In this document: positions 1-64,000 of the stretch, piece after piece | Layout of the letters: every line of letters starts with the position of its first letter | How positions within the stretch are numbered: the first letter of the stretch is position 1 | Assembly: GCA_965220975.1 (NCBI GenBank) | Contig: OZ244855.1 | Span: 1,390,730 to 1,454,729, forward strand | Reading direction: 5' to 3' | DNA length: 64,000 nt | From: Candidatus Poriferihabitans sp. | GTDB lineage: Bacteria > Pseudomonadota > Gammaproteobacteria > Arenicellales > Poriferihabitantaceae | Notes under the pieces: generated by a model | Seen by the model: only the letters and a program-made list of their open reading frames with translations | Database searches by the model: none | Told to the model about the DNA's origin: nothing | Made by a program: the position numbers and the translations under genes

Positions 1-545
1 ACTATCCTGTATTCTGGATTGGCCTCGGTGCAATTCTCGGTTTACCACTGGTTTCCTTTTTTCTGCTGGGAAGTCCAATCACTTGGGATATGCCCGAGCT
101 GAAAGGATTTAACTTTTCTGGTGGCATGGTGGTTCGCCCCGAATTCATCGCCTTGCTGCTTGCGCTGTCCCTGTACACAGCTGCATTCATTGGCGAGATT
201 GTTCGTGCAGGAATACTTGGTGTCTATTACGGTCAAACAGAAGCTTCCTATGCACTCGGAATTAACCGCGGACGAACCCTGTCTCTGGTAGTCATCCCTC
301 AGGCGCTTCGCATCATAGTGCCACCCTTGACCTCTCAGTATCTCAATCTGATGAAAAACTCTTCACTTGCAGTTGCGATCGGATACATGGATATCGTGGC
401 CACTATAGGTGGAATATCTCTGAACCAGACTGGCCGGGAGATGGAGTGCATGATAATAGTGCTTGCCCTGTATCTCGTGATGTCGTTGATTATCTCGATG
501 TTCATGAACTGGTACAACAAGCGTATCAAACTGGTTGAAAGGTAG
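1..545 (+). CDS. aapQ: General L-amino acid ABC transporter permease (AapQ/BztB type), 5'-truncated by the window edge
   Basis: Frame open from base 3; motifs AAFIGEIVRAGI, EAA-like loop (EASYALG), PQALRIIVPPLTSQYLNLMKNSSLA; first of three linked transporter genes. Confidence 0.8.
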   Translation, partial: YPVFWIGLGAILGLPLVSFFLLGSPITWDMPELKGFNFSGGMVVRPEFIALLLALSLYTAAFIGEIVRAGILGVYYGQTEASYALGINRGRTLSLVVIPQALRIIVPPLTSQYLNLMKNSSLAVAIGYMDIVATIGGISLNQTGREMECMIIVLALYLVMSLIISMFMNWYNKRIKLVER

Positions 546-555
546 AATACGGACA

Positions 556-1665
556 ATGGAACAATCTGCATACAAACCAGGAGAACATCCTAACCTCCCA
601 CCACCTTCGAATATGGTAGGCCCCATAGCATGGGTCCGTGAAAATCTGCTTTCTTCTCCAACCAATATCGTTCTGACCATTTTGTCAATCTGGTTCCTCT
701 ATGAAATCATGCCTGCGACTCTGGAATGGGCTTTTCTGGATGCGGCATTTACCGGAGAGAGTCGAGATGAATGTCGTGCAAAAGCTGGCGGTGCATGTTG
801 GGCATTTATCGGTGAGCGATTCAATCTGTTCACTTATGGTTTTTATCCTGCTGAAGAGCGCTGGAGAATCGATGTAGCATTTGTACTGTTGTGCCTGGCA
901 TTGCTTCCCGTACTTTGGGACCGTTGTCCGTTTCGTAAACTTGGACTCTATTTTGCATGCTCTTTCCCATTTGTAGCGGGATGGCTGTTGCTTGGCGGCT
1001 TCGGACTAACACCGGTTGATACGGATGAATTCGGTGGCTTCATGCTGACGCTAGTAATTGGAGTCACGGGCATTACATTCTCATTACCGATTGGTATCCT
1101 GCTGGCTTTGGGAAGACAATCCAATTTGCCCGTCGTACGAGTATTGTCAGTCGGCTTTATTGAGTTCTTTCGCGGCGTTCCATTAATTACACTGTTGTTC
1201 GTTGCATCGACCATGCTGAATTATTTTTTGCCAACGGGAACCACATTCGATCTGCTGCTTCGGGTACTAATCATGGTCACACTATTTGCTTCGGCCTACA
1301 TGGCTGAGGTGATTCGCGGCGGATTACAGGCTCTGCCTCGTGGACAATATGAAGCAGCGGATTCAATGGGGCTCAAGTACTGGACATCCATGAGGCTGAT
1401 CATCCTGCCTCAAGCACTTAAAATATCGATCCCCGGCATTGTTAACACCTTTATTGGGCTCTACAAGGACACAACACTGGTGATTATTATCGGACTGTTG
1501 GATCCTCTCGGAGTCGGAAGATCTTCACTGGCTGATACAAAATGGACAGGTTTGTCCAATGAAATGTACCTATTTGTCGCAATCTTCTTCTTCATCTCCT
1601 GTTTTGGGATGTCTCGATATTCCCTGTATCTCGAGAAGAAACTTGCAACGGGCCACGAACGCTAA
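556..1665 (+). CDS. aapM: General L-amino acid ABC transporter permease (AapM/BztC type)
   Basis: Multiple TM segments; FIEFFRGVPLIT, AYMAEVIRGGLQALPRGQYEAA, ILPQALKISIP motifs; ATG at 556. Confidence 0.85.
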   Translation: MEQSAYKPGEHPNLPPPSNMVGPIAWVRENLLSSPTNIVLTILSIWFLYEIMPATLEWAFLDAAFTGESRDECRAKAGGACWAFIGERFNLFTYGFYPAEERWRIDVAFVLLCLALLPVLWDRCPFRKLGLYFACSFPFVAGWLLLGGFGLTPVDTDEFGGFMLTLVIGVTGITFSLPIGILLALGRQSNLPVVRVLSVGFIEFFRGVPLITLLFVASTMLNYFLPTGTTFDLLLRVLIMVTLFASAYMAEVIRGGLQALPRGQYEAADSMGLKYWTSMRLIILPQALKISIPGIVNTFIGLYKDTTLVIIIGLLDPLGVGRSSLADTKWTGLSNEMYLFVAIFFFISCFGMSRYSLYLEKKLATGHER

Positions 1666-1677
1666 AGAGATTTGGTT

Positions 1678-2454
1678 ATGAACGAAACTGCAGACAAGTC
1701 AACCGACAATACCAAACAGGAAATTGTGATTGTCATTCGCAAGATGCACAAATGGTATGGACAGTTTCACGTTCTAAAAGATATCAATCTGAATGTTGAA
1801 CGGGGAGAGAAAATCGTGATCTGTGGACCTTCCGGCTCAGGGAAGTCCACTTTGATTCGCTGCATCAATCGTCTCGAAGAACATCAGGATGGTGAAATCA
1901 TTGTTGATGGCACTGAACTCACCAACGACCTTAAAAATGTGGAGCTAGTCAGACGTGAGGTTGGCATGGTATTCCAGCACTTCAATTTATTTCCGCATCT
2001 CACGGTCCTGGACAACTGTACTCTCGCTCCAATCTGGGTTAGAAAGCAACCTCGGGAAGAAGCCGAGGCCACAGCCATGGAATATCTGGAACGGGTTAAG
2101 ATACCGGATCAGGCAAACAAGTTTCCAGGTCAACTGTCGGGAGGACAGCAGCAACGTGTCGCGATCGCACGCTCACTATGCATGAAACCGCGCGTTATGC
2201 TGTTTGATGAGCCCACCTCTGCCCTAGACCCGGAAATGATCAAGGAAGTACTCGATGTCATGGTTGAACTAGCAAATGAAGGAATGACCATGTTGTGCGT
2301 AACTCACGAGATGGGGTTTGCGAAAACTGTCGCTGATCGAGTAATTTTCATGGATGAAGGAGAAATCATTGAGCAGAACAAGCCGCAGGAATTTTTCGAT
2401 AATCCGAAACATGAACGTACCCAATTGTTTTTGAGCCAGATTCTCAATCATTGA
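1678..2454 (+). CDS. aapP: Polar amino acid ABC transporter ATP-binding subunit
   Basis: Walker A GPSGSGKS, signature LSGGQQQRV, Walker [14 protein letters not shown]. Confidence 0.9.
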
Positions 2455-2741
2455 TATTTAAGAAAAACCCCGTTTCAAGTCCGAAGCGCAACACTACCTC
2501 GCGACTGATGGTACAGGTGATCCATCATCTCCCGCACTGGGTTTTGCCAAGAATCCTGACTGTTTCAGTCATGATCCCCGGGCCATAATCGGTTCGTTCA
2601 TCATTATCACCAATAACCAGTTCGTCAACCTCGCTCTGCTACACCTGTTCCATTTGATAATCAGGGATTTAGAATTGCTGTTTACAAATACCCAGAAATG
2701 TTTTACAATCCGTGGGGTCTACAAACTATGGAGTACTAAAA

Positions 2742-3353
2742 ATGAAACCATTCAATCGAATAGCTGTTATCATTGCATTTCTCTATGCAATGCTGGTTCC
2801 GATGTCCGCATCTGCCTTCTGGACATCGTACAATCCTACGGTCAAACATTATTTGGAGGAAGGCGCCAAAAACTGTCGCTTGCCCATTCAGCTCGTCAAC
2901 CCCATAGTAACTGCGTCCCAGTCGGTGAAAGAGGGCGGAACTGTCACATTTACAATCAAGAAACCCCGTCAGACCTATAGCGCTGTTCGCTACCGGTACA
3001 ACACCAAAAATGGCACTGCAGGTGCGCAGGACTATGAAACAAAACACGGCATGCTGACTTTCAATCCGTTTGAGACATCCAAGACTGTCCAAGTAAGAAC
3101 CTTGAGAGATCATCTTCGAGAAGAAAGCGAGGTATTTTCACTATTGTTGCATTCCCCGCAGGTGAACTGGACGCCAGATTGGGATGATGCCTGGAAAAAT
3201 CCCTATCAGCCCTGTCCCAGCAAGTGGTATGAAGCGTTCGACCGTCTGCCGCGCACCCGGGTCATCAACGCAACGATCATTGATTACAGTGGCACGAGTT
3301 ACGAGAGCCAGAAATACGGTACCGGCTACACGGGTCGGGTTGGGGGCGAATAA
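2742..3353 (+). CDS. Secreted protein with a Calx-beta-like domain
   Basis: GGAG RBS before ATG 2742; signal peptide ending ASA; SVKEGGTVTFTI..NGTA..DY...G.LTFNPFETSKTVQVRTLRD..EESEVFSLLL matches the Calx-beta consensus by eye. Confidence 0.75.
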   Translation: MKPFNRIAVIIAFLYAMLVPMSASAFWTSYNPTVKHYLEEGAKNCRLPIQLVNPIVTASQSVKEGGTVTFTIKKPRQTYSAVRYRYNTKNGTAGAQDYETKHGMLTFNPFETSKTVQVRTLRDHLREESEVFSLLLHSPQVNWTPDWDDAWKNPYQPCPSKWYEAFDRLPRTRVINATIIDYSGTSYESQKYGTGYTGRVGGE

Positions 3354-3439
3354 GGCCGAGACACACCGTACATGTAGAAAAACCATTTTTACATGAAGAC
3401 AACTCCCAAGCGGAAATTAAAGATTTCAGGTGGCGGTTC

Positions 3440-3479
3440 AGATTGGGGTTGCATATTCGTTTATATGCAACCCCAATCT
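3440..3479. repeat. Perfect 17-bp inverted repeat with 6-nt loop
   Basis: AGATTGGGGTTGCATAT-tcgttt-ATATGCAACCCCAATCT. Confidence 0.85.
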
Positions 3480-3668
3480 CAATTTCGAAGTGCAACACTG
3501 CTTTCCGATACGATAGCAGGCTTGCCAGTAAAGTTGCATTTGGAAGCATTCGCGGGATGCAAATTGAGTCCCTTGAAAGTGAGTTTCTCGGTCTTTTTTC
3601 TTTGCATGAACCACCGTGGCAGCGATGTTCAGCGTAACGTGATATCTTGCAAAAGGATTGGGGAAACA

Positions 3669-4004
3669 ATGAACCATCAATATTCATTCGTAGCGTTATT
3701 GTCGCTTGCAGTTTTGAGCATTGTTCTTTCTGGTTGTGGAAGTGGCGGTGGGCATAACGCATATTCGAACCAAGCCCCTGAATTTTTGTCTTGCGAACAC
3801 TCCCGCGCAGAAGCGCGCCGAGCGGAGAGAAAAGCTGACCGAGCAGAAAGCAGAGCCGACAGGCCGGTAAATTCAGGGCACTCTCAGAACGTAGGTCAAG
3901 CGATGGCAAATTTTGGAGCAGCTTTGCAAAATCTGGGTAAGCGTCGGGAACAAGAAGCAAAGATGCGCCGAGCTTACGAATACTTGGTAAGCAACGAATG
4001 CTAG
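3669..4004 (+). CDS. Small predicted lipoprotein, unknown function
   Basis: Hydrophobic N-terminus ending in lipobox LSGC; charged helical segment; two further Cys. Confidence 0.65.
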   Translation: MNHQYSFVALLSLAVLSIVLSGCGSGGGHNAYSNQAPEFLSCEHSRAEARRAERKADRAESRADRPVNSGHSQNVGQAMANFGAALQNLGKRREQEAKMRRAYEYLVSNEC

Positions 4005-4085
4005 GGACCGGCGCAAAACGCCGCACCGGTCTCGTTCAGAGATACTTCGCAACCGAAAGTTGTATTGTATATCTTCAAAATCTAT

Positions 4086-4172
4086 GCCGGGGTGGCGAAA
4101 TTGGTAGACGCGCCAGACTCAAAATCTGGTTGGGGAAACTCAGTGTCGGTTCGAATCCGACCCTCGGTACCA
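4086..4172 (+). tRNA. tRNA-Leu(CAA)
   Basis: 87-nt class II cloverleaf; anticodon arm CCAGA-CTCAAAA-TCTGG; T-loop GGTTCGAATCC; encoded CCA. Confidence 0.95.
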
Positions 4173-4182
4173 CATTCTTCGA

Positions 4183-5532
4183 TTATTCAGATGTGGCCTG
4201 ATGAATCGCATTTACCAGGTTATTCGTCAGGCTTTCCAGTTGCTTTGGATTCTCTCCTTCCATCATGATCCGAAATAATGGCTCGGTTCCTGATTCGCGC
4301 AATATTACCCGTCCAGACAGTCCCAACTTCTCCTGAGTTTCAAGGACTGCTTTTTTGACTGCTGGATGTTCCTCTATAGAACAGACCTGTCGGGCTTCAA
4401 TCGGCACATTCACGGCATGTTGAGGATACATCTTCATCGTTCTTGCAAGTTGACTTAACCGTTTTCCAGTCTCACGTATCGCGACCAAAATCTCGAGAGC
4501 CGATACAATGCCATCGCCAGTTCTCGACTTGTCAAAACAGATGATATGTCCTGAAGTCTCTCCCCCAAGATCCCAATCATTCGCAATCATTTTCTCTTGC
4601 ACAAAACGGTCACCAACCTGCGAACGATCAAAGGGAATGCCGATCTCCTGTAACGATTCTTCCAAACCCAGATTACTCAAGATGGTACCGACTACACCAG
4701 CCACGGTCTTGCCAACACGCTTTCGATGACATGCGAGAATGTAAAGAAGTTGATCACCATTCACCTCTGTTCCCAATTCATCAACCATCAGAATTCGGTC
4801 TGCATCACCATCGAAAGCGATACCCAGGTCGGCACCTTCCTTGCACACTCTTGACTGCAAGCTGCGCATGTCAATTGAGCCACATTCCTGATTGATATTG
4901 TAGCCGTCCGGATCAGCATGCATAACAGTCAAATGTGCTCCTAATTCGGAAAACACTCTGGGGGCAACATCATAAGCAGCTCCATTTGCACAATCCACCA
5001 CCACATGCATGCCTTTCAGTGAAATTTTCGAGTCAATTGTCTCCTTGCAAAAATGGATATAGCGGTCACGGGCATCATCCATTCTGGAAGCTTTTCCCAA
5101 TTGCTCTGCCTCAACACAGTCAAGAGATTCGTCCATGAGCTTTTCAATCGCAACCAGAGACTGATCATTCATCTTGTCTCCGCTGGATGAGAAGATTTTG
5201 ATGCCATTATCGCAATAGGGATTATGTGAACCGCTGATTACTATACCAGCACCGGCATTAGCTGTATGGGTTAGATGAGCAATACCCGGGGTTGGCAGTG
5301 GTCCCAATAGAACGATATCTGTACCTGCCGAGCACAAACCAGCTTCCAGCACTGATTCCAGCAAATAGCCCGATAACCGTGTGTCTTTGCCAATCAGCAC
5401 ATGGCCCAATTGACCAGTATTTCTCAGGTATTTTCCAACCGCCCAACCGAGTTTGAGTACCGTATATGGAGTGATTGGCTCGATTCCTACCCGTCCCCGA
5501 ACACCATCGGTCCCAAATAATGAGAGAGCCAT
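4183..5532 (-). CDS. glmM: Phosphoglucosamine mutase
   Basis: FGTDGVRG N-terminus, ISGSHNP active-site loop, FDGDADR metal motif, GGETSGH. Confidence 0.95.
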   Translation of the reverse strand: MALSLFGTDGVRGRVGIEPITPYTVLKLGWAVGKYLRNTGQLGHVLIGKDTRLSGYLLESVLEAGLCSAGTDIVLLGPLPTPGIAHLTHTANAGAGIVISGSHNPYCDNGIKIFSSSGDKMNDQSLVAIEKLMDESLDCVEAEQLGKASRMDDARDRYIHFCKETIDSKISLKGMHVVVDCANGAAYDVAPRVFSELGAHLTVMHADPDGYNINQECGSIDMRSLQSRVCKEGADLGIAFDGDADRILMVDELGTEVNGDQLLYILACHRKRVGKTVAGVVGTILSNLGLEESLQEIGIPFDRSQVGDRFVQEKMIANDWDLGGETSGHIICFDKSRTGDGIVSALEILVAIRETGKRLSQLARTMKMYPQHAVNVPIEARQVCSIEEHPAVKKAVLETQEKLGLSGRVILRESGTEPLFRIMMEGENPKQLESLTNNLVNAIHQATSE

Positions 5533-5567
5533 TCCCTCTTCACCGTACAGTTACTTTCTCGCTGTTT

Positions 5568-7490
<1,923 letters not shown>

Positions 7491-7585
7491 AAGATCTTTT
7501 CCTCAGATATCAACTTGACAATTAACATGCGTTAAATTATAAGCCAGAAGCTGGCTACAACCTGAAATTATCATTTCATTCATGA

Positions 7586-8215
7586 TTAAATTATATAACC
7601 CTTCCCCAACAGGTAAATCTCTCTGGATTCTGATCGGGATGCCCGGGGTTTGACTACAAATATCTGGTTAAATTTCTCGCAGTACATTTTTCTTATACTT
7701 GAAGATGAACTGCCTTCAAAATATTTGACCAGCACGACCCCTCCGGCTCTTAGAATCTCGGAACAGAATTCCAGAATAGAAATTTGGATACTCTCGATGT
7801 TGGCCTGATCAATCGTTGCAATACCTGATATATTGGGGGACATATCGGATAAAACAAGATCTAACGATTGTCCTTCAAAACAATCAATGATTTTCTCTTG
7901 AATGGACGGCTCGGTAAAGTCCCCCTGAATGAATTTCCCCCCTTCAATCGGGCACATTTCAAGAAGATCTACGCCAACAATTCGACCTTGCTTCGACAAG
8001 ATTGACGAAACATACTGAGTCCAGCCTCCAGGCGAGGCACCTAAGTCTACGATTTGGTAAGAGGGTTTGATCAACTGGTGTTTTTCATTGATCTCCTTCA
8101 ACTTGTAAGCTGAGCGGGCACGAAAACCCTGAGCTCTTGCTTCACGCACATACCGATCTCGATTCTGATTTCTTGCCCAGGTTCGAGATTTCGATTTGGT
8201 TCGATTACGCGGCAA
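7586..8215 (-). CDS. rlmE: 23S rRNA Um2552 methyltransferase
   Basis: RARSAYKL, VDLGASPGGW, VLSDMSPN motifs; canonical position upstream of ftsH. Confidence 0.93.
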   Translation of the reverse strand: MPRNRTKSKSRTWARNQNRDRYVREARAQGFRARSAYKLKEINEKHQLIKPSYQIVDLGASPGGWTQYVSSILSKQGRIVGVDLLEMCPIEGGKFIQGDFTEPSIQEKIIDCFEGQSLDLVLSDMSPNISGIATIDQANIESIQISILEFCSEILRAGGVVLVKYFEGSSSSSIRKMYCEKFNQIFVVKPRASRSESREIYLLGKGYII

Positions 8216-8377
8216 AATACACCCGAATACTTACCCGGATTCAATTCCGAATTGCAACACTACCTCCCGATTGCGAACCTAGTTTCGCTACTGATGTGTA
8301 TTCATTCTCAAAGGACCGACAGATGGTTAACAAGTGATGGGCACTAATTGATGCTCATCCAGCTTCATTTTGGACAG

Positions 8378-8770
8378 CTACTTGTCTTCATCGTCGAAAG
8401 GATCATCATGATAATCACGATCAACCAGCTGGACAATCGCCATCGGCGCACAGTCTCCACGCCGATAACCACACTTGAGAATGCGAAGATAACCACCTGG
8501 CCGATTCAAGAAATGCGGGCCAAGAATTTCGAACAGCTTAGTTACAGTCCGCCGATTGCGTAACTTTGAAAAAACAATTCTGCGATTTGCTAAAGAAGGT
8601 TTCTTGGACAAGGTAATCAACGGCTCTGCAAATCGCCGCAACTCTTTGGCTTTTGGCAAGGTTGTTCGAATCTGTTCATGCAAGAACAGGGAATTGGCCA
8701 TATTGGAGAACATGGCCTTATGATGCGCTGATGTCCTGTTGAGTGAACGTCCTGATTTTCTATGTCGCAT
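8378..8770 (-). CDS. rplQ: 50S ribosomal protein bL17
   Basis: [28 protein letters not shown]. Confidence 0.97.
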
Positions 8771-8772
8771 AA

Positions 8773-9792
8773 TTACTTCAAACCCATGCGTGTTCCGTCA
8801 TCACTAGTCACCAGAGACGGCGGCGGCCAGTTTTCTAGTTTCACCCCAAGCTCAAGGTTTCTTTGTGCCAGAACATCCTTGATCTCGGTTAGCGATTTCT
8901 TGCCCAGATTCGGAGTTTTCAGCAACTCATTCTCAGTGTGCTGTACAAGATCGCCAATGTAGTAGATATTTTCTGCTTTGAGACAGTTTGCAGAACGTAC
9001 CGTCAATTCAAGATCATCAACAGGCTTCAATAAAGCCGGCTCTATTTCCGGTTTTTCCTCAATCTGATTCAGAATAATCGATTCCTCCAAGTTGACAAAA
9101 ACGGAGATTTGATCATGCAAAATTGTTGCAGCTCGACGCAAAGCGATCTCGGGATCAATCGTTCCATTGGTCTCAATGTCGATCACCAGCCGATCCAAAT
9201 CCGTGGATTGCTCAACCCTGGCATTTTCCACTGAATATGCAATCTTGTTAATTGGGCTGAACGATGCATCCAGCGGGATCAAACCTACCGGATTTAACTC
9301 ATCCGTTCCCCGTTCGCGGCTCTCTGCCTTGAGATAACCCCTGCCTCTTTCGATTTGAAGATACATGTCAATGTTTGCATCTTTGGAAAGCGTAGCAATG
9401 TGATGATCAGGAAACGGCAATTCAATGTCATCGGTTAGTTCGATATCCTTGGCTGCAACCACACCTGGCCCTTTCTTGGTGAGCCTAACCTCGGCCTTGT
9501 TTCGAGTATGCATAATGATTGGCAAAGTCTTCAGATTCATCAGAATATCGATAACATCCTCTTGTACCCCTTCAATCGTTGAGTACTCGTGGAGTACGCC
9601 TTCAATATGTACTTCAGTCACGGCACAGCCGGGCATTGACGACAACATGATTCGTCGCAAGGCATTGCCCAGTGTATGGCCCAAACCTCTCTCAAGAGGC
9701 TCGATTACAACTCGCGAATTACGCTCGTCAATCTGATCTTTCTCAATTAGTCTGGGTCGAAGAAAGTCAACCGTTGGATCCTGCATTTTCAT
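8773..9792 (-). CDS. rpoA: RNA polymerase alpha subunit
   Basis: [22 protein letters not shown]; alpha[15 protein letters not shown]. Confidence 0.98.
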
Positions 9793-9848
9793 ACCTCATA
9801 ACTTATGCAATCGTGATGCATAAAAAATCAACTAAACTGGAATCAGGG

Positions 9849-10472
9849 CTATTTCGAATACAGAGCAACTACCTGAGCTTCATCGAGATCAGCATATAAC
9901 TCAACTCGCTCCGGATAGGCCCGAAATAAGCCTTTGAACTTCTCTGCATCTACATCAATCCAGGATGAGCCGTCCATTTGCTGAGATATGCCCAGAGCAT
10001 GTTGTATTCGCAACTGGCTTTTGCATTTGTCCACGACCTCAATCTCATCTCCTATACTGACCCTGTACGAGGGTATATTCACCTTACGACCATTCACCAT
10101 GATGCTTTTGTGATTAACCAATTGACGAGCTTCTGCACGAGTTAAACCAAAACCCATCCGAAACACAACATTATCCAAACGACGTTCAAGCAAGAGCAAC
10201 AGGTTAAACCCCGTTGAACCAGGAATTCTTGCTGCTTCCTTGTAATAATTCCTGAATTGTTTCTCAAGTACGCCATACATTCTGCGCATTTTCTGCTTCT
10301 CACGAAGCTGGATCCCGTATACACTGGACTTGGGACGACGACCAGCAATTTTTGCGCCGGGAATACGATCGAATTTACACTTGTCCGCGATCGTTCGCTC
10401 GGGCCCTTTCAGGAGCAGGTCAACACCTTCCCTTCGCGATAATTTGCAGGTCGGGCCTGTATATCTTGCCAT
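9849..10472 (-). CDS. rpsD: 30S ribosomal protein uS4
   Basis: [16 protein letters not shown] start at 10472 (longer ORF in the track overlaps rpsK). Confidence 0.97.
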
Positions 10473-10506
10473 TGGCTTCTCCAGAACTTCAGATAGATTT
10501 AAACCA

Positions 10507-10902
10507 TTAGACTCGGCGCCTTTTGGGCGGCCGACAACCATTGTGCGGTATAGGCGTGATGTCAGAGATGGAATAAATCTCAAGTCCCAATGCATTCAGT
10601 GCACGAACCGCAGAATCCCGACCAGGACCAGGACCTTTGACTTTGACTTCAAGTTGCTTAACACCTATTTCCTGAGCTTTCTTGCCGCAAATACCGGCAG
10701 CAGTTTGCGCAGCGTAAGGAGTACTCTTTCTTGAACCCTTGAACCCGGAATTGCCTGCTGAAGCCCAGCACAGAGTATCACCATGCCGATCTGTGATGGT
10801 AATAATGGTATTGTTGAAAGTTGCATGAATATGGGCAATTCCTTCGCTGACATTCTTGCGAATCTTCGCTTTTGATCTGCCTGTCGGTGTATGCTTGGAC
10901 AT
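10507..10902 (-). CDS. rpsK: 30S ribosomal protein uS11
   Basis: [38 protein letters not shown]. Confidence 0.98.
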
Positions 10903-10938
10903 AAATTAACCTGATAGTCGATAATGCAATGAGCAGGG

Positions 10939-11295
10939 TCATTTCTTGACCGGTCTCGGGGGTCCCTTGCGAGTTCTGGCGTTGGTCTTGGTGCGCTGTC
11001 CGTTAACCGGCAACCCGCGTCGATGTCGCATCCCTCGATAACATCCCAAATCCATCAACCGCTTGATATTCATGGATGTCTCTCTACGCAAATCCCCTTC
11101 AATCTGATATTTTGCTACTTCCGATCGCAATTTCTCGGCTTGCTCTTCATTCAAATCGCGAACCTTGACGGTACGTTCCACGCCGGTAGCATCACAAATT
11201 GCCTGTGCGCGAGGACGGCCAATCCCATAAATAGCTGTCAAGCCAATTTCAATGTGCTTGTCAGAAGGTAAGTTTATACCTGCGATACGCGCCAT
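10939..11295 (-). CDS. rpsM: 30S ribosomal protein uS13
   Basis: [23 protein letters not shown]. Confidence 0.98.
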
Positions 11296-11373
11296 GTTTC
11301 TTTACTCTAGACTCAATATTTAATGTGAAACAATTAGATAGAACGAAAAACTAGCCCTGTCAAAAAGCCAGCG

Positions 11374-11402
11374 ATTCTATCAGATTTGGTAATTCCAATC
11401 AA
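11374..11402 (-). promoter_or_regulatory. Sigma70-like promoter of the alpha operon
   Basis: TTGATT-17 bp-TAGAAT followed by GC-rich discriminator CGCTGGC, between rpmJ and rpsM. Confidence 0.65.
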
Positions 11403-11428
11403 GGTGCACGACCGATTGCTGAGCTATC

Positions 11429-11542
11429 TTATCCTTGTCTTTGTTTGTGACGCGGATCGCGACAAATCACGCGAACAACACCATTTCTTCGAATAATTTT
11501 GCAGTTTCGACAAATCTTCTTGACCGATGCTCGAACTTTCAT
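11429..11542 (-). CDS. rpmJ: 50S ribosomal protein bL36 (zinc-binding type); below the ORF-track cutoff
   Basis: Manual translation: [37 protein letters not shown]. Confidence 0.97.
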
Positions 11543-11568
11543 TTCAAACCTCCTATCTATATCTTTCT

Positions 11569-12921
11569 TTAACGCACACCCTGAGGACGTTGAAATGGTG
11601 ATTTCTTCATGATGCTTTCATATTGTCTTGACATCAGATACGACTGGACTTGAGTAATCAAGTCCATCGTGACCACAACGATAATCAACAACGATGTTCC
11701 TCCAAAATAAAACGGAACGCTATATTGAACAATCAAGAATTCCGGAATCAAACATACAAAGGTAATGTAGATAGCGCCAATCATGGTCAACCGCGACACG
11801 ACACCATCAATGTGCTTGGCGCTTTGAGCACCAGGCCGAATTCCCGGGATAAATGCCCCGGACTTTTTCAGATTGTCCGCTATGTCAACTGGATTAAACA
11901 CCAAAGCGGTATAGAAAAAACAAAAGAAAATGATCATTCCTCCATACAGGAAGGTATAGATCGGCTCCCCCGGCTGGAGCTTGGTCGCAATATCGGTCAT
12001 CCATCCCATGCTTTCAGACTGACCGAACCAGCTACCCAAACTGGCAGGAAACAAAATCAGGCTAGAGGCAAAAATCGGAGGAATAACGCCCGCCATATTC
12101 AGCTTGAATGGCAAATGTGAAGATTGTCCAGCAATCATCTTTCTTCCTTGCTGTCGCTTGGCATAGTTCACCGTAATTCGCCGTTGACCACGTTCTACGA
12201 AAACCACAAAATAAGTAACAGCCAAGGCACCAACAAACAGGATCAAAACAAATCCGCCAGACAAGGCTCCAGTTCTAGCCAATTCAAGTGTACCAGCAAC
12301 TGCTGAAGGGAGACCAGCCACGATAGAAGCAAATATGATTAGTGAAATGCCATTACCCAGACCACGTTCACTAACCTGCTCACCCAACCATACCAGGAAC
12401 ATGGTACCTGCACACAATGTTGCCGCCGCAACAATCTTGAAACCGAGTCCGGGAATCAGAATAACCGGTGAACCGGCTACTTGCTGACTTTCTATTGCTA
12501 CAGAAATTCCAATACCCTGGAACAAGGCCAGTACTACAGTAAAGTAACGGGTGTATTGTGTAATTTTTCTTCGCCCAGCTTCACCCTCCTTGTTCAATTG
12601 CTCCAGAGATGGAATTACCGCCTTCATCATCTGCATGATGATGGATGCAGAAATATAAGGCATCACCCCCAATGCAAATATCGAAAGGCGACTCAGCGCT
12701 CCTCCCGAGAACATATTGAATATATCGATAATTGATCCACGCGTCTGCTCAAACAAAGCAGCTACTGCAGCGGGATCAACTCCAGGCACGGGCACATGAG
12801 TGCCCAGTCGAAACACCACTAGTGCTCCGAGCATAAACAGGATTCGTTGCTTTAAATCTGACAGACTTCCGAACATTCCCGAACTCGGAACACCTCTTTT
12901 TTCTGCCTTTGACTTCGCCAT
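11569..12921 (-). CDS. secY: Preprotein translocase SecY
   Basis: [39 protein letters not shown]. Confidence 0.98.
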
Positions 12922-12933
12922 CGTTACTTGATC

Positions 12934-13389
12934 CTAGTTCTTGCCGGATATTTCAACTTTACCACCAGCTTCGATAATCGCAGCTTCGGCACCTTTGGTC
13001 AGTAAAACGCCATCCACGGCAACAGACCTGTCAATTTGACCGCTTAAAATGATCTTGGCACTGGTAATCGCGCGACCAACTACTTTCGCTTTCTTCAGTG
13101 ATTCAAGATTGACCAAATCTCCTTCAATCCTGTTCAATTCACCCAAACGGACTTGAGCATGGTGAATATTGGTCCGCGAGCGAAAACCGCGCTTTGGCAG
13201 GCGACGCTGAAGCGGCATTTGTCCGCCCTCAAATCCAATTTTATGAAATCCGCCTGATCTTGATTTCTGACCCTTGTGTCCACGACCGGCCGTCTTGCCG
13301 GTACCGGAACCAGGGCCAAGACCCACTCGCTTACGGACTTTCCGTGCGCCTGGGGCCGATTGAATTTGATTAAGTTTCAAGATTGTCAT
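12934..13389 (-). CDS. rplO: 50S ribosomal protein uL15
   Basis: [34 protein letters not shown]; AAGGA RBS favours ATG at 13389. Confidence 0.95.
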
Positions 13390-13459
13390 GTGGATAAATC
13401 CTTGCCTAATATCTGTACGCATAAATCATCGGCAATACGGTTCATGGTTTACGCTAGAT

Positions 13460-13654
13460 TTACTCTGTTTCACAACGTAACATGTAACCAATTTTATTGA
13501 TCATGCCCCGGTTCTCTGGTGTATCCAATACTTCAACAGTCTGATGCATCCGACGCAGGCCCAATCCACGGGCACATGCCTGATGTCTCTTAATCCGCCC
13601 ATGCATACTCCGGATCAAGGTAACTTTGAGAATTTTCTGTTCATTGACAGCCAT
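13460..13654 (-). CDS. rpmD: 50S ribosomal protein uL30
   Basis: [31 protein letters not shown]. Confidence 0.95.
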
Positions 13655-13692
13655 TGGTTACATGCTCTCTTCCAATTCAAAATAATCGATCA

Positions 13693-14238
13693 TTATTGCC
13701 GAACCTGCTCACCCTGTTTTGGCGAATCAAAAAGCTCCTTGACTTTTTTGCCACGTTTCGCCGCAATGTACTTCTTGCCTTTGAGTTGACTGAGTCCGTT
13801 GATGGTTGCTCGAGTGACATTGATCGGATTGGTGGTACCAATCACCTTGGTCAATACATTCTCGACACCTACCGCTTCCAGAACAGCGCGCATCGTACCA
13901 CCGGCAATAATTCCTGTACCTTCAGCGGCCGGTCGCATGACCACCTTGGCTGCACCATGACGACCAGTAATCTGATATTGGATCGTATTGCCATTCAAAC
14001 TCACTCGAAACATGTTGCGCTTTGCATCTTCCATGGCTTTTTGTACCGCAACAGGAACCTCGCGAGCCTTGCCTCGCCCGATTCCGACACGACCATCGCC
14101 ATCGCCCACGACCGTCAACGCTGAAAACCCGAAAATTCGCCCTCCCTTGACAACCTTGGCTACTCTCCGAACGTTAATCAGATGTTCATGTAAATTATCT
14201 TGTGGAGGCGCCTCCCTCCTGTCTTTCGATTTAACCAT
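13693..14238 (-). CDS. rpsE: 30S ribosomal protein uS5
   Basis: [24 protein letters not shown]. Confidence 0.98.
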
Positions 14239-14255
14239 GTCAAATTTTCTGAGAA

Positions 14256-14612
14256 TTAAAAAGCAAGTCCGTTTTCTCGGGCGGCATCAGCAAAGGCGCG
14301 AACCCGACCATGATAGCGATATCCCGAACGATCAAAAGCAACGCTGCTTACTCCGGCAGATTGTGCGTTTTTCGCAATCAGGGCTCCAACCGCCTGGGCA
14401 GCAATACAGTTCCCTCCGTGCTGAATTGATTCACGTATCGATGGATCCAGTGTCGAGGCTGATGCCAGCACTCTTCCACCTGAAACATCATAAACCTGAG
14501 CATAAAAGTGTCGCGAGGTTCGAAATACCGACAAGCGAATTGCATCATGCAGAGCAATCTTGTAACGCGATCGCTTGGCTCGTTTCATTCTTGCCTGATT
14601 TTTATTAGCCAT
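14256..14612 (-). CDS. rplR: 50S ribosomal protein uL18
   Basis: [27 protein letters not shown]. Confidence 0.96.
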
Positions 14613-14646
14613 CTCTCTTAATCTCAAACTACCGAATTGCCGATTG

Positions 14647-15192
14647 TTATTTCTTCTTGGCCTGTTTTCGAACTACATACTCGTCTGCATATCGAATTCC
14701 CTTGCCCTTGTAGGGTTCGGGTGGACGAAACGCCCTTATTTCAGCAGCTACCTGTCCAACAGCCTGTTTATCAATACCACTGACAACAATCTCAGTCTGA
14801 CTTGGTGTATTCACCTCAATACCCTCGGGCAGTGAATAGGAAATCGGATGTGAGAACCCAAGGTTCAAATTGAGACTGCGACCTTGTGCCTGTGCTCGGT
14901 ACCCGACACCAGTAATTAAGAGTCGCTTACTGAATCCTGAAGAAACACCTGTGATTAGATTGTCAATCAAAGCCCGAGTCGTTCCCCACATCGAACGCAA
15001 TTGCTTGTCAATTTCCGAATCCTTGACATTGATCTCGACCGACAGTTCAGATTCGTTTTTCTGGACAGCCATGCCCGGAAACAACCTGAATCCGGATTCG
15101 CCTTTCGGCCCCTTTGCGTTAATCTGCCCATTCGAAATGTCAACCGTTACGCCAGTTGGAACACTAACCGGAATTTTTGCTATTCGTGACAT
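14647..15192 (-). CDS. rplF: 50S ribosomal protein uL6
   Basis: MSRIAKIPV, RPPEPYKGKGIRY. Confidence 0.98.
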   Translation of the reverse strand: MSRIAKIPVSVPTGVTVDISNGQINAKGPKGESGFRLFPGMAVQKNESELSVEINVKDSEIDKQLRSMWGTTRALIDNLITGVSSGFSKRLLITGVGYRAQAQGRSLNLNLGFSHPISYSLPEGIEVNTPSQTEIVVSGIDKQAVGQVAAEIRAFRPPEPYKGKGIRYADEYVVRKQAKKK

Positions 15193-15240
15193 AAAACCTG
15201 CTCAACTTTGATTTGTCTAGTTATCCAATCGAATATTGCA

Positions 15241-15636
15241 TTAAAAAACCGAACACACAACCTCGCCACCAACACCAGCCTGACGCGCCTGCTTGTCACT
15301 CATCAGTCCCTGTGAAGTAGATATTAACGCCACACCCAGTCCATTTTTCACCAAAGGTATTTGATCACAGGATACATAAGCGCGACAACTCGGCTTGCTC
15401 AAGCGTTTGATTTCTTCAATGACTGAATCGCCCCGATAGTATTTCAGCTGAATGTTCAGATTCCGTTTTGCGCCCTCGCCTTGCAAATCATATCCGCTGA
15501 TGTAACCTTCATCGAGCAGCACTTTGGCTATTTCGGTCTTGCTTTTCGAAGCCGGGATTGATACCGACTTCTTTGATGATCGAAAACCATTACGAATTCG
15601 AGTCAACATATCAGCAATTGGATCAGACATACTCAT
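15241..15636 (-). CDS. rpsH: 30S ribosomal protein uS8
   Basis: [27 protein letters not shown]. Confidence 0.98.
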
Positions 15637-15664
15637 ATTTCACATTCCCGTTTCATGAACTGAT

Positions 15665-15970
15665 TTACCAGCTGGACTTCACAACACCCGGAGCCTCACC
15701 ACGCATGATGACCTCCCTAAGCTTACTCCGACTAAGTCCGAATTTTCGGTAGTATCCCCTTGATCTTCCCGTTAGACCACAGCGGTTTCTACCTCGTGAA
15801 GGACTCGAATCGCGTGGGAACTTCTGCAGTTCAAGCATGGCTTGAAATTGTTCTTCCATACTGAGCTCGGGGTTGATTATCCTTGACTTGACTTCAGTCC
15901 GCCTTTCCGCATACAGCCCAACCAGCTTGCGCCGTTTCGACTCCCGTGCGATCATTGATTTTTTGGCCAT
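15665..15970 (-). CDS. rpsN: 30S ribosomal protein uS14 (long, zinc-independent type)
   Basis: [31 protein letters not shown]. Confidence 0.97.
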
Positions 15971-15984
15971 AAGAATCTCCCGCG

Positions 15985-16530
15985 TTAGTTCTTTAATGGA
16001 AAATTGAAAGCCCTAAGCAAGGATTCCGCTTCACGATCATTGATTGCAGAAGTGGTGATACAGACATCCAGCCCCCGCAATGCATCAATATTGTCATAAT
16101 CAACTTCAGGAAAAACGATTTGCTCGCGTATACCAAATGAATAATTCCCCCTGCCATCAAACGACTTCTCAGACAAACCCCGAAAATCACGAACACGGGG
16201 AATTGCAACCGAAATCAGGCGATCCAGAAATTCATACATCCGGTCCCGGCGCAAGGTTACTTTGGCTCCGATTGGCCAACCTGTGCGAATCTTGAAATTT
16301 GCCTCAGAACGCCTGGCTTTTGTAACCATAGGTTTCTGTCCAGATATTTTTTCCAAATCAGACAGCGCACTTTGCAACACATTCTTGTTGGCTACAGCTT
16401 CACCTAACCCCATGTTCAACGTGATCTTGGTTATCCGCGGGACTTGCATGACACTCGCATATGCGAATTCTTTCTGCAAACCCGGAACAATTTCTGCATG
16501 ATATTTTTGTTTTAGTCTCGGCATGTTCAT
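15985..16530 (-). CDS. rplE: 50S ribosomal protein uL5
   Basis: [27 protein letters not shown]. Confidence 0.98.
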
Positions 16531-16544
16531 TCACCAGCTATCCA

Positions 16545-16871
16545 TTAACCAATATCGACAACTTCCTGATTTGACTTGAAGTATCGTACTTTTTTGCCGT
16601 CCTCAAGTGTTCGAAAACCAATTCGGTCCGGTTTTTTCGTAGTTGGATTGTACAAGGCAAGATTGGACAGATGAATCGGTGCTTCCTGTTGAATAATCCC
16701 GCCTTTTTCGTTCTTGTCCGGGTTTCCTTTCTTATGTTTTTTGACCAGATTAACATCATTCACATAGGCACGACCATCATTTGTCAAACGTAATACTTGT
16801 CCCCGCTTACCCTTGTAACGGCCTGAAATCACGATCACTTCATCGTCTTTACGAATTCTTTGCATTTGCAT
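16545..16871 (-). CDS. rplX: 50S ribosomal protein uL24
   Basis: KOW motif DEVIVISGRYKGKRG; EAPIHLSNLA. Confidence 0.97.
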   Translation of the reverse strand: MQMQRIRKDDEVIVISGRYKGKRGQVLRLTNDGRAYVNDVNLVKKHKKGNPDKNEKGGIIQQEAPIHLSNLALYNPTTKKPDRIGFRTLEDGKKVRYFKSNQEVVDIG

Positions 16872-16901
16872 ATCCAGTCAAGTTGAACTATGGAATTTGG
16901 A

Positions 16902-17270
16902 TTACAGAACTTCTGGCGCAAGAGAGATGATCCTCATGAATTTTTCCGAACGCAATTCACGAGTAACCGGGCCAAATATCCGCGTACCAATCGGCTGATG
17001 TGCATTATTCAGCAATACTGCTGAATTTCGATCAAAGCGAATCAGGGAACCATCCGGACGGCGCACGCCACTCTTCGTTCTGACAATTACCGCATCATAC
17101 ACATCACCTTTCTTGACCCGACTATTTGGCATAGCCTCCTTGATAGTAATCTTGATAATGTCACCGATTCTGGCATAGCGACGCTTCGACCCACCTAGAA
17201 CTTTGATACACATCACCTTTCTAGCACCGCTGTTATCGGCAACCGACAGCATACTTTGCATCTGAATCAT
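16902..17270 (-). CDS. rplN: 50S ribosomal protein uL14
   Basis: [25 protein letters not shown]. Confidence 0.98.
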
Positions 17271-17288
17271 TGCTTATTCCCTCAATCC

Positions 17289-18107
17289 CTATTGCACATG
17301 TGATACTACTTCAACCAGACGCCAGCATTTCGTTTTGGAAATCGGACGGCAGGATTCAAGACTGACAATATCCCCTACTGAAGATTCATTGTTTTCATCA
17401 TGAGCATGAAGCTTGTTCGAGCGTTTGATGTATTTCTTGTACAGGGGATGCTTGACTTTTCGTTCAACCAACACAACGATACTCTTGTGGCCAGACTTGC
17501 TCACTACATTGCCACGTATTTGGCGTTTGCCATCACCGACCGCCTGAGGAATTGCATCAATCAATGATGGCTCTTCCTTGACCGGTTCGGGCTCCGTTGG
17601 CTCTGGCAGAGATTCTGATTGCAGTGGCTCTGTTTGTTCCGACTTGGCATCAGACTCGACCTCGGTCGCTTCGGTCTCCGCCGGATCAGACTCAGTCTCT
17701 AATTTGGCAGAATCTTGTTCATTTTCTGCCTTCTTTTCAACACCATCAACAACCTTTTCCGCTGTATCTTCGCTTTCGGATAGGCTTGATTTCTCTTTTG
17801 AAATGAATTGTTTTTCATCATATTTTGAGAACTTCTCTTGAATTTGCAAGCTCAATACGGCAGCTTCATCAGCGGTAAACTTGTACTGGCCGGATGGTGC
17901 TTCTATTCCTGCTGCATCTTGAATGGCACGAACTTCTTTGCGAATTAGACGTGATGCTGTATCGGGTGTGCGGTCCGGCAAAAGCACATCACACAAATCA
18001 CGAATCTTGTATTGCTTTTCTGCATCGTCATATCCAAAACGTTCCCGGGCCTGCTGGATAGTCTCGGCATCAAACTTTTCGATCATTGTATTTGATTGTT
18101 CGCTCAT
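17289..18107 (-). CDS. rpsQ: 30S ribosomal protein uS17 with ~185-aa N-terminal extension
   Basis: The C-terminal ~85 aa are uS17 ([52 protein letters not shown]). ATG 18107 is 8 nt after the rpmC stop and the frame is uninterrupted. Confidence 0.9.
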
Positions 18108-18115
18108 TGGATTCC

Positions 18116-18313
18116 CTAACTCTGCTGTCCCGCTTTTTCAGTCAAGACAGTCTTAATTCTAGCAATGTCTTTTCTGACTCGAGAAAATTCTGAAATATTC
18201 GCGAGCTGATCACTGCTTAACTGAAAACGCAAATTGAATTGCTGCTTGCGAAGTCCAATCAAGTCGGACTTGAGATCTTCAATGCTTTTAAGTCTGAGTT
18301 CCGATGCTTTCAT
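18116..18313 (-). CDS. rpmC: 50S ribosomal protein uL29
   Basis: [25 protein letters not shown]. Confidence 0.97.
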
Positions 18314-18726
18314 TAGCCAACCTGCCTTTTTGCGAAATTTGTCTGTACGGGCAATTTTGCACTGGCGCGCCGAAATGCTTCGCGAGCAAGACTTTCATTG
18401 ACACCCTCAATTTCATACAACATGGTACCGGGTTGAACCAACGCTACCCAGAATTCAGGATTGCCTTTACCTTTACCCATCCGTACTTCAAGTGGTTTCT
18501 TTGAAATAGGCTTATCTGGAAAAATGCGAATCCAGAGACGCCCGCCTCGCTTGACATGGCGGGTTATCGCTCGGCGCCCCGCTTCAATTTGCCGCGCAGT
18601 CAGCCTTCCTCGAGTATTCGATTGCAATCCGAATTCTCCGAAACTGACTCGGTTACCACGAGTAGCCAAGCCACGATTGCGGCCCTTGTGCCGCTTTCTG
18701 AATTTCGTTCTTTTGGGTTGAAGCAT
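18313..18726 (-). CDS. rplP: 50S ribosomal protein uL16
   Basis: [20 protein letters not shown]. Confidence 0.98.
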
Positions 18727-18730
18727 GGTT

Positions 18731-19411
18731 TCAGGCTCCCGGAACTGTTGCAGTTTCTGTAATTTCGGGTTTGACTGGTTCTTCCTCGAAAATCTCGCCC
18801 TTGAAAATCCATACCTTTACACCAAGAATTCCATAAGTAGTCAACGCTTCATGAAAACCATAATCAATGTCGGCTCGCAACGTATGCAACGGTACTCGAC
18901 CTTCGCGGTACCATTCGCTTCTCGCAATTTCTGCGCCATTCAGTCTGCCTGAAATCATTACCTTGACACCTTCAGCACCTAATCGCATGGCGTTTTGTAC
19001 TGCCCGTTTCATGGCACGTCGAAACAAAATGCGTTTTTCCAACTGCTGACAGATGCTCTCTGCTACCAGTTTTGCATCCAGCTCTGGCTTGCGTATTTCT
19101 TCAACAGCAACTTGCACAGGGCTGCCGTTAATCTGGCTTAGCTGATGCCTGAGTCGTTCGATATCCTCTCCCTTTTTACCGATCACGATGCCTGGACGTG
19201 CCGTATAAATCGTAACATTCAGATTCTGGGCCGGTCTTTCGATAGTAATTCGACTTACTGCGGCATTGACCAGCTTCCGGTTCAGAAAATCTCGAATCTT
19301 GAGATCGCTTGCAAGGGTTGTCGAATAGTTGCGGTTGTTCGCAAACCATTTGACATTCCAGTCCTTGACAATCCCGAGACGAAATCCAGTAGGTTGTACT
19401 TTCTGACCCAT
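18731..19411 (-). CDS. rpsC: 30S ribosomal protein uS3
   Basis: [13 protein letters not shown] start at 19411; [14 protein letters not shown]. Confidence 0.97.
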
Positions 19412-19431
19412 GTTCTTGCCCGATAATTTAG

Positions 19432-19809
19432 TTAGTTGCGTTGCTTGCGATTTCGATTTGGTCCATCGCTGACCGACACCGTAATGTGACAATTTCGTTT
19501 GAAGATGCGGGTTCCTCGCCCCTTCGCCCGTGCACGAAATCGCTTCATGGTCGGCGCTTCATCCACCATGATTTGACTGACCCAGAGTTCATCGACATCC
19601 AAATTCTTGTTATGATCGGCATTGGCAATTGCCGACTCTAAAGTCTTGCGAACTGGCAGAGCCGCTTTTCGATTGCTGAATTTCAGCAAATCAACTGCTC
19701 GCTCGACTGGCAGGTTTCTTATCTGGTTGGCCAGCAGGCGAGCTTTCTGTGGTGAAAGCCGGACATATTTTGCTGTGGCTCTGACTTGCATCGTATTCTT
19801 ATCCTTCAA
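19432..19809 (-). CDS. rplV: 50S ribosomal protein uL22
   Basis: [20 protein letters not shown]; true start may be ATG 19791. Confidence 0.96.
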
Positions 19810-19839
19810 ACAGCTGGATTAGTCTTTTTTGACAATCTG

Positions 19840-20112
19840 TTACTTGGTTTTCTTGTTCGCGACATGACCGCGATAAGTACGAGTTGGGGCAAACTCCCCC
19901 AGCTTATGACCGACCATATTCTCGGTAATCAGAATTGGCACATGCTGACGGCCATTGTGTACCGCAATCGTCAAGCCCACAAATTCTGGCATGATCATAG
20001 AACGTCTTGACCAAGTCTTTATTGGACGTCGTGAATTTTCTGCATGGGCCTGCTCAACATGCGACCAGAGATGATGATCTACAAATGGTCCCTTTTTAAT
20101 GGATCGTGGCAT
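19840..20112 (-). CDS. rpsS: 30S ribosomal protein uS19
   Basis: [25 protein letters not shown]. Confidence 0.98.
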
Positions 20113-20114
20113 GT

Positions 20115-20939
20115 TTATTTCTTACGTCTACGAATGATCATGGAATTGGAAGCTTTTTTCGAGCGGGTTCGATGCCCTTTAGTTGGAACGCCCCACGGAG
20201 ATACCGGATGCCGACCACCTGAGGTACGACCTTCACCACCGCCATGTGGATGATCAACCGGATTCATGGCAACACCCCGTACGGTAGGCCGAATACCCCG
20301 CCATCGCTTGGCACCTGCCTTGCCCAGTTTTTGTAAACTGTTCTCGGAATTACCCACTTGTCCGATTGTTGCACGGCAGTCAAGATGTGTTCTCCGTACC
20401 TCACCTGAACGCAAACGCAATTGCGCATAAGCACCTTCCTTTCCAAGCAGTTGTGCATAGGAACCGGCAGAACGAGCGATTTGAGCACCCTTACCTGGCT
20501 TTAACTCGACACAGTGAATGAGAGTTCCATCCGGAATGTTGCGTATCGGCATGGCATTACCTGCTTTATATCCGCTTCCGGGCCCAGACATTACAGTATC
20601 CCCAGGCTTCAGGCCACGCGGAGCAATAATATACCGATACTCACCGTCCTTATAAGAGAGCAAGGCAATATGCGCACTCCGGTTTGGATCATATTCCAGT
20701 CGTTTGACTACCGCCGGCACGCCATCTTTCCTGCGCTTGAAATCAATCAAACGGTATTTTCGCTTGTGACCACCACCTCGATGACGAACAGTAATTTGGC
20801 CACTATTGTTTCGTCCACTGATCGCTATCTTTTGCTGAACAAGTGCACGATGTGGTCCTCCTTTATGCAGGTCCGAATTAACCGCCTTGACCATGCCGCG
20901 ACGTCCCGGACTCGTTGGATTTTGTTTAACTAGCGCCAT
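20115..20939 (-). CDS. rplB: 50S ribosomal protein uL2
   Basis: [29 protein letters not shown]. Confidence 0.98.
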
Positions 20940-20968
20940 TGTTCTTTGTCTTCACATTGAAAATAATT

Positions 20969-21277
20969 TCATTTAACATCCATGTTGTGGAAATCAAAAT
21001 CCTGTCCAGGCTCCAGGCATACATAAGCCTTTTTCCAATCGTTTTGCCTGCCTTTTTTGCGTCCAAAGCCCTTGACCTTGCCTCGAACATTTGAAATTTG
21101 AACCCGCTTTACTTTCAACTCAAACAGAGTCTCTACAGCAGTTCGTATTTCTTTCTTGTTCGCATTGGGCAAGACTTTTAAAACCATCTGGCTGTTATCA
21201 CCCATACGCGTTGATTTCTCAGAAATCAATGGCTCCTGAATTATTTGGTACAGTCGTTCCTTATTCATCTTCATCAA
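20969..21277 (-). CDS. rplW: 50S ribosomal protein uL23
   Basis: PLISEKS..ANKKEIRTAVETLF..WKKAYV. Confidence 0.96.
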   Translation of the reverse strand: MMKMNKERLYQIIQEPLISEKSTRMGDNSQMVLKVLPNANKKEIRTAVETLFELKVKRVQISNVRGKVKGFGRKKGRQNDWKKAYVCLEPGQDFDFHNMDVK

Positions 21278-21281
21278 GCAA

Positions 21282-21914
21282 TTATTGCAATACTTTATCG
21301 ATCGCTTGTATCGCTTCAGCGGTCATCATTACTTTGTCATGCAAAATTAAGCTTACCGGATTTAGGTTTTGTGAAGTACTAACGGATACACCGGGTAGAT
21401 TGCGCGATGATAACTCAAGGTTACGATCTGATTCAGACAGGACAATCAGGCATTGAAGAGCATCCATTGGCTTCAATATTTTGGTCAGGGTCTTGGTTTT
21501 CGGTTCGGACATGGTTAATCCATCAACTACAATCAAACGATTCTGACGATTCAGTTCGGAAAGAATCGAGCGAATGGCTGCCCGATACATTTTTCGATTC
21601 ACTTTATGTGAAAAATCACGCGTTGAAGCGGGAAATGCACGACCTCCACCACGAAACAACGGACTTCTGATGGTACCAGCACGAGCGCGGCCGGTACCTT
21701 TTTGTCTCCAGGGTTTTGTACCACCACCTCGAACCTGCGAGCGATTTTTCTGGGCACGAGTTCCCTGACGCCCACCCGCCTGATAGGCGACCACCACCTG
21801 ATGAACCAAGACCTCATTGAACTCGACACCAAATGCAGAATCAGAAACCGAGACCGTTTCTGGGCCGCTTTCAGAATTTGCAATGACCGAGGTAATGGCT
21901 AGATCAATTGGCAT
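21282..21914 (-). CDS. rplD: 50S ribosomal protein uL4
   Basis: [14 protein letters not shown]; ATG 21914 overlaps the rplC end by 11 nt. Confidence 0.96.
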
Positions 21915-22878
21915 TCTTTCCACCCTCCGATTTCTCTGGATCATCGAGTTCTTCGGCCAAAGGGGATGATTCCGATGTCTCCGTTGATACCGCATCGCCA
22001 TCTTTGCCAGATTTCGTATCTTCTCGTTCAGGCACTTCTGTCGATTCGGCTGATTTCGAATCCTCTGCCACGTCTGACGCCGAGGTATCATTGCTTTTCT
22101 CAGCATCAAGCATTTCAGTCGACTGATAAGTTTCCGGAGCTTCCGTCTCTGTGATTTCTGGCGTATTCTCTTCGACCGGATCAAGAGATGCCGGACTTGA
22201 CCAGTCAGAATGTTCGGTGATGTCAGCCAAAATATCCGTTTTCTCCTTGCTCTTGATGGCAGGCTTGATTATGACGTCACTGCCTTTGGATCCGGGAATG
22301 GAACCTGATATCAATACGATATTCCGTTCACCATCTACCTTGACTATATCCAAATTCTGCTGCACAACATTTTGATCGCCCTGATGGCCAGCCATTTTCT
22401 TGCCCTTGAATACGCGACCGGGATCTTGTGCGTTGCCGATCGAACCGGCGAGGCGGTGCGCTTTTGAATTTCCATGCGAAGCGCGTCCGCCACCAAATCC
22501 GTAACGTTTCATAACACCACTGAAACCTTTACCGATTGAACGACCGCTAACATCAACTTTCATTCCTTCTTTGAGCAGATCAACGGTCAGCTCATAACCA
22601 GGGGAAACTTCAGGCTCATGATCCAAACGAAATTCCCAGACACCTCGTCCCGGTTCAACTGCGGCTTTTGCAAAATGCCCTTTCATCGGTTTGCTCACTC
22701 GATTTGGTCTGCGCTCTCCGGTAGTCACCTGAATTCCATCATAGCCATCGATATTTTTGGTTCGGACCTGAGTGACCGAATTTGGCAATATCTCGATAAT
22801 CGTAACGGGAATCGAGTTTCCTTCGGGCGTAAAGACCCGACTCATTCCAATTTTCCTGCCTACAAGACCCGCTGACAT
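21904..22878 (-). CDS. rplC: 50S ribosomal protein uL3 with ~115-aa acidic C-terminal tail
   Basis: [32 protein letters not shown]; low-complexity E/D/S/T tail after the normal end (VIIKPA). Confidence 0.95.
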
Positions 22879-22900
22879 GATTTGTCTCCTGATAACCGAC

Positions 22901-23218
22901 TCAATTCAATTTAATTTCTACGTCAACCCCAGCTGCAAGATCCAGCTTCATCAATGCATCGACAGTCTTGTCTGTCGGTTGCACAATTTCCAGAATCCGC
23001 TTGTGAGTCCGAATCTCAAACTGATCACGCGATTTCTTGTCGACATGAGGTGACCGAAGCAGCGTGTACTTCTCTATCTTGGTTGGCAATGGGATCGGTC
23101 CCAATACCAGGGCACCAGTCCTACGGGCAGTCTCGACGATCTCAAACGCAGAGCGATCGATCGATTTATGATCAAAAGCCTTGAGACTAATTCGAATTTT
23201 CTGATTCTCAACCATCAC
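22901..23218 (-). CDS. rpsJ: 30S ribosomal protein uS10
   Basis: [31 protein letters not shown]. Confidence 0.98.
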
Positions 23219-23249
23219 TTCCTACCCCTTGCCATTGAATCAATCAGAA

Positions 23250-24443
23250 TCACTGAAGGATTTTGGTAACGACGCCGGCTCCGACGGTTCGTCCGCCTTC
23301 GCGAATCGCGAACCGCAGACCCTCCTCCATGGCAATCGGAGCAATCAGCTCCGCCACCATGTGCACATTGTCGCCCGGCATCACCATCTCCACACCCTCC
23401 GGCAAATCGCAGGCACCCGTCACATCCGTCGTGCGAAAATAGAACTGCGGACGATATCCCTGAAAAAAGGGCGTGTGACGACCACCCTCCTCCTTCGACA
23501 GAATATAGACCTCCGACTCAAACCGGGTGTGCGGAGTGATCGACTTCGGCTTCGCCAGCACCTGACCACGCTCCACCTCATCACGCTTGGTACCACGCAA
23601 CAACACACCAACATTGTCTCCAGCCTGACCCTCGTCCAGCAACTTGCGAAACATCTCGACACCCGTGCAAGTCGTCAAACCCGTATCGCGAATGCCCACA
23701 ATCTCTATCTCCTGACCAACCCGGATCACACCCCGCTCAATCCGACCCGTCACCACCGTACCCCGACCCGAAATCGTGAACACATCCTCCACCGGCATCA
23801 GAAAATCACCGTCCACCGACCTCTCCGGCTCCGGTATGTGACTGTCCAGCGCCTCCGCCAGACGCTGAATCGATCCCTCGCCCAAATCCGAATCCTCCCC
23901 CTCCAGAGCCTTCAACGCACTGCCCACCACAATCGGCGTGTCGTCACCCGGAAATTCATACGTGTCCAGCAACTCCCGTATCTCCATCTCCACCAGCTCC
24001 AGCAACTCCTCATCGTCAACCATGTCCGCCTTGTTCAAGTACACCACCATGTGCGGCACGCCTACCTGACGAGCCAGCAAAATGTGCTCGCGCGTCTGCG
24101 GCATCGGACCATCCGCCGCCGAACAAACCAGAATCGCACCATCCATCTGCGCCGCACCCGTGATCATGTTCTTCACATAGTCCGCATGACCCGGACAGTC
24201 CACATGCGCATAATGACGCAACTCCGTCTCGTACTCCACATGCGCCGTCGCAATCGTGATCCCTCGCTCACGCTCCTCCGGAGCATTGTCTATCTCGTCA
24301 AACGCCTTCGCCTCCGTACCACCGTAACGCGCCGACAACACCCGCGTCATCGCCGCCGTCAAAGTCGTCTTGCCATGATCCACATGACCTATCGTGCCTA
24401 CATTCACATGCGGCTTCGTACGCTCAAATTTTTCTTTCGCCAT
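23250..24443 (-). CDS. tuf: Elongation factor Tu (str-operon copy)
   Basis: [34 protein letters not shown]. Confidence 0.99.
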
Positions 24444-24492
24444 GAATTTGTCTCTCCTGAGTATCGACTAAATATTGGTTGATTTCGAGAAT

Positions 24493-26589
24493 CTATGCAG
24501 CATTCCTGATCGTGCAAGCAACACTCTCGGGAACTTGTGTATACCGTTTGAATTCCATCGAGTAACTGGCACGACCTTGAGTTGCTGACCGAAGTGTAGT
24601 TGCATAACCAAATAGTTCGGATAACGGGACTTCTGCACGAATGGTCTTGCCACCCGGTGAATCCTCCATTTCCATAATCAAGCCACGGCGTGCACTCAAA
24701 TCACCGTTCACATTGCCCATGTATTCTTCCGGGGTAACCACTTCAACAGCCATGATTGGCTCCAGTAGCTGCGGATCTGCTTTGCGTGATGCTTCACGGA
24801 AAGCCATCGATGCTGCCGCCTTGAAAGCCTGCTCAGAGGAATCGACTTCATGATAAGAACCAAAGAACAGAATCACCTTGACGTCAATCACCGGATAACC
24901 GGCTACAACTCCAGCCTGCATGCTGGCTTTGATGCCTTTGTCGACCGATGGGATATATTCCTTGGGAATTACTCCGCCCTTGATCCGGTCAATAAATTCG
25001 TAACCCGATCCGGGTTGCCCCGGTTCCAAACGAATGCAAACATGACCGTACTGACCACGTCCTCCGGTCTGCTTGATATACTTGTATTCCTGTTCAGTGG
25101 TTTTCAAGATGGTTTCCCGATAGGAGACCTGTGGACGACCGATGTTTGCATCGACATTAAACTCTCTCTTCAAGCGATCAACAATAATGTCAAGATGCAA
25201 CTCGCCCATTCCTGAAATAATGGTCTGGCCGGACTCTTCGTCAGAACTGACCCGAAAAGAGGGATCCTCTCTCGCCAATTTGACCAGTGCCACCCCCAGC
25301 TTCTCCTGGTCGGCATGCGTTCTGGGCTCTACGGCCTGAGATATGACCGGTTCAGGAAAATCAATTTGTTCAAGAACGACAGGCTGAGCAGGGTCACACA
25401 AGGTATCTCCAGTGGTTACGCTTTTGAGACCCACTGTTGCAACGATGTCTCCCGTGGATACGGTCTCGATATCCTGTCTATCGTTGGAATGCATTTGCAG
25501 AATCCGACCGATTCGTTCTTTCTTGCCTTTTAGCGGGTTGAACACCGTCGTTCCGGTTTTCAATTTCCCGGAATACACGCGCATGTAGACCAATTGCCCA
25601 AAAAATGGATCCGACATCAATTTGAAGGCCAAAGCGGCAAAGGGCTCCATGTCATCGGCTTTACGAATGACCTTGGATTCTCCATCCACACTGATCCCTT
25701 CAATAGCCGGGATATCCAGCGGATTCGGCAGGTAATCAATGATTCCATCTAGCAGGGCTTGCACGCCTTTGTTTCGAAAAGCGGATCCGCAAAACACTGG
25801 AACAATCTCATTTCTCAGGGTCAACTCGCGCAATCCGTCACGGATCTCTGATTCACTCAAATTACCGCTATCCAGGTATTTCTCCATGAGTTCATCGTTA
25901 CTTTCTGCAGCAGTTTCAAGAAGATCGCTTCTAGCTTGTTGACATTCAGCAACTAGCTCAGGCGGGATCTCTGCTTGCTCAAACTCGATACCCATGTTTT
26001 CGGCCTTCCAGTAGATTGCCTTCATCTTGATCAGATCGACCACGCCTTGGAAATCATCTTCCGTGCCGATGTTCACTTGCATCAACACTGGACGACCTTT
26101 CAGGCGATTCTTGATTTGCACAACAACTCGTTCAAGATCAGCCCCAGTCCGATCCATCTTGTTCACAAAAGCCAATCTTGGCACTTGATATTTATCCGCC
26201 TGACGCCAAACCGTCTCCGATTGGGGCTCTACCCCGCCGACGGCGCAAAAAACAGCTATTGCTCCATCCAAAACCCGCAATGAACGCTCAACTTCAATGG
26301 TAAAATCAACATGACCGGGGGTATCAATGATATTGATTCGGTGTTGCTCGCGGTTGCCGTCCATGCCTGACCAGAAACAGGTTGTTGCTGCCGAAGTGAT
26401 GGTGATTCCTCGCTCCTGTTCCTGTTCCATCCAGTCCATCACTGCATTACCGTCATGTACTTCGCCGATCTTGTGAGAAATACCGGTGTAGAACAATACA
26501 CGCTCGGTTGTCGTAGTTTTACCGGCATCGATATGGGCCATAATGCCAATATTGCGGTAACGATCGAGCGGCGTGCTTGGTTGTGACAT
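24493..26589 (-). CDS. fusA: Elongation factor G
   Basis: [32 protein letters not shown]. Confidence 0.98.
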
Positions 26590-26606
26590 CTTGATGTGGA
26601 CTCAGG

Positions 26607-27104
<498 letters not shown>

Positions 27105-27109
27105 TTATC

Positions 27110-27292
27110 GCTTGAATCATGATAAATTACAGGGGCATCTCGAAGGATTGCCCAGTTGTCAACATCAAAAACTCATCTGGCTTACACCATTCGCCCAAAC
27201 GAGGGCTTTCAATTCAATTCCGGGACCCAGTGCTATCCCACCCGGGTCAGACTTGGGGGGATGATCAAGATTCTCTCAAATCATATTCAAGC
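27110..27292 (-). promoter_or_regulatory. Candidate structured rpsL-rpsG intercistronic RNA
   Basis: Closing stem GCUUGAAUAUGAU / AUCAUGAUUCAAGC encloses at least three hairpins within a 226-nt spacer. Confidence 0.5.
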
Positions 27293-27303
27293 ATCAGGCC
27301 CAT

Positions 27304-27678
27304 TCAGGATTTTGGTCTTTTCGCTCCATATTTTGAGCGTCCCTGACGCCGATCTGAAACACCGGATGTATCCAATGCCCCACGCACCGTGTGGTATCGA
27401 ACACCTGGCAAGTCCTTTACTCTTCCACCACGCAACAAAATAACAGAGTGTTCCTGCAAGTTGTGTCCCTCACCACCGATATAGGTTGTTACTTCATAGC
27501 CATTGGTCAAACGAACACGGGCAACTTTCCTGAGAGCAGAGTTGGGTTTTTTCGGTGTAGTGGTGTAAACACGGGTACACACCCCACGTTTCTGCGGGCA
27601 AGATTGCAAGGCTGGTACGTTCGTCTTTTTGATCTGACGACGACGCGGTGACCGAACCAATTGGTTTAATGTCGGCAT
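27304..27678 (-). CDS. rpsL: 30S ribosomal protein uS12
   Basis: [32 protein letters not shown]. Confidence 0.99.
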
Positions 27679-27796
27679 ACTTCTGTTGTTTTAATCCAGG
27701 CTAAATCGGTTCGTCAGCATGATTCAAGCAATATACAACCCTGATTGAACAGGATTCAGTTGCTATATCACCAGCTTCCGAAAATTAGAGGCGCAG

Positions 27797-27825
27797 ATTC
27801 TATTCCATGAAGCGATTCTTGTCAA
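27797..27825 (-). promoter_or_regulatory. Sigma70 promoter of the str operon
   Basis: TTGACA-17 bp-TAGAAT followed by GC-rich discriminator CTGCGCC, ~120 nt upstream of rpsL. Confidence 0.8.
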
Positions 27826-29108
27826 GAAATTATCCCGTTTTTTTTCGACTTCTTTTTGATCGGCAAGCCAGAGGATTTTCATGCGGCAAAACAACCGCTC
27901 AAAATACTCCGAAATTCTTGATAATATGGTTTTCGAGAAAGCTGGCATTTCATCCGAATCTGGCGATTTGTGATATTCAGCCGACCTAGTGAACAATGCC
28001 TTTTGCCAGCCCCCAGTCACATCCTCTGCGATATTTCCCATCCCGTGAATTCCCTTGCAGCAGGTCATAAGCACATCATGACTCTGATTTCAGAAAATTG
28101 TTCAAGCCTTTTCCATTTGGTTATTTTATTTTCCACCAACCGAAATCTTGATAATTTGTCGTCCAGCTGCTTTGACCTTGCAGTTTGACAATTCGCAGCA
28201 TTACAAAACCTGATTGACACTTCCATCGGGATCATTAAACCTGATCGTGCGGTAAACTCCCATAGCACTGGCGACATCATAAGCCCTTCAAGCTTAAGGA
28301 TTCATTTCTTTTTCATGAAACCATATTGTGGAGACAAGGTGTTCCATGGTGTTTCAAGTTGAATGTACCTTCTTGCTCTACTGGCTTTGCTTTCGAAAGC
28401 ATGGGACATTGACAAACTTGTACAACACCAGAAATTCCAATGGTAGGGATGGTTTCCTGATACCGATCTTCATGGCAATTGATTCGCTTCTGAGAGTGCG
28501 GATACAGCCTAATTTCCGAAAAAGTTCCATTTGACCAAATAAATCAATATATTGAGAAAAAGCCGATTATTGACTACTCGCCCCTATGCATTAGGTCTAT
28601 GGAATGAATATCTACCATCTGGAAGCTCGATGTACAGCTCTGTCATCGATTGGAATTTCTTCGAATCTTTCAATCAACACCGGTGAACAGGACCACTCTG
28701 GTATCAGCAGCCATTAAGCAATCGTCTTTTCACGATTGGAAGCAGATGCGCGCCGTGATCGGATTCTCAGACCAATGGCAGGTTTTGTTCCCACTACTGG
28801 CCACGCAGCTGATCCAATTTCTCGAGAGCATGGACAGACACAAATGCAGATCAGCAATGTGATCAGACTGGTACGATAAGAGGATGCAAGAGAATGCTCG
28901 AAGAAAACATGTCGATTTCAGTATTACTCGCTATTGAATGGAGAAACACCCAATAGCCGACTACATCGTTTTCATGAGGAAAGACTAGTCAGCCCGAACA
29001 TTCATTGCTACTGGTCTGCATGCCTTGCAATCATTATTATATAGCCGGGTGCAGGGGAGCTTGATCATGCCCCATCTACTCGGCAGTTACTGCGAATTGA
29101 ATAACGAT

Positions 29109-32100
29109 TCACTCGCTCAAATCTTCTTGTGGTTCGGTTTGGATTACGTTAATTCCACTCGGTTCTGTCGAAGCCGTATCTTGTAGCGGCAAAAGATCGG
29201 TTTCATCCTCTTCCAGAACATTCATTTCCGGAAATAACTGTGAAAATTCACTTTCAGCGTCGAGACCATTCAATTTCGCGCGTTTTCTTGCCTCATGATG
29301 CTCCATACCGGTTCCGGCAGGAATCAAACGTCCTACAATTACATTCTCTTTGAGACCTCGCAAATTATCGACCTTGCCATTGATTGATGCATTGGTCAAC
29401 ACTCGGGTAGTCTCCTGGAACGATGCCGCAGATATAAATGATTCCGTGGTCAATGATGCTTTTGTAATTCCCAGCAATTCGGGAGCAAAAATTGCGGGGC
29501 GCTTCCCCTCCTCCTCTAATTTCTCATTCTCTACCAAGATTGACGATTTCTCTACCTGCTCATCACGCAAGTACTTGCTATCACCCGGATCCACAATGCG
29601 AACTTTTCTCAGCATTTGCCGGACAATTACCTCTATGTGCTTGTCATTGATTGTCACTCCTTGCAACTGATAGACATCCTGAACCTCATTCACAATGTAA
29701 TCGGTCAAAGCCATGACACCACGATGCTCTAGAATATCCGTGGCTAATGGTGGACCCTCAACAACAACATCTCCCTTTTTCACGGTTTCCCCTTCAAAAA
29801 CTTCAATTCTTCTTGTTTTTGGAATCAGCATCGAATCGACTTCATCTTCACCGGAAATCAGCAATCTATACTTGCTTTTGGTTTCCTTTCCAAACGAAAT
29901 CACACCATCACGACTAGCCATAATAGCCGGTTCTTTGGGTTTGCGTGCCTCAAACAACTCAGCCACGCGAGGCAAGCCTCCAGTAATATCTTGAGTCTTG
30001 GAAGACTCCTGAGGAATCCTTGCAATCACATCCCCCATGTGTATCTGCTGTCCATCTTCTACCATTACAATTGAGTCGGACGGCAGATGATAACTTGCAT
30101 CAACATCCGTACCCGGTATCTTGATCGGGCGATCATCATCATCCACCAGGGAAATGATCGGCTTGATGTCGACCGCACTACCTCGACGACGCTGAGGATC
30201 GATAACCACGTAAGTACTCTTGCCAGTTAGATCATCGGTTTGCTTGATGACGGTCACGTCCTCCTCAAGACCCGAAAATACGACTCTTCCATCCACCTCA
30301 GTAACAATTGGATGTGTATGAGGGTCCCAAGTTGCAACGATTTCACCCGCATTTACTTGCGTTCCTTCGTTCACACTCAACACAGCACCATAGGGCAATT
30401 TATGGCGCTCAAGATCTCGCCCGAGATTGTCCTGAACAATCAATTCTGAAGAGCGAATGACGACAACTTGATTGCCATCCGTATTCTCGACAAGCTTTTC
30501 ACCTTTCAGGTGAACTTTTCCCGAGTTCTTCAAGATAATGTTACTAACTACCGAAGAACCGGATGCAGCACCACCTATGTGGAAGGTTCTCATGGTAAGC
30601 TGTGTGCCCGGTTCACCAATCGATTGTGCAGCAATCACGCCAACCGCTTCTCCGACATTGATGAGATGTCCACGACCAAGATCTCGTCCATAACACATGG
30701 AGCAAACCCCATAACGAGTTTCACATGTTACTGCCGAACGGACTCGAACCTCATGCAGGTTCGCGTCCTCTATGCGTCGAATCGCCATTTCATCAATCAT
30801 TTCATCCTTGGCAACTAGCATCTCCCCCGTTTCAGGATGAATCAGGTCCTCAGTAGGCAAGCGTCCAAGAATTCGGTCGGCTAAAGGCACAACCACATCA
30901 CCACCTTGAACTTGAGCTTCTCTCAATAGACCATTCGAAGTACCGCAGTCATGTTCTAAAATGACCAAATCCTGACAAACGTCAACCAGGCGTCGAGTCA
31001 GATAACCCGAGTTTGCGGTCTTTAACGCAGTATCTGCCAAACCCTTACGAGCACCGTGAGTAGAGATAAAATACTGAAATACATTCAACCCTTCCCGAAA
31101 GTTAGCGGTAATCGGAGTTTCCATAATCGATCCGTCAGGCTTGGCCATCAACCCGCGCATTCCGGCTAATTGCCGAATCTGCGCCTGCGAACCCCGAGCA
31201 CCAGAGTCCGCCATCATGTAGATTGAATTGAACGAATCCTGCTCAACTTCATTTCCATCCTGATCCGTGACTTGGTCAATCCCAATCTCCTGCATCATGG
31301 AGTTTCCGACCTGTTCACTGGTACGAGTCCAAATATCAACGACCTTGTTGTAACGTTCACCATCGGTTAACAGACCATCATCATATTGCTGCTTGATCTC
31401 AACCACTTCGGCCACTGCATTATCCAGAATTCCAGCCTTGCTTCCGGGAATCACCATATCGTCAACACCAATTGATATTCCGGAATAAGCTGCCATGCGA
31501 AAGCCTTCATACATCAACTGATCGGCAAATATTACTGTCTCTTTCAAGCCGACCTGCCGATAGGAGGTGTTGATCAAACCCGAGATGGTTTTTTTCTTCA
31601 TTGGTTTGTCAATCAACTCGAAACTTAATTGACGAGGCAATATTTCTGATAGCATTGCTCGGCCGACGGTTGTTTCTACCATCTTTGACTGCCCAGTATC
31701 GAGACCTTCTTCGTCATACACTGGCAATCGGACTTTTATGCGAGCATGCAGATGGGCTTGACCCGTTTCAAAGGCTCTGCGCACCTCGTTGACATCCGCA
31801 AAACAACTTCCCGTACCTTTCGCCTGAATATCCTCACGGGTCATGTAATACAGACCAAGCACAATATCCTGTGATGGCACAATAATCGGTTCACCATTGG
31901 CCGGCGAGAGGATGTTGTTGGTGGACATCATCAAGCTTCTGGCTTCAAGTTGCGCCTCAATCGACAAGGGTACGTGAACTGCCATCTGGTCGCCATCGAA
32001 ATCGGCATTGTACGGAGCACAAACCAGGGGATGCAACTGAATCGCCTTGCCCTCGATCAGAATCGGCTCAAAGGCCTGAATGCCAAGCCTGTGCAAGGTT

Positions 32101-33380
32101 GGTGCACGATTCAGCAAAACCGGATGTTCGCGAATTACCTCTGCCAGAATATCCCAGATTTCCGGACTTTCATTCTCAACCATCTTCTTGGACTGCTTGA
32201 TATTCGTAGTTAGCCCTCGACCCTCGAGTTTACTGAAGATGAAAGGTTTGAATAATTCCAGTGCCATTTTCTTGGGCAATCCACATTGGTGCAACTTCAG
32301 CGTAGGTCCAACTACAATGACCGACCGGCCCGAGTAGTCAACTCGCTTGCCAAGCAAATTCTGACGGAAGCGGCCCTGCTTGCCCTTGATCATGTCGGAA
32401 ATCGATTTCAACTGACGTTTATTGGGACCAGTAATCGCCTTGCCTCGTCGACCGTTGTCAAGCATCGCGTCAACCGCTTCCTGAAGCATGCGTTTCTCAT
32501 TGCGCACAATCAAATCAGGTGCATTCAAATCCAGCAAACGCTTCAATCGATTATTTCGATTAATGACCCGTCGATACAAGTCATTCAGATCGGATGTAGC
32601 AAATCGACCTCCTTCCAACGGAACCAGTGGTCGAAGGTCAGGAGGGAGGACCGGCAACACATCCATAATCATCCAGCTTGGATTGTTTCCCGAGTTCAAG
32701 AAGGCCTCGATTACTTTCAATCGACTGGTGAGTTTCTTTTGCTTTGTTTCCGATTTGGTCAGTTCAAGCTCCTCACGCAAGATTTCGGCTTCAATTTCGA
32801 GATCAGTCTCTTTGAGCAATACACGAATAGCCTCGGCACCCATCGCCGCTTCAAAATCACTGCCAAATTTTGTTATTGCTTCGTGATAACTTTCCTCGTT
32901 CAACAATTGACCACGTTCAAGATCCGACAAGCCCGGATCAATCACCACATAAGCTTCGAAATACAGAATTCGCTCCATATCTCGAACCGTCATATCCAAC
33001 AACAACCCAAGTCTGGATGGCAATGATTTCAAAAACCAGATATGAGCACACGGAGCAGCCAGTTCAATATGACCCATTCGCTCCCTGCGAACTTTTGAAA
33101 GCGTTACCTCAACCCCGCATTTCTCACAAATCACCCCTCGGTGCTTGAGACGCTTGTATTTACCACATAGACATTCATAGTCATTGATTGGACCAAACAA
33201 TTTGGCACAAAATAAACCATCTCGTTCTGGACGGAAAGTTCTGTAATTGATCGTTTCAGGTTTCTTGACCTCGCCATATGACCAGGATCGTACTTTTTCC
33301 GGAGAAGCAATTCCGACTCGAATTGAATCGAATTCCTCGTTAACTTGCGCCTGCTTGAATAGATTAAAGATGTCTTTCAT
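29109..33380 (-). CDS. rpoC: RNA polymerase beta' subunit
   Basis: [10 protein letters not shown] catalytic motif, [17 protein letters not shown]; acidic C-terminal tail. Confidence 0.99.
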
Positions 33381-33482
33381 TTACTGCCTCTTGTTTCCGT
33401 CGGTTGTCTCGGATAACACCCGAGGGACCTGTTTTCAGTTGCAAACTGCTACTACACGATAAACCAATGATCATGAGATGAT

Positions 33483-36400
33483 TTACCTTAATCTATCCTC
33501 GCGGAAATCAAGGCTTAGCCCCAACGCTCGAATCTCCTTGACCAGAACATTAAAGGACTCCGGCATACCAGCATAAATTCCTTGATCACCCCGAACGATG
33601 CTTTCATAAATCGAGGATCGACCGGATACGTCATCCGATTTCACTGTCAACATTTCTTGAAGCGTATAAGCCGCTCCGTAAGCCTCTAACGCCCAAACTT
33701 CCATTTCTCCAAATCGTTGACCACCAAATTGAGCCTTGCCGCCCAGTGGTTGCTGGGTAATTAGGCTGTAGGGGCCTGTTGACCGGGCATGCATCTTGTC
33801 ATCAACCAAGTGGTTGAGTTTTAGAATATACATGTACCCGCAGGTTACTTTACGATCAAACGGCTCACCCGTCCTTCCATCATAGAGAGTGGTCTGACCG
33901 CTTTCCGGCAATTCCGCGAGCTTGAGCATTTTCTTTATTTCACTTTCCTGCGCACCATCAAAAACCGGAGTCGCCATGGGTACACCATCGACCAGGTTGC
34001 TGGCCAATTCAAACAACTCTTCTTCTGAAAATTCACTGAGCGTTTCCTTCTTTCCTGAAGTGTTGTAAATTTTTTCCAGCATCTTTCGAAGCTGTGTCTT
34101 CGTCGGTTTTTTCTTGCGCTTGAGAGCCTCGTTAATCTGCTCTCCCAACTTTTTGCCGGCCCAGCCAAGATGGGTTTCAAGCACCTGACCTACGTTCATT
34201 CTCGAAGGAACCCCTAGCGGATTCAAACAAATGTCAACGGCTGTACCATCGGCCATGTATGGCATGTCTTCAACTGGAACGATCTTGGAAATGACTCCCT
34301 TGTTTCCATGCCGGCCCGCCATCTTGTCTCCGGGTTGCAGATGACGCTTGACTGCAACAAAAATCTTGACGATCTTCAGCACCGTTGGTGCCAAATCATC
34401 ACCTGCTTCAATCTTTTCACGCTTCTCGTCAAACCTCCGCTCAAATTCCTTTTTCTGCGCTTTCATCTGGGTCCGAATCTTTTCTACAGACCGATTGACA
34501 CTTTCATCCTCAACCGAAATCTTGAACCATTTCTTGCGCTCCATGCCACTGAGGAGCTCCTCGGTAATCTCGGCCCCAGCTTTCAGGTCTGGGCCACTCG
34601 TTGCCGTTTGGCCCATCAGTAATGCACTGGTTCGAGCATAAGCATCTTTTTCCATGATGCGTTGCTGATCTTCCAAATCCTTGCGCACGGCTTCAACTTC
34701 CGATTTGTCATTTGACTTGGCCCGCTCATCTTTTTCGGTTCCGTCTCTGGTGAATACCTGAACATCGATTACCGTTCCTTTCATGCCCGACGGCATGCGA
34801 AGTGAAGTATCCTTGACATCAGAGGCCTTTTCACCAAAAATGGCTCTCAACAATTTCTCTTCAGGCGAGAGCTGTGTTTCACCTTTTGGAGTGATTTTGC
34901 CCACCAGAATATTGCCCGGATGCACTTCCGCGCCAATATAGACAATCCCGGACTCGTCAAGCTTCGAGAGTGCCTGTTCGCCAACATTCGGTATATCTCG
35001 ACCAATTTCCTCTGAACCAAGCTTGGTTTCACGAGCGGTACAGACCAATTCTTCAATATGAATGGATGTATAAATCTCGTCCTTGACCAACTGCTCGGAA
35101 ATCAGGATTGAATCCTCAAAGTTGTAGCCGTGCCACGGCATAAATGCAACCAGGACATTGCGACCAAGTGCGAGTTCACCCAAATCGGTTGACGGACCAT
35201 CTGCCAACACATCACCCTTGTTGACCGTATCGCCGGGCACCACCAAGGGTTTTTGATTGATATTGGTATTCTGGTTTGAACGTCGAAATTTGATCAGATT
35301 GTAGATATCAATGCCCGACTCGCCTTCAATGTTTTCTTCATCGTTCGCTCGAACCACGATTCGACCGGCATCAACAAAATCGACCACCCCGCCGCGCCGC
35401 GCGGTTACTGTTACTCCTGAGTCAACTGCTACCGGTCTCTCCATTCCCGTACCAACCAGTGGCTTTTCACTCTTTAGAACCGGCACAGCTTGACGTTGCA
35501 TATTGGCACCCATCAATGCACGGTTTGCATCATCATGCTCCAGAAATGGGACCAGCGAAGCGGCCACAGAGACAATTTGCTGAGGAGCAATATCAATATA
35601 ATCAACCTGATCAGGACTCGATAATGAATACTCGTTTTTATGTCGGCAGGAAATCAACTGATCAACAAACCGGCCATTCTTGTCCAAAGCGGCATTGGCT
35701 TGAGCAATGACATGCTTATGCTCATCAATCGCCGAGAGATACTCGACTTGGTCAGTTACCTTGCGGTCAACCACTCTCCGATACGGGGTCTCCAGAAAAC
35801 CATATTCGTTGGTCTTTGCAAAGCAGGACATGGAGTTGATCAGACCGATGTTTGGCCCTTCCGGCGTCTCAATCGGACACACCCTGCCGTAATGAGTCGG
35901 ATGCACATCACGCACTTCAAATCCCGCTCGCTCTCGTGCCAGACCACCCGGACCCAATGCCGAAACCCGACGCTTGTGAGTAACTTCCGAAAGCGGATTG
36001 GTCTGATCCATAAACTGTGACAGCTGACTGGATCCAAAAAATTCCCGGACCACGGCAGACACTGGTTTGGCATTAATCAAATCCTGCGGCGTCAGATTTT
36101 CACTCTCGACCTGACTCAATCTCTCCTTCACTGCACGCTCAACACGTACCAGGCCAATCCGAAATTGATTTTCTACTAACTCGCCAACCGAGCGAACTCG
36201 CCGATTGCCGAGGTTGTCAATATCATCCACTTCTCCTTTGCCATTCTTCAGGGCAACAATTTTGCGAATGACATCCACTATATCCTGTTTGTTTAGCGTA
36301 CCTGGGCCTTCTTCAGAGTCCCTTCCCAAACGGCGATTCAGCTTCATTCGACCAACCGCTGACAAGTCATACCTTTCGGGATTGAAGAACAAATTGGTAA

Positions 36401-37571
36401 ACAGTGAAGAGTAGGCATCCTTGGTCGGAGGCTCTCCTGGCCGCATCATCCGGTAGATTTCAGCTTGTGCCTCATCAGCATTGGTTGTCGAATCGACACG
36501 AAGCGTCTCCGATATAAAAGGCCCGCAATCAATGTCATTGGTATAAATTGTCTCGAAATCTCGGATGTTCTCTTCCTCAATTTTCTCGATCATCTCGTTG
36601 GTAACAACTTGATTCGCTTCGAAAAGAACCTCTCCAGTCTCCTCAGAAACGATCGCCCTTGCGAGAGCATTGCCAAGAACATAGGCTTTTGGCACCTTGA
36701 TTTGACGTAGCCTGGATTTTGAAATCTCCTTGATGTGTCGGGCAGTGATTCGCCTTCCAGCTTCGACAAGTACTGTACCCCTTGAATTCGTAATATCGAA
36801 TTCCAGCCTGAGACCGCGCAACCGCTCCGGCACCAAATCCATCATGACCGACTCTTCATCTTTCAGCACAAATCGATCATTCTCGAAAAATATCGAGAGG
36901 ATTTCTTCCGTGGTATAGCCCAGCGCTCTCAAAATTATGGTAGCTGGCATCTTTCGACGACGGTCTATACGCATGTAAAGAAGATCTTTCGGGTCAAATT
37001 CAAGATCTAACCAGGAACCTCGATACGGTATGATTCTGGATGAAAACAGCAACTTGCCCGAAGCGTGTGTCTTCCCGCCATCATCATCAAAAATCACCCC
37101 GGGTGACCGGTGCAGTTGCGAGACAATAACCCGTTCGGTGCCATTGATGATAAAAGTACCATGGTCGGTCATTAAAGGCATATCACCCAAATACACCTCC
37201 TGATCGATCCAGTTTTTGACTTTCTTGCTGCTGCCCGTTTTATTGAAGATGACCAGCTTTAGCCTCACACGAATCGGGCAAGAATAAATATGACCGCCTT
37301 GCTGGCATTCGAGGACGTCAAAACGCGGTTTATCGAGACGATAGCTAACAAAATCAAGCATTACGCTACCGTTATAACTTTCAATCGGAAATACCGACTT
37401 GAAAGCCGCCTGAATTCCCTGATCAATACGTTGCTCGGGTGGCGTATCCGCTTGCAAATACTTTTTGTATGACTCCAATTGAGTCTCCAACAGATATGGC
37501 AACTCAAAATCATCGGTACGCTTGCTGAAACTCTTCCGGATACGTTTCTTTTCGGTAAATGAATGACCCAT
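33483..37571 (-). CDS. rpoB: RNA polymerase beta subunit
   Basis: RIF-cluster [54 protein letters not shown]. Confidence 0.99.
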
Positions 37572-37668
37572 GCTGACCTCTTGACAGAAATAACTAGAAA
37601 ATCCTGAACGGTTATCGAAGCCTTACTGAACAAACAGAGCTTCCAGATAACAAACACTCACATAACGA

Positions 37669-38058
37669 TTAGGTGAGCTCGACCGTTGCCCCCGATTCTT
37701 CCAGCTGCTTCTTCAACTCTTCTGCATCGGCTTTGGAGATCCCTTCTTTTACTGGACTCGGTACCCCTTCGACCAGGTCTTTCGCCTCTTTCAAACCAAG
37801 CCCGGTTACACTTCGGACCACTTTGATCACCGCGACTTTCTTGTCACCAAAACCTGTGAGAACGACATTCACTTCATCTTTCTCCTGGGCTTGAACAGCA
37901 CTCCCTGCGGCATCGCCACCGGCTCCTGCTGGAGCAACTGCAACAGCGGCGGACGCTGAAACACCGAATTTCTCTTCCATATCCTTAATTAACTCGGACA
38001 GATCCAAAACGGACATTTCAGAGATTGCATCAAGGATTTCTTCTTTACTTAAAGCCAT
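37669..38058 (-). CDS. rplL: 50S ribosomal protein bL12
   Basis: [24 protein letters not shown]. Confidence 0.98.
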
Positions 38059-38125
38059 ATTTCATTACTCCTGAAAGTTAGACAATGTTAATAGATATAA
38101 AGGGTAGAAGGCCTGCTAGCGAGAC

Positions 38126-38644
38126 CTATTCCCGGGAAGCCGCGACCGCGGCAAGGGTGCGTACAAACCTTGCGGGAATTTCGTTTAACGTGGATACAAG
38201 CTTGGCCGGGGGAGTCTTCATCCCGCCAACCAGCTTCGCTAACAGCTCTTCACGCGAAGGGGTCTTGGAAAGGCGAACGATGGTTTCATGATCAATCAGA
38301 GAACCACTCATCACCCCTACCGATATCTTGAATTCCTTGTTATCTTGCTCAAACCTGGTAATCACCTTGGCGAGCGATACCGGGTCTTTAGAGAGCGAAA
38401 ACAATATCGGTCCGACAAAATAGTCTGTCAGGCACTCAAAATCGGAATCCTTGATCGCACGCTTTGCAAGATTGTTCTTGACGACTTTGATCCACACGCC
38501 CTCGTCATGTGCAATGCGTCGCAGACTGGTCATCTGCTGAACACTCATTCCACGATACTCAGCCAGAACGCCAGCACTGGACTTGTCAATCGAGGCAACG
38601 ACCTCACCAACCAGCGCTTTTTTCTGTTCAAGACTTAGACTCAT
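38126..38644 (-). CDS. rplJ: 50S ribosomal protein uL10
   Basis: MSLSLEQKKALV (ATG 38644), EYRGMSV, KVVKNNLAKRA. Confidence 0.96.
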   Translation of the reverse strand: MSLSLEQKKALVGEVVASIDKSSAGVLAEYRGMSVQQMTSLRRIAHDEGVWIKVVKNNLAKRAIKDSDFECLTDYFVGPILFSLSKDPVSLAKVITRFEQDNKEFKISVGVMSGSLIDHETIVRLSKTPSREELLAKLVGGMKTPPAKLVSTLNEIPARFVRTLAAVAASRE

Positions 38645-38698
38645 AGTTACAATCTCCCATCTTATGGTGTCAGGAATCAGGCCCTTGACCCAGTCCGA

Positions 38699-38787
38699 AC
38701 ACCGTCTGCACAGGCTTTGCTTGGCTTGCTCCAAAGAGCAAGTCGAATCGCGCCATTATGGACTTTCAGTCCACCTGCGGTCTTTGA
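38699..38787 (-). promoter_or_regulatory. L10(L12) autoregulatory leader
   Basis: AAGACCGCAGG...CCUGUGCAGACGG flanking hairpins, matching the known L10-leader pattern, directly upstream of rplJ. Confidence 0.8.
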
Positions 38788-38842
38788 CAACATGTCTGGC
38801 AGATGCTCGCTCTACCGGACTCTTTCTTTCAATAATTAAAAA

Positions 38843-39544
38843 TCAGTGAATCGCAGAAATACTCTGCCGGTCCACTCGTACCCCTGGGCCCATAGTACTG
38901 GACACCGAAACCCGTTTGATAAACTGGCCTTTTGCAGATGCCGGTTTTGCCTTGACCAGGGCTGAGATCAACGCATTCACATTCTCGAGTAGACCCTCCG
39001 TTGAAAAGGAAGCCTTGCCGACTGAACAGTGAATCACGCCACCACGATCAATTCTGAAGCTGACTTGACCAGATTTTGCATTCTTGACTGCCGTCGCAGG
39101 GTCTGCAGTTACAGTGCCCACTTTCGGATTGGGCATCATTCCACGCGGGCCTAGAATCTGACCTAGCTGACCGACCATAGGCATGGTATCTGGGGTAGCA
39201 ATGCATAAGTCAAAATCAATTTTTCCTGCCTTTACGCTCTGTACCAAATCTTCGAGACCGACAATATCTGCCCCTGCCTCTTCAGCCGCTTTGGCATTGT
39301 CCCCAGTCGCAAACACTGCAACACGCAAATCCTTTCCGGTTCCGTTTGGAAGCACGGTTGCACCACGTACATTCTGATCGGATTTACGGGAATTTACACC
39401 CAGATTCACCGCAATATCAACACTTTCATCAAATTTGACGCTTGCATGCTCCTTTACCATGTTCAATGCATCGCTCAACGGATACAGTGCTTCCGGATCA
39501 ACCTGTTCACGATAGGAACGAACTCGTTTACTCCGTTTGCTCAT
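38843..39544 (-). CDS. rplA: 50S ribosomal protein uL1
   Basis: [35 protein letters not shown]. Confidence 0.98.
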
Positions 39545-39976
39545 TCAAGTTTCCTCCACTTCAAGTCCCATACTCCGAGCACTGCCGGCGATGATTCGCA
39601 CAGCATGCTCGATGTCATAAGCATTTAGATCAGGCTGCTTGATGCGAGCAATTTCTTCCAACTGACCACGCGTGACACGTCCGACCTTGTCGCGATTCGG
39701 TACTCCGCTGCCAGAGGTGACCCCGGCCGCTTTCTTCAACAGAACCGTAGCCGGTGGCGTTTTCTGAATAAAGCTGAAGCTCTTATCGGCGTAAACCGTA
39801 ATTACAACCGGGATAGGCATCCCTTTTTCCATGTCTTGTGTCTGAGCATTGAATGCCTTGCAAAATTCCATAATGTTGATGCCCTGCTGACCAAGTGCTG
39901 GCCCAACAGGGGGGCTGGGCTTGGCATCCCCCGCAGGAATTTGCAACTTGACATATGCTTGTACTTTTTTTGCCAT
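39545..39976 (-). CDS. rplK: 50S ribosomal protein uL11
   Basis: [25 protein letters not shown]. Confidence 0.98.
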
Positions 39977-40043
39977 TTTTTCCGTTCAATAATTGTTATG
40001 AGTTGTTAGCAAACGAAGCTTCGGGATGTTCCATTCGATTCGT

Positions 40044-40655
40044 CTAACCCTTCTCGACTTGAGTGAAATCCAACTCTACCGGAGTCGCACGTCCAAAGAT
40101 CGTGACCGAAACTTTCAGCTTTGCCTTGTCGAAATTGGTTTCCTCAACAATGCCGTTGAAATCCTGGAATGGCCCATCGGTAATACGCACGATCTCGCCC
40201 GGCGCAAAAGTAAAGCGCATCTTTGGCTTGTCCACGCTATCGGACATTTGCTGAATGATTTCATCTGCCTCCTGATCCGAAATCGGAACGGGTTTTCGAT
40301 CATCGCCTTTTTCATCGACTCCGCTGATAAATCCGGAGACCTTCGGTACACCCCTCACCAGATGCTGGGTTTCAGCAGTCATTTGCATGTGAATTAATAC
40401 ATATCCCGGGAAGAATTTCCGCTCGCTCGTTCTTCGCTGACCACTTTTCATTTCCACCACTTCTTCGGTTGGCACCAGTATTTTTCCAAAATACTGTTCC
40501 ATGCCCCTGCGCTTGATATGCACGTCAAGCAAACTTTGAACTCGTTTCTCAAACCCTGAGTGGACCTGCAAGACATACCATTGCATGGGATTTTGCTCCT
40601 CTTTTTCGATGGTCTTGTCGTGGAGTTCCGTATCAATACTTTCGTTCACCATCAT
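40044..40655 (-). CDS. nusG: Transcription elongation factor NusG
   Basis: [44 protein letters not shown]; ~22-aa acidic leader. Confidence 0.97.
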
Positions 40656-40659
40656 CGAT

Positions 40660-41040
40660 TTAACTCCCCACTTTCAGAATCAGATCATAGATTGCCCAAA
40701 ACGAGAGGGCATCAAACAACCACATCATAAGGCCGAGTATGACGACTAAAATCAGCACCATGATCGTCACCTGAAGAGCTTCCTGGCGGCCGGGCCATAC
40801 GACTTTCTGGCGTTCGACATTGGCTTCCTTCATGAACGACCAGGCTGATTGCCCGACTTCAGTAGTCAAAGCCAATCCAACTGCAACAATTGAAGCGGCC
40901 ACTACAATCGCTACCCGTCCAATCTGGATGAAATCGGCCAAATAATAATAGGCGCCGATTGATGCAACAATAACCAGTACTGCTGCAGCAATTTTGACAT
41001 TATCAGTTGCTAACAATCCGGAATCCTCTATGTCGATCAT
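40660..41040 (-). CDS. secE: Preprotein translocase SecE (3-TM type)
   Basis: KVVWPGRQE motif; located between tRNA-Trp and nusG. Confidence 0.93.
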
Positions 41041-41049
41041 GCAGTCAAA

Positions 41050-41125
<76 letters not shown>

Positions 41126-41158
41126 ATTTGCCTTTGCTAACCAATCAAGTGGCGACTG

Positions 41159-42352
41159 CTACTGAAGGATTTTGGTAACGACGCCGGCTCCGACGGTTCG
41201 TCCGCCTTCGCGAATCGCGAACCGCAGACCCTCCTCCATGGCAATCGGAGCAATCAGCTCCGCCACCATGTGCACATTGTCGCCCGGCATCACCATCTCC
41301 ACACCCTCCGGCAAATCGCAGGCACCCGTCACATCCGTCGTGCGAAAATAGAACTGCGGACGATATCCCTGAAAAAAGGGCGTGTGACGACCACCCTCCT
41401 CCTTCGACAGAATATAGACCTCCGACTCAAACCGGGTGTGCGGAGTGATCGACTTCGGCTTCGCCAGCACCTGACCACGCTCCACCTCATCACGCTTGGT
41501 ACCACGCAACAACACACCAACATTGTCTCCAGCCTGACCCTCGTCCAGCAACTTGCGAAACATCTCGACACCCGTGCAAGTCGTCAAACCCGTATCACGA
41601 ATGCCCACAATCTCTATCTCCTGACCAACCCGGATCACACCCCGCTCAATCCGACCCGTCACCACCGTACCCCGACCCGAAATCGTGAACACATCCTCCA
41701 CCGGCATCAGAAAATCACCGTCCACCGACCTCTCCGGCTCCGGTATGTGACTGTCCAGCGCCTCCGCCAGACGCTGAATCGATCCCTCGCCCAAATCCGA
41801 ATCCTCCCCCTCCAGAGCCTTCAACGCACTGCCCACCACAATCGGCGTGTCGTCACCCGGAAATTCATACGTGTCCAGCAACTCCCGTATCTCCATCTCC
41901 ACCAGCTCCAGCAACTCCTCATCGTCAACCATGTCCGCCTTGTTCAAGTACACCACCATGTGCGGCACGCCTACCTGACGAGCCAGCAAAATGTGCTCGC
42001 GCGTCTGCGGCATCGGACCATCCGCCGCCGAACAAACCAGAATCGCACCATCCATCTGCGCCGCACCCGTGATCATGTTCTTCACATAGTCCGCATGACC
42101 CGGACAGTCCACATGCGCATAATGACGCAACTCCGTCTCGTACTCCACATGCGCCGTCGCAATCGTGATCCCTCGCTCACGCTCCTCCGGAGCATTGTCT
42201 ATCTCGTCAAACGCCTTCGCCTCCGTACCACCGTAACGCGCCGACAACACCCGCGTCATCGCCGCCGTCAAAGTCGTCTTGCCATGATCCACATGACCTA
42301 TCGTGCCTACATTCACATGCGGCTTCGTACGCTCAAATTTTTCTTTCGCCAT
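41159..42352 (-). CDS. tuf: Elongation factor Tu (tRNA-linked copy)
   Basis: Protein identical to 23250-24443; one synonymous nucleotide difference seen, plus a different stop codon. Confidence 0.99.
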
Positions 42353-42466
42353 GTTATTGATTTCTAGTTAAACTTTAACCTGATAAATATTTAGTCGGTT
42401 GACTGCCTGAATCGAGAAGAAATCTTCAAAACCTTGTCATATGCTGAACACAGTGTTCAAATCAAA

Positions 42467-42543
<77 letters not shown>

Positions 42544-42572
42544 AATTTGCCTGCCGTTACAAGTTCAGTTCA

Positions 42573-42646
42573 TGGAGCGGGTGATGGGAATCGAACCCAT
42601 ATCATCAGCTTGGAAGGCTGAGGTTCTGCCTTTGAACTACACCCGC
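42573..42646 (-). tRNA. tRNA-Gly(UCC)
   Basis: 74 nt; TCAGC-CTTCCAA-GCTGA anticodon arm. Confidence 0.97.
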
Positions 42647-42738
42647 AATAAAGACCTATACTTTTCTCCCGTTAATACCCCAAACAGAACAATCGGTATC
42701 CCAATTTGCCACAAATCCAATGCACCCGATTCCACTCA

Positions 42739-42823
42739 TGGTGGAGGGAGGAGGATTCGAACCTCCGAAGGCTGAGCCAACAGATTTACAGTCTGCCCCC
42801 TTTGACCGCTCGGGAATCCCTCC
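42739..42823 (-). tRNA. tRNA-Tyr(GUA)
   Basis: 85 nt with long variable arm; GCAGA-CTGTAAA-TCTGT anticodon arm. Confidence 0.97.
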
Positions 42824-42986
42824 GATCAGATACAGATAAACGTTCAATTTTGACTTATCTTGAGAATTTTGTCAATGGTTAAAAAAATATTTTTTGCATG
42901 AAGCAAAGAACCTTGATCCGACTTGGATTCAGTATTAGCTCAACTCCGCCCTGTTTTCCTCTGGATCCGGTCCTGATGCAAAGATC

Positions 42987-43327
42987 TGGAGCCCGCAGAG
43001 GGATTCGAACCCCCGACCTGCTGATTCTTGCCCGCTATCGTTTTCACGACCCAGATAGATTCTCTGGTTTGGGGTCTGGACTTTCTCTTCACCATACCTC
43101 AAGACAAATGCATCTTGTGATGGCTTAGGTGGGCGGTGTAAAGTCTCTACACTCAATATCGAAACATCGATACTTAGCACGGGATTGCCATTCGTCTTGG
43201 CGCGGATCAATTTCATCAAGAAGAGTCAGGTTTCCCCGTTTTAGCCGCCTCCACTTGACCAGTTTCCTTGATCAAGGTGCAATTTTGATTTACAAATCAG
43301 CTGCTCTGCCAACTGAGCTATGCGGGC
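42987..43327 (-). tRNA. tRNA-Thr(UGU), intron-split (exon 1 43327-43292, exon 2 43026-42987)
   Basis: Joined exons give a 76-nt cloverleaf with GCUGA-UUUGUAA-UCAGC anticodon arm; canonical thrU position ahead of Tyr-Gly-Thr-tuf. Confidence 0.95.
43027..43291 (-). ncRNA. Group I intron (IC3-like), 265 nt, no ORF
   Basis: 5' exon ends in U and the intron ends in G. P1 UGU/GCA, P2 with GAAA loop, P3 GGCGG/CCGCC, P4 ACGGG/CCCGU, P7 GACU/AGUC, P9 UCGU-GAAA-ACGA. Core strings GUGUAGAGACU, CCCACCUAAG and UAUGGUGAAG are as I recall from the Azoarcus intron. Confidence 0.92.
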
Positions 43328-43666
43328 CATACCGGTTTAAGATGTGATTGCTCGGTACAATCACAAACTTGTTGTCATTTTATCCTGACAGCTACTGATT
43401 TTCAAACATTATTCATGTCTTTTTTAGGGAATTATATAGTTATTTAGTGCCTGCCAGAAAACCCCTGTTGTTCGCCGACGGCAGGAAAATTTTACTCGGA
43501 AACGGTCTCAGGATGGGACCATTTCGTCTATAAATTCATGAATTGTGCGGCGCACAATATGAATATTGTGCCAAACAGACGGGTTTTTTTCAAGCATAAA
43601 AACCTCCCAGACATAGCTCTCCAGTCCCAGCAAACCGGGAGGCCAAACGGATTTCAATTGGAGCCG

Positions 43667-44968
43667 CTAAGCGGCGAGGCGCAGGCGCTTCTTTTGCTTC
43701 CGGCGAAGCAGTAGACCCATCCGATGAATATTCAGAGTGAGTACCGACAAGGCTACGGTGCGGGCAAAACCATCCGCACCATGAGTACGAACCCGATCCA
43801 AACCCCGGTGCTCCAGATTGTCAATGGCCGATTCAACCGCCGGGTGATGGCGACGCTGAGCCACAAATACCTCTTCGCTCTCCCGTTGCCGGTCAGCCTG
43901 ACCAAGACCCCCTTTCTTCGGCAATCCATTGTAATCGAGCAACTCGTCAAGACGACGGTTGGTGACACTGTGAAAACCCCGATCAAAACTCACCCCACGC
44001 AGTTGTGGATAGGCCCGCTGGGTCGCTTCGACCATCGGCACCGCATAGTCTGCATCCGTACCTTGCCACATCACCTCATGATGCAGGATAAAACCATGCT
44101 GGTCCTCCAGAATACACACCGGAACACCGAACTCGACCGGCGTTCCAGACTTGCCCTTCGAAATCCAGCGAGTGTGAGGCTGGCAGATCGAAAACACCTT
44201 CTCTGACTGCGGGATCTTCTCGCCCTTGAGTAAACGACGGTCAACCAAATCCACATGTAGCCGAGCATAGTACAAATAATAATCGATCACTGCAACACAG
44301 GGTGGACGATCGAATTCCTCAACCAGAATGCGGAGCGTTGACTCCGCACGCTCGATGAATTCCTGACACCGGTTCAAATAGGTTTCAATCGGATCCGGTT
44401 TCGCCTGCGAGGTCTTGCGTACTCGATTGAACAGTTGCTTGACCGACCGGGTCAGGTGAGCTGACTGGTGCCAGCCTTTCAAATCATGGGCCTTGACCGC
44501 CTTCGCGGTCTCGCGAATCAGACCACGAATCGCATCCCGCAGTAGACTGACGTCGGTTGCGTAATGCACATCGGTTTCCACCACAAAGGAATCACAGCGC
44601 CCGAGCAAGGGCACGCCAGACTTTTTTCCAGCCACCTTGTGACCACTGTCTACCACCAGTGGATTGACCTCTGCCAACAGCTCCGGAGTCAGTAGCTCGA
44701 CATTATCGATGATCGTCTGAAGTGCATACTGGTCATGCTTCGAGAGACTGGAATGTCCCAAAAACAGGCGCACTGTCCGGTGTTCATTGATTAACTCAAT
44801 GTAGCCGATCATGGTCGCAACCAAGACCCTGCTTGAGCACTCCCATTACCAGAATCCGCCATGACTCCATGCCCGGACGACCGTTGTTTCGGTCCTTGCC
44901 GGGCAATATGTGCTGGTCCAGCAGGGCAAACAAGGCCTGGCGTGTATTCGGGTCCCGATACAGATGTT
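43667..44968 (-). pseudogene. ISNCY-type DDE transposase, frameshifted and 5'-truncated
   Basis: GRPGMESWRILVMG, CDSFVVETDVHY, SKGKSGTPVEFG, FDRGFHS, VESAIDNLEHRGL. An extra T near 44797 (LH-tga instead of LHEL) shifts the frame; the N-terminus is cut at ~44969 by the duplicated segment. Confidence 0.8.
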
Positions 44969-46034
44969 TAAAAGGCATGACCAAATCAGTAGCAGGTACT
45001 GGGTCAGTCTGAAAGCAGGCAGGTGGGCACGCCCCCGGCCCAACTCCAGAAGCCTCTGCAGGTCGGGTTCTGCGTCAGCGTCTGGCAGCCCTTGCCGCCA
45101 CCGGCCAGGATGCGGATCGCCGGGTTGTAGACCTTGTACTTGTCGAATTCGCGACTGTCGGCGGTTTTATTCAGCGTGAGGTACATCTCACCCCCGCCTC
45201 CGTAGCCGATGTTCTGGCCGGTGCGCTGCCGAACCTCAATCGTGTGCTGGCCTATCAATCCTGTACCCAACGACGCTCTTCCGTTGCTATAGAAGTTCGT
45301 CCATCCCGTTATTGCCCCTCTCCTGTTCCGAAACTCGAAGAATCTGTGGTCGCCCGTGGCCTGCATGTAAAGGGCGCTGAACCCGGTCCACGCATTGCCG
45401 TCATCCTGCTTGGGCGGTATCCGCAGCCGCAGGGTCGCCACCCGCCCCTGATCGCCGCAGCCGGTCAGCACGTTGCGGCCGGGATTGTCCAGCACGATGA
45501 CCGGCTTGTAGTTGTTGTGGGCGCGAACGACCTCGGCTGTGGCCAGGGTGGGCAGTAGTGTCAAGGCCACCAGCACGGTGGCAAGGACCGTCAGGCGGTC
45601 AAGGGGGGGGGGCAATGTCATTAACTTAAGCATTGTTTATCTCCAAATAGTTATCGATTGTAGTAATTATTAAAAGATTGAGATCATTATTATACGAAAA
45701 TGCTCTCGTTTTTCGTAATATTTAGATATTTGGGCATTTTTAACCGCCAAAGCCATACTCAAGGAAACAACAATTCCTAAAGTTAGTGACATTAGGGGGG
45801 CTCACGTGTCGCATGGTAAGGTCACCCGTGTGAATGTCCTGCAGTCTAGAAGCTTGAGCGACTCGAAGGCAAATTCTATTTTCAAACTCAGACACTGCCA
45901 TTTATTTCGTGTCGTGTTCATGTCATAACTGCTATTAAAGAATGCTCAGATAAATGGCATACAGGTATAGCATGCCAACCTGAACATTCAGTTGATTTAG
46001 AGGTGTTTTATTATAGTTCAGCACACCAGTCAAG
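44969..46034. repeat. Segmental duplication, copy 1 (partner 49821-50984)
   Basis: ~45500-46034 is identical to ~50449-50984 except for one G in the G tract; left ends share TAAAAGGCATGACCAAATCAGTAGCAGGTACTGG; the middle is diverged. Confidence 0.95.
45004..45633 (-). CDS. Secreted 4-Cys protein of unknown function, paralogue A (C10 tract, in frame)
   Basis: GGAG RBS 7 nt before ATG; signal peptide ending ATA/EVV; motifs TGCG.QGRVATLRLRIPP and GGKGCQTL.QNPTCRGFW.W.GG.PTC. Confidence 0.8.
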   Translation of the reverse strand: MLKLMTLPPPLDRLTVLATVLVALTLLPTLATAEVVRAHNNYKPVIVLDNPGRNVLTGCGDQGRVATLRLRIPPKQDDGNAWTGFSALYMQATGDHRFFEFRNRRGAITGWTNFYSNGRASLGTGLIGQHTIEVRQRTGQNIGYGGGGEMYLTLNKTADSREFDKYKVYNPAIRILAGGGKGCQTLTQNPTCRGFWSWAGGVPTCLLSD

Positions 46035-46040
46035 CTTAAA

Positions 46041-46279
46041 GAGTTATGGCTGAAAGTAGTGCGCGGGGCTGCCTGAGCCGCGACACCATGCTCGCCATGA
46101 TGTTCAAGCTCGGCCAGTGCGCGGAATCCCGCTGGCGAAGGCTGCGCGGGTTCCGCAGGCTGGGACAGGTCATCGAGGGAGTGCCATTCAAGGACGGAAT
46201 CTAGGTACAATCAGACACGAACACGGTAGCCGCTGGATGAACCCCTTTCCGCCCCGCGCACTACTTTCAACCATAACTC
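46041..46279 (+). mobile_element. 239-bp internally deleted IS256-family element (MITE)
   Basis: 28-bp TIRs (GAGTTATGGCTGAAAGTAGTGCGCGGGG, 1 mismatch); flanks AAGCTTAAA / TAGCTTAAA; 46061-46204 translates to ARGCLSRDTMLAMMFKLGQCAESRWRRLRGF..VIEGVPFKDG*, an IS256-like C-terminus. Confidence 0.85.
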
Positions 46280-46550
46280 TAGCTTAAACCTCAAGCATTT
46301 GAGTTGTACGCATTTTCATCACCAGTACTGAAAAACCGTGACAGTCCCGTTTTTCAGGAGTCTTATCGGCATTGAGATAAAACTCCCGAATAGAAACTTC
46401 ATTCATTGTCATTGAGCGGGTTAGTCTGGACCTGCTTTAAAATCATCGACGGGAATAATCAAATATTCCGTTTCTAATAATCTGGATATGAAACCATCCA
46501 AAGATGCTGACTCATTCTGAAAAGGAAACGAGTGGATAACTCTGAAGAGA

Positions 46551-47855
46551 TCAGTTAAGCGATGAAGATTCGTTGCGAATAGCGGTATCGGCTAGTTGGG
46601 TTGAGTTCTCTACCATCCTGCCCAGATCGAGTATATAGGTACGAAAAGAGGGGATCGGGCACATAAATCGATTCGCTGATATTTTGTGCAAAGCTCCCTG
46701 ATGCACCAAATGAACGAAGAAGGAGTCCACATCCATCCCGGGTGGAAAGCAATAGGTTTCGGGATCAGTCTTATGTAATTCTTTCATCAAATATTTAATT
46801 TGGGAACGACTCTGATTGCAATCCAGTTCTGTCATTACTTTCGTAGTCAGATTGATGGCATCTTCCATCTGATCTGAATATTGATGGTCGTAATACAGAT
46901 CTCTTTTGGTTTTGATTTCGTCGCTTATTTTTTTCCATTCCAGCTTGCCGAGATCGCCTCCGGCTCTTAGAGCTTCTCTACCAAATGCCCGGAGCACAAT
47001 ATGCAGGTGGCGGGGCCAACCATCACAAGGCTCAATCAGTCGATTAACCTCATGCTCAAATCCGACTAGATCAATCCCAAAATGCGCACAGGATTTTGCC
47101 ATGAACTCCTGAGCCTCCGAATCTGGAAAACAACCAATATTGTGTTTCTGCTCAGGAGGTATACGGGTCAAGTCCATCTGATTGGCTGAGTATTCGGTAT
47201 CGCTGAGACCAGCCAACACCAATGCAATCGGCAATCCGCAACCATCGTGTAAACCTTGCAACAGCTTGGAGAGGGGATCGTCCGAATCACGTTTAATCCG
47301 CTGTGCCTCATCAATAGCCAGCACAATCGGCCGGTCAAATCCACCGTGCTGTTTGACCCAGGTCCTAAAAGTATACCAATTTGCGTCCGGCTCCGTACCT
47401 TCAATACCGGTTTCCTTTTTGTGACCGAATCGGAACGGTCCAAATCCAAATCCAGACTTGCTTCCAGTGTTTTTGCTTATCCTTGCCATAAATTCTTGGG
47501 CTTTTGAAGGGTTGATCTTCTCGGCTAGTGGCTTGAGAATATTGACTGGCCCCTTGATTCCGTTGGAATTCAGTGCCACCACCATCGGTGCTTTGCCAAC
47601 ACTCTGCGTATACAACGTCTTAGGATTCTCCTTAATCTCATTCACGATTGAACTCTTGCCCGCCCCGGGTGCACCCTGGATAATACGGGTTGTTTTCGCT
47701 CCCCCATACTGTTCGCTTCCGGTACCTTTCCATACCCGTTTTGTTGCCCGGGCAATGTCGCCTAGGACTTCAGCCCGTCCAACAAACACAGGCGGGGGAT
47801 CACCTTCGTTTAACCCGAGAAAAGACTTCAGTTCTCGTTTTTGATCTTCATTCAT
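46551..47855 (-). CDS. Stand-alone AAA/STAND-like P-loop ATPase
   Basis: PPVFVGR.EVL leader, Walker A QGAPGAGKSS, Walker B LAIDEAQR, helical or possibly winged-helix C-terminus. Confidence 0.8.
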   Translation of the reverse strand: MNEDQKRELKSFLGLNEGDPPPVFVGRAEVLGDIARATKRVWKGTGSEQYGGAKTTRIIQGAPGAGKSSIVNEIKENPKTLYTQSVGKAPMVVALNSNGIKGPVNILKPLAEKINPSKAQEFMARISKNTGSKSGFGFGPFRFGHKKETGIEGTEPDANWYTFRTWVKQHGGFDRPIVLAIDEAQRIKRDSDDPLSKLLQGLHDGCGLPIALVLAGLSDTEYSANQMDLTRIPPEQKHNIGCFPDSEAQEFMAKSCAHFGIDLVGFEHEVNRLIEPCDGWPRHLHIVLRAFGREALRAGGDLGKLEWKKISDEIKTKRDLYYDHQYSDQMEDAINLTTKVMTELDCNQSRSQIKYLMKELHKTDPETYCFPPGMDVDSFFVHLVHQGALHKISANRFMCPIPSFRTYILDLGRMVENSTQLADTAIRNESSSLN

Positions 47856-48738
47856 CGATACTACTCACCGGCTTTTATGCTTTCTCGAAATCATACCTGC
47901 AGGTACAAACCACCAATCGAAGCACATCACCAAAGTCAATGCAAGTGCTGAAGCACTGAACCGTTGGTTAAAACCTCTGTCATATTGTTGTACCAGCATT
48001 GGGTGATTGACTAGTCGATTGTACAACACCTGATAATACTTACCTACACCAGAAACCTGAAAATAGTCGTTTCGATCTCATATGATCGGTTAATTTATTC
48101 CCGTTGTCACAGGTATTACCAGTTTGAATCTATGATCGTATGAATAGCAGCTGAGCGAATCGTCTATCAACTATCCCACTACAGTAAATGGAATGGCTTG
48201 TTCTGTCCAGATCAGCTGAAATTAACACCGCATATTGAATTTTATTTTTGGACGGGTTTGTTCTCAATATAGTTCGTTTCAATAAATCGATAACGTATTC
48301 ACTAGCAATCGATGAATATTGAATCATGTTATCTGTGATTTCTTACTGATTTGATCAAAAAAATGGGAATGAGTGACTTATTAAGTGAATCGTTTCGCGA
48401 TTCGATTTGATTTTTCTGGGTTTCAGTGTTTGCATGTTATTGAGCATACGGACCGGATTGACCACTGTGTTCAGAATATTCTTTTACGGTTTATTTCTCG
48501 ATATTTGAAGTAATAGATACATATGGAGGAACGAAAGAACATCAGTGCAATGGGATAGTGTCCCTATTGCACAGGTGCAGAGTCTAATGACCCTGCATTT
48601 GTAATGGTAACCTCTGATTTAGAGATTACGGATTTGGAATGAAAAATATGAATTAAAAGGGAATTGTACCGAAGGTTTGCAAATCAAGTTTGACAGTAGT
48701 AAAGTTGTGTTTGAGTTATTCTTACGTTCTGTTATCAT

Positions 48739-48807
48739 GCGTGATATGGGATTCGTACTCCCATATCCAAATCAACACTTAACAGAGATAAGGTTGAACC
48801 GCATGAG
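48739..48807 (+). mobile_element. IS200/IS605-family left end with subterminal hairpin
   Basis: GATATGGGA-ttcgtac-TCCCATATC hairpin directly upstream of the tnpB ATG; homologous copy at 56286-56354. Confidence 0.7.
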
Positions 48808-49541
48808 CGATAATATCACATATCGAAACATCACTTACCGCTTGATTTCGGGTTCGGAGTCGAAAGCTCGCAAGCTTGCAGGTCAGACTGGGGCTTGCCG
48901 TTTTATCTGGAATTACTTCTTGGGCGAAAACCGAGATCAAATGAATCAGCATCGAGTATTTCCTGATCATCACCCTAAGCCGCCAACTTCTTTTTTTCGT
49001 TGGGTGTTCAATTTACAAAATTGCGTCTGGAGATCGATAGGCGGAATGACTATTTCTGTTTGATTACTCGATCTGTTTTGAAAGATCAAGCGGACGCGTG
49101 GAAGGCTGGTTTTCAGTCGGGTAAAGGATTTCCAAAGTTCAAGTCCAAACATGGATCTAATCCTTCGTTTGCGATTCCTGAAAAGATCAAGATACAGGAT
49201 GGCAAACTGCACATCCAAAAGATCGGTTGGTTGCGAATCCAAAGAAAAGGTGGCAATCCATATCCTGAGAGTAAGCCGGTCAAGACAACCGTAACCCTGC
49301 AAGCGGGCAAATGGTATGCCGTTGTTTGTTATCCGGTTGAGATACCTGAAAAGATGGATGACGGAGTAACCGCAGGGGTTGATCGAAATGTTAGACAAGT
49401 TGCAGTGGTGGATAGCAACGGCAATGAGCATATACACTACTTGCCCGATCTGGCGAAAAAAGAAGCCAGATTAAAACGATACCAGCGCAGGATGCAAAGG
49501 CAGGTTAAAGGTTCAAACCGCAGATACAAGACGAAACGAAA

Positions 49542-49702
49542 GGGGCTTATATACATTACTTGACACAGGCCAATCTTTCCCACAATCGGGGGCGATATGG
49601 TCAATCAACTGTCTATCGGATCCCACCTTCTGAGACTTTCGTGCTGGTTGAAGCTGTTTAGCCACACGATTTCATCCTTGTCAAGTAATGTATATAAGCT
49701 CC
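49542..49702. mobile_element. 161-bp MITE, IS1595-family-like ends
   Basis: TIR GG(G/A)GCTTATATACATTACTTGACA with a 21-bp perfect core; exact 8-bp TSD AAACGAAA (49534-41 and 49703-10); excision restores the tnpB frame (KTKRK|VQKAHRNI). Confidence 0.9.
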
Positions 49703-49820
49703 AAACGAAAAGTGCAAAAGGCGCATCGAAATATATCCAACATTCGTAGCAACTGGCAACATCAAACCAGCCGTAAGATTGCCGATCAAGCCAGTTTGGT
49801 AGTGCTAGAAGACTTGAACA

Positions 49821-50984
49821 TAAAAGGCATGACCAAATCAGTAGCAGGTACTGGATCAGTTTGAAATTTTCTTTTTGCGGCAAGGTTTCGGGACGGTCGG
49901 CTTGCGGCCCGCTACGACACTGGCGTCACTCCAGCAGGCAGGTGGGGCTTCCCCCACTCCAGTCCCAGAAGCCTCTGCAGGTCGGGTTCTGTTCCAGTGT
50001 CTGGCAGCCCTTGCCGCCAAGAGCGATGAGGCGCATTGCAGGACTGTAGATCTCGTGCTTGTCCTTGTCGCGGTAGTTCAAACTGTCCTTCTCTAGCGTG
50101 AGGTACATTTCGTATCCGTCACCAAAGGTGATGTTCTGACCGCTCTTTGCCCGAATCTCAATCGTGTGCTGATGACCTTTGCGGATGATTGTTTTAGGCA
50201 ACGCTACTCGTCCATTTTCGGGATTGAAGGAATTCCAATCGCTTAAATAGGAGTCGTTTGCTGTTGCTGTTGGTATGCGAACCTCGAATTTTTCGTAGTT
50301 GTTATTGGCTTGTATGAGAAGAATATGGGTCCCACTCCACGCATTCCCGTCACTCTGCGACGGAGGAATCCGCAGCCGCAAGGTCGCCACCCGTCCATGC
50401 TCGCCACACCCCGTCAGCACATTGGGACCGGTATTGACCAGCACGATGACCGGCTTGTAGTTGTTGTGGGCGCGAACGACCTCGGCTGTGGCCAGGGTGG
50501 GCAGTAGTGTCAAGGCCACCAGCACGGTGGCAAGGACCGTCAGGCGGTCAAGGGGGGGGGGGCAATGTCATTAACTTAAGCATTGTTTATCTCCAAATAG
50601 TTATCGATTGTAGTAATTATTAAAAGATTGAGATCATTATTATACGAAAATGCTCTCGTTTTTCGTAATATTTAGATATTTGGGCATTTTTAACCGCCAA
50701 AGCCATACTCAAGGAAACAACAATTCCTAAAGTTAGTGACATTAGGGGGGCTCACGTGTCGCATGGTAAGGTCACCCGTGTGAATGTCCTGCAGTCTAGA
50801 AGCTTGAGCGACTCGAAGGCAAATTCTATTTTCAAACTCAGACACTGCCATTTATTTCGTGTCGTGTTCATGTCATAACTGCTATTAAAGAATGCTCAGA
50901 TAAATGGCATACAGGTATAGCATGCCAACCTGAACATTCAGTTGATTTAGAGGTGTTTTATTATAGTTCAGCACACCAGTCAAG
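49821..50984. repeat. Segmental duplication, copy 2 (partner 44969-46034)
   Basis: See copy 1; the offset changes from 4949 to 4950 across the G tract. Confidence 0.95.
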
Positions 50985-51124
50985 TATTATGACGGAATAA
51001 ATCTGACTGGAATATGACCGGAAATTATTTACTCACCCCCTCAGTAACTAATTTCTGGACGGTTGGTCGGCGTCTCAGACGGTCGCCCTTCGTTGAACCT
51101 TCCCGCCCGTAGTGGTATCCAGTA
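49849..51124. mobile_element. 1276-bp non-autonomous cargo cassette inserted in tnpB
   Basis: Ends are TACTGGAT/ATCCAGTA with GCAGG on both sides (equivalently a 10-bp direct repeat CAGTAGCAGG); removal restores the tnpB frame (KSVAG|TVDNPGKN). Confidence 0.8.
49926..50583 (-). pseudogene. Secreted 4-Cys protein paralogue B, frameshifted in C11 tract (possibly phase-OFF)
   Basis: ATG 50583 gives MLKLMTLPPPP*; removing one C restores a ~218-aa homologue of 45004-45633 with no other lesion. Confidence 0.75.
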
Positions 51125-51621
51125 GCAGGAACGGTTGACAATCCGGGCAAGAATGGAATAGCGAAGTCTGGTTTGAATCGTGAAATAAACGAAACAGGTT
51201 GGTATGGACTGGAACAGAAACTGAATTACAAGGCAGAGGTAGTCAAGATCAACTCGGCCTACACTTCGCAAGCGTGCAGTGCTTGCGGTCATGTCAGCAA
51301 GGAGAATCGAACATCGCAAGCGGTGTTCAGGTGCATGGCCTGTGGCCATGCCGAAAACGCGGAGCTGAACGCGGCCCGCAACATGCTGGCCTCCGGGATT
51401 GGGGCATCTGCACGGGGAGGGGCGTTATCGTTGGATACCCCTTTGATCCGTGAAAAGATATACGCTGTTGGCAACGGTTGATATTGCAAACAACTATATA
51501 ATTCCCCTTTTTTAACCCCTGCAAATCTACCTATTTGCCCATGTCCGAATCGCAATGTTGCATTGCAAGAAAACTCAAGCAATGCCTCTTTTGGGTGAAC
51601 TCCTGTTTTGGACCGTGAACT

Positions 51622-53741
<2,120 letters not shown>

Positions 53742-54039
53742 AAATAGAACGAAACTCTGGCAGGTACCATCATTCTCGCGAAACACTCATGGTTTGCAGC
53801 AAAAAAAGTGAGCATGCCAAGAGTGTCCTGATATAGAATTAGTTCAAGCCTTGCAACACTGGGTATTCTCTCCGGTTTTCACTGACAGTTGACTAACAGG
53901 TGCTGGTCGAGTCATGCTCAGAGTCTAGCAAGGGTTTATCAATTCATTTTCCCGGTGGAATTTGACCCTGGCACATCAAGAACTTGGCACTGGATTATCG
54001 AATACAATCTTTATTCACCTTGTTTTTTAAATTTATTGC

Positions 54040-55314
54040 ATGGACATATCTATGTTTGACAAGAATCTATCGATCGCACAGCTTGACCCGGAACTCTGGG
54101 AAGCTCTTGAGAATGAAAAAAGCCGTCAGGAACATCATATAGAACTGATCGCCTCGGAGAACTTCGTTAGTCCACGTGTATTATCAATTCAGGGTTCCGT
54201 ATTAACCAACAAATATGCGGAAGGTTATCCGGGCAAGCGGTATTACGGTGGTTGCGAGCACGTTGATGTAGCTGAATCACTAGCTATCGAACGAGCCAAA
54301 ACCCTGTTTCATGCTGACTTTGCCAATGTTCAACCACACTCAGGCTCTTCTGCAAATGCAGCTGTATACATGGCTCTGTTGGAACCTGGCGATACAATAC
54401 TGGGCATGAGTTTGGCTCATGGTGGACACTTAACTCATGGAGCAACAGTCAATTTTTCGGGAAAAATCTATCAAGCGGTTCAATACGGCCTAGACTCTGA
54501 AACCGGCCTGGTTGACTATGAGCAAGTTGAAGAATTAGCAATGGAACATCGACCAAAGATGATCGTAGCCGGATTCTCAGCCTACTCTCGTTTCATGGAC
54601 TGGGAGCGTTTTCGCAAAATTGCAGATCAAATTGATGCCTATCTGTTTGTCGATATGGCTCATGTTGCTGGCTTGGTAGCGGCGGGTCTCTACCCCAACC
54701 CAGTCCCAATTGCAGATGTAACAACCACAACCACACACAAGACACTGAGGGGAGCTCGTGGTGGAATGATCCTGGCCAGAGCCAATCAGGAAATAACTCG
54801 AAAATTGAACTCACTTGTTTTCCCCGGCACCCAGGGCGGACCACTAATGCATGCGATCGCAGCCAAGGCCATGGCCTTCAAGGAAGCTTTAGACCCATCA
54901 TTCATTGCCTATCAACAGAACACTCTGGATAATGCCAAAGCGATGGTTGAGGGATTCCAGGCACGTGACTACAAGATTGTATCGGGAGGAACGGACAATC
55001 ACCTGTTTCTTCTTGACCTGATTGACAAGGATATCACTGGCAAAGATGGTGATGCTGCTTGCGGACGAGCGAATATCACGCTGAACAAGAATTCGGTTCC
55101 AAATGATCCTCGTTCACCGTTTGTAACAAGCGGTTTGCGGATGGGTACTCCAGCAATAACAACTCGAGGATTTGGCACCAAGGAGGCACAGGATATAGCC
55201 AACTGGATTTGCGATATACTAGACAATCTTGGAGATGCATCCGTTGAAAAAGCAGTCCGGGAACAAGTGCTGGATGTCTGTTCGAGGTTCCCGTTGTACA
55301 AGGGTATTTTGTAA
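54040..55314 (+). CDS. glyA: Serine hydroxymethyltransferase
   Basis: [38 protein letters not shown] motif. Confidence 0.98.
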
Positions 55315-55374
55315 CTTTCAACTGCAGGAAATTTCCTGGCAATCATCCACCAACTTCAAAACATTCAATCAAAT

Positions 55375-55887
55375 GTGAACAATATGAAAATACTCGATAG
55401 TTCGGTATATCATGGGCCGATTGGCGATATTCGTATTGTGATGGATGAAGGCTCTCTGGTTTTTCTGGATTTCGATGAAAACAAGCAACGGAGAGGGAAT
55501 CTGCTAAACAAGCGCTATAGCAACTACTCTTTACGGGATGTTGCTTGTCCTCAACAAATTCAGATGTCCCTTGATGCTTATTTTGGGGGAGAGTTGGATG
55601 TTTTCCATCAGATAAAAATCAAACTCTCAGGAACTCCTTTTCAGAAAACTGTTTGGAGAGCGTTACAGGGAATTCCTGCTGGAGAGTCACGGTCCTACAG
55701 CAGTGTTGCAGAGGCAATTGGGCAACCTCGGGCTACTCGTGCAGTCGGTAGCGCAAACGCGAACAATCCGATATCAATCATCATTCCCTGTCATCGGGTT
55801 ATCAACCAAAATGGCGGACTTTCCGGCTATGCTGGAGGAACCGACCGTCAACGCTGGTTATTGCAGCATGAGGGTGCGTTAGCCTGA
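55375..55887 (+). CDS. ogt: Methylated-DNA-protein-cysteine methyltransferase
   Basis: GTPFQ..VW..L..IP.G, RAVGSANANNPISIIIPCHRVI active site. Confidence 0.93.
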   Translation: MNNMKILDSSVYHGPIGDIRIVMDEGSLVFLDFDENKQRRGNLLNKRYSNYSLRDVACPQQIQMSLDAYFGGELDVFHQIKIKLSGTPFQKTVWRALQGIPAGESRSYSSVAEAIGQPRATRAVGSANANNPISIIIPCHRVINQNGGLSGYAGGTDRQRWLLQHEGALA

Positions 55888-56097
55888 CAACCTTGGCGGT
55901 TTGCCTGTAGCAATCGAAAAGAAAAGCATTCATCAAAACCACCAAACTCAAAAAGGACGTGTAGCTGCATAAAACAGCAAGCTCTGATCATGCGTCAAGC
56001 GGACAGCGCTTTACCATGTCTTTTACAGGGTTGACCGAATGTTTACAACTGCAGATTTGCAGTGTATTGACTTACTCGGCGTATCTCTATCCGTTGC

Positions 56098-56184
56098 TGG
56101 TACCGAGGAAAGGACTTGAACCTTCACGGGCTAATGCCCACTAGCACCTGAAGCTAGCGCGTCTACCAATTCCGCCACCTCGGC
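56098..56184 (-). tRNA. tRNA-Leu(CAG)
   Basis: 87 nt; CTAGC-TTCAGGT-GCTAG anticodon arm; CCA end. Confidence 0.97.
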
Positions 56185-56285
56185 ATCTATTATTGCACTA
56201 TCACTCCATGAAACTGAGGGAAATTCTAAACTTAAGCAACATTTTCATGAATGAGCTGGTTGACTAAATCACATGAGTTTTAAAC

Positions 56286-56354
56286 GCGTGATATGAGATC
56301 ATGACTCCCATATCCAAATCAACCATCAACCGCAATCAGGTTGAACCGCATGAG
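56286..56354 (+). mobile_element. Solo IS200/IS605 left-end remnant
   Basis: 69-bp homologue of 48739-48807 including the hairpin and ATG; followed by only ~9 tnpB-like codons (MSNSTIKRN). Confidence 0.75.
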
Positions 56355-56448
56355 TAATTCTACAATAAAACGGAACATGTACTGGTATTGCCAACTAGCT
56401 TTGGTAATCTGGCTAATTCCAAATCTCATAGTTTAGTGCGGGATCCTT

Positions 56449-56766
56449 CTATTCGACATCAATCCTGTTATGGCTAAACTGACAAGTTGTCGGCACAGCT
56501 CCAATACTTGTTGAAAACAAACAAGGCCGAGGATCGTGGAAAAACACTTCCTCACAGAGTACGCAAACATCGATATCGCTGTCCTGTCGTTCATTGGCGC
56601 GGTTCTGATAAACACCCTGCAAGAAGGCCCTTATGACTTTCTTCCTGATCGTGATTACAACAGCAACGGCCTGCTTCATCGTACGTTCGAAACGCTCGCA
56701 GCGTTTCTGCTCGGTCTTGTCGGATAGTTGCGACCATACGATGAATACCTCCTTACCATCCAGCAT
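56449..56766 (-). pseudogene. N-terminal remnant of a cGAS/DncV-like nucleotidyltransferase (CdnE-like)
   Basis: WSQ..KTEQKRCE..ERTMKQA..FLQGVYQNRANERQDSDIDVCVLCEEVFF matches the CdnE pattern (FxQGSYxNxTNxRxDSDVD); stops after ~105 aa. Confidence 0.7.
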
Positions 56767-56934
56767 TGACCTGCTGGATGTTCTCAGGATTCCTTATAGT
56801 TCATCATATTCAATATCGGTGTAGGTATTATTGAACATACCGGCCAACCCTGATTTCGTCATTGTTATTATTGCGTGCTCCAAGATTACGGAGTTATGAG
56901 GTCAATTTAATATCGTCCTCGAATTGTAGAATGT

Positions 56935-58542
56935 TCAAATTCTGGGCAAACCCAATTCCTCAGTATATTTGTTGAGAGTATTTCGCACTCCATGAATCTT
57001 CTCATCAATTTGCTTGATACTTTTAACAACTTCATGAAGATCTATATCGGGCTCTGGCTCTCGGGTACTAACATAGCGTGGCAAGTTCAAATTGTAGTCA
57101 TTCTCTACAATTTCCGGCATGCATACCCTGCGCGAGTAACGGTCTTCTTCCTTTCGATATTGATAGGTATCAACTATCTTTTCGATATCTTCTGGCCGCA
57201 GACGATTAAGCCTTCCGTCTTTTTTGAAATATTCGCTTGCATTGATAAACAGCACATCATCTGATTTCTTGCATTTTTTCAAGACCAGAATGCACACCGA
57301 TATACCCGTTGAGAAAAATAGTTTTGCGGGTAGTCCAATCACTGTATCGATATGTTCATCGTTTAACAATTTGGTTCGAATAGTCAGTTCTGGACCACCC
57401 CGAAATAAAACTCCATGTGGAAGAACAATCGCCATTGTTCCATTTTCGTCAAGGAAATGAAAACCATGTAGTAAAAAAGCTAAGTCTGCTGACGATTTTG
57501 GGGCAAGAGCATAATTCTTGAAGCGAAAATCTTCACTTATTGCATCATTGGGCTCCCATGTATAACTGAATGGAGGATTTGCTACTACCGCATCAAATGT
57601 CAATTTTCTGGAAGGGTTGATCTCATTAAGAATTGACCAGTCATTGGCTAGCGAATCACCATGGTGAATATCAAACTCTGTATCTTTCAGCCCATGCAAG
57701 AGCATATTCATACGAGCCAAGTTAAAGGTAGTAATATTTTTCTCTTGTCCGAAGAGTTTGCCCAAGTTTTGAACGTCAAGCTGACTGCGTAGATTCAATA
57801 ATAAAGAACCTGAACCACAAGAGAAGTCCAAAACTCTGTTTAATTTTTCCCTCTTTCCGCTGGAAGGATTCTGGCTGTCAAGAGTAACGATATTTGACAA
57901 TATGCTTGACACTTCTTGTGGTGTATAAAATTCCCCTGCTTTTTTACCTGAGCCTGCAGCAAACTGACTTATCAGATATTCATAGGCATCACCCAGAATG
58001 TCGCTTTCTGTTGAGAAGTCAGAGACCCCTTCCGCTATCTTTGAAATAATCGTACAGATTGCTTTATTTCTTTCTTCGTATTTTTTACCCAGTTTATCAG
58101 AGTCGAGATTAATTTCCGAAAACAAGCCTTGAAAGGTGCTAGCAAAAGATTCATTTTCGATATATTTGAAAGATTTTTGCAAAGTGAGCAACAATTCTTG
58201 ACTCTGCGTTCTCGCCAGTTCTGTGATAGCACTCCACAAATAATCGGGATGAATCACATAATGTGTCTTGCGACGCATTTGGTCTTCAAATATCTGCTGA
58301 TCTTCCTGATCTACATTTGAGTACCAGGTCTTTAGCGGCGTAGATTGAACTTTCTGATCTGACTGCGGGTAATCACCCCCCAATTCCTTTTTAGCTGCCG
58401 CTTCATAATTTTCTGAAAGATAACGGTGAAAAAGGAATGACAGCATGTAGTCTCGGAAGTCGTCAGCATTCATGGCACCCCGCAATTGATTTGCGATATT
58501 CCAGAGTACTTTACCCAGTTGTTTTGATTGATTTTTTGTCAT
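56935..58542 (-). CDS. hsdM: Type I R-M methyltransferase
   Basis: LWNIANQLRG, GEFYTPQEVS, motif I DFSCGSGSLL, motif IV ANPPF (adenine N6 type). Confidence 0.96.
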   Translation of the reverse strand: MTKNQSKQLGKVLWNIANQLRGAMNADDFRDYMLSFLFHRYLSENYEAAAKKELGGDYPQSDQKVQSTPLKTWYSNVDQEDQQIFEDQMRRKTHYVIHPDYLWSAITELARTQSQELLLTLQKSFKYIENESFASTFQGLFSEINLDSDKLGKKYEERNKAICTIISKIAEGVSDFSTESDILGDAYEYLISQFAAGSGKKAGEFYTPQEVSSILSNIVTLDSQNPSSGKREKLNRVLDFSCGSGSLLLNLRSQLDVQNLGKLFGQEKNITTFNLARMNMLLHGLKDTEFDIHHGDSLANDWSILNEINPSRKLTFDAVVANPPFSYTWEPNDAISEDFRFKNYALAPKSSADLAFLLHGFHFLDENGTMAIVLPHGVLFRGGPELTIRTKLLNDEHIDTVIGLPAKLFFSTGISVCILVLKKCKKSDDVLFINASEYFKKDGRLNRLRPEDIEKIVDTYQYRKEEDRYSRRVCMPEIVENDYNLNLPRYVSTREPEPDIDLHEVVKSIKQIDEKIHGVRNTLNKYTEELGLPRI

Positions 58543-58552
58543 GATGTTTGGT

Positions 58553-59812
58553 TTATTGAACTGGGAACAGTTGTTGCATAAGTCCTTTCTTCAGATCCTG
58601 CAGCAAATAGATTTTTTGCTCAAGAGCTAGGATCAATTCATCCAAAGATGATAGGTAGCCGGCGATTTTTTTTTGTTCGGATAGAGGTGGAATCCTGAAA
58701 GTGAACTTCATAAAACCAGCCATATTTACCGACGCAAAACTAGACTCATTTATATTTTCACGACACCATTTACCCAATATATAGCAGTAATAAAACATAA
58801 ACTTAAGATCCAAAGCATGAGCATATTCGGGCTTAATTTCAAGAGAGATAAACCTCTGATTACAAAGGTATGGTACAGTGATTAGAGCATGCTCGCCAAT
58901 TGTGGCACTTGTTGAAATAATTATTGAATTTGCTGGAAATACATTACCGCTTTTTATAGCCTTTGGTGAAATTTTTTGCAGAGATTGACTCAGAATCCGT
59001 CCATTAGTTCGGATATCATCCATACGAAACCAAGATATCGTTCCATCTTTCCAGTATTTTTTGTTTTGCTTTGACGGTGTGTAGCCATTTTTAGTTATGA
59101 ATATATCCTCGAGAGCCCTAGCGTGAGATTCTTCACCATGCAATAATGAAAAGCGTAATTGGGGCATAGCCTGCTTCTCTCGAGGGAACAACTGTTGCAA
59201 TAGCCCTTTTTTGCAATCCTGAAGTGCATGAAGTTTTCGTTCATGCGTTTCGATTATTAGATCGATAGAGGAAAGGCAACCGGCGATTTTCTTTTGTTCA
59301 ATCGGTTTCGGAAGGAATAAATTTAATTTTTTTAGCGAACTGGAATAAAGATGATAAACAGTAGACCCCGTTACTAGTTGAAGGACTTTTCTTTCGAGAA
59401 AACGAATGTAGCGAGATAGAAACTCCCCTTTGACTTTGTTACTATTGGGACGCATTACGATCGTCCCTCCTCCAATGATTACATTATCTTGATTCACGCA
59501 ACATGCTGTTGCCAACGCATTCGGAGTTTCACCCGAATTAGGCATAAGGACATCACCCCCCTTCGAAAAGAACATATTTTGTTTATTATCAGTTCGACTA
59601 ATGATTTCCTCGATTACTTCAGAATAAACTGTGAGCAATTCTCCGTAGTGAATGGCAGGATACGCACCCTGTGGATCAAGCGAGCTCTTTGGCAAATATT
59701 TACCGCTTAGAAACTCGACTAGACTATCCATGCTGCACAATTCCCACCCTCCCGAACCCTTAAATTCGGGAAAGCGCATCCGGGGAACATTTGATTGACG
59801 CGCCTTACTCAT
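58553..59812 (-). CDS. hsdS: Type I R-M specificity subunit
   Basis: Two TRDs each followed by conserved EQKKIAG.LSS.D..I / KKGL.QQLFP repeats. Confidence 0.95.
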   Translation of the reverse strand: MSKARQSNVPRMRFPEFKGSGGWELCSMDSLVEFLSGKYLPKSSLDPQGAYPAIHYGELLTVYSEVIEEIISRTDNKQNMFFSKGGDVLMPNSGETPNALATACCVNQDNVIIGGGTIVMRPNSNKVKGEFLSRYIRFLERKVLQLVTGSTVYHLYSSSLKKLNLFLPKPIEQKKIAGCLSSIDLIIETHERKLHALQDCKKGLLQQLFPREKQAMPQLRFSLLHGEESHARALEDIFITKNGYTPSKQNKKYWKDGTISWFRMDDIRTNGRILSQSLQKISPKAIKSGNVFPANSIIISTSATIGEHALITVPYLCNQRFISLEIKPEYAHALDLKFMFYYCYILGKWCRENINESSFASVNMAGFMKFTFRIPPLSEQKKIAGYLSSLDELILALEQKIYLLQDLKKGLMQQLFPVQ

Positions 59813-62777
59813 AGGCCTCTAGACCGGATATTTCACGCCCCTCAGCCTGTTTTCTCAAAAATGGAGCCAGTTGCTCCATGAATGCTTTCTCTTTTTGCAC
59901 GCGTTCCTTCCAACCAAAATTCAGAGGCGCAAACAGCTCGGTAAGTTTCTGACCATCAAAAATAAAGCGATCCAAAATATCATCCACAAAATCCTGCAAG
60001 ACACCATCTGCAAATCCATAACTTGATCCAAGTGCGACCAGTTCATTGTTTGATTTTTGCTTCTTGAACTTAGCGAAGCCCTCACGGATTTCCAGTTCAC
60101 TCAAACCTTCACCCACAGTAAGCGTGTCAATATAAGCCTCAATATCATCATGCTCGTCCATCAAATTAGCGCTGGACTTGAGCATATTGATTAGTTGAAG
60201 GCGAGTCATCTTTTGCTTATCTGGATCCTGTTCACTGTAACTGGTGATCAACTTCATAATGTAGTCATAGTCCACTAATGTGGAGGAAAACAATATAAGC
60301 TCGAAATCCAGCAACTCCACCTGCTCACTAGTCGACTCTTTTGGCTTTAGACGCTTATATGTTTCGATATACCTACCGTGGAAGCCATCCAGATCATCGG
60401 TGGTAATGATTGTTTCAATATGTTTTTGCTGGTCACTCTCAATATCGGTGTATTGATCAATTTGTTTCTTTAGACGTCGTACCTCTCTGAAATGATTTAT
60501 GAAGCTTATTCGTGCCTCATCTCCCCTCAGGTTGCTGATCTCTTCCGGCTTGAATCCCAAATTCTGATCCTTCATGAAATTTTTGAACTTGTATATTGCT
60601 TCTTCAAATTTCTTGATGACAACCGAGGCTGGTTCTACCAGCCAGATTTCACGAGGAGGACTCTCGTAACTCCCTGAAAAGAGGGAGATCGCTTCGTCAA
60701 CTTCAGATTCAAGGCCGCGAAAATCAAGGATATTTCCAAAAGGTTTGGTTTTGTTAAGGGTGCGATTGGTGCGAGAAAAGGCCTGAATCATGCCATGTTG
60801 CTTGAGGTCTTTATCTACATACAGCACTTTAAGGTATTTTGAGTCAAAGCCGGTTAACAACATGTCAACTACGATCACGATATCAATCTTCTTTTCAAAC
60901 GGCAGTTCCCGATTGCTGTACTTTTGATCTTTTATGCGCTGCTGCACATCTTTGGAATATCGATCAAATTCGGTTAGCTTGTGATCAGTTCCGTAGCGGC
61001 TGTTGTAATCGCTGATTATTGCATCCAGTGCATTCTTCTTTCTCTGCGGGTCCTCCTTGTTATCTGCCCGTTCTTGAGGCAAATCAGCCTGCAATTGCTT
61101 TATATCCCCGTTACCCTCGGCGGGCGGTGAAAATATGCACACTACATTAAAAGGTGTATAACTCCCATCTGTGGTTTTATGCTTATTTTGAATTTCTTCA
61201 AATAATTCATAATACTCAATGGCATCATTGATTGAATCGGTGGCCAGGAACGCATTGAATCGACGATTGTCCGTGACGGAGTCATGTTTATCCAGGATTC
61301 TGTTAATTACATTTTTCTTGACTTTGGTTTCATCAAAACTTGTCTGGCGATCAGTCTTTGTTTCTTGTATGGCTTTTTTCGTAAAGTGGTCAATGTGAAA
61401 ACGTAATACATTGTTGTCGTCAATCGCATTGGCGATCGTGTATTCATGCAGTCTTTTCTGGAAGATGTCTTCTGTTGTGACATGTGAAGCTTTGGTACCG
61501 TCAATACTTTTATAAAGGGCGTTTTGCTCGAATATAGGAGTACCGGTAAAACCAAATAATTGGGCAATGGGGAAGAATTCCCTGATAGTCTTGTGATTCT
61601 CGCCAAATTGGGAACGATGACATTCGTCAAAAATGAATACTATCCGCTTGTCCCGCAATGCATTTAGTCGGTTTTGGTTACCCGGTCTTTTATTTTCATC
61701 GAGTGCCAAACCTAGTTTTTGAATGGTTGTTACAATGATTTTATTCGCATAGTCTTCTGATACAAGACGCTTCACCAGAACATTGGTATTGGTGTTTTCT
61801 TCTACACAGCCTTCTTGAAACTTATTGAATTCATCGCGCGTATGTTTGTCTAAATCTTTTCGGTCAACAACGAACACGCATTTCGCTATACCGGGATTGT
61901 CTTTCAGAAGGGTGGATGCCTTAAAAGAAGTAAGAGTCTTACCGCTACCTGTGGTATGCCAAACATAACCATTACCTCGATTCTGTTGGATGCATTCCAC
62001 AATCGCCTTGACCGCATAAATCTGGTACGGGCGCATTATCATCAGTTCTTGGTCGCTTGCCACCAGTACCATATAGCGGCTGATCATCGTTCCAATATTG
62101 CATTTTTCTAAAAAATTATCTGCAAAATCATGAAGGTGGGTAATTTTTCGGTTATTTACATCTGCATGTTGGTAGATAGGAAGAAAGCGCTCTTCTTCAT
62201 CAAAGCTGAAGTGTTCATCCTTATTGTTCGCGAAATACCAGGTGGTACTACGATTGCTCACAACAAAAATCTGCATAAAGCAAAGTAGAGTATTAGCAAA
62301 TCCATTGCCTGGCTCATTCTTGTACCGGACGATCTGCTTTACTGCTTTGTGCGGGATGATTTTCAACCCTTTAAGTTCGATCTGGACTAATGGCAAGCCA
62401 TTGATTAGCAACGTCACATCATAGCGCTGATAACTTTCATCAGTATTAAGACGAAGCTGATTGACTACTTCATACTCGTTTTTACACCAATCCTTGGTAT
62501 TCACTAGAGTATATTGAAGTGGAGTATCATCGTCACGCCGGAAAGTGTTGTATTCTCGCAATCTCTGCGCCGCGACAAATACATCTGGCGTGATTATTTC
62601 ATTCAGCAAACGAGCAAATTCAGTGTCAGTCAGCTTGACTTTATTCAGGGATTCGAATTTTTTGCGAAAATTGGCTTCGAGGGATATTCTGTCCTTGATA
62701 TCGTCTCTCCTTACATATTTCAACTCGACAAGTTTCTTGATCAATTCGTTTTCAATTTCTTTTTCTTTTATTGACAT
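59805..62777 (-). CDS. hsdR: Type I R-M restriction subunit
   Basis: Nuclease motif RYDVTLLINGLPLVQIELK, WHTTGSGKT, DECHRSQFG, FTGTP, QAFSRTNR; ATG 62777. Confidence 0.96.
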   Translation of the reverse strand: MSIKEKEIENELIKKLVELKYVRRDDIKDRISLEANFRKKFESLNKVKLTDTEFARLLNEIITPDVFVAAQRLREYNTFRRDDDTPLQYTLVNTKDWCKNEYEVVNQLRLNTDESYQRYDVTLLINGLPLVQIELKGLKIIPHKAVKQIVRYKNEPGNGFANTLLCFMQIFVVSNRSTTWYFANNKDEHFSFDEEERFLPIYQHADVNNRKITHLHDFADNFLEKCNIGTMISRYMVLVASDQELMIMRPYQIYAVKAIVECIQQNRGNGYVWHTTGSGKTLTSFKASTLLKDNPGIAKCVFVVDRKDLDKHTRDEFNKFQEGCVEENTNTNVLVKRLVSEDYANKIIVTTIQKLGLALDENKRPGNQNRLNALRDKRIVFIFDECHRSQFGENHKTIREFFPIAQLFGFTGTPIFEQNALYKSIDGTKASHVTTEDIFQKRLHEYTIANAIDDNNVLRFHIDHFTKKAIQETKTDRQTSFDETKVKKNVINRILDKHDSVTDNRRFNAFLATDSINDAIEYYELFEEIQNKHKTTDGSYTPFNVVCIFSPPAEGNGDIKQLQADLPQERADNKEDPQRKKNALDAIISDYNSRYGTDHKLTEFDRYSKDVQQRIKDQKYSNRELPFEKKIDIVIVVDMLLTGFDSKYLKVLYVDKDLKQHGMIQAFSRTNRTLNKTKPFGNILDFRGLESEVDEAISLFSGSYESPPREIWLVEPASVVIKKFEEAIYKFKNFMKDQNLGFKPEEISNLRGDEARISFINHFREVRRLKKQIDQYTDIESDQQKHIETIITTDDLDGFHGRYIETYKRLKPKESTSEQVELLDFELILFSSTLVDYDYIMKLITSYSEQDPDKQKMTRLQLINMLKSSANLMDEHDDIEAYIDTLTVGEGLSELEIREGFAKFKKQKSNNELVALGSSYGFADGVLQDFVDDILDRFIFDGQKLTELFAPLNFGWKERVQKEKAFMEQLAPFLRKQAEGREISGLEAYE

Positions 62778-63402
62778 GTCACCTATCTTGATTTTCAAGA
62801 TCAATAGTTCACTATTGGAGAATCAGGAACAAATTAATCCTTCATAATCATATGATTATTGTTAATATGTAGTTCTTTATGGGTGCGCCTGTTGGGGAAA
62901 CGGTTGAACAGGTCCAACTTTAACAAGGATTGGAAAAATACTACCCTGCAAAACCGTCATAAGCAATCGAAAAATGATCTTCATGCCAGTCTAATGATCT
63001 TCCGACTCTGCTTGCCTCCTTCGGATGGCGCTTGTTATCAAGGGCCCCGTCAATTGGTCTAGCTCAATCCGAATCCAGTTATACGATATGACCAGTCTGG
63101 TAGTTCATCTTGCTCAGTAGTGGGCACTGAAAGCTAGACGGGTTGATCGGAAACTGCTCCATAAAAAATTCTGGATGAAAGCAAAGTTGCCAACTGTTCA
63201 AATCCCGCATCGATCTGGATCTTTGGAAGCTTGGATGTACAATTTTCACGTCCAAGAATTAAGCGCGGGAAACTCAAATTCTGGATTAGGGGATATTCAG
63301 TATATCCGCCAGTTGAGTTTGTATAATATCAATATGACATTTATCAAAACATGAAGAGTACTGTCGACATGACGGTAACTACATAAATCTCTACTCCAAT
63401 CC

Positions 63403-64000
63403 ATGCATATTCTGATAATTGAAGACAACGAAGAAATTGCTGCCTACATCATCAATAATCTGATCGAAACAGGTCATCAGGCCGACCATGCGGAACGCGG
63501 TGATCAAGGTGCAGAAATGGCAATGAACGAAAACTATCATGTACTGGTTGTCGACCGGATGCTGCCGGAAATGGACGGACTGGATTTGATAAGAGGCTTG
63601 CGGGAGAAAGGCAATCAGACTCCTATTTTGATTCTGAGCTCTCTTGGCGATACGGATAACCGTGTGTTGGGATTGAATGCAGGAGGAGATGATTACCTGA
63701 CAAAACCCTTTGCCTTCTCTGAATTGTTGGCCCGACTGCATGCGCTCAACCGGAGAAATCAGTCGCAAACTCAGGAAACGGTTCTGATAGTGGGCAACCT
63801 GAAAATGGATCTTATAACTCGGGAAGTTCGCCGCGATGATAAACTGATCGAACTTGAACCACGCTCTTTCAGTCTTCTGGAATGTTTCATGCGCCATAGC
63901 AACGAGATTGTTACGCGTGAAATGCTGCTATTCCATGTCTGGGACTATAAATTCGATCCTCAAACCAATGTGGTAGATGTGCATGTCAGTCGCTTGCGTA
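63403..64000 (+). CDS. OmpR/CusR-family response regulator, 3'-truncated by the window edge
   Basis: Manual translation: MHILIIEDN..VLVVDRMLPEMDG..DDYLTKPFAFSELLARL..WDYKFDPQTNVVDVHVSRLR; absent from the ORF track because there is no stop. Confidence 0.93.
   Translation, partial: MHILIIEDNEEIAAYIINNLIETGHQADHAERGDQGAEMAMNENYHVLVVDRMLPEMDGLDLIRGLREKGNQTPILILSSLGDTDNRVLGLNAGGDDYLTKPFAFSELLARLHALNRRNQSQTQETVLIVGNLKMDLITREVRRDDKLIELEPRSFSLLECFMRHSNEIVTREMLLFHVWDYKFDPQTNVVDVHVSRLR

Follow-up and report, generated by a model that had tools for sequence, protein, structure and literature searches.

Two paralogous genes, here called A and B, lie in the window (the whole 64,000-nt stretch of a Candidatus Poriferihabitans sp. 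genome that was analysed). They begin with the same seven codons (ATG CTT AAG TTA ATG ACA TTG) and then enter a run of cytosines that differs in length by one base. This raises the question of whether the cell switches these genes on and off and, if it does, whether they act as a pair. We consider it probable that A and B are switched independently, each by a hypermutable poly-C tract lying seven codons past the ATG, and that they form part of a device of about 90 genes. Because both genes are on the minus strand, the tracts appear as G runs on the plus strand (Table 1). They begin at codon 8, exceed the minimum of 8 nt used as the criterion for G/C contingency tracts, and are the only G/C runs of at least 8 nt in the window.

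The sequence-only reading had described A as an in-frame gene of 209 aa with C10, and B as a gene that is stopped after C11 (MLKLMTLPPPP*) and is otherwise free of lesions. Translation bore this out for both: A was read through its 209 aa without a stop, B gave the truncated peptide, and the mature-protein frame of B (49926-50561) was open for about 208-211 codons behind the tract, with 64% identity to A and a dN/dS of 0.55-0.65 (dS about 0.7). The common start noticed by that reading was also confirmed, but the likeness exceeds the leader, since A (45387-46034) and B (50336-50984) have a 649-nt block in common at 96.8% identity, and its distal 546 nt (45489-46034) are identical except for the tract length. 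As read from the sequence, C11 leads to an immediate TGA and C9 or C12 to LTA-TGA; both off frames of the leader meet a stop within four codons of the tract. We suggest that slipped-strand mispairing at replication gains or loses a C and that, in each copy, the length of the tract would set the translation of the signal peptide and the mature protein. C10, C13 and C16 would be in frame (MLKLMTL-PPP-LDRLTV...); at other lengths the ribosome would reach a TGA one to four codons past the tract, with no exported protein. Because each tract varies alone, a cell may have A on and B off (the state in the window), neither gene on, or another combination.

Table 1. Features of the two cassettes and their surroundings (positions in the window)
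Feature	Position	Strand	Description
tnpB-derived flank of cassette A	44970..44994	+	25 nt, ..K G M T K S V A
3' terminal repeat of cassette A	44995..45014	.	GGTACTGGGTCAGTCTGAAA, overlaps stop codon
Gene A	45004..45633	minus	in frame, 209-aa precursor
Tract A	45603..45612	minus	C10 in gene sense, G10 on +; state ON
Leader MITE, copy at A	45613..45794	minus	182 nt, 29% GC
Relic of original leader	45795..45814	minus	ATGCGACACGTGAG then C6 (G6 at 45795-45800 on +); far side of MITE
Original cassette upstream region	45815..45901	minus	degenerate Shine-Dalgarno, -35/-10-like site, 5' terminal repeat GGCAGTGTCTGAGTTTGAAA
N-terminal tnpB part, IS605-type	48677..49864	+	HTH_OrfB_IS605, OrfB_IS605; interrupted by insertion carrying cassette B
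3' terminal repeat, B copy	49847-49866		
Gene B	49926..50583	minus	same leader as A, then C11, then TGA
Tract B	50552..50562	minus	C11 in gene sense, G11 on +; state OFF
Leader MITE, copy at B	50563..50744	minus	identical to copy at A
C-terminal part of same tnpB	51123..51481	+	Cas12f1-like_TNB

The length of the tracts differed between assemblies and between samples. A 340-kb contig of an independent ENA assembly was the same as the window over 8,305 nt, with the sole difference at tract A, which was C11 instead of C10; tract B was again C11. Coverage of this assembly is only about 6x, and its reads may be those of X2. The sample data consisted of 18 runs in the form of k=31 contigs, from which rare variants drop out. 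Since the leaders are common to paralogues, the contigs break at the tract, and they can assign it to A or B only within about 110 nt of shared flank; for X2, X8 and X11 the tract was therefore assigned by calculation from depths. Across the RNA and DNA contigs of the other samples, lengths of C9, C10, C11 and, as a minor form, C12 were found. In X1, X3/X4 and X6 the C11 contig held about half of the shared depth, as would be expected if A is C10 and B is C11. The sole contig across the tract in X2 was C11, at a depth (11.7) close to the sum of the A-specific (6.9) and B-specific (5.9) depths. C11 took 17.8 of a depth of 24.4 in X8, where the A-specific depth was 18.2, and the sole tract contig of the RNA sample X11 was C9. 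A C12 contig at about 7% stood beside C10 and C11 in X4 and could be a product of long-read homopolymer error or PCR slippage; the sequencing platforms of X1-X6 are not on record.

The one-base difference might also be an error of sequencing or assembly at a homopolymer, in which case both genes would have an equal, fixed length and would not switch. The family occurs in MAGs built from long reads, whose consensus is least reliable at long homopolymers, and the second assembly is of low coverage. In addition, the genome has strangely few runs of length 10 (7, compared with 18 of 9 nt and 50 of 11 nt). However, a 497-nt contig from the Illumina RNA of X7 ties the A-specific body to C10, and another X7 contig gives the paralogue at 6041 the same C9 as in the assembly. 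In three deep samples the shared depth was split about evenly between C10 and C11, and the depths in X1, X3 and X6 already point to a C10 tract in A and a C11 tract in B; C11 was the only length in one other sample, and C9 in another. With these observations, such an error is highly improbable as the source of the difference. Two unique non-leader tracts in locus L021 (G11 and G12) each kept their length across X1, X3 and X5, and consensus lengths are thus not wildly unstable.

True variation in DNA does not make A and B a pair. The sequence-only reading had suggested that the cell may toggle between two variants of an exported protein, and this is not supported: both tracts were C11, and hence both genes off, in one assembly, and C9 alone was found in one RNA sample, so that the two tracts vary independently. 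The state with C11 at both also led us to reject A and B as a mutually exclusive pair. They are two independent switches among about 91 leader tracts and not a two-member toggle. What survives of that reading is a slipped-strand contingency tract in a signal-peptide leader, given that lengths vary from C9 to C12, the off frames stop, B is intact and 13 of 14 homologues keep the tract.

The tract might instead act at the level of RNA or the ribosome, where slippage of RNA polymerase or ribosomal frameshifting would give a constant low expression whatever the length in DNA. Long homopolymers are sites of transcriptional slippage, best documented for A/T runs, and the C9 form was seen in RNA only (X11). 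However, the C9 contig of X11 holds the whole depth and not a minority of it, the length in X7 RNA (C10) equals that in DNA, and the assemblies already differ at the DNA level. In addition, no RNA of B was seen in X7, and we regard an action of this kind as very unlikely. RNA contig depths in X7 were 31 for A and 38 for another on gene at 1352770, in comparison with 0 for B and 1-2 for an off gene at 1357256. The depths of A and B hint that a product is made in the ON state only, which at the protein level is a prediction.

Leader tracts of this kind are found throughout the genome. Its 3.37 Mb contain 141 C/G runs of at least 9 nt, compared with about 13 expected, and 116 runs of at least 11 nt, compared with 0.7 expected under an i.i.d. 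model; the latter excess means that the tracts are not due to chance. Just after an ATG and ahead of a signal peptide stand 91 of the 141 runs, 20 in frame and 71 out of frame (78% of the leader genes, and 36 of 39 in the largest family). The position is stereotyped: about 90 genes of at least 19 families have their tract 4-8 codons past the ATG. Selection for poly-proline at the protein level was rejected as a cause, as only 21% of the proline codons are CCC and the majority of tracts are out of frame. We propose that some 90 further genes for secreted proteins and lipoproteins, mostly off in the consensus sequence, are gated in the same way and that the result would be a large stochastic repertoire of exported proteins. 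Because mutS is present in the genome, the rate of switching may be modest.

Such a high proportion of genes out of frame could also mean that B is a young pseudogene and most of the 71 genes are dying, the tracts being mutational hotspots or insertion scars with no selected role in switching. The IS debris that fills the region and the weak constraint indicated by the dN/dS of B are in line with decay. However, the out-of-frame genes have no second lesion, with frames open for 160-270 codons behind the tract, and a stop immediately past the tract in each off frame is conserved as part of the design. Tracts of 9-18 nt are kept across alpha- and gammaproteobacterial genomes, while unselected runs should shrink, as the relic runs behind the inserted element described below have done (C5-C7). 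Therefore, general decay appears quite unlikely, and we continue to read the tracts as selected switches.

The product of A and B would be a small secreted beta-sandwich protein. The precursor of A has a predicted Sec-type signal peptide (MLKLMTLPPPLDRLTVLATVLVALTLLPTLATA|EVV), followed by a mature part of about 175 aa that is predicted to form a beta-sandwich with a Cys-rich C-terminal tail. The proteins of A and B had no Pfam match. An AlphaFold2 model (pLDDT 69.5) matched only generic Ig-like sandwiches in the PDB by Foldseek (TM 0.30-0.38), and assignments to pilin, chaperone or PAD families were rejected on the same grounds. Only 19 relatives, none of them named, were found among 5.8 billion proteins, which agrees with the earlier view of an exported protein of an uncharacterised family. 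Outside this genome, the family was found only in Paracoccaceae, Alphaproteobacteria and Arenicellales MAGs, at 85-87% nucleotide identity. The comparison of tract lengths in relatives, which had been proposed as a check, showed a tract of C9-C18 in 13 of 14 homologues across 8 other genomes, and paralogues with identical flanks had C15, C16 and C18, or C10 and C13. An internal start codon is annotated in 11 of 18 database relatives, and gene A was uncalled in the second assembly. For annotation, this means that gene callers truncate or miss such tract-bearing genes.

It seems that a cassette of about 0.9-1.2 kb, with terminal repeats at its ends, was acquired horizontally and that A and B are two copies of it that have diverged. 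The GC content of A is 62.6%, compared with 47.6% for the genome. Terminal repeats of 19-20 nt surround A, B and the Paracoccaceae locus L008, and the 5' and 3' repeats pair at 89% in L008 and at 75% in B. The original upstream region (45815..45901) has 83-85% identity to the regions 5' of L008, L009 and L018. Its sole sigma-70-like site (ATGGCA..17..TAGAAT, 45901-45873) scores at background level, and an Rfam search of the region gave no match. Cassette B interrupts an IS605-type tnpB, with the motif CAGTAGCAGG at both junctions (49842 and 51123); as read from the sequence, this motif flanks the whole 1.27-kb insertion, and the right junction lies 272 nt beyond the cassette 5' repeat. Cassette A carries 25 nt of tnpB flank along with it, which shows that A came from the copying of a B-like tnpB::cassette locus and not from a fresh insertion. 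The region around both genes is rich in IS debris.

The leader that A and B have in common belongs to a MITE of 150-180 nt, of which it forms one terminal inverted repeat; insertion of this element into the original poly-C tract probably supplied their present start codon and leader at a later time. This element is small (150-182 nt) and multicopy, has terminal inverted repeats and lacks a transposase gene. Eight full-length insertions, counting the identical copies at A and B separately, were found together with fragments, all in this genome only. The inverted repeat is perfect over 17 nt (AATGTCATTAACTTAAG / CTTAAGTTAATGACATT) and extends imperfectly to about 32 nt; at A the ends read TAATGTCACTAACTTTAG... 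and ...CTTAAGTTAATGACATTG, and in the right arm lie GGAG, the ATG and the seven-codon leader abutting the live tract. Homologues in Paracoccaceae run from the same ATGCGACACGTGAT directly into C10-C14 and then TTGACCGCCTGACGG. Thus, empty sites (L008, L009 and L019) read old leader, C10-14 and gene, and the filled sites at A and B read old leader, C6, element, C10 (C11 at B) and gene. The seven distinct MITE copies, with A and B counted once, have seven distinct old leaders on their left. The C runs beside them are C5-C13 on the left and C5-C14 on the right, and a target duplication made up of C only is unmeasurable in them. A sister family with the repeat AATGGCATTCACTTAAG has 10-bp direct repeats in two copies and a degenerate one in a third. 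A 1.36-kb multicopy element adjoining one sister copy was rejected as an autonomous IS partner because it is unrelated.

We tentatively put forward, as a serious possibility somewhat short of probable, that the poly-C tract is also the docking site of this species-specific MITE, with a 10-bp target duplication, and that the MITE repeat was exapted as a translation start. Together with the repeat-bounded cassettes that alpha- and gammaproteobacterial co-residents share, the result would be a plug-and-play system of contingency genes for the whole community. Insertion of the MITE would split the run, strand the old leader behind a decaying C5-C7 and join its own start to the switchable run. If this is true, a foreign cassette, 85-87% identical to the Paracoccaceae copies, was re-fitted with native expression signals and kept its on/off gate. 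The MITE would then be a rare mobile element that uses a terminal repeat as a translation start and inserts in a hypermutable tract. The repertoire suggests strong fluctuating selection on exposed or secreted proteins, e.g. through recognition by host cells, phages or neighbours, and it appears that a stochastic repertoire here meets such selection.

Repeat-based phase variation is well established for a few mucosal pathogens. The type of switch in A and B is classical, as in Neisseria pilC and opa; the novelty lies in the setting, the scale and the leader MITE. In Neisseria gonorrhoeae, pilC1 and pilC2 reportedly (Jonsson et al., 1991) have a poly-G tract in the region coding for the signal peptide. 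As in A and B, a homopolymeric G/C run in the leader codons turns two independently switching paralogues on and off by one-base slippage. However, pilC is related to them neither in sequence nor in fold, and here the design extends to about 90 genes of at least 19 families with the tract 4-8 codons past the ATG, in an uncultured, non-pathogenic and host-associated bacterium whose cassette is shared between bacterial classes. The opa genes and the wider Neisseria phasome resemble this system in being a multigene family of exported surface proteins with a repeat in the signal-peptide codons, most copies off and a repertoire of comparable size; the phasome of N. meningitidis has 115 predicted genes (PMC5084427). 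In opa, however, the leader repeat is the pentamer CTCTT and not a homopolymer. While the Neisseria phasome has many repeat types and positions, a single design is used here, consisting of a Shine-Dalgarno site, ATG, 4-8 codons, Cn, a signal peptide and stops in both off frames.

In Campylobacter, tracts number a few dozen, most of them within genes for glycosylation and surface structures, and MutS/MutL mismatch repair is not known to be present; in contrast, 141 tracts were counted in this genome, the majority in secretion leaders, and mutS has been kept. The two are alike in that G/C homopolymers are the sole dominant repeat type and run lengths are bimodal, as described for the Campylobacter poly-G phasome, where runs of 8-13 nt dominate (PhasomeIt, PMC6321876). 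The cassettes of A, B and L008 resemble mobile insertion cassettes of the MIC231 type in being units with 19-20-nt terminal repeats and one passenger gene but no transposase. They differ from these in that the repeats of B pair at only 75%, the right tnpB junction is not a cassette repeat and A was copied with its tnpB flank, and for these reasons active transposition of this cassette copy is putative. Correia elements, which are about 100-155 bp long, are MITEs of Neisseria that bring promoters with them, and they are not the only MITEs to do so. The leader MITE is likewise short and multicopy, has terminal inverted repeats and no transposase, and alters the expression signals of the neighbouring gene. 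In contrast to Correia elements, it lies inside a coding-leader poly-C run, encodes a ribosome site, an ATG and seven codons, and replaces the translational start without adding a promoter. Uncultured host-associated bacteria thus have the same phase-variation logic in an unusually pure and large form, and unrelated bacteria with the same gene cassettes also have this leader design.

Genes A and B, two paralogous secreted-protein genes, both begin on the minus strand with ATG CTT AAG TTA ATG ACA TTG and run directly into a poly-C tract, and these tracts are the only G/C runs of at least 8 nt in the window. Translation confirmed what had been read from the sequence: the paralog with ten cytosines (C10) is in frame, and the one with eleven (C11) is out of frame, gives MLKLMTLPPPP* and is otherwise free of lesions. 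Behind the tract of B, 211 codons are open, with 64% identity to A, and gene B shows no second lesion despite a dS of about 0.7 from A (dN/dS 0.55-0.65). The gene bodies are 74% identical; identity reaches 96.8% over a 649-nt block common to A (45387-46034) and B (50336-50984), and 96% over 46 nt at the 3' end. All 20 substitutions of the block are confined to 45397-45488. In 45489-46034 (546 nt), which covers signal peptide, tract and leader as well as 422 nt of upstream sequence, A equals B save for one additional base in the tract of B. The 546-nt block was homogenised recently, with the tract as the sole change since.

Features of genes A and B and their surroundings (window coordinates)
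Feature	Position	Description
Gene A	45004-45633	minus strand; 209 aa, stop-free translation
Tract A	45603-45612	G10 on + strand
Tract B	50552-50562	G11 on + strand
Leader MITE copy at A	45613-45794	182 nt, 29% GC; between C6 and C10 + TTGACCGCCTGACGG
ATGCGACACGTGAG then C6	C6 at 45795-45800	downstream of the donor-like upstream region in A/B
241-nt MITE	46040-46280	terminal repeats of 30 nt with 97% complementarity; AGCTTAA as a direct repeat at each end
IS605-type tnpB, split	48677-49864 and 51123-51481	

The length of the tract differs between assemblies and samples. Contig ctg52185_6x_l of the ENA assembly ERZ25072152 spans 43052-51355 of the window, and its 8,305 nt are identical to the window save for one indel, by which tract A is C11; the gene caller calls no gene at A in this contig. 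Tract B is C11 in both, and because both tracts are thus C11 in ERZ25072152, the proposal that A and B form an ON/OFF pair is not supported. For the other samples, tract lengths were taken from k=31 contigs of the sequencing runs, in which rare variants are hidden, and the assignment of tracts to A or B by depth is approximate. In run X2, the sole tract-spanning contig is C11 (depth 11.7; A-specific 6.9, B-specific 5.9), in agreement with ERZ25072152, and both may derive from the same sample. The C11 contig makes up 49-52% of the shared-flank depth in the deep samples X1, X3/X4 and X6, which fits C10 at A and C11 at B; X4 has an additional C12 contig of about 7%, for which library slippage is a possible source. 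In X8, where C11 accounts for 17.8 of 24.4 and the A-specific depth is 18.2, the majority of the A copies appear to be C11. In the Illumina metatranscriptome X7, a contig of 497 nt links A-specific sequence at 45126, by way of C10, to 45622 with no mismatches. A second Illumina metatranscriptome, X11, has A-specific and B-specific contigs (depths 8.75 and 6.72) and one tract contig only, which is C9 (depth 16.8). One caveat is that two unique tracts outside leaders in another stretch of this genome (L021), G11 and G12, kept their lengths across X1, X3 and X5. Five lines of assembly, DNA-contig and RNA-contig evidence give C9, C10 and C11 across assemblies and samples, rather than C10 at both loci or lengths fixed everywhere, and they support the reading of the tract as a phase-variation switch.

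The start shared by A and B, an ATG and seven codons, is indeed present in both genes, but it probably did not originate as the signal-peptide start of this family. We compared A and its upstream region, in gene sense, with the Paracoccaceae loci. In these donor loci the order is ...GTTCAGTTTGAAAATAGAATTTGCC...ACACAGGAGACCTTGCC ATG CGA CAC GTG AT, C10-14, TTGACCGCCTGACGG. Upstream of A and B the sequence is donor-like (45815-45901, 83-85% identity), and the 182 nt between the C6 and the live tract represent a copy of an element about 150 nt long with the inverted repeats AATGTCATTAACTTAAG...CTTAAGTTAATGACATT; its right arm bears GGAG, the ATG and the seven leader codons. Full-length insertions of this leader MITE number eight, with identical copies at A and B, and each lies between a distinct old start (among them ATGATCCG-C5, ATGAAACAAATGA-C13 and ATGATTAATTTTTTGCATTG-C7) and the live tract of a distinct gene. 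The difference in order from the donor loci, together with a multi-copy element beside distinct old starts, argues that a MITE inserted into the original tract and that one of its terminal repeats is now the start of A and B. The leader MITE was not found in 25 relatives and occurs in this genome only. A sister family of about 150 nt with the repeat AATGGCATTCACTTAAG (genome 1508043, 1690212, 1927731, 2936109 and 3015571) is sited outside C runs and has 10-bp terminal direct repeats in two copies, degenerate in a third; in its "leader", TGA stands in place of the TTA of the poly-C subfamily.

A collection of 5.8 billion proteins contains no more than 19 relatives, all without a name and all from large contigs. 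A start at an internal codon (MALTLLPTL... and similar) is given for 11 of the 18 relatives other than A, and five full-length relatives have PPP(PP) near the N-terminus. Among 14 homolog loci examined as DNA, from eight MAGs labelled Paracoccaceae, Aestuariivita, Alphaproteobacteria and Arenicellales, 13 have C9-C18 at the equivalent position, three of them in frame, and paralogs with identical flanks vary in tract length (C15/C16/C18 in one genome, C10/C13 in another). The TTGACCGCCTGACGG behind the tract is conserved and places TGA in both off frames. Gene A has 85-87% nucleotide identity to the homolog loci L007, L008 and L018 and a GC content of 62.6%, against 47.6% for the genome; 40 other genomes of the same taxonomic family contain no relative of A at an E of 1e-10 or better. 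These features mark gene A as a recent import.

The gene is flanked by terminal repeats of 19-20 nt, which in B are GGTACTGGATCAGTTTGAAA and TTTCAAACTCAGACACTGCC (75% pairing), and the Paracoccaceae locus L008 has the same repeat pair at 89%. Gene B lies within a 1.27-kb insertion that divides the tnpB, with CAGTAGCAGG at both junctions; the right junction lies 272 nt past the 5' repeat of the B cassette (50849). At A, 25 nt of this tnpB flank are present as well, and A is therefore a copy made from a locus like B. Later an IS came to enclose it on the left and the 241-nt MITE on the right, where the MITE limits the sequence that A and B have in common. The MITE encloses a fragment resembling an IS256-type transposase C-terminus and shows high coverage in every run.

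Such tracts are abundant in this genome, a single contig of 3.37 Mb. It holds 141 C/G runs of at least 9 nt against about 13 expected, and 116 of at least 11 nt against 0.7 expected; A/T runs reach 10 at maximum. The C/G run lengths are bimodal: from length 5 to length 8 the per-base counts are about 1019, 203, 21-27 and 4, length 10 is oddly rare, and a second mode lies at 11-12. Ninety-one runs follow an ATG at a distance of no more than 36 nt, in most cases one preceded by GGAG, and each stands before an open frame of at least 60 aa with a signal peptide at its start. Of these leader tracts, 20 keep the frame and 71 do not (P = 0.012 versus one third). For the 84 genes among them with frames of at least 100 aa, sequence clustering gave 19 groups; the largest has 39 members, three of them in frame (P = 2e-4). 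A and B form a separate cluster, and another consists of three lipoproteins of about 600 aa with the lipobox LSGCGGGG (genome 1301041, 1850862 and 3177416), all three with C11 in the leader and out of frame. Behind the tract, TCGCTAAACTAGCA is the most frequent sequence; it encodes LAKLA when the frame is on, and its off frames contain TAA and TAG. CCC makes up just 21% of the proline codons, and therefore the runs are under selection as DNA, not as poly-proline. The genome encodes mutS. In the X7 metatranscriptome, RNA contig depth was 31 for A and 38 for the gene at 1352770, both on, compared to 0 for B and 1-2 for the gene at 1357256, both off; these depths point in the expected direction but are anecdotal.

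Runs of C11 or longer occur in all eight genomes of the genus and in seven of nine sampled genera of the family, are nearly lacking in 10 other families of the order, and are plentiful also in the alphaproteobacterial MAGs that bear the homologs. A genome of another genus of the family (G010) has far longer C runs of about 20-30 nt (e.g. C2:17425-17455), and they are very numerous: its 2.3 Mb contain 554 matches to C11, overlapping ones included. Outside leaders, the context ATCAT-C12-14-ACTTGACTTCG has four copies (genome 260516, 2642274, 2728117 and 3145007) and GTTCAAGTCCGAAGTGCAACAC-C12-15 has three (785194, 2746475 and 3220568); both may be ends of repeated elements. The G12 of L021 (5819-5830; genome 1355318-1355329), which X1, X3 and X5 all show as G12, lies at the extreme end of a 200-aa ORF (L021 5231-5833), followed after 53 nt, in a different frame, by an N6-adenine-methylase-like ORF (L021 5886-7466, motif LGQYFTPRHIV). 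A one-base change there might join both ORFs, making this a candidate phase-variable methyltransferase.

As read from the sequence, the precursor carries a signal peptide of the Sec type whose cleavage motif is A-T-A. AlphaFold2 predicted a beta-sandwich for the mature part (pLDDT 69.5 overall, 80-93 in the core; pTM 0.62), and the C-terminal tail has the conserved GGKGCQT..NPTC.GFW.W..G.PTCLLE. Foldseek against the PDB gave generic Ig-like matches only (TM 0.30-0.38), and Pfam gave no match for the A/B protein. The predicted role is that of an exported, probably disulfide-bonded module for binding or surface interaction.

Searches of the full-text literature turned up no account of poly-C leaders in marine symbionts, whether sponge-associated or other. 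The poly-G tract of pilC and the CTCTT repeats of opa are classical cases of translational phase variation. The mechanism at A and B matches these two and the poly-G phasome of Campylobacter; this type of switch is known already. Phasomes for comparison are those of N. meningitidis (PMC5084427) and Campylobacter (PMC6321876). What is new here is the gene family, the host setting, the scale and the leader supplied by a MITE.

Follow-up and report, generated by a model that had tools for sequence, protein, structure and literature searches.

The paralogues W1 and W2, which both lie on the minus strand of the stretch of Candidatus Poriferihabitans sp. DNA that was analysed (64,000 nucleotides, referred to here as the 64-kb window), raise the question of how two genes can begin with the same sequence and continue into middles that look unrelated. 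The answer that we consider very likely is that W1 and W2 come from two sub-lineages of a mobile family whose core varies throughout the family, and that their 5' ends were recently homogenised within this genome; the middles would look unrelated behind the same 5' end because recombination recently joined that end to two family members. The family would be one of horizontally mobile genes for secreted proteins of about 190 residues with four cysteines, gated by a poly-C tract in the leader. The genes and their tracts are as follows.

45004-45633, minus strand: W1, a 209-residue precursor, secreted, with four cysteines and a Sec signal peptide ending between ATA and EVV; open with C10.
45603-45612, minus strand: W1 poly-C tract of 10 C, at leader codons 8-11.
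49926-50583, minus strand: the W2 paralogue, with its ATG at 50583 and the rest open from 50525 to the stop at 49926.
50552-50562, minus strand: W2 poly-C tract of 11 C, which leads to a TGA directly after the tract.

The length of the tract sets the frame, C10 keeping W1 open and C11 sending W2 to the TGA. Judging from the sequences, the two genes would share their promoter and slippage switch yet encode secreted proteins that differ in antigenicity or function, with W1 ON and W2 OFF in the assembly, the calls of C10 and C11 being of homopolymer lengths, which are error-prone in long-read assemblies. A leader with a poly-proline stretch is found in only six predicted proteins of the 19-protein family alignment, most of the others starting 3' of the tract. 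Promoter and terminator scans returned nothing informative.

The comparison of W1 with W2 is dominated by one block:

45489-46034, minus strand: W1 copy of the identical 5' block, 546 nt; its 3' edge is the recombination breakpoint, within the codons KPVIVL and D, at the boundary between them.
50438-50984, minus strand: W2 copy of the block, 547 nt, with one C more.

The original prediction, made from the window alone, that about 400 bp of upstream DNA, the signal peptide and EVVRAHNNYKPVIVL are identical except for the tract was borne out: 546 identical bases (422 nt 5' of the tract, the tract and 114 nt 3' of it) span 401 nt 5' of the ATG, the signal peptide and EVVRAHNNYKPVIVL, the sole difference inside the block being C10 versus C11, and the first mismatches outside it fall at 45488/50437 and 46035/50985. 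The block ends sharply within the coding region and is followed by a zone of graded 77-87% identity. Past the block, the N-terminal part, the core and the C-terminal part have DNA identities of 79%, 59% and 75%, against which a run of 546 nt without substitutions is not a matter of chance. At the protein level, the signal peptide is identical (23/23) and the mature N-terminal part is 84% identical (42/50), and the core, predicted to be about one-third identical with indels, is indeed 43% identical over 79 aligned positions and 31% identical in the most variable 54 columns, with approximately five indels specific to the pair. The predicted high similarity of the Cys-containing ends holds at the C-terminus for the protein (70% in the Cys-rich part) but not for the DNA, which has a dS of 0.53 there; only the 5' flank is identical as DNA, and the C-terminal similarity, kept as protein, reflects purifying selection rather than conversion.

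Recent recombination within this genome gave W1 and W2 the same 546-nt 5' module. A maximum chi-square test of W1 and W2 with the homologous locus L021 of another genome placed a breakpoint near codon 35 after the tract (permutation p<=0.0002), 114 nt 3' of the tract and 144 nt from the ATG; the informative sites side with W2 by 11:0 to the left of alignment nucleotide 103 and with L021 by 103:19 to the right, and the result repeats with L022 and L023 as the third sequence. The poly-C tract was ruled out as the recombination joint, the breakpoint being 114 nt downstream of it. The first 30 codons after the tract have a pS of 0 between W1 and W2; for the core the dS is 0.79, for the C-terminal part 0.53. 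For codons 37 to the end, a clade of W1 and W2 appears in 0 of 200 bootstrap trees and is rejected by the AU test (p=0.018). The W1 body has 90/81/89% DNA identity to L021 and 91/82/85% to L022, also in another genome, and the W1 core protein is 80% identical to P0017 and only 43% identical to W2. Homogenisation of the 5' end also occurs in three other genomes: informative sites of L026 side with L024 of the same genome by 22:1 and then with L021 by 58:15 (p<=0.0003), and similar patterns are seen for L022/L028 and L031/L021. As read from these alignments, W1 and W2 are a genuine mosaic rather than duplicates that diverged. The breakpoint test, the AU test, the dS contrast and the proximity of the W1 body to foreign genes all sustain the original view that one simple duplication does not account for the pair, and its suggestion of 5' gene conversion or of core exchange in a larger family.

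Such a family exists in public data (19 protein clusters, and 14 loci in eight other genomes); in this genome tblastn found two copies only, each with a full promoter and leader. The protein family was found in none of seven congeners, and searching 1.8 billion representatives with a profile brought in no more than 5-7 fragmentary members, besides weak matches to giant Ig-repeat proteins. Across the whole family the profile of conserved ends around a variable core holds, and cassettes move between MAGs of alpha- and of gammaproteobacteria; the body of W1 is similar to genes from MAGs labelled Paracoccaceae, and the W2 core protein is 32-45% identical to every other member. The GC content of the core (0.45 in W2, 0.57 in W1) hints that the W2 core may have been resident longer than that of W1, a weak argument, since in every member the core is poorer in GC than the ends. 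Programmed antigenic variation of the pilE/pilS, vlsE or msp2 type, in which cores are copied often from silent donors to an expression site, would also put conserved ends around a variable core in phase-variable genes and would allow for mosaicism in several genomes, but it is an unlikely explanation: with just two copies in the genome, both having complete promoters, leaders and starts, and with no promoterless partial copies detected by tblastn, this is not a system of expression site and silent cassettes, and a block with zero substitutions points to one recent event and not to continuous shuffling. The core as target of a diversity-generating retroelement is not supported, there being no third copy of it in the genome and its differences including indels.

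W1 and W2 are each carried by a transposase-less IS1-type cassette, in which the gene for the secreted protein is the sole substantial ORF. The following features define the cassettes and their target, an IS605-family tnpB.

44969-44994, plus strand: 26-nt tnpB-derived flank of W1, identical to that of W2, with variants present in no other IS605 copy examined in the genome.
44995-45014, plus strand: W1 right terminal repeat (GGTACTGGGTCAGTCTGAAA), identical to that of L032; the ORF enters the repeat (CLLSD, then stop).
49000-49846, plus strand: interrupted tnpB, N-terminal part (OrfB_IS605).
49847-49866, plus strand: W2 right terminal repeat (GGTACTGGATCAGTTTGAAA), separated from the gene by a 58-nt 3' UTR.
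49847-51119, minus strand: the whole W2 cassette, 1273 nt, inside tnpB, with the 8-nt repeat CAGTAGCA at 49839-49846 and 51120-51127.
51128-51481, plus strand: interrupted tnpB, C-terminal part (Cas12f1-like TNB domain).

Approximately 97 ends of the form GGTAGTGGCTCAGTTTGAAA in the genome match the terminal repeats of the cassettes, and an autonomous element with the same ends (genome positions 2450962-2453670) encodes a DDE_Tnp_IS1 transposase. The left terminal repeat is degenerate in both W1 and W2 (GGCAGTGTCTGAGTTTGAAA). The outer 5' end of the W2 cassette (51119) is atypical, looking like a flipped or direct, not inverted, copy of the terminal repeat. The 3' end of W1 is a short variant common to L022 and L032, and that of W2 is a long variant common to L023, L028 and L029. 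The two loci share a short 3' flank that consists of the cassette end and 26 identical tnpB bases (44969-45014 and 49821-49866), within which the variants TAAAAGG and CAGTAGCA are missing from the remaining tnpB copies of the genome that were examined. Target duplications of 8 bp are found in L022, L023 and L032, and the 8-nt repeat CAGTAGCA flanks W2; none was found around W1. Independent insertions of W1 and W2 at the same tnpB site were rejected because the flank variants are unique to one IS copy and the target duplications of cassettes elsewhere have no site specificity.

The 5' block itself is of composite structure, containing and adjoining these elements:

45613-45793, minus strand: 181-nt MITE within the ancestral poly-C tract, with terminal inverted repeats AATGTCAYTAACTT.AG; the same element lies in W2 at 50563-50743.
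45794-45814, minus strand: stranded ancestral leader ATGCGACACGTGAGCCCCCCT (MRHVSPP), the same as in the homologues P0018, L022, L023, L032 and L033 of other genomes.
45815-45899, minus strand: ancestral cassette promoter region with the degenerate left terminal repeat (GGCAGTGTCTGAGTTTGAAAATAGAATTTGCCTTCG...TAGACT), kept in homologous cassettes of other genomes.
46040-46280, no strand assigned: high-copy IS256-derived MITE (at least 100 copies), 5 nt past the upstream end of the W1 block.

The 181-nt MITE, which has 19 matches in this genome, contributes the new leader MLKLMTL together with an ATG and a ribosome-binding site. It is present also in two Arenicellales-labelled MAGs and absent from six other MAGs searched, including those that hold the nearest relatives of W1. 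These facts bear on the idea that the two cassettes arrived independently, each with the same conserved vector-like 5' end, and did not recombine here. Cassettes clearly cross between MAGs of alpha- and of gammaproteobacteria, the family-wide pS at the 5' end is low (0.13-0.34), and the signal-peptide DNA is 82-95% identical between most genomes, all as that idea would have it; we nevertheless think it very improbable, since the block occurs in no foreign homologue, its MITE is confined to this genome and the two Arenicellales-labelled MAGs and is not in the genomes of the relatives of W1, approximately 130 nt of its AT-rich upstream DNA have no other copy in the genome, and both loci have a flank from one particular tnpB copy, whereas target duplications elsewhere are not site-specific.

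That the identical block is an artefact of assembly or polishing, made by a collapsed repeat or by a consensus from mis-mapped reads, is more improbable still. The genome is repeat-rich, but it is a single 3.37-Mb contig, the loci differ in their bodies and outer flanks, the block of 546 nt is short compared with long reads, and the same mosaic pattern is found in independent assemblies. Polishing could have removed a few real differences between W1 and W2 in the block, but it cannot turn approximately 80% identity into 546 identical bases, nor does it account for a block that ends sharply in the coding region with a graded zone of 77-87% identity after it.

The two ends of the protein and its core are under different selection. 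Family-wide, approximately 50 N-terminal and 45 C-terminal residues are under purifying selection and the central 90 or so residues evolve at a dN/dS of 1 or more, which makes the core variable in every comparison. Three independent close pairs together have 69 nonsynonymous versus 10 synonymous differences in the core and 30.5 versus 17.5 in the flanks (Fisher p=0.0017 for the contrast; p=0.02 for the excess over neutral expectation). L028 and L029 differ by 10 nonsynonymous and no synonymous changes, and recently split paralogues elsewhere differ almost solely by nonsynonymous core changes. Positive selection on the core has modest support: most pairs are non-significant when taken singly, and a dN/dS near 1 fits relaxed constraint as well. 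Tandem or segmental duplication followed by very fast divergence of the core only, through hypermutation or positive selection and with no recombination with a second lineage, could draw on this dN/dS of 1 or more and on the L028/L029 pair, but it is the least credible of the explanations, given a dS between W1 and W2 that is 0 in the block but 0.79 for the core and 0.53 for the C-terminal part, a W1 body 81-91% identical to foreign genes, the AU test against a W1 and W2 clade, 3' UTR and terminal-repeat variants that match different foreign cassettes in W1 and in W2, and no third near-copy that could be the template repeat of a diversity-generating retroelement.

Recombination between members of two sub-lineages would have proceeded as follows. 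One insertion junction is inferred to have been duplicated, since the 26-nt tnpB flank that W1 and W2 have in common carries variants found in that one IS copy alone. One of the two copies would then have had its body, which extends from about codon 35 after the tract as far as the right terminal repeat, swapped for that of another family member, with a crossover within the conserved N-terminal coding region; an equivalent alternative is that an incoming cassette underwent conversion at both of its edges. The newcomer is probably the W1 body, because of its resemblance to the genes of Paracoccaceae-labelled MAGs, and the resident part would be the MITE-bearing 5' module, which runs from AT-rich upstream DNA through the old promoter, the stranded leader and the MITE to the poly-C tract, followed by the signal peptide and the initial 15 residues of the mature protein. 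The W1 right terminal repeat differs from that of W2 at 2 of 20 bases, yet the outer flank is identical to that of W2, and only about 8 bases of homology precede the shared tnpB flank at the 3' junction of W1; simple homologous recombination with two crossovers does not explain this junction. Repeat-targeted insertion is known for some IS families, and a possible fit is that a new cassette inserts beside the terminal repeat of the resident, after which a deletion between the two N-terminal coding regions would leave the 5' module of the resident joined to the incoming body, with the original flank in place. The upstream end of the W1 block coincides with the IS256-derived MITE, beyond which homology to the W2 locus does not resume, and neither the direction of the event nor how far it first reached can be recovered.

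The protein is predicted to be a generic Ig-like beta-sandwich and is not demonstrably Calx-beta. An AF2 model (mean pLDDT 69, core 80-93) matched only generic Ig-like sandwiches in Foldseek at TM 0.3-0.38, among them pilus chaperones and subunits and PAD N-terminal domains, with no Calx-beta entry among the top 50. In hmmscan W1 and W2 had no usable Pfam match, Calx-beta (PF03160) being absent even at E<=1, and the weak matches of the profile search were to multi-repeat proteins, mostly Y_Y_Y/PKD/Big, of which one carries Calx-beta. The loose parallel to Calx-beta/Ig-like folds drawn originally fits the predicted Ig-like fold; membership of Calx-beta is not supported. The core of approximately 90 residues is the likely interaction surface of this Ig-like secreted protein.

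A broader reading, which we offer tentatively and regard as rather less probable than not, is that the part of the cassette that may act as a vector (promoter, leader, poly-C switch, signal peptide, first 50 or so mature residues, C-terminal Cys module and right terminal repeat) is a built-in recombination handle, by which co-habiting alpha- and gammaproteobacteria pool hypervariable cores and refit those that newly arrive behind their own resident, locally tuned switch modules. If this reading were true, symbiont communities would share a common library of surface or secreted variants. The two loci are in any case a concrete example of mobile elements and homologous recombination building new switchable genes together, the mobile parts being the IS1-type cassette, the MITE that restores a start codon inside a homopolymer, and the IS605 target.

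Several known systems have some of these properties. Mobile insertion cassettes (MICs, for example MIC231 of Bacillus cereus) are short elements that have a passenger gene but lack a transposase; they are bounded by the terminal repeats of autonomous IS elements, move by mobilisation in trans and duplicate their target site on insertion. The W1 and W2 cassettes are like MICs in their IS terminal repeats, passenger gene and lack of transposase; to our knowledge, MICs have not been described as carrying phase-variable genes for secreted proteins or as substrates of recurrent homogenisation of one end between copies. The pilC1 and pilC2 genes of Neisseria are, like W1 and W2, a pair of paralogues each switched by a homopolymer (poly-G) in the region that codes for the signal peptide; unlike W1 and W2, the pair encodes a large protein associated with the pilus (PilC) and is not known to have a mosaic 5' module or a mobile cassette. 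Literature searches found no phase variation with homopolymers in sponge symbionts.

The closest analogues appear to be babA/babB of Helicobacter and opa of Neisseria. In the babA/babB/babC genes of Helicobacter pylori, a slippery 5' coding repeat sets the frame, and intragenomic gene conversion with breakpoints approximately 60-240 bp from the start codon puts a different body behind the phase-variable 5' end (PMC4552749); W1 and W2 are chimeric in the same way, their breakpoint falling within the 5' coding region at 144 nt from the ATG. The bab genes encode large outer-membrane adhesins at fixed chromosomal loci and are switched by CT dinucleotide repeats (PMC4552749), whereas W1 and W2 encode soluble secreted Ig-like domains of approximately 175 residues with no sequence relation to Bab, have a C homopolymer as their repeat, and lie on IS1-type mobile cassettes common to bacterial classes, with a MITE-borne replacement start in the converted block. 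The opa genes of Neisseria are a multi-locus family in which each copy is independently phase-variable through a coding repeat near the 5' end, and in which a conserved framework holds semivariable and hypervariable regions shuffled by recombination (PMC13183285). Opa proteins are outer-membrane beta-barrels encoded at approximately 11 loci per genome that are not on transposable cassettes (PMC13183285), in contrast to the two loci and one variable core of W1 and W2. The relation to bab and opa is one of analogy only, because the W1 and W2 proteins have no Pfam match and are modelled as an Ig-like sandwich, not a beta-barrel. Conserved ends around a variable middle, combined with a slippage switch that gene conversion transfers between paralogues, make up the contingency-locus strategy of pathogens. 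This strategy also appears to operate in an uncultured, probably sponge-associated gammaproteobacterium, where, unlike in the known pattern, its basis is formed by transposase-less cassettes that pass between bacterial classes.

The source genome, a single contig of 3.37 Mb with 47.6% GC, holds only two copies of the secreted-protein family, W1 and W2, which lie in the window with the following associated features:

45004-45633, minus strand: W1, gene for a small secreted protein of 209 aa, frame open
49926-50583, minus strand: W2, gene for a small secreted protein
45489-46034 (W1) and 50438-50984 (W2): identical block, consisting of 422 nt upstream of the poly-C tract, the tract, and 114 nt downstream
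45613-45793 (W1): MITE of 181 nt, directly after six C's and a T
50563-50743: copy of this MITE at W2
45794-45899: ancestral promoter and leader, the leader stranded
49847-51119: W2 cassette, bordered on each side by the 8-nt repeat CAGTAGCA and splitting a tnpB gene of the IS605 family

Both genes start with ATG CTT AAG TTA ATG ACA TTG followed by the run of C, and one C is the sole difference within the identical block: the tract of W1 as assembled has 10 C and that of W2 has 11 C, after which the frame of W2 directly meets TGA. The N-terminus of W1 (MLKLMTLPPPLDRLTVLATVLVALTLLPTLATA/EVVRAHNNYKP) is a Sec signal peptide of the classical kind, which has an AXA cleavage motif and lacks a lipobox. 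Beyond the block, DNA identity of W1 to W2 is 79% in the rest of the N part, 59% in the core of about 90 residues and 75% in the C part, and protein identity is 84%, 43% and 70%, respectively, falling to 31% in those 54 columns of the core that vary most, with several indels. The original prediction of a constant frame around a variable core was accurate overall, except that conservation of the Cys-rich C-terminal end is at the protein level and does not extend to identity of the DNA. The upstream end of the identical block of W1 is marked by an IS256-derived MITE (46040-46280), which has 30-nt inverted arms, encodes a remnant of the C-terminus of an IS256 transposase, and is present in at least 100 genome copies of 94-98% identity. 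A terminator-like hairpin (TGGCATGC…GTATGCCA then TTTAT; 45955-45977 and 50905-50927, minus strand) sits inside the identical block, within the unique, AT-rich DNA that precedes the old cassette promoter.

The W1/W2 pair is a recombinant mosaic and not a diverged duplicate. The family comprises 19 protein clusters in public data, and its 14 loci elsewhere are in eight other MAGs that public records label Paracoccaceae, Aestuariivita, Alphaproteobacteria or Arenicellales. Two of these foreign genes are closer to the body of W1 than W2 is, with DNA identities to W1 in the N part, core and C part of 90, 81 and 89% (L021) and 91, 82 and 85% (L022). The core of W1 has 80% protein identity to the public family protein P0017, and that of W2 has only 32-45% to every other member. 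In the triplet of W1, W2 and L021, the first 11 informative sites all pair W1 with W2, but past alignment nt 103, 103 of the 122 informative sites pair W1 with L021 (maximum chi-square 41, permutation p<=0.0002), and the breakpoint is unchanged when L022 or L023 replaces L021. From codon 37 to the end, a clade of W1 with W2 appears in 0 of 200 bootstrap trees and is rejected by the AU test (p=0.018). Between W1 and W2, pS is 0 over the 30 codons that directly follow the tract, whereas dS amounts to 0.79 for the core and 0.53 for the C-terminal part. Recent duplication with fast evolution of the core is thus excluded by the closeness of W1's body to foreign genes, the breakpoint, the tree and AU tests, and the contrast of dS with pS. 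The protein family was not found in any of seven congeners, an absence that fits horizontal arrival of the family in the source lineage.

Homogenisation of 5' ends recurs in other genomes. The 5' end of L026 in MAG CBDCSE01 pairs with L024 of the same genome at 22:1 informative sites, but its body pairs with L021 of another genome at 58:15 (p<=0.0003); similar signals come from L022/L028 and L031/L021. The copies of CBDCSE01 form one group in the 5' tree (support 98/100) but not in the body tree. Near-identical paralogue pairs elsewhere differ almost only in the core: L024 and L025 of CBDCSE01, whose flanks match at about 98-99%, are set apart chiefly by roughly 34 substitutions in a core patch of ~170 nt, and between L028 and L029 (OZ244915) there are 10 nonsynonymous changes, no synonymous ones and one indel. 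Among 13 intact genes, pN approximates pS in the core and is well below pS in the ends; in close pairs dN/dS is 1.2-2.6 in the core versus 0.1-0.9 in the flanks. Three independent pairs pooled have 69 nonsynonymous versus 10 synonymous differences in the core and 30.5 versus 17.5 in the flanks (core versus flanks, Fisher p=0.0017; core excess over neutrality, p=0.02), counts which indicate that selection on the core is probably relaxed to diversifying. The frame is conserved because purifying selection acts together with recurrent homogenisation.

The family protein has no match in Pfam. Its AlphaFold2 model, made from the 19-sequence family alignment, is an all-beta sandwich with mean pLDDT 69 and core strands at 80-93, in which the Cys-rich tail is poorly modelled; Foldseek returns generic Ig-like sandwiches only, and the family profile weakly matches giant Ig-like-repeat proteins, mostly Y_Y_Y/PKD/Big and one with Calx-beta. 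Of the suggested likeness to Calx-beta or Ig-like folds, 'Ig-like' therefore appears reasonable as a description of the modelled protein and 'Calx-beta' is not supported. Four cysteines are conserved (C59, C183, C191 and C205, precursor numbering) and suggest two disulfides in the conserved frame.

In other genomes, homologues have a conserved cassette promoter (…TTTGAAAATAGAATTTGCCTTCG…GCTAGACT…) and a common leader, ATG CGA CAC GTG/TTG A.. poly-C (MRHV/L…PPPP), which are the ancestral promoter and leader still present at 45794-45899. Terminal inverted repeats AATGTCAYTAACTT.AG bound the MITE, whose far end, reading GGAGATAAACA and then the seven codons with which W1 and W2 now start, adjoins the present poly-C tract. 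The source genome has ~30 relatives of this MITE (family length 151-181 nt; terminal repeats CAATG[TG]CATT[AC]ACTTAAG), of which at least seven likewise lie inside leader poly-C tracts with C runs on both sides (among them genome positions 837331-837510, 1806517, 3271681 and 3355095, with family coordinates also given as 837344-837494, 1806387-1806537, 3271661-3271813 and 3354963-3355115). The MITE evidently inserts into C-runs, and would thereby supply a new ribosome-binding site, start and seven-codon leader (MLKLMTL). A sister subfamily (AATGGCATTCACTTAAG) inserts at other sites, with flanking direct repeats of up to ~11 bp. Besides the source genome, two MAGs with the label Arenicellales contain the MITE (one of them shares its order with the source genome), and it was absent from all six other MAGs searched, including those that hold the nearest relatives of W1; this distribution argues that the 5' module was built locally and the W1 chimera assembled in this lineage.

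The gene is carried by a transposase-less cassette. In L022, L023 and L032, the gene, its promoter and terminal inverted repeats of ~20 nt (AGTAGTGGTTCAGTTTGAAA … TTYCARACTGAYCCAGYACC) form a unit of 696-794 nt flanked by 8-bp target duplications. Such ends number ~97 in the source genome, enough for roughly 45 one-gene cassettes, whose autonomous partner is likely a 2.7-kb element (L039, genome 2450962-2453670) with the same terminal repeats and a 9-bp target duplication, encoding an IS1-family transposase and a 393-aa DNA methyltransferase-like passenger. The 26 bases past the right terminal repeat of W1 are identical to the tnpB flank of W2 and hold variants (TAAAAGG, CAGTAGCA) absent from every other tnpB copy of the genome, which rules out independent insertions and points to both loci being copies of one insertion junction. 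The terminal repeat and 'short' 3' end of W1, where the ORF enters the repeat (CLLSD*), match L032 and L022, and the 3' end of W2 is the 'long' variant with a 58-nt 3' UTR, as in L023, L028 and L029; thus, the foreign-type segment of W1 begins near codon 35, counted from the tract, and stops no more than 8 nt short of the cassette end. One possibility for the 3' junction of W1 is that a repeat-targeted tandem insertion was followed by deletion between conserved N-terminal regions. A DDE transposase-like gene (43667-44824), for which Pfam gave no match, has its apparent start codon inside the 26-nt tnpB fragment beside W1, so this boundary is the junction of a rearrangement rather than a clean insertion. 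Part of the DDE gene is covered by an 849-nt stretch (43500-44348) that is 99.8% identical to genome positions 646448-647296, and that second copy also adjoins MITE and poly-C loci.

The source genome has 149 C/G homopolymers that reach 8 nt or more (length mode 11-12, maximum 17), compared with 158 A/T runs of such length. Since 89 of the 149 C/G tracts lie 9-48 nt after an ATG with a preceding ribosome-binding site, mostly within sequence that codes for signal peptides, the W1/W2 pair is one instance of a much larger genome-wide poly-C/G repertoire. Across the genome, the same promoter and leader types are joined to differing downstream signal peptides and bodies. Upstream of W1 is a gene for a 434-aa AAA_16/AAA_22 ATPase (46551-47855, minus strand), one of 32 full-length paralogues (61-80% aa identity; the window gene and 31 further genome places) whose median distance to poly-C/G tracts is 3.0 kb, shorter than the 7.9 kb expected for random placement; 12 of them are within 1.5 kb. 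Related ATPase genes also adjoin family members in other genomes (L030, 33% identity; L041, 28%).

In architecture and process, W1 and W2 match the bab genes of H. pylori, which carry a CT repeat on the 5' side, diverge in the middle and are near-identical at the ends, and in which gene conversion 60-240 bp from the start makes switch-transferring chimeras (PMC4552749); they also resemble the opa genes of Neisseria (PMC13183285). What is new in W1 and W2 is the carrier, a transposase-less IS1-type cassette common to different classes, together with the MITE-made start within a homopolymer, the type of protein and the ecological setting.

Follow-up and report, generated by a model that had tools for sequence, protein, structure and literature searches.

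A transposase-less cassette with IS1-type ends in a tnpB gene, and how it may have carried donor-site DNA along

Mobile insertion cassettes (MICs) have the repeats of an insertion-sequence family around one or more passenger genes, lack a transposase, are mobilised in trans and leave the target duplication of that family. MIC231 of Bacillus cereus is such a cassette, with IS231 ends. In Xanthomonas, Tn3-type MICs carry TALE effectors (PMC4337579), and on Aeromonas plasmids a MIC carries qnrS2 (PMC5444012). Like these, the insertion reported here has a passenger gene between insertion-sequence repeats and no transposase, and it is predicted to be mobilised in trans; a target duplication of the family's length flanks it only together with 270 bp of additional DNA. 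In contrast to those MICs, its ends are of IS1 type; it belongs to a large family, represented dozens of times in a genome of 3.4 Mb; a built-in leader, poly-C tract and signal peptide precede at least three unrelated cargo families; and in this particular copy, 270 bp lie beyond the repeats of the cassette itself.

Surrogate-end, or one-ended, mobilisation of flanking DNA is established for some insertion sequences (PMC3316993). In ISEcp1, ISCR1 and Tn3/Tn21 derivatives, one genuine end is combined with a distant, poorly matching one and a normal duplication results (PMC3316993). The event proposed below would be of the same kind, except that a good proper end was bypassed and that the surrogate is almost without similarity. 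We found no documentation of surrogate-end behaviour for this IS1-type family in the literature searched. A further parallel is provided by Neisseria pilC and other contingency genes with homopolymeric tracts, where a G/C run after the start codon sets the frame (PMC5084427, PMC2831843). Here, too, tract length varies between paralogues (G11 versus G10) and between assemblies of the same strain, but the putative switch is carried by a transposable cassette, in a host reported not to be a pathogen. Mobile insertion cassettes as such have been described before; one that derives from IS1 and has a phase switch built in appears to be undescribed in the literature searched. The cassette family, which has close relatives in other genomes, joins transposon-borne cargo and contingency loci, normally studied apart, outside pathogens. 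Mobility and expression are read from sequence throughout this study.

The insertion into tnpB

The window, that is, the whole stretch of DNA analysed, comprises 64,000 nucleotides of Candidatus Poriferihabitans sp. In it, a forward-strand tnpB pseudogene is divided into a 5' part (48677..49846; Pfam OrfB_IS605), colinear with 16 paralogues, and a 3' part (51128..51481, forward strand; Pfam Cas12f1-like_TNB), which is 83-89% identical to the same 16 genes. The 5' part is also split by a second, MITE-containing insert of roughly 217 bp (49533-49749).

The insertion between the two parts is genuine: 16 tnpB paralogues are colinear with the empty site, and the frame is restored once 1,281 bp are removed. 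That excision would restore the frame had been proposed from the letters of the DNA, and this was borne out: when the flanks were joined by script after excision of the 1,281 bp, they gave an unbroken C-terminal half of TnpB (...LEDLNIKGMTKSVAGTVDNPGKNGIAKSGLNREI...), colinear with an intact 439-aa paralogue. The 16 paralogues align without gaps across the insertion site except for the duplicated bases, of which they have one copy's worth. L004, which was assembled independently from the same strain, has an identical structure at this locus.

On inspection, the left junction (49839-49859) reads ...AAATCAGTAGCAGG followed by TACTGGATCAG..., and the right junction (51114-51134) reads ...GGTATCCAGTA followed by GCAGGAACGG. 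Segment 49847-51119 is bracketed by an 8-bp direct repeat, CAGTAGCA, present at 49839..49846 and again at 51120..51127. Eight base pairs is the duplication length of the cassette family, and in this register the insert begins at base 1 of the family's inverted repeat. CAGTAGCA is less AT-rich than most target sites of the family. Two other readings of the ends had been offered, namely an 8-bp inverted repeat (TACTGGAT/ATCCAGTA) with a 5-bp duplication (GCAGG), or a 10-bp direct repeat (CAGTAGCAGG). These strings are literally present but are not the real ends. Five of the eight bases of the right inverted repeat (CAGTA) belong to the target duplication in the 8-bp register, while the 10-bp repeat is CAGTAGCA plus GG, since GG opens both the inverted repeat and the downstream tnpB.

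We also considered other classes of mobile DNA. Integron gene cassettes carry an attC site with R''/R' cores (RYYYAAC...GTTRRRY) and insert at attI or attC; this class was rejected because GTTRRRY is at neither boundary (by reading only) and the insertion makes a target duplication. The Tn3 family, Tn7 and Mu have ends of the forms GGGG..., TGT... and TG...CA, with 5-bp duplications. They were rejected as well, since the ends are unmatched and the 5-bp register is displaced from the 8-bp register of the family.

The cassette family and its transposase

The insert that splits tnpB is very probably a member of a genome-wide family of small, transposase-less cassettes with IS1-type ends. The family's 23-bp inverted-repeat consensus, GGTAGTGGCTCAGTTTGAAAATC, has 97 genomic matches with up to five mismatches, versus none in a shuffled megabase. 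At least 18 repeat pairs are flanked by perfect 8-bp target duplications, and the 8-mers all differ, which indicates classical staggered-cut transposition and not an att core; the comparison of target sites, suggested as a way to separate a duplication from an att core, thus yielded at least 18 different 8-mers and no core. The paired repeats mostly enclose cassettes of 0.76-1.1 kb (760-1,100 bp) that carry a poly-C secreted-protein gene and no transposase; a complete unit lies at genome positions 2339401-2340309 (duplication AGAAAAAG). Among the family units, these poly-C genes fall into at least three unrelated cargo families, and in 24 of the 26 units listed the start codon is followed by a tract of 9-17 C. 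Composites bounded by outer repeats with a single outer duplication also occur (1351669-1353670, AAAAAAAA), which implies that the enzyme moves more than the minimal unit.

At the tnpB locus, a repeat-profile search returned two family repeats and no more, one at 49847 and one at 50849. The gene-distal one, GGTACTGGATCAGTTTGAAATTT (49847..49869, forward strand), matches the 97-copy consensus (nhmmer E=5e-6; PWM +30.7). The promoter-side one, GGCAGTGTCTGAGTTTGAAAATA (50827..50849, reverse strand; E=5e-6, PWM +27.6), lies where L002 has its own repeat and forms the true pair with the one at 49847. Together they delimit a canonical cassette of 1,003 bp (49847-50849) between two 23-bp inverted repeats. 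Consequently, the view that the ends match no common family was wrong: GGTACTGGATCAGTTTGAAATTT is an IS1-family-type repeat, which was missed because the first two bases of the element, whose true start is 49847, had been dropped. The element boundaries also have to be redrawn, with the true mate internal and the right-hand 270 bp outside the family unit. What had looked like "unusual ends" comes down to an IS1-type repeat whose register was off by two bases and a far end that is not canonical; no new recombinase need be invoked.

The earlier idea of a non-autonomous, gene-carrying element moved in trans is supported. The ORF list of the insert contains no transposase, and the secreted protein is the only substantial ORF between the IS-family repeats. 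The same sequence-only reading had considered the responsible enzyme unassignable; however, the family of the left end makes 8-bp duplications, and one of its repeat pairs encloses an IS1-family transposase gene. Within this 2,711-bp pair (duplication AGATTATG) lies the one IS1-family transposase gene of the genome that is full-length (genome positions 2450973-2451896); it is intact and predicted to act as the cognate source in trans. The protein is a DDE transposase of IS1 type by its match to Pfam DDE_Tnp_IS1 (PF03400; 33.3 bits, cut-off 24.1), and scores 71 bits against the NCBIfam IS1 equivalog, below that model's cut-off of 100. At least 8,000 relatives bear PF03400 and the NCBI name IS1 family transposase, and in another genome the same inverted repeat adjoins the transposase gene.

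IS1 itself makes target duplications of 8-9 bp, and the IS1 family is recognised by repeats of about 20-25 bp that start with GGT together with duplications of that length. The family studied here agrees with this description in its DDE_Tnp_IS1 match, its repeats of about 23 bp starting with GGT (consensus GGTAGTGGCTCAGTTTGAAAATC) and its 8-bp duplications. In contrast to IS1, which has insA and insB with a frameshift, the transposase is one 308-aa ORF; it falls below the equivalog cut-off, and the sole autonomous copy also carries a DNA methyltransferase passenger.

The cargo gene, its poly-C tract and a second copy

The cargo gene (49926..50583, reverse strand) encodes a secreted beta-sandwich protein with four conserved Cys, as judged from the ORFs and 15 aligned homologues from other genomes. 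In the canonical unit, the gene specifies about 190 aa with a signal peptide, and the poly-C tract follows the start codon. The protein matches no Pfam or NCBIfam family, and its AlphaFold model (pLDDT 70) is all-beta, with generic Ig-like/beta-sandwich matches only (TM <= 0.47). The stop codon and 3' UTR lie in a 66-bp block (49867..49932, reverse strand) that occurs in this copy only and is absent from the second copy described below.

Upstream, the unit has been modified by a nested AT-rich MITE of 182 bp (50563..50744; GC 29%; inverted repeats CAATGTCATTAACTT / AAGTTAGTGACATTAG), which lies inside the poly-C tract, flanked by G11 and G6, and is the source of the present ATG codons of the cargo gene. 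At least nine more genomic copies of this MITE are likewise flanked by G runs. Beyond it, the ancestral leader (50745..50826, reverse strand) retains a C6 tract remnant, the ancestral ATG (50762-50764) and a conserved ATTTGCCTTCGAG box; L002 and L003 have orthologous cassettes whose leaders are colinear with it. In another species, the orthologous cargo resides in a canonical unit with a 7/8 duplication.

The poly-C tract of the coding strand (50552..50562, reverse strand) is G11 here and G10 in the second copy. Because the tract is 11 long, the cargo gene is out of frame behind its ATG: with G11 a stop follows after 8 codons, while with G10 a frame of 209 aa is open. The tract of the second copy is itself G10 in the window and G11 in L004, although a homopolymer assembly error is possible in the latter (6x coverage). 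A 5'-coding homopolymer that sets the frame and is polymorphic in length, subject to the same possible error in the 6x assembly, is what is expected of a phase-variable gene. We hypothesize that the tract acts as a slippery phase switch, with predicted expression off at G11 and on at G10.

The second copy is a truncated duplicate of the whole structure, tnpB flank, cassette and extra DNA included, on the reverse strand at 44969-46034. It contains 28 bp of the same tnpB lineage, a cassette at 44995-45899 and, of the extra DNA, the initial 136 bp; its cargo gene (45004-45633) has the G10 tract and is in frame. An ISNCY-family IS (ending at about 44968) cuts it on the left and an IS256-like MITE (46036-46290) on the right. 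The 5' half of the cassette and the 136 bp of extra DNA are identical to the duplicate through 50984, save for the one-base tract difference, whereas the core of the cargo gene is only 68.5% identical between the two copies. This combination implies that recombination or conversion tracts do cross the repeat boundary. As the duplicate shares both flanks, it adds no independent insertion event.

The additional 270 bp and how they may have entered

Between the promoter-side repeat and the right duplication lie 270 bp (50850..51119) that carry no family repeat or leader signal. The canonical unit alone has no duplication, its flanks being CAGTAGCA and ATTTATTT, while the extended segment 49847-51119 has a perfect one. 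The sole other genomic copy of the 270 bp is the 136-bp portion in the duplicate. A blastn-short search with the right-end 150 bp found only chance 14-mers in the genome, exact 21-24-mers from the segment had no match in public genome or metagenome contigs, and no donor site was found in this genome or in public collections. The last four nucleotides, TATC, are a variant family terminus that also occurs in units with perfect duplications. On the repeat PWM, the terminus at 51119 scores -20.7, versus about +28 to +31 for real ends; it is the best register within +/-15 nt and falls in the top 2.1% of genome positions, a post-hoc ranking that we count as weak support.

Several identities were considered for this segment and rejected. 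The nhmmer repeat profile, even at E<=1000, detected no family repeat, hidden or decayed, at either 51119 or 51124. By eye, TATTATGACGGAATA and C5-TCAGTAACTAA resemble boxes of a decayed, opposite-oriented cassette leader, but a 187-position leader profile found no match. For the GC-rich last 80 bp, tblastn with the peptides of three reverse-strand frames returned no paralogue of which they could be a fragment. IS200/IS605-type elements make no duplication, have subterminal hairpins and multiple copies, and insert 3' of a fixed tetra- or pentanucleotide. The segment as such an element or a MITE derivative was dismissed, there being no genomic copy except the duplicate, no significant fold and no Rfam hit; no Rfam family was found anywhere in 48500-51700.

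Subterminal motifs had been proposed as signals. GACGGTCG(G/C)C is present at 51078, and its partner lies at 49892, not 49894; GCGG(C/G)AAGGTT does occur inverted near both ends, placed at 49877 (forward) and 51096 (reverse); and the TGAC(N)GGAA motif occurs three times within 50990-51023, at 50990, 51004 and 51015. The 66-bp block at the left contains two of the strings involved, GCGGCAAGGTT and GACGGTCGGC. Genome-wide, however, none of these 10-11-mers is more frequent than expected, and the whole element has 83 pairs of 10-mers with up to one mismatch where about 50 are expected at this length and composition. A role as binding sites or terminator was therefore rejected on these chance-level counts and on the fold of the left 94 nt, which is no better than that of shuffles (z = 0.08). 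The only terminator-like hairpin found is in the 270-bp segment, at 50905-50927.

We regard family membership, the repeats, the duplication length, the cognate transposase and the insertion with its exact size as shown; that one event made use of a surrogate end, and how the later events were ordered, we infer. Our model, to which we attach moderate confidence as a whole, is of a non-autonomous, IS1-family-derived mobile insertion cassette that underwent a surrogate-end insertion. The cassette would have been moved in trans by the IS1-family DDE transposase of the 2.7-kb element. The enzyme would have taken the good repeat at 49847, passed over the proper one at 50849 and ended instead on a very weak surrogate 270 bp beyond it, so that part of a donor-site flank was carried along. 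The DNA entering tnpB would then be the 1,273 bp of 49847-51119, not the canonical unit, and its insertion would have generated the family-typical duplication CAGTAGCA. Later, a partial duplicate of the interrupted tnpB would have arisen at a distance of 4.85 kb and been eroded by other mobile elements, the centre of one gene copy would have been replaced by a diverged allele, and the tract lengths would have drifted to G11 (off) and G10 (on). Its central step, one IS1-type transposition in trans with one good end, a very poor surrogate and co-mobilised donor flank, is the reading we favour, at about even odds. Against it, there is essentially no repeat similarity at the proposed end, and a perfectly good repeat was skipped. 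A genome-wide scan for a family repeat with a distant 8-bp repeat gave about the chance number of candidates and no clear second case.

An unlikely alternative is that the event had two steps. The 1,003-bp cassette would have inserted normally, with CAGTAGCA on both sides, and the 270 bp would have been added during break repair templated by a cassette at another site, with synthesis running through the repeat into the flank before rejoining. This accounts for the 8-bp duplication without a surrogate end and for a right junction without repeat similarity, and tracts that cross the repeat boundary are seen against the duplicate. However, the rejoining must have been exact, at the first base of the duplication, with no loss or gain. 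Moreover, nowhere in the genome do the 270 bp stand in a different setting that could have served as template; the duplicate, their sole other carrier, has the same tnpB left flank and is thus a derivative rather than an independent template.

Quite improbable, in our judgement, is a one-off illegitimate recombination in which circular or linear DNA with CAGTAGCAGG recombined with the identical tnpB 10-mer and no transposase took part. The sequence-only reading had named this as the outcome that would refute it, should the ends occur nowhere else with different flanks; on examination, about 97 recurrences with differing flanks were found for the left end and none for the right. The uniqueness of the right end and the existence of the 10-bp direct repeat agree with such an event. 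On the other hand, the incoming DNA must by chance have had the tnpB 10-mer just before a family repeat, copies of CAGTAGCAGG in the genome are at chance level only, the left boundary falls exactly on the first base of a repeat that the transposase recognises, and the length of the direct repeat agrees with the 8 bp of the family and a GG added by a 1-in-16 coincidence. A donor locus already containing ...GGTATCCAGTAGCAGGTACTGG... would favour this reading.

Finally, a separate family with 8-bp inverted repeats (TACTGGAT) and either GCAGG duplications or a 10-bp att core, moved by some other transposase or recombinase, is highly improbable and already largely refuted: although the inverted match and the 5-bp repeat are there to be read, TACTGGAT is positions 3-10 of the IS1-type repeat and, with 204 genomic occurrences, about as frequent as chance predicts; the CAGTA of the right "repeat" is target sequence; no second copy of the right end exists, and in this register that end scores at the 22nd percentile on the repeat PWM; and family duplications that are all 8 bp and all different rule out an att core.

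Returning to the surrogate-end model, we suggest tentatively, and with some doubt, that the locus may show cassettes gaining flanking DNA, and eventually new cargo or regulatory DNA, by IS1-type transposition. If so, flank capture would explain how several unrelated secreted-protein families came to ride on one vector. The vectors would provide repeats, leader, poly-C switch and signal peptide to a portable pool of contingency genes common to genomes from the same metagenome assemblies. This copy may serve as a concrete, testable case of flank capture, and it is a naturally occurring instance in which a TnpB nuclease gene is inactivated by a cassette.

Insertion of a cassette into tnpB

A 1,273-bp insert (copy 1, 49847-51119) splits a tnpB gene. 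Its left junction passes from AAATCAGTAGCAGG into TACTGGATCAG and its right junction from GGTATCCAGTA into GCAGGAACGG, exactly as given in the earlier, sequence-only reading. The host gene matches OrfB_IS605 upstream of the insert and a Cas12f1-like TNB domain downstream (Pfam). About 16-17 tnpB paralogues, 72-89% identical, are present in the genome, and all those that span the site (16/16) are colinear with the flanks, the length difference being one copy of the duplicated bases only. The claim that excision restores the frame was borne out: in a scripted join with 1,281 bp removed, the C-terminal half of TnpB is open and aligns colinearly with a 439-aa paralogue. The same strain has also been assembled from another sample (L004, a 340-kb contig), and over 10.6 kb the two assemblies differ by one base only. 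Thus, the structure is not an assembly artefact, and the insertion into tnpB is real.

The same tnpB is interrupted a second time, by an insert of ~217 bp (window 49533-49749). Within this insert lies a MITE whose inverted repeats are 22-24 bp long (GGGGCTTATATACATTACTTGACA / TGTCAAGTAATGTATATAAGCTCC); one copy, 94% identical, is present at genome 1961026-1961184.

The cassette family and its IS1-type transposase

With the terminal 100 bp of the left end as query, two unrelated loci emerged that share the 17-18-mer (T)ACTGGATCAGTTTGAAA; at both, an ATG lies ~90 nt downstream of it, with a poly-C run after the ATG. At ~20 loci, similarity begins exactly at GG-TAGTGGCTCAGTTTGAAAATC, with complete divergence before that point. 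The far end of one such unit (genome 2339401-2340309, 909 bp) is an inverted copy, TTCAAACTGAGCCACTACC, and AGAAAAAG is present on each flank. Across the genome, the 23-bp consensus has 97 matches with ≤5 mismatches, versus 0 in a shuffled megabase. At least 18 repeat pairs are flanked by perfect 8-bp direct repeats, each pair by a different 8-mer, and four further pairs have 8-bp direct repeats with one mismatch; most of these duplication-flanked pairs enclose 760-1,100 bp. A C tract of 9-17 is found in 24 of the 26 listed units, ~105-290 nt from the promoter-side repeat and just past the start codon; downstream come a signal peptide and a ~180-285-aa ORF. By BLASTP, the cargoes group into three or more mutually unrelated families, with singletons in addition.

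GGT-starting ends, ~23-bp repeats and 8-bp duplications are features that we take to fit the IS1 family under the ISfinder criteria. One repeat pair (genome 2450961-2453671, 2,711 bp, duplication AGATTATG) encloses a 308-aa ORF and a DNA methyltransferase, and is the only apparently autonomous IS1-type element. The 308-aa ORF, the only full-length copy of the transposase in the genome, scores over the cut-off for Pfam DDE_Tnp_IS1 and matches the NCBIfam IS1 model with a score under that model's strict cut-off. It has at least 8,000 relatives with PF03400, several of them named IS1 family transposase by NCBI. In a further genome, from a sample of the same kind, the family repeat adjoins the 3' end of the homologous transposase gene (L005), and a homologue of the copy 1 cargo (L006) has this repeat 110 nt upstream. 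With an IS1-type repeat at the left end and an IS1-family transposase in the genome, the proposal that the ends are of unknown type and need an unassignable enzyme is not supported.

Judging from these features, copy 1 would behave as a mobile insertion cassette, relying on a transposase supplied in trans. It shares the defining features of such cassettes, except for a duplication around the minimal unit, and its ends and enzyme are IS1-type. Mobile insertion cassettes are already known (PMC4337579, PMC5444012). We found no description in the open-access literature of IS1-derived cassettes with a built-in poly-C switch, which seem to be new, or of such cassette behaviour in sponge-associated bacteria.

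Several other arrangements were observed. The methyltransferase passenger of the 2,711-bp element consists of 393 aa plus a 91-aa N-terminal piece and is probably frameshifted. A 4.06-kb repeat pair (genome 3037967-3042028) with the perfect duplication GAAAGGTT contains a PIN-domain-like ORF (by eye), a small secreted protein and fragments of another transposase; therefore, family repeats also enclose larger, mixed cargo. Neighbouring family repeats are often arranged head-to-head with 7-11 bp between them, or in tandem at a distance of 25 bp (genome 1352637-1352689, 2816343-2816399, 2885698-2885754 and 1589760-1589813), and cassettes seem to insert preferentially at or beside each other's ends. 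Many other cassette targets resemble GRAATTYC.

Anatomy of copy 1 and its right end

A profile of the 97 ends detects exactly two family repeats in 49700-51300, at 49847-49869 (+) and 50827-50849 (-), and none at 51119 or 51124. The inner repeat is the cognate mate of the left one: in orthologous cassettes of other species (L002 and L003), the repeat precedes the same ATTTGCCTTCGAG leader, an ATG and a poly-C tract, and in L002 both repeats are present, with a 7/8 duplication. Therefore, the canonical cassette is 49847-50849 (1,003 bp).

The cargo gene occupies 49926-50583 on the minus strand. Inside its poly-C tract (G11, 50552-50562) sits an AT-rich MITE of 182 bp (50563-50744), which divides the tract into C6 and C11 and provides the present ATGs. 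Homologues of the cargo occur in at least 12 other long contigs, with four invariant cysteines. Its model is an all-beta sandwich (pLDDT 70) with generic Ig-like structural matches only, and we predict a secreted beta-sandwich protein, possibly surface-binding. The MITE type (inverted repeats CAATGTCATTAACTT...AAGTTAATGACATTG, ~180 bp) occurs at at least nine loci, among them genome 494345-494493, 837337-837505, 1806379-1806549, 3271650-3271818 and 5885-6049. Most loci, the window copy included, have G/C homopolymer runs on both sides; the element is placed within poly-C tracts of cassette genes, and from its ATG codons, reading continues directly into the tract downstream. It looks as if this MITE targets homopolymers and replaces the gene start.

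The flanks of the canonical unit, CAGTAGCA and ATTTATTT, form no duplication. The 8-mer CAGTAGCA recurs at 51120-51127, 270 bp past the inner repeat, where tnpB resumes. In this 8-bp register, the inserted DNA starts at base 1 of the family repeat and the duplication is as long as those of the family. The 10-bp direct repeat of the sequence-only reading is these 8 bp plus a GG common to the repeat start and downstream tnpB (a 1-in-16 coincidence). The predicted right terminus (reverse complement GATACCACTACGG...) ends in TATC, and the same variant terminus is found on units with perfect duplications. On a weight matrix from the 97 family repeats, no other register within +/-15 nt scores as high, and the terminus lies in the top 2.1% of genome positions, with a very poor absolute score (-20.7 versus about +28 to +31 for real ends). 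In the alternative register, an 8-bp TIR with a 5-bp TSD, the right end falls at the 22nd percentile on this matrix. GTAGTGG (positions 2-8 of the family repeat) is present at 51109-51116, in direct orientation and 3 nt inside the right junction; for such a match near the junction, the chance probability is roughly 0.4%, post hoc.

The extra 270 bp (50850-51119) contain a hairpin (50905-50927) and three TGAC(N)GGAA repeats, and gave no match in the public collections scanned, no Rfam match and no family leader signal. They resemble ordinary intergenic DNA and have a GC-rich tail of 80 bp. Recurrence of the ends elsewhere was confirmed for the left end, with its 97 genomic repeat matches, and not for the right: the genome has no further copy of the 270 bp except the first 136 bp, in a sister copy of the cassette (copy 2, 44969-46034). 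The subterminal motifs listed earlier are present at slightly different coordinates (49892, 51078, 49877, 51096 and 50990/51004/51015). Their counts across the genome are at or below chance, and ~50 such 10-mer pairs are expected by chance in sequence like this insert.

We favour a single transposition, in which the IS1-type enzyme would have acted on the good repeat at 49847 together with a surrogate end at 51119. Use of that end would mean that 270 bp of donor flank moved along with the cassette. Other insertion sequences are known to mobilise adjacent DNA via surrogate ends (PMC3316993), and this genome has composites moved by their outermost repeats (1351669-1353670, outer duplication AAAAAAAA). 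Against this model, the surrogate end is almost wholly without similarity to the repeat, a good repeat was bypassed, no donor site was found for the 270 bp, and the genome offers no clear further examples. The missing end similarity is accounted for by the main rival, in which the 1,003-bp unit inserted normally and break repair, with another cassette locus as template, then ran on into the flank of that locus. This would also agree with the evident recombination across the repeat boundary, but it requires exact rejoining at the duplication and a template no longer in existence. Microhomology-mediated integration and a separate element family, as first proposed, are less likely. We infer mobility, transposase activity, end usage and phase switching from sequence throughout.

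The sister copy and tract length

Copy 2 consists of 28 bp of tnpB, the cassette and 136 bp of the extra DNA. The 28 bp carry CAGTAGCAGG and TAAAAGG, which set this lineage apart from all tnpB paralogues; thus, copy 2 arose from the already-inserted structure and does not represent an insertion event of its own. The two copies match in a mosaic fashion: identity is 95.6% over 49821-49866 and 68.5%, with indels, over the gene core (49933-50442), while 50443-50984 is identical apart from tract length. The copy 2 gene shares 84-87% DNA identity with orthologues in other species, the copy 1 gene only 68-73%, and cargo GC is 55-62% versus 47.6% for the genome. The sequence pattern points to replacement of one gene core by an imported allele, via recombination in the conserved cassette parts.

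The G11 tract of copy 1 leads to a stop 8 codons after the MITE-borne ATG. In copy 2, the tract (window 45593-45602) is G10 and gives an open 209-aa frame. The second assembly has G11 here, out of frame, and this is the sole difference over the 10.6 kb; at its 6x coverage, this is either real slippage (phase variation) or a homopolymer error.

Other mobile elements truncate copy 2 on both sides, an ISNCY-family element on the left and an IS256-like MITE on the right. The former (window 43445-44968; NCBIfam 335.6 bits, over the cut-off) adjoins the 28-bp tnpB remnant and has a partial copy, 99.8% identical, at genome 646393-647296. The IS256-like MITE (46036-46290), which truncates the flank of the sister cassette, has >40 genomic copies at 93-99% identity, and, judged by eye, its internal ORF is similar to the C-terminal part of an IS256-type transposase.
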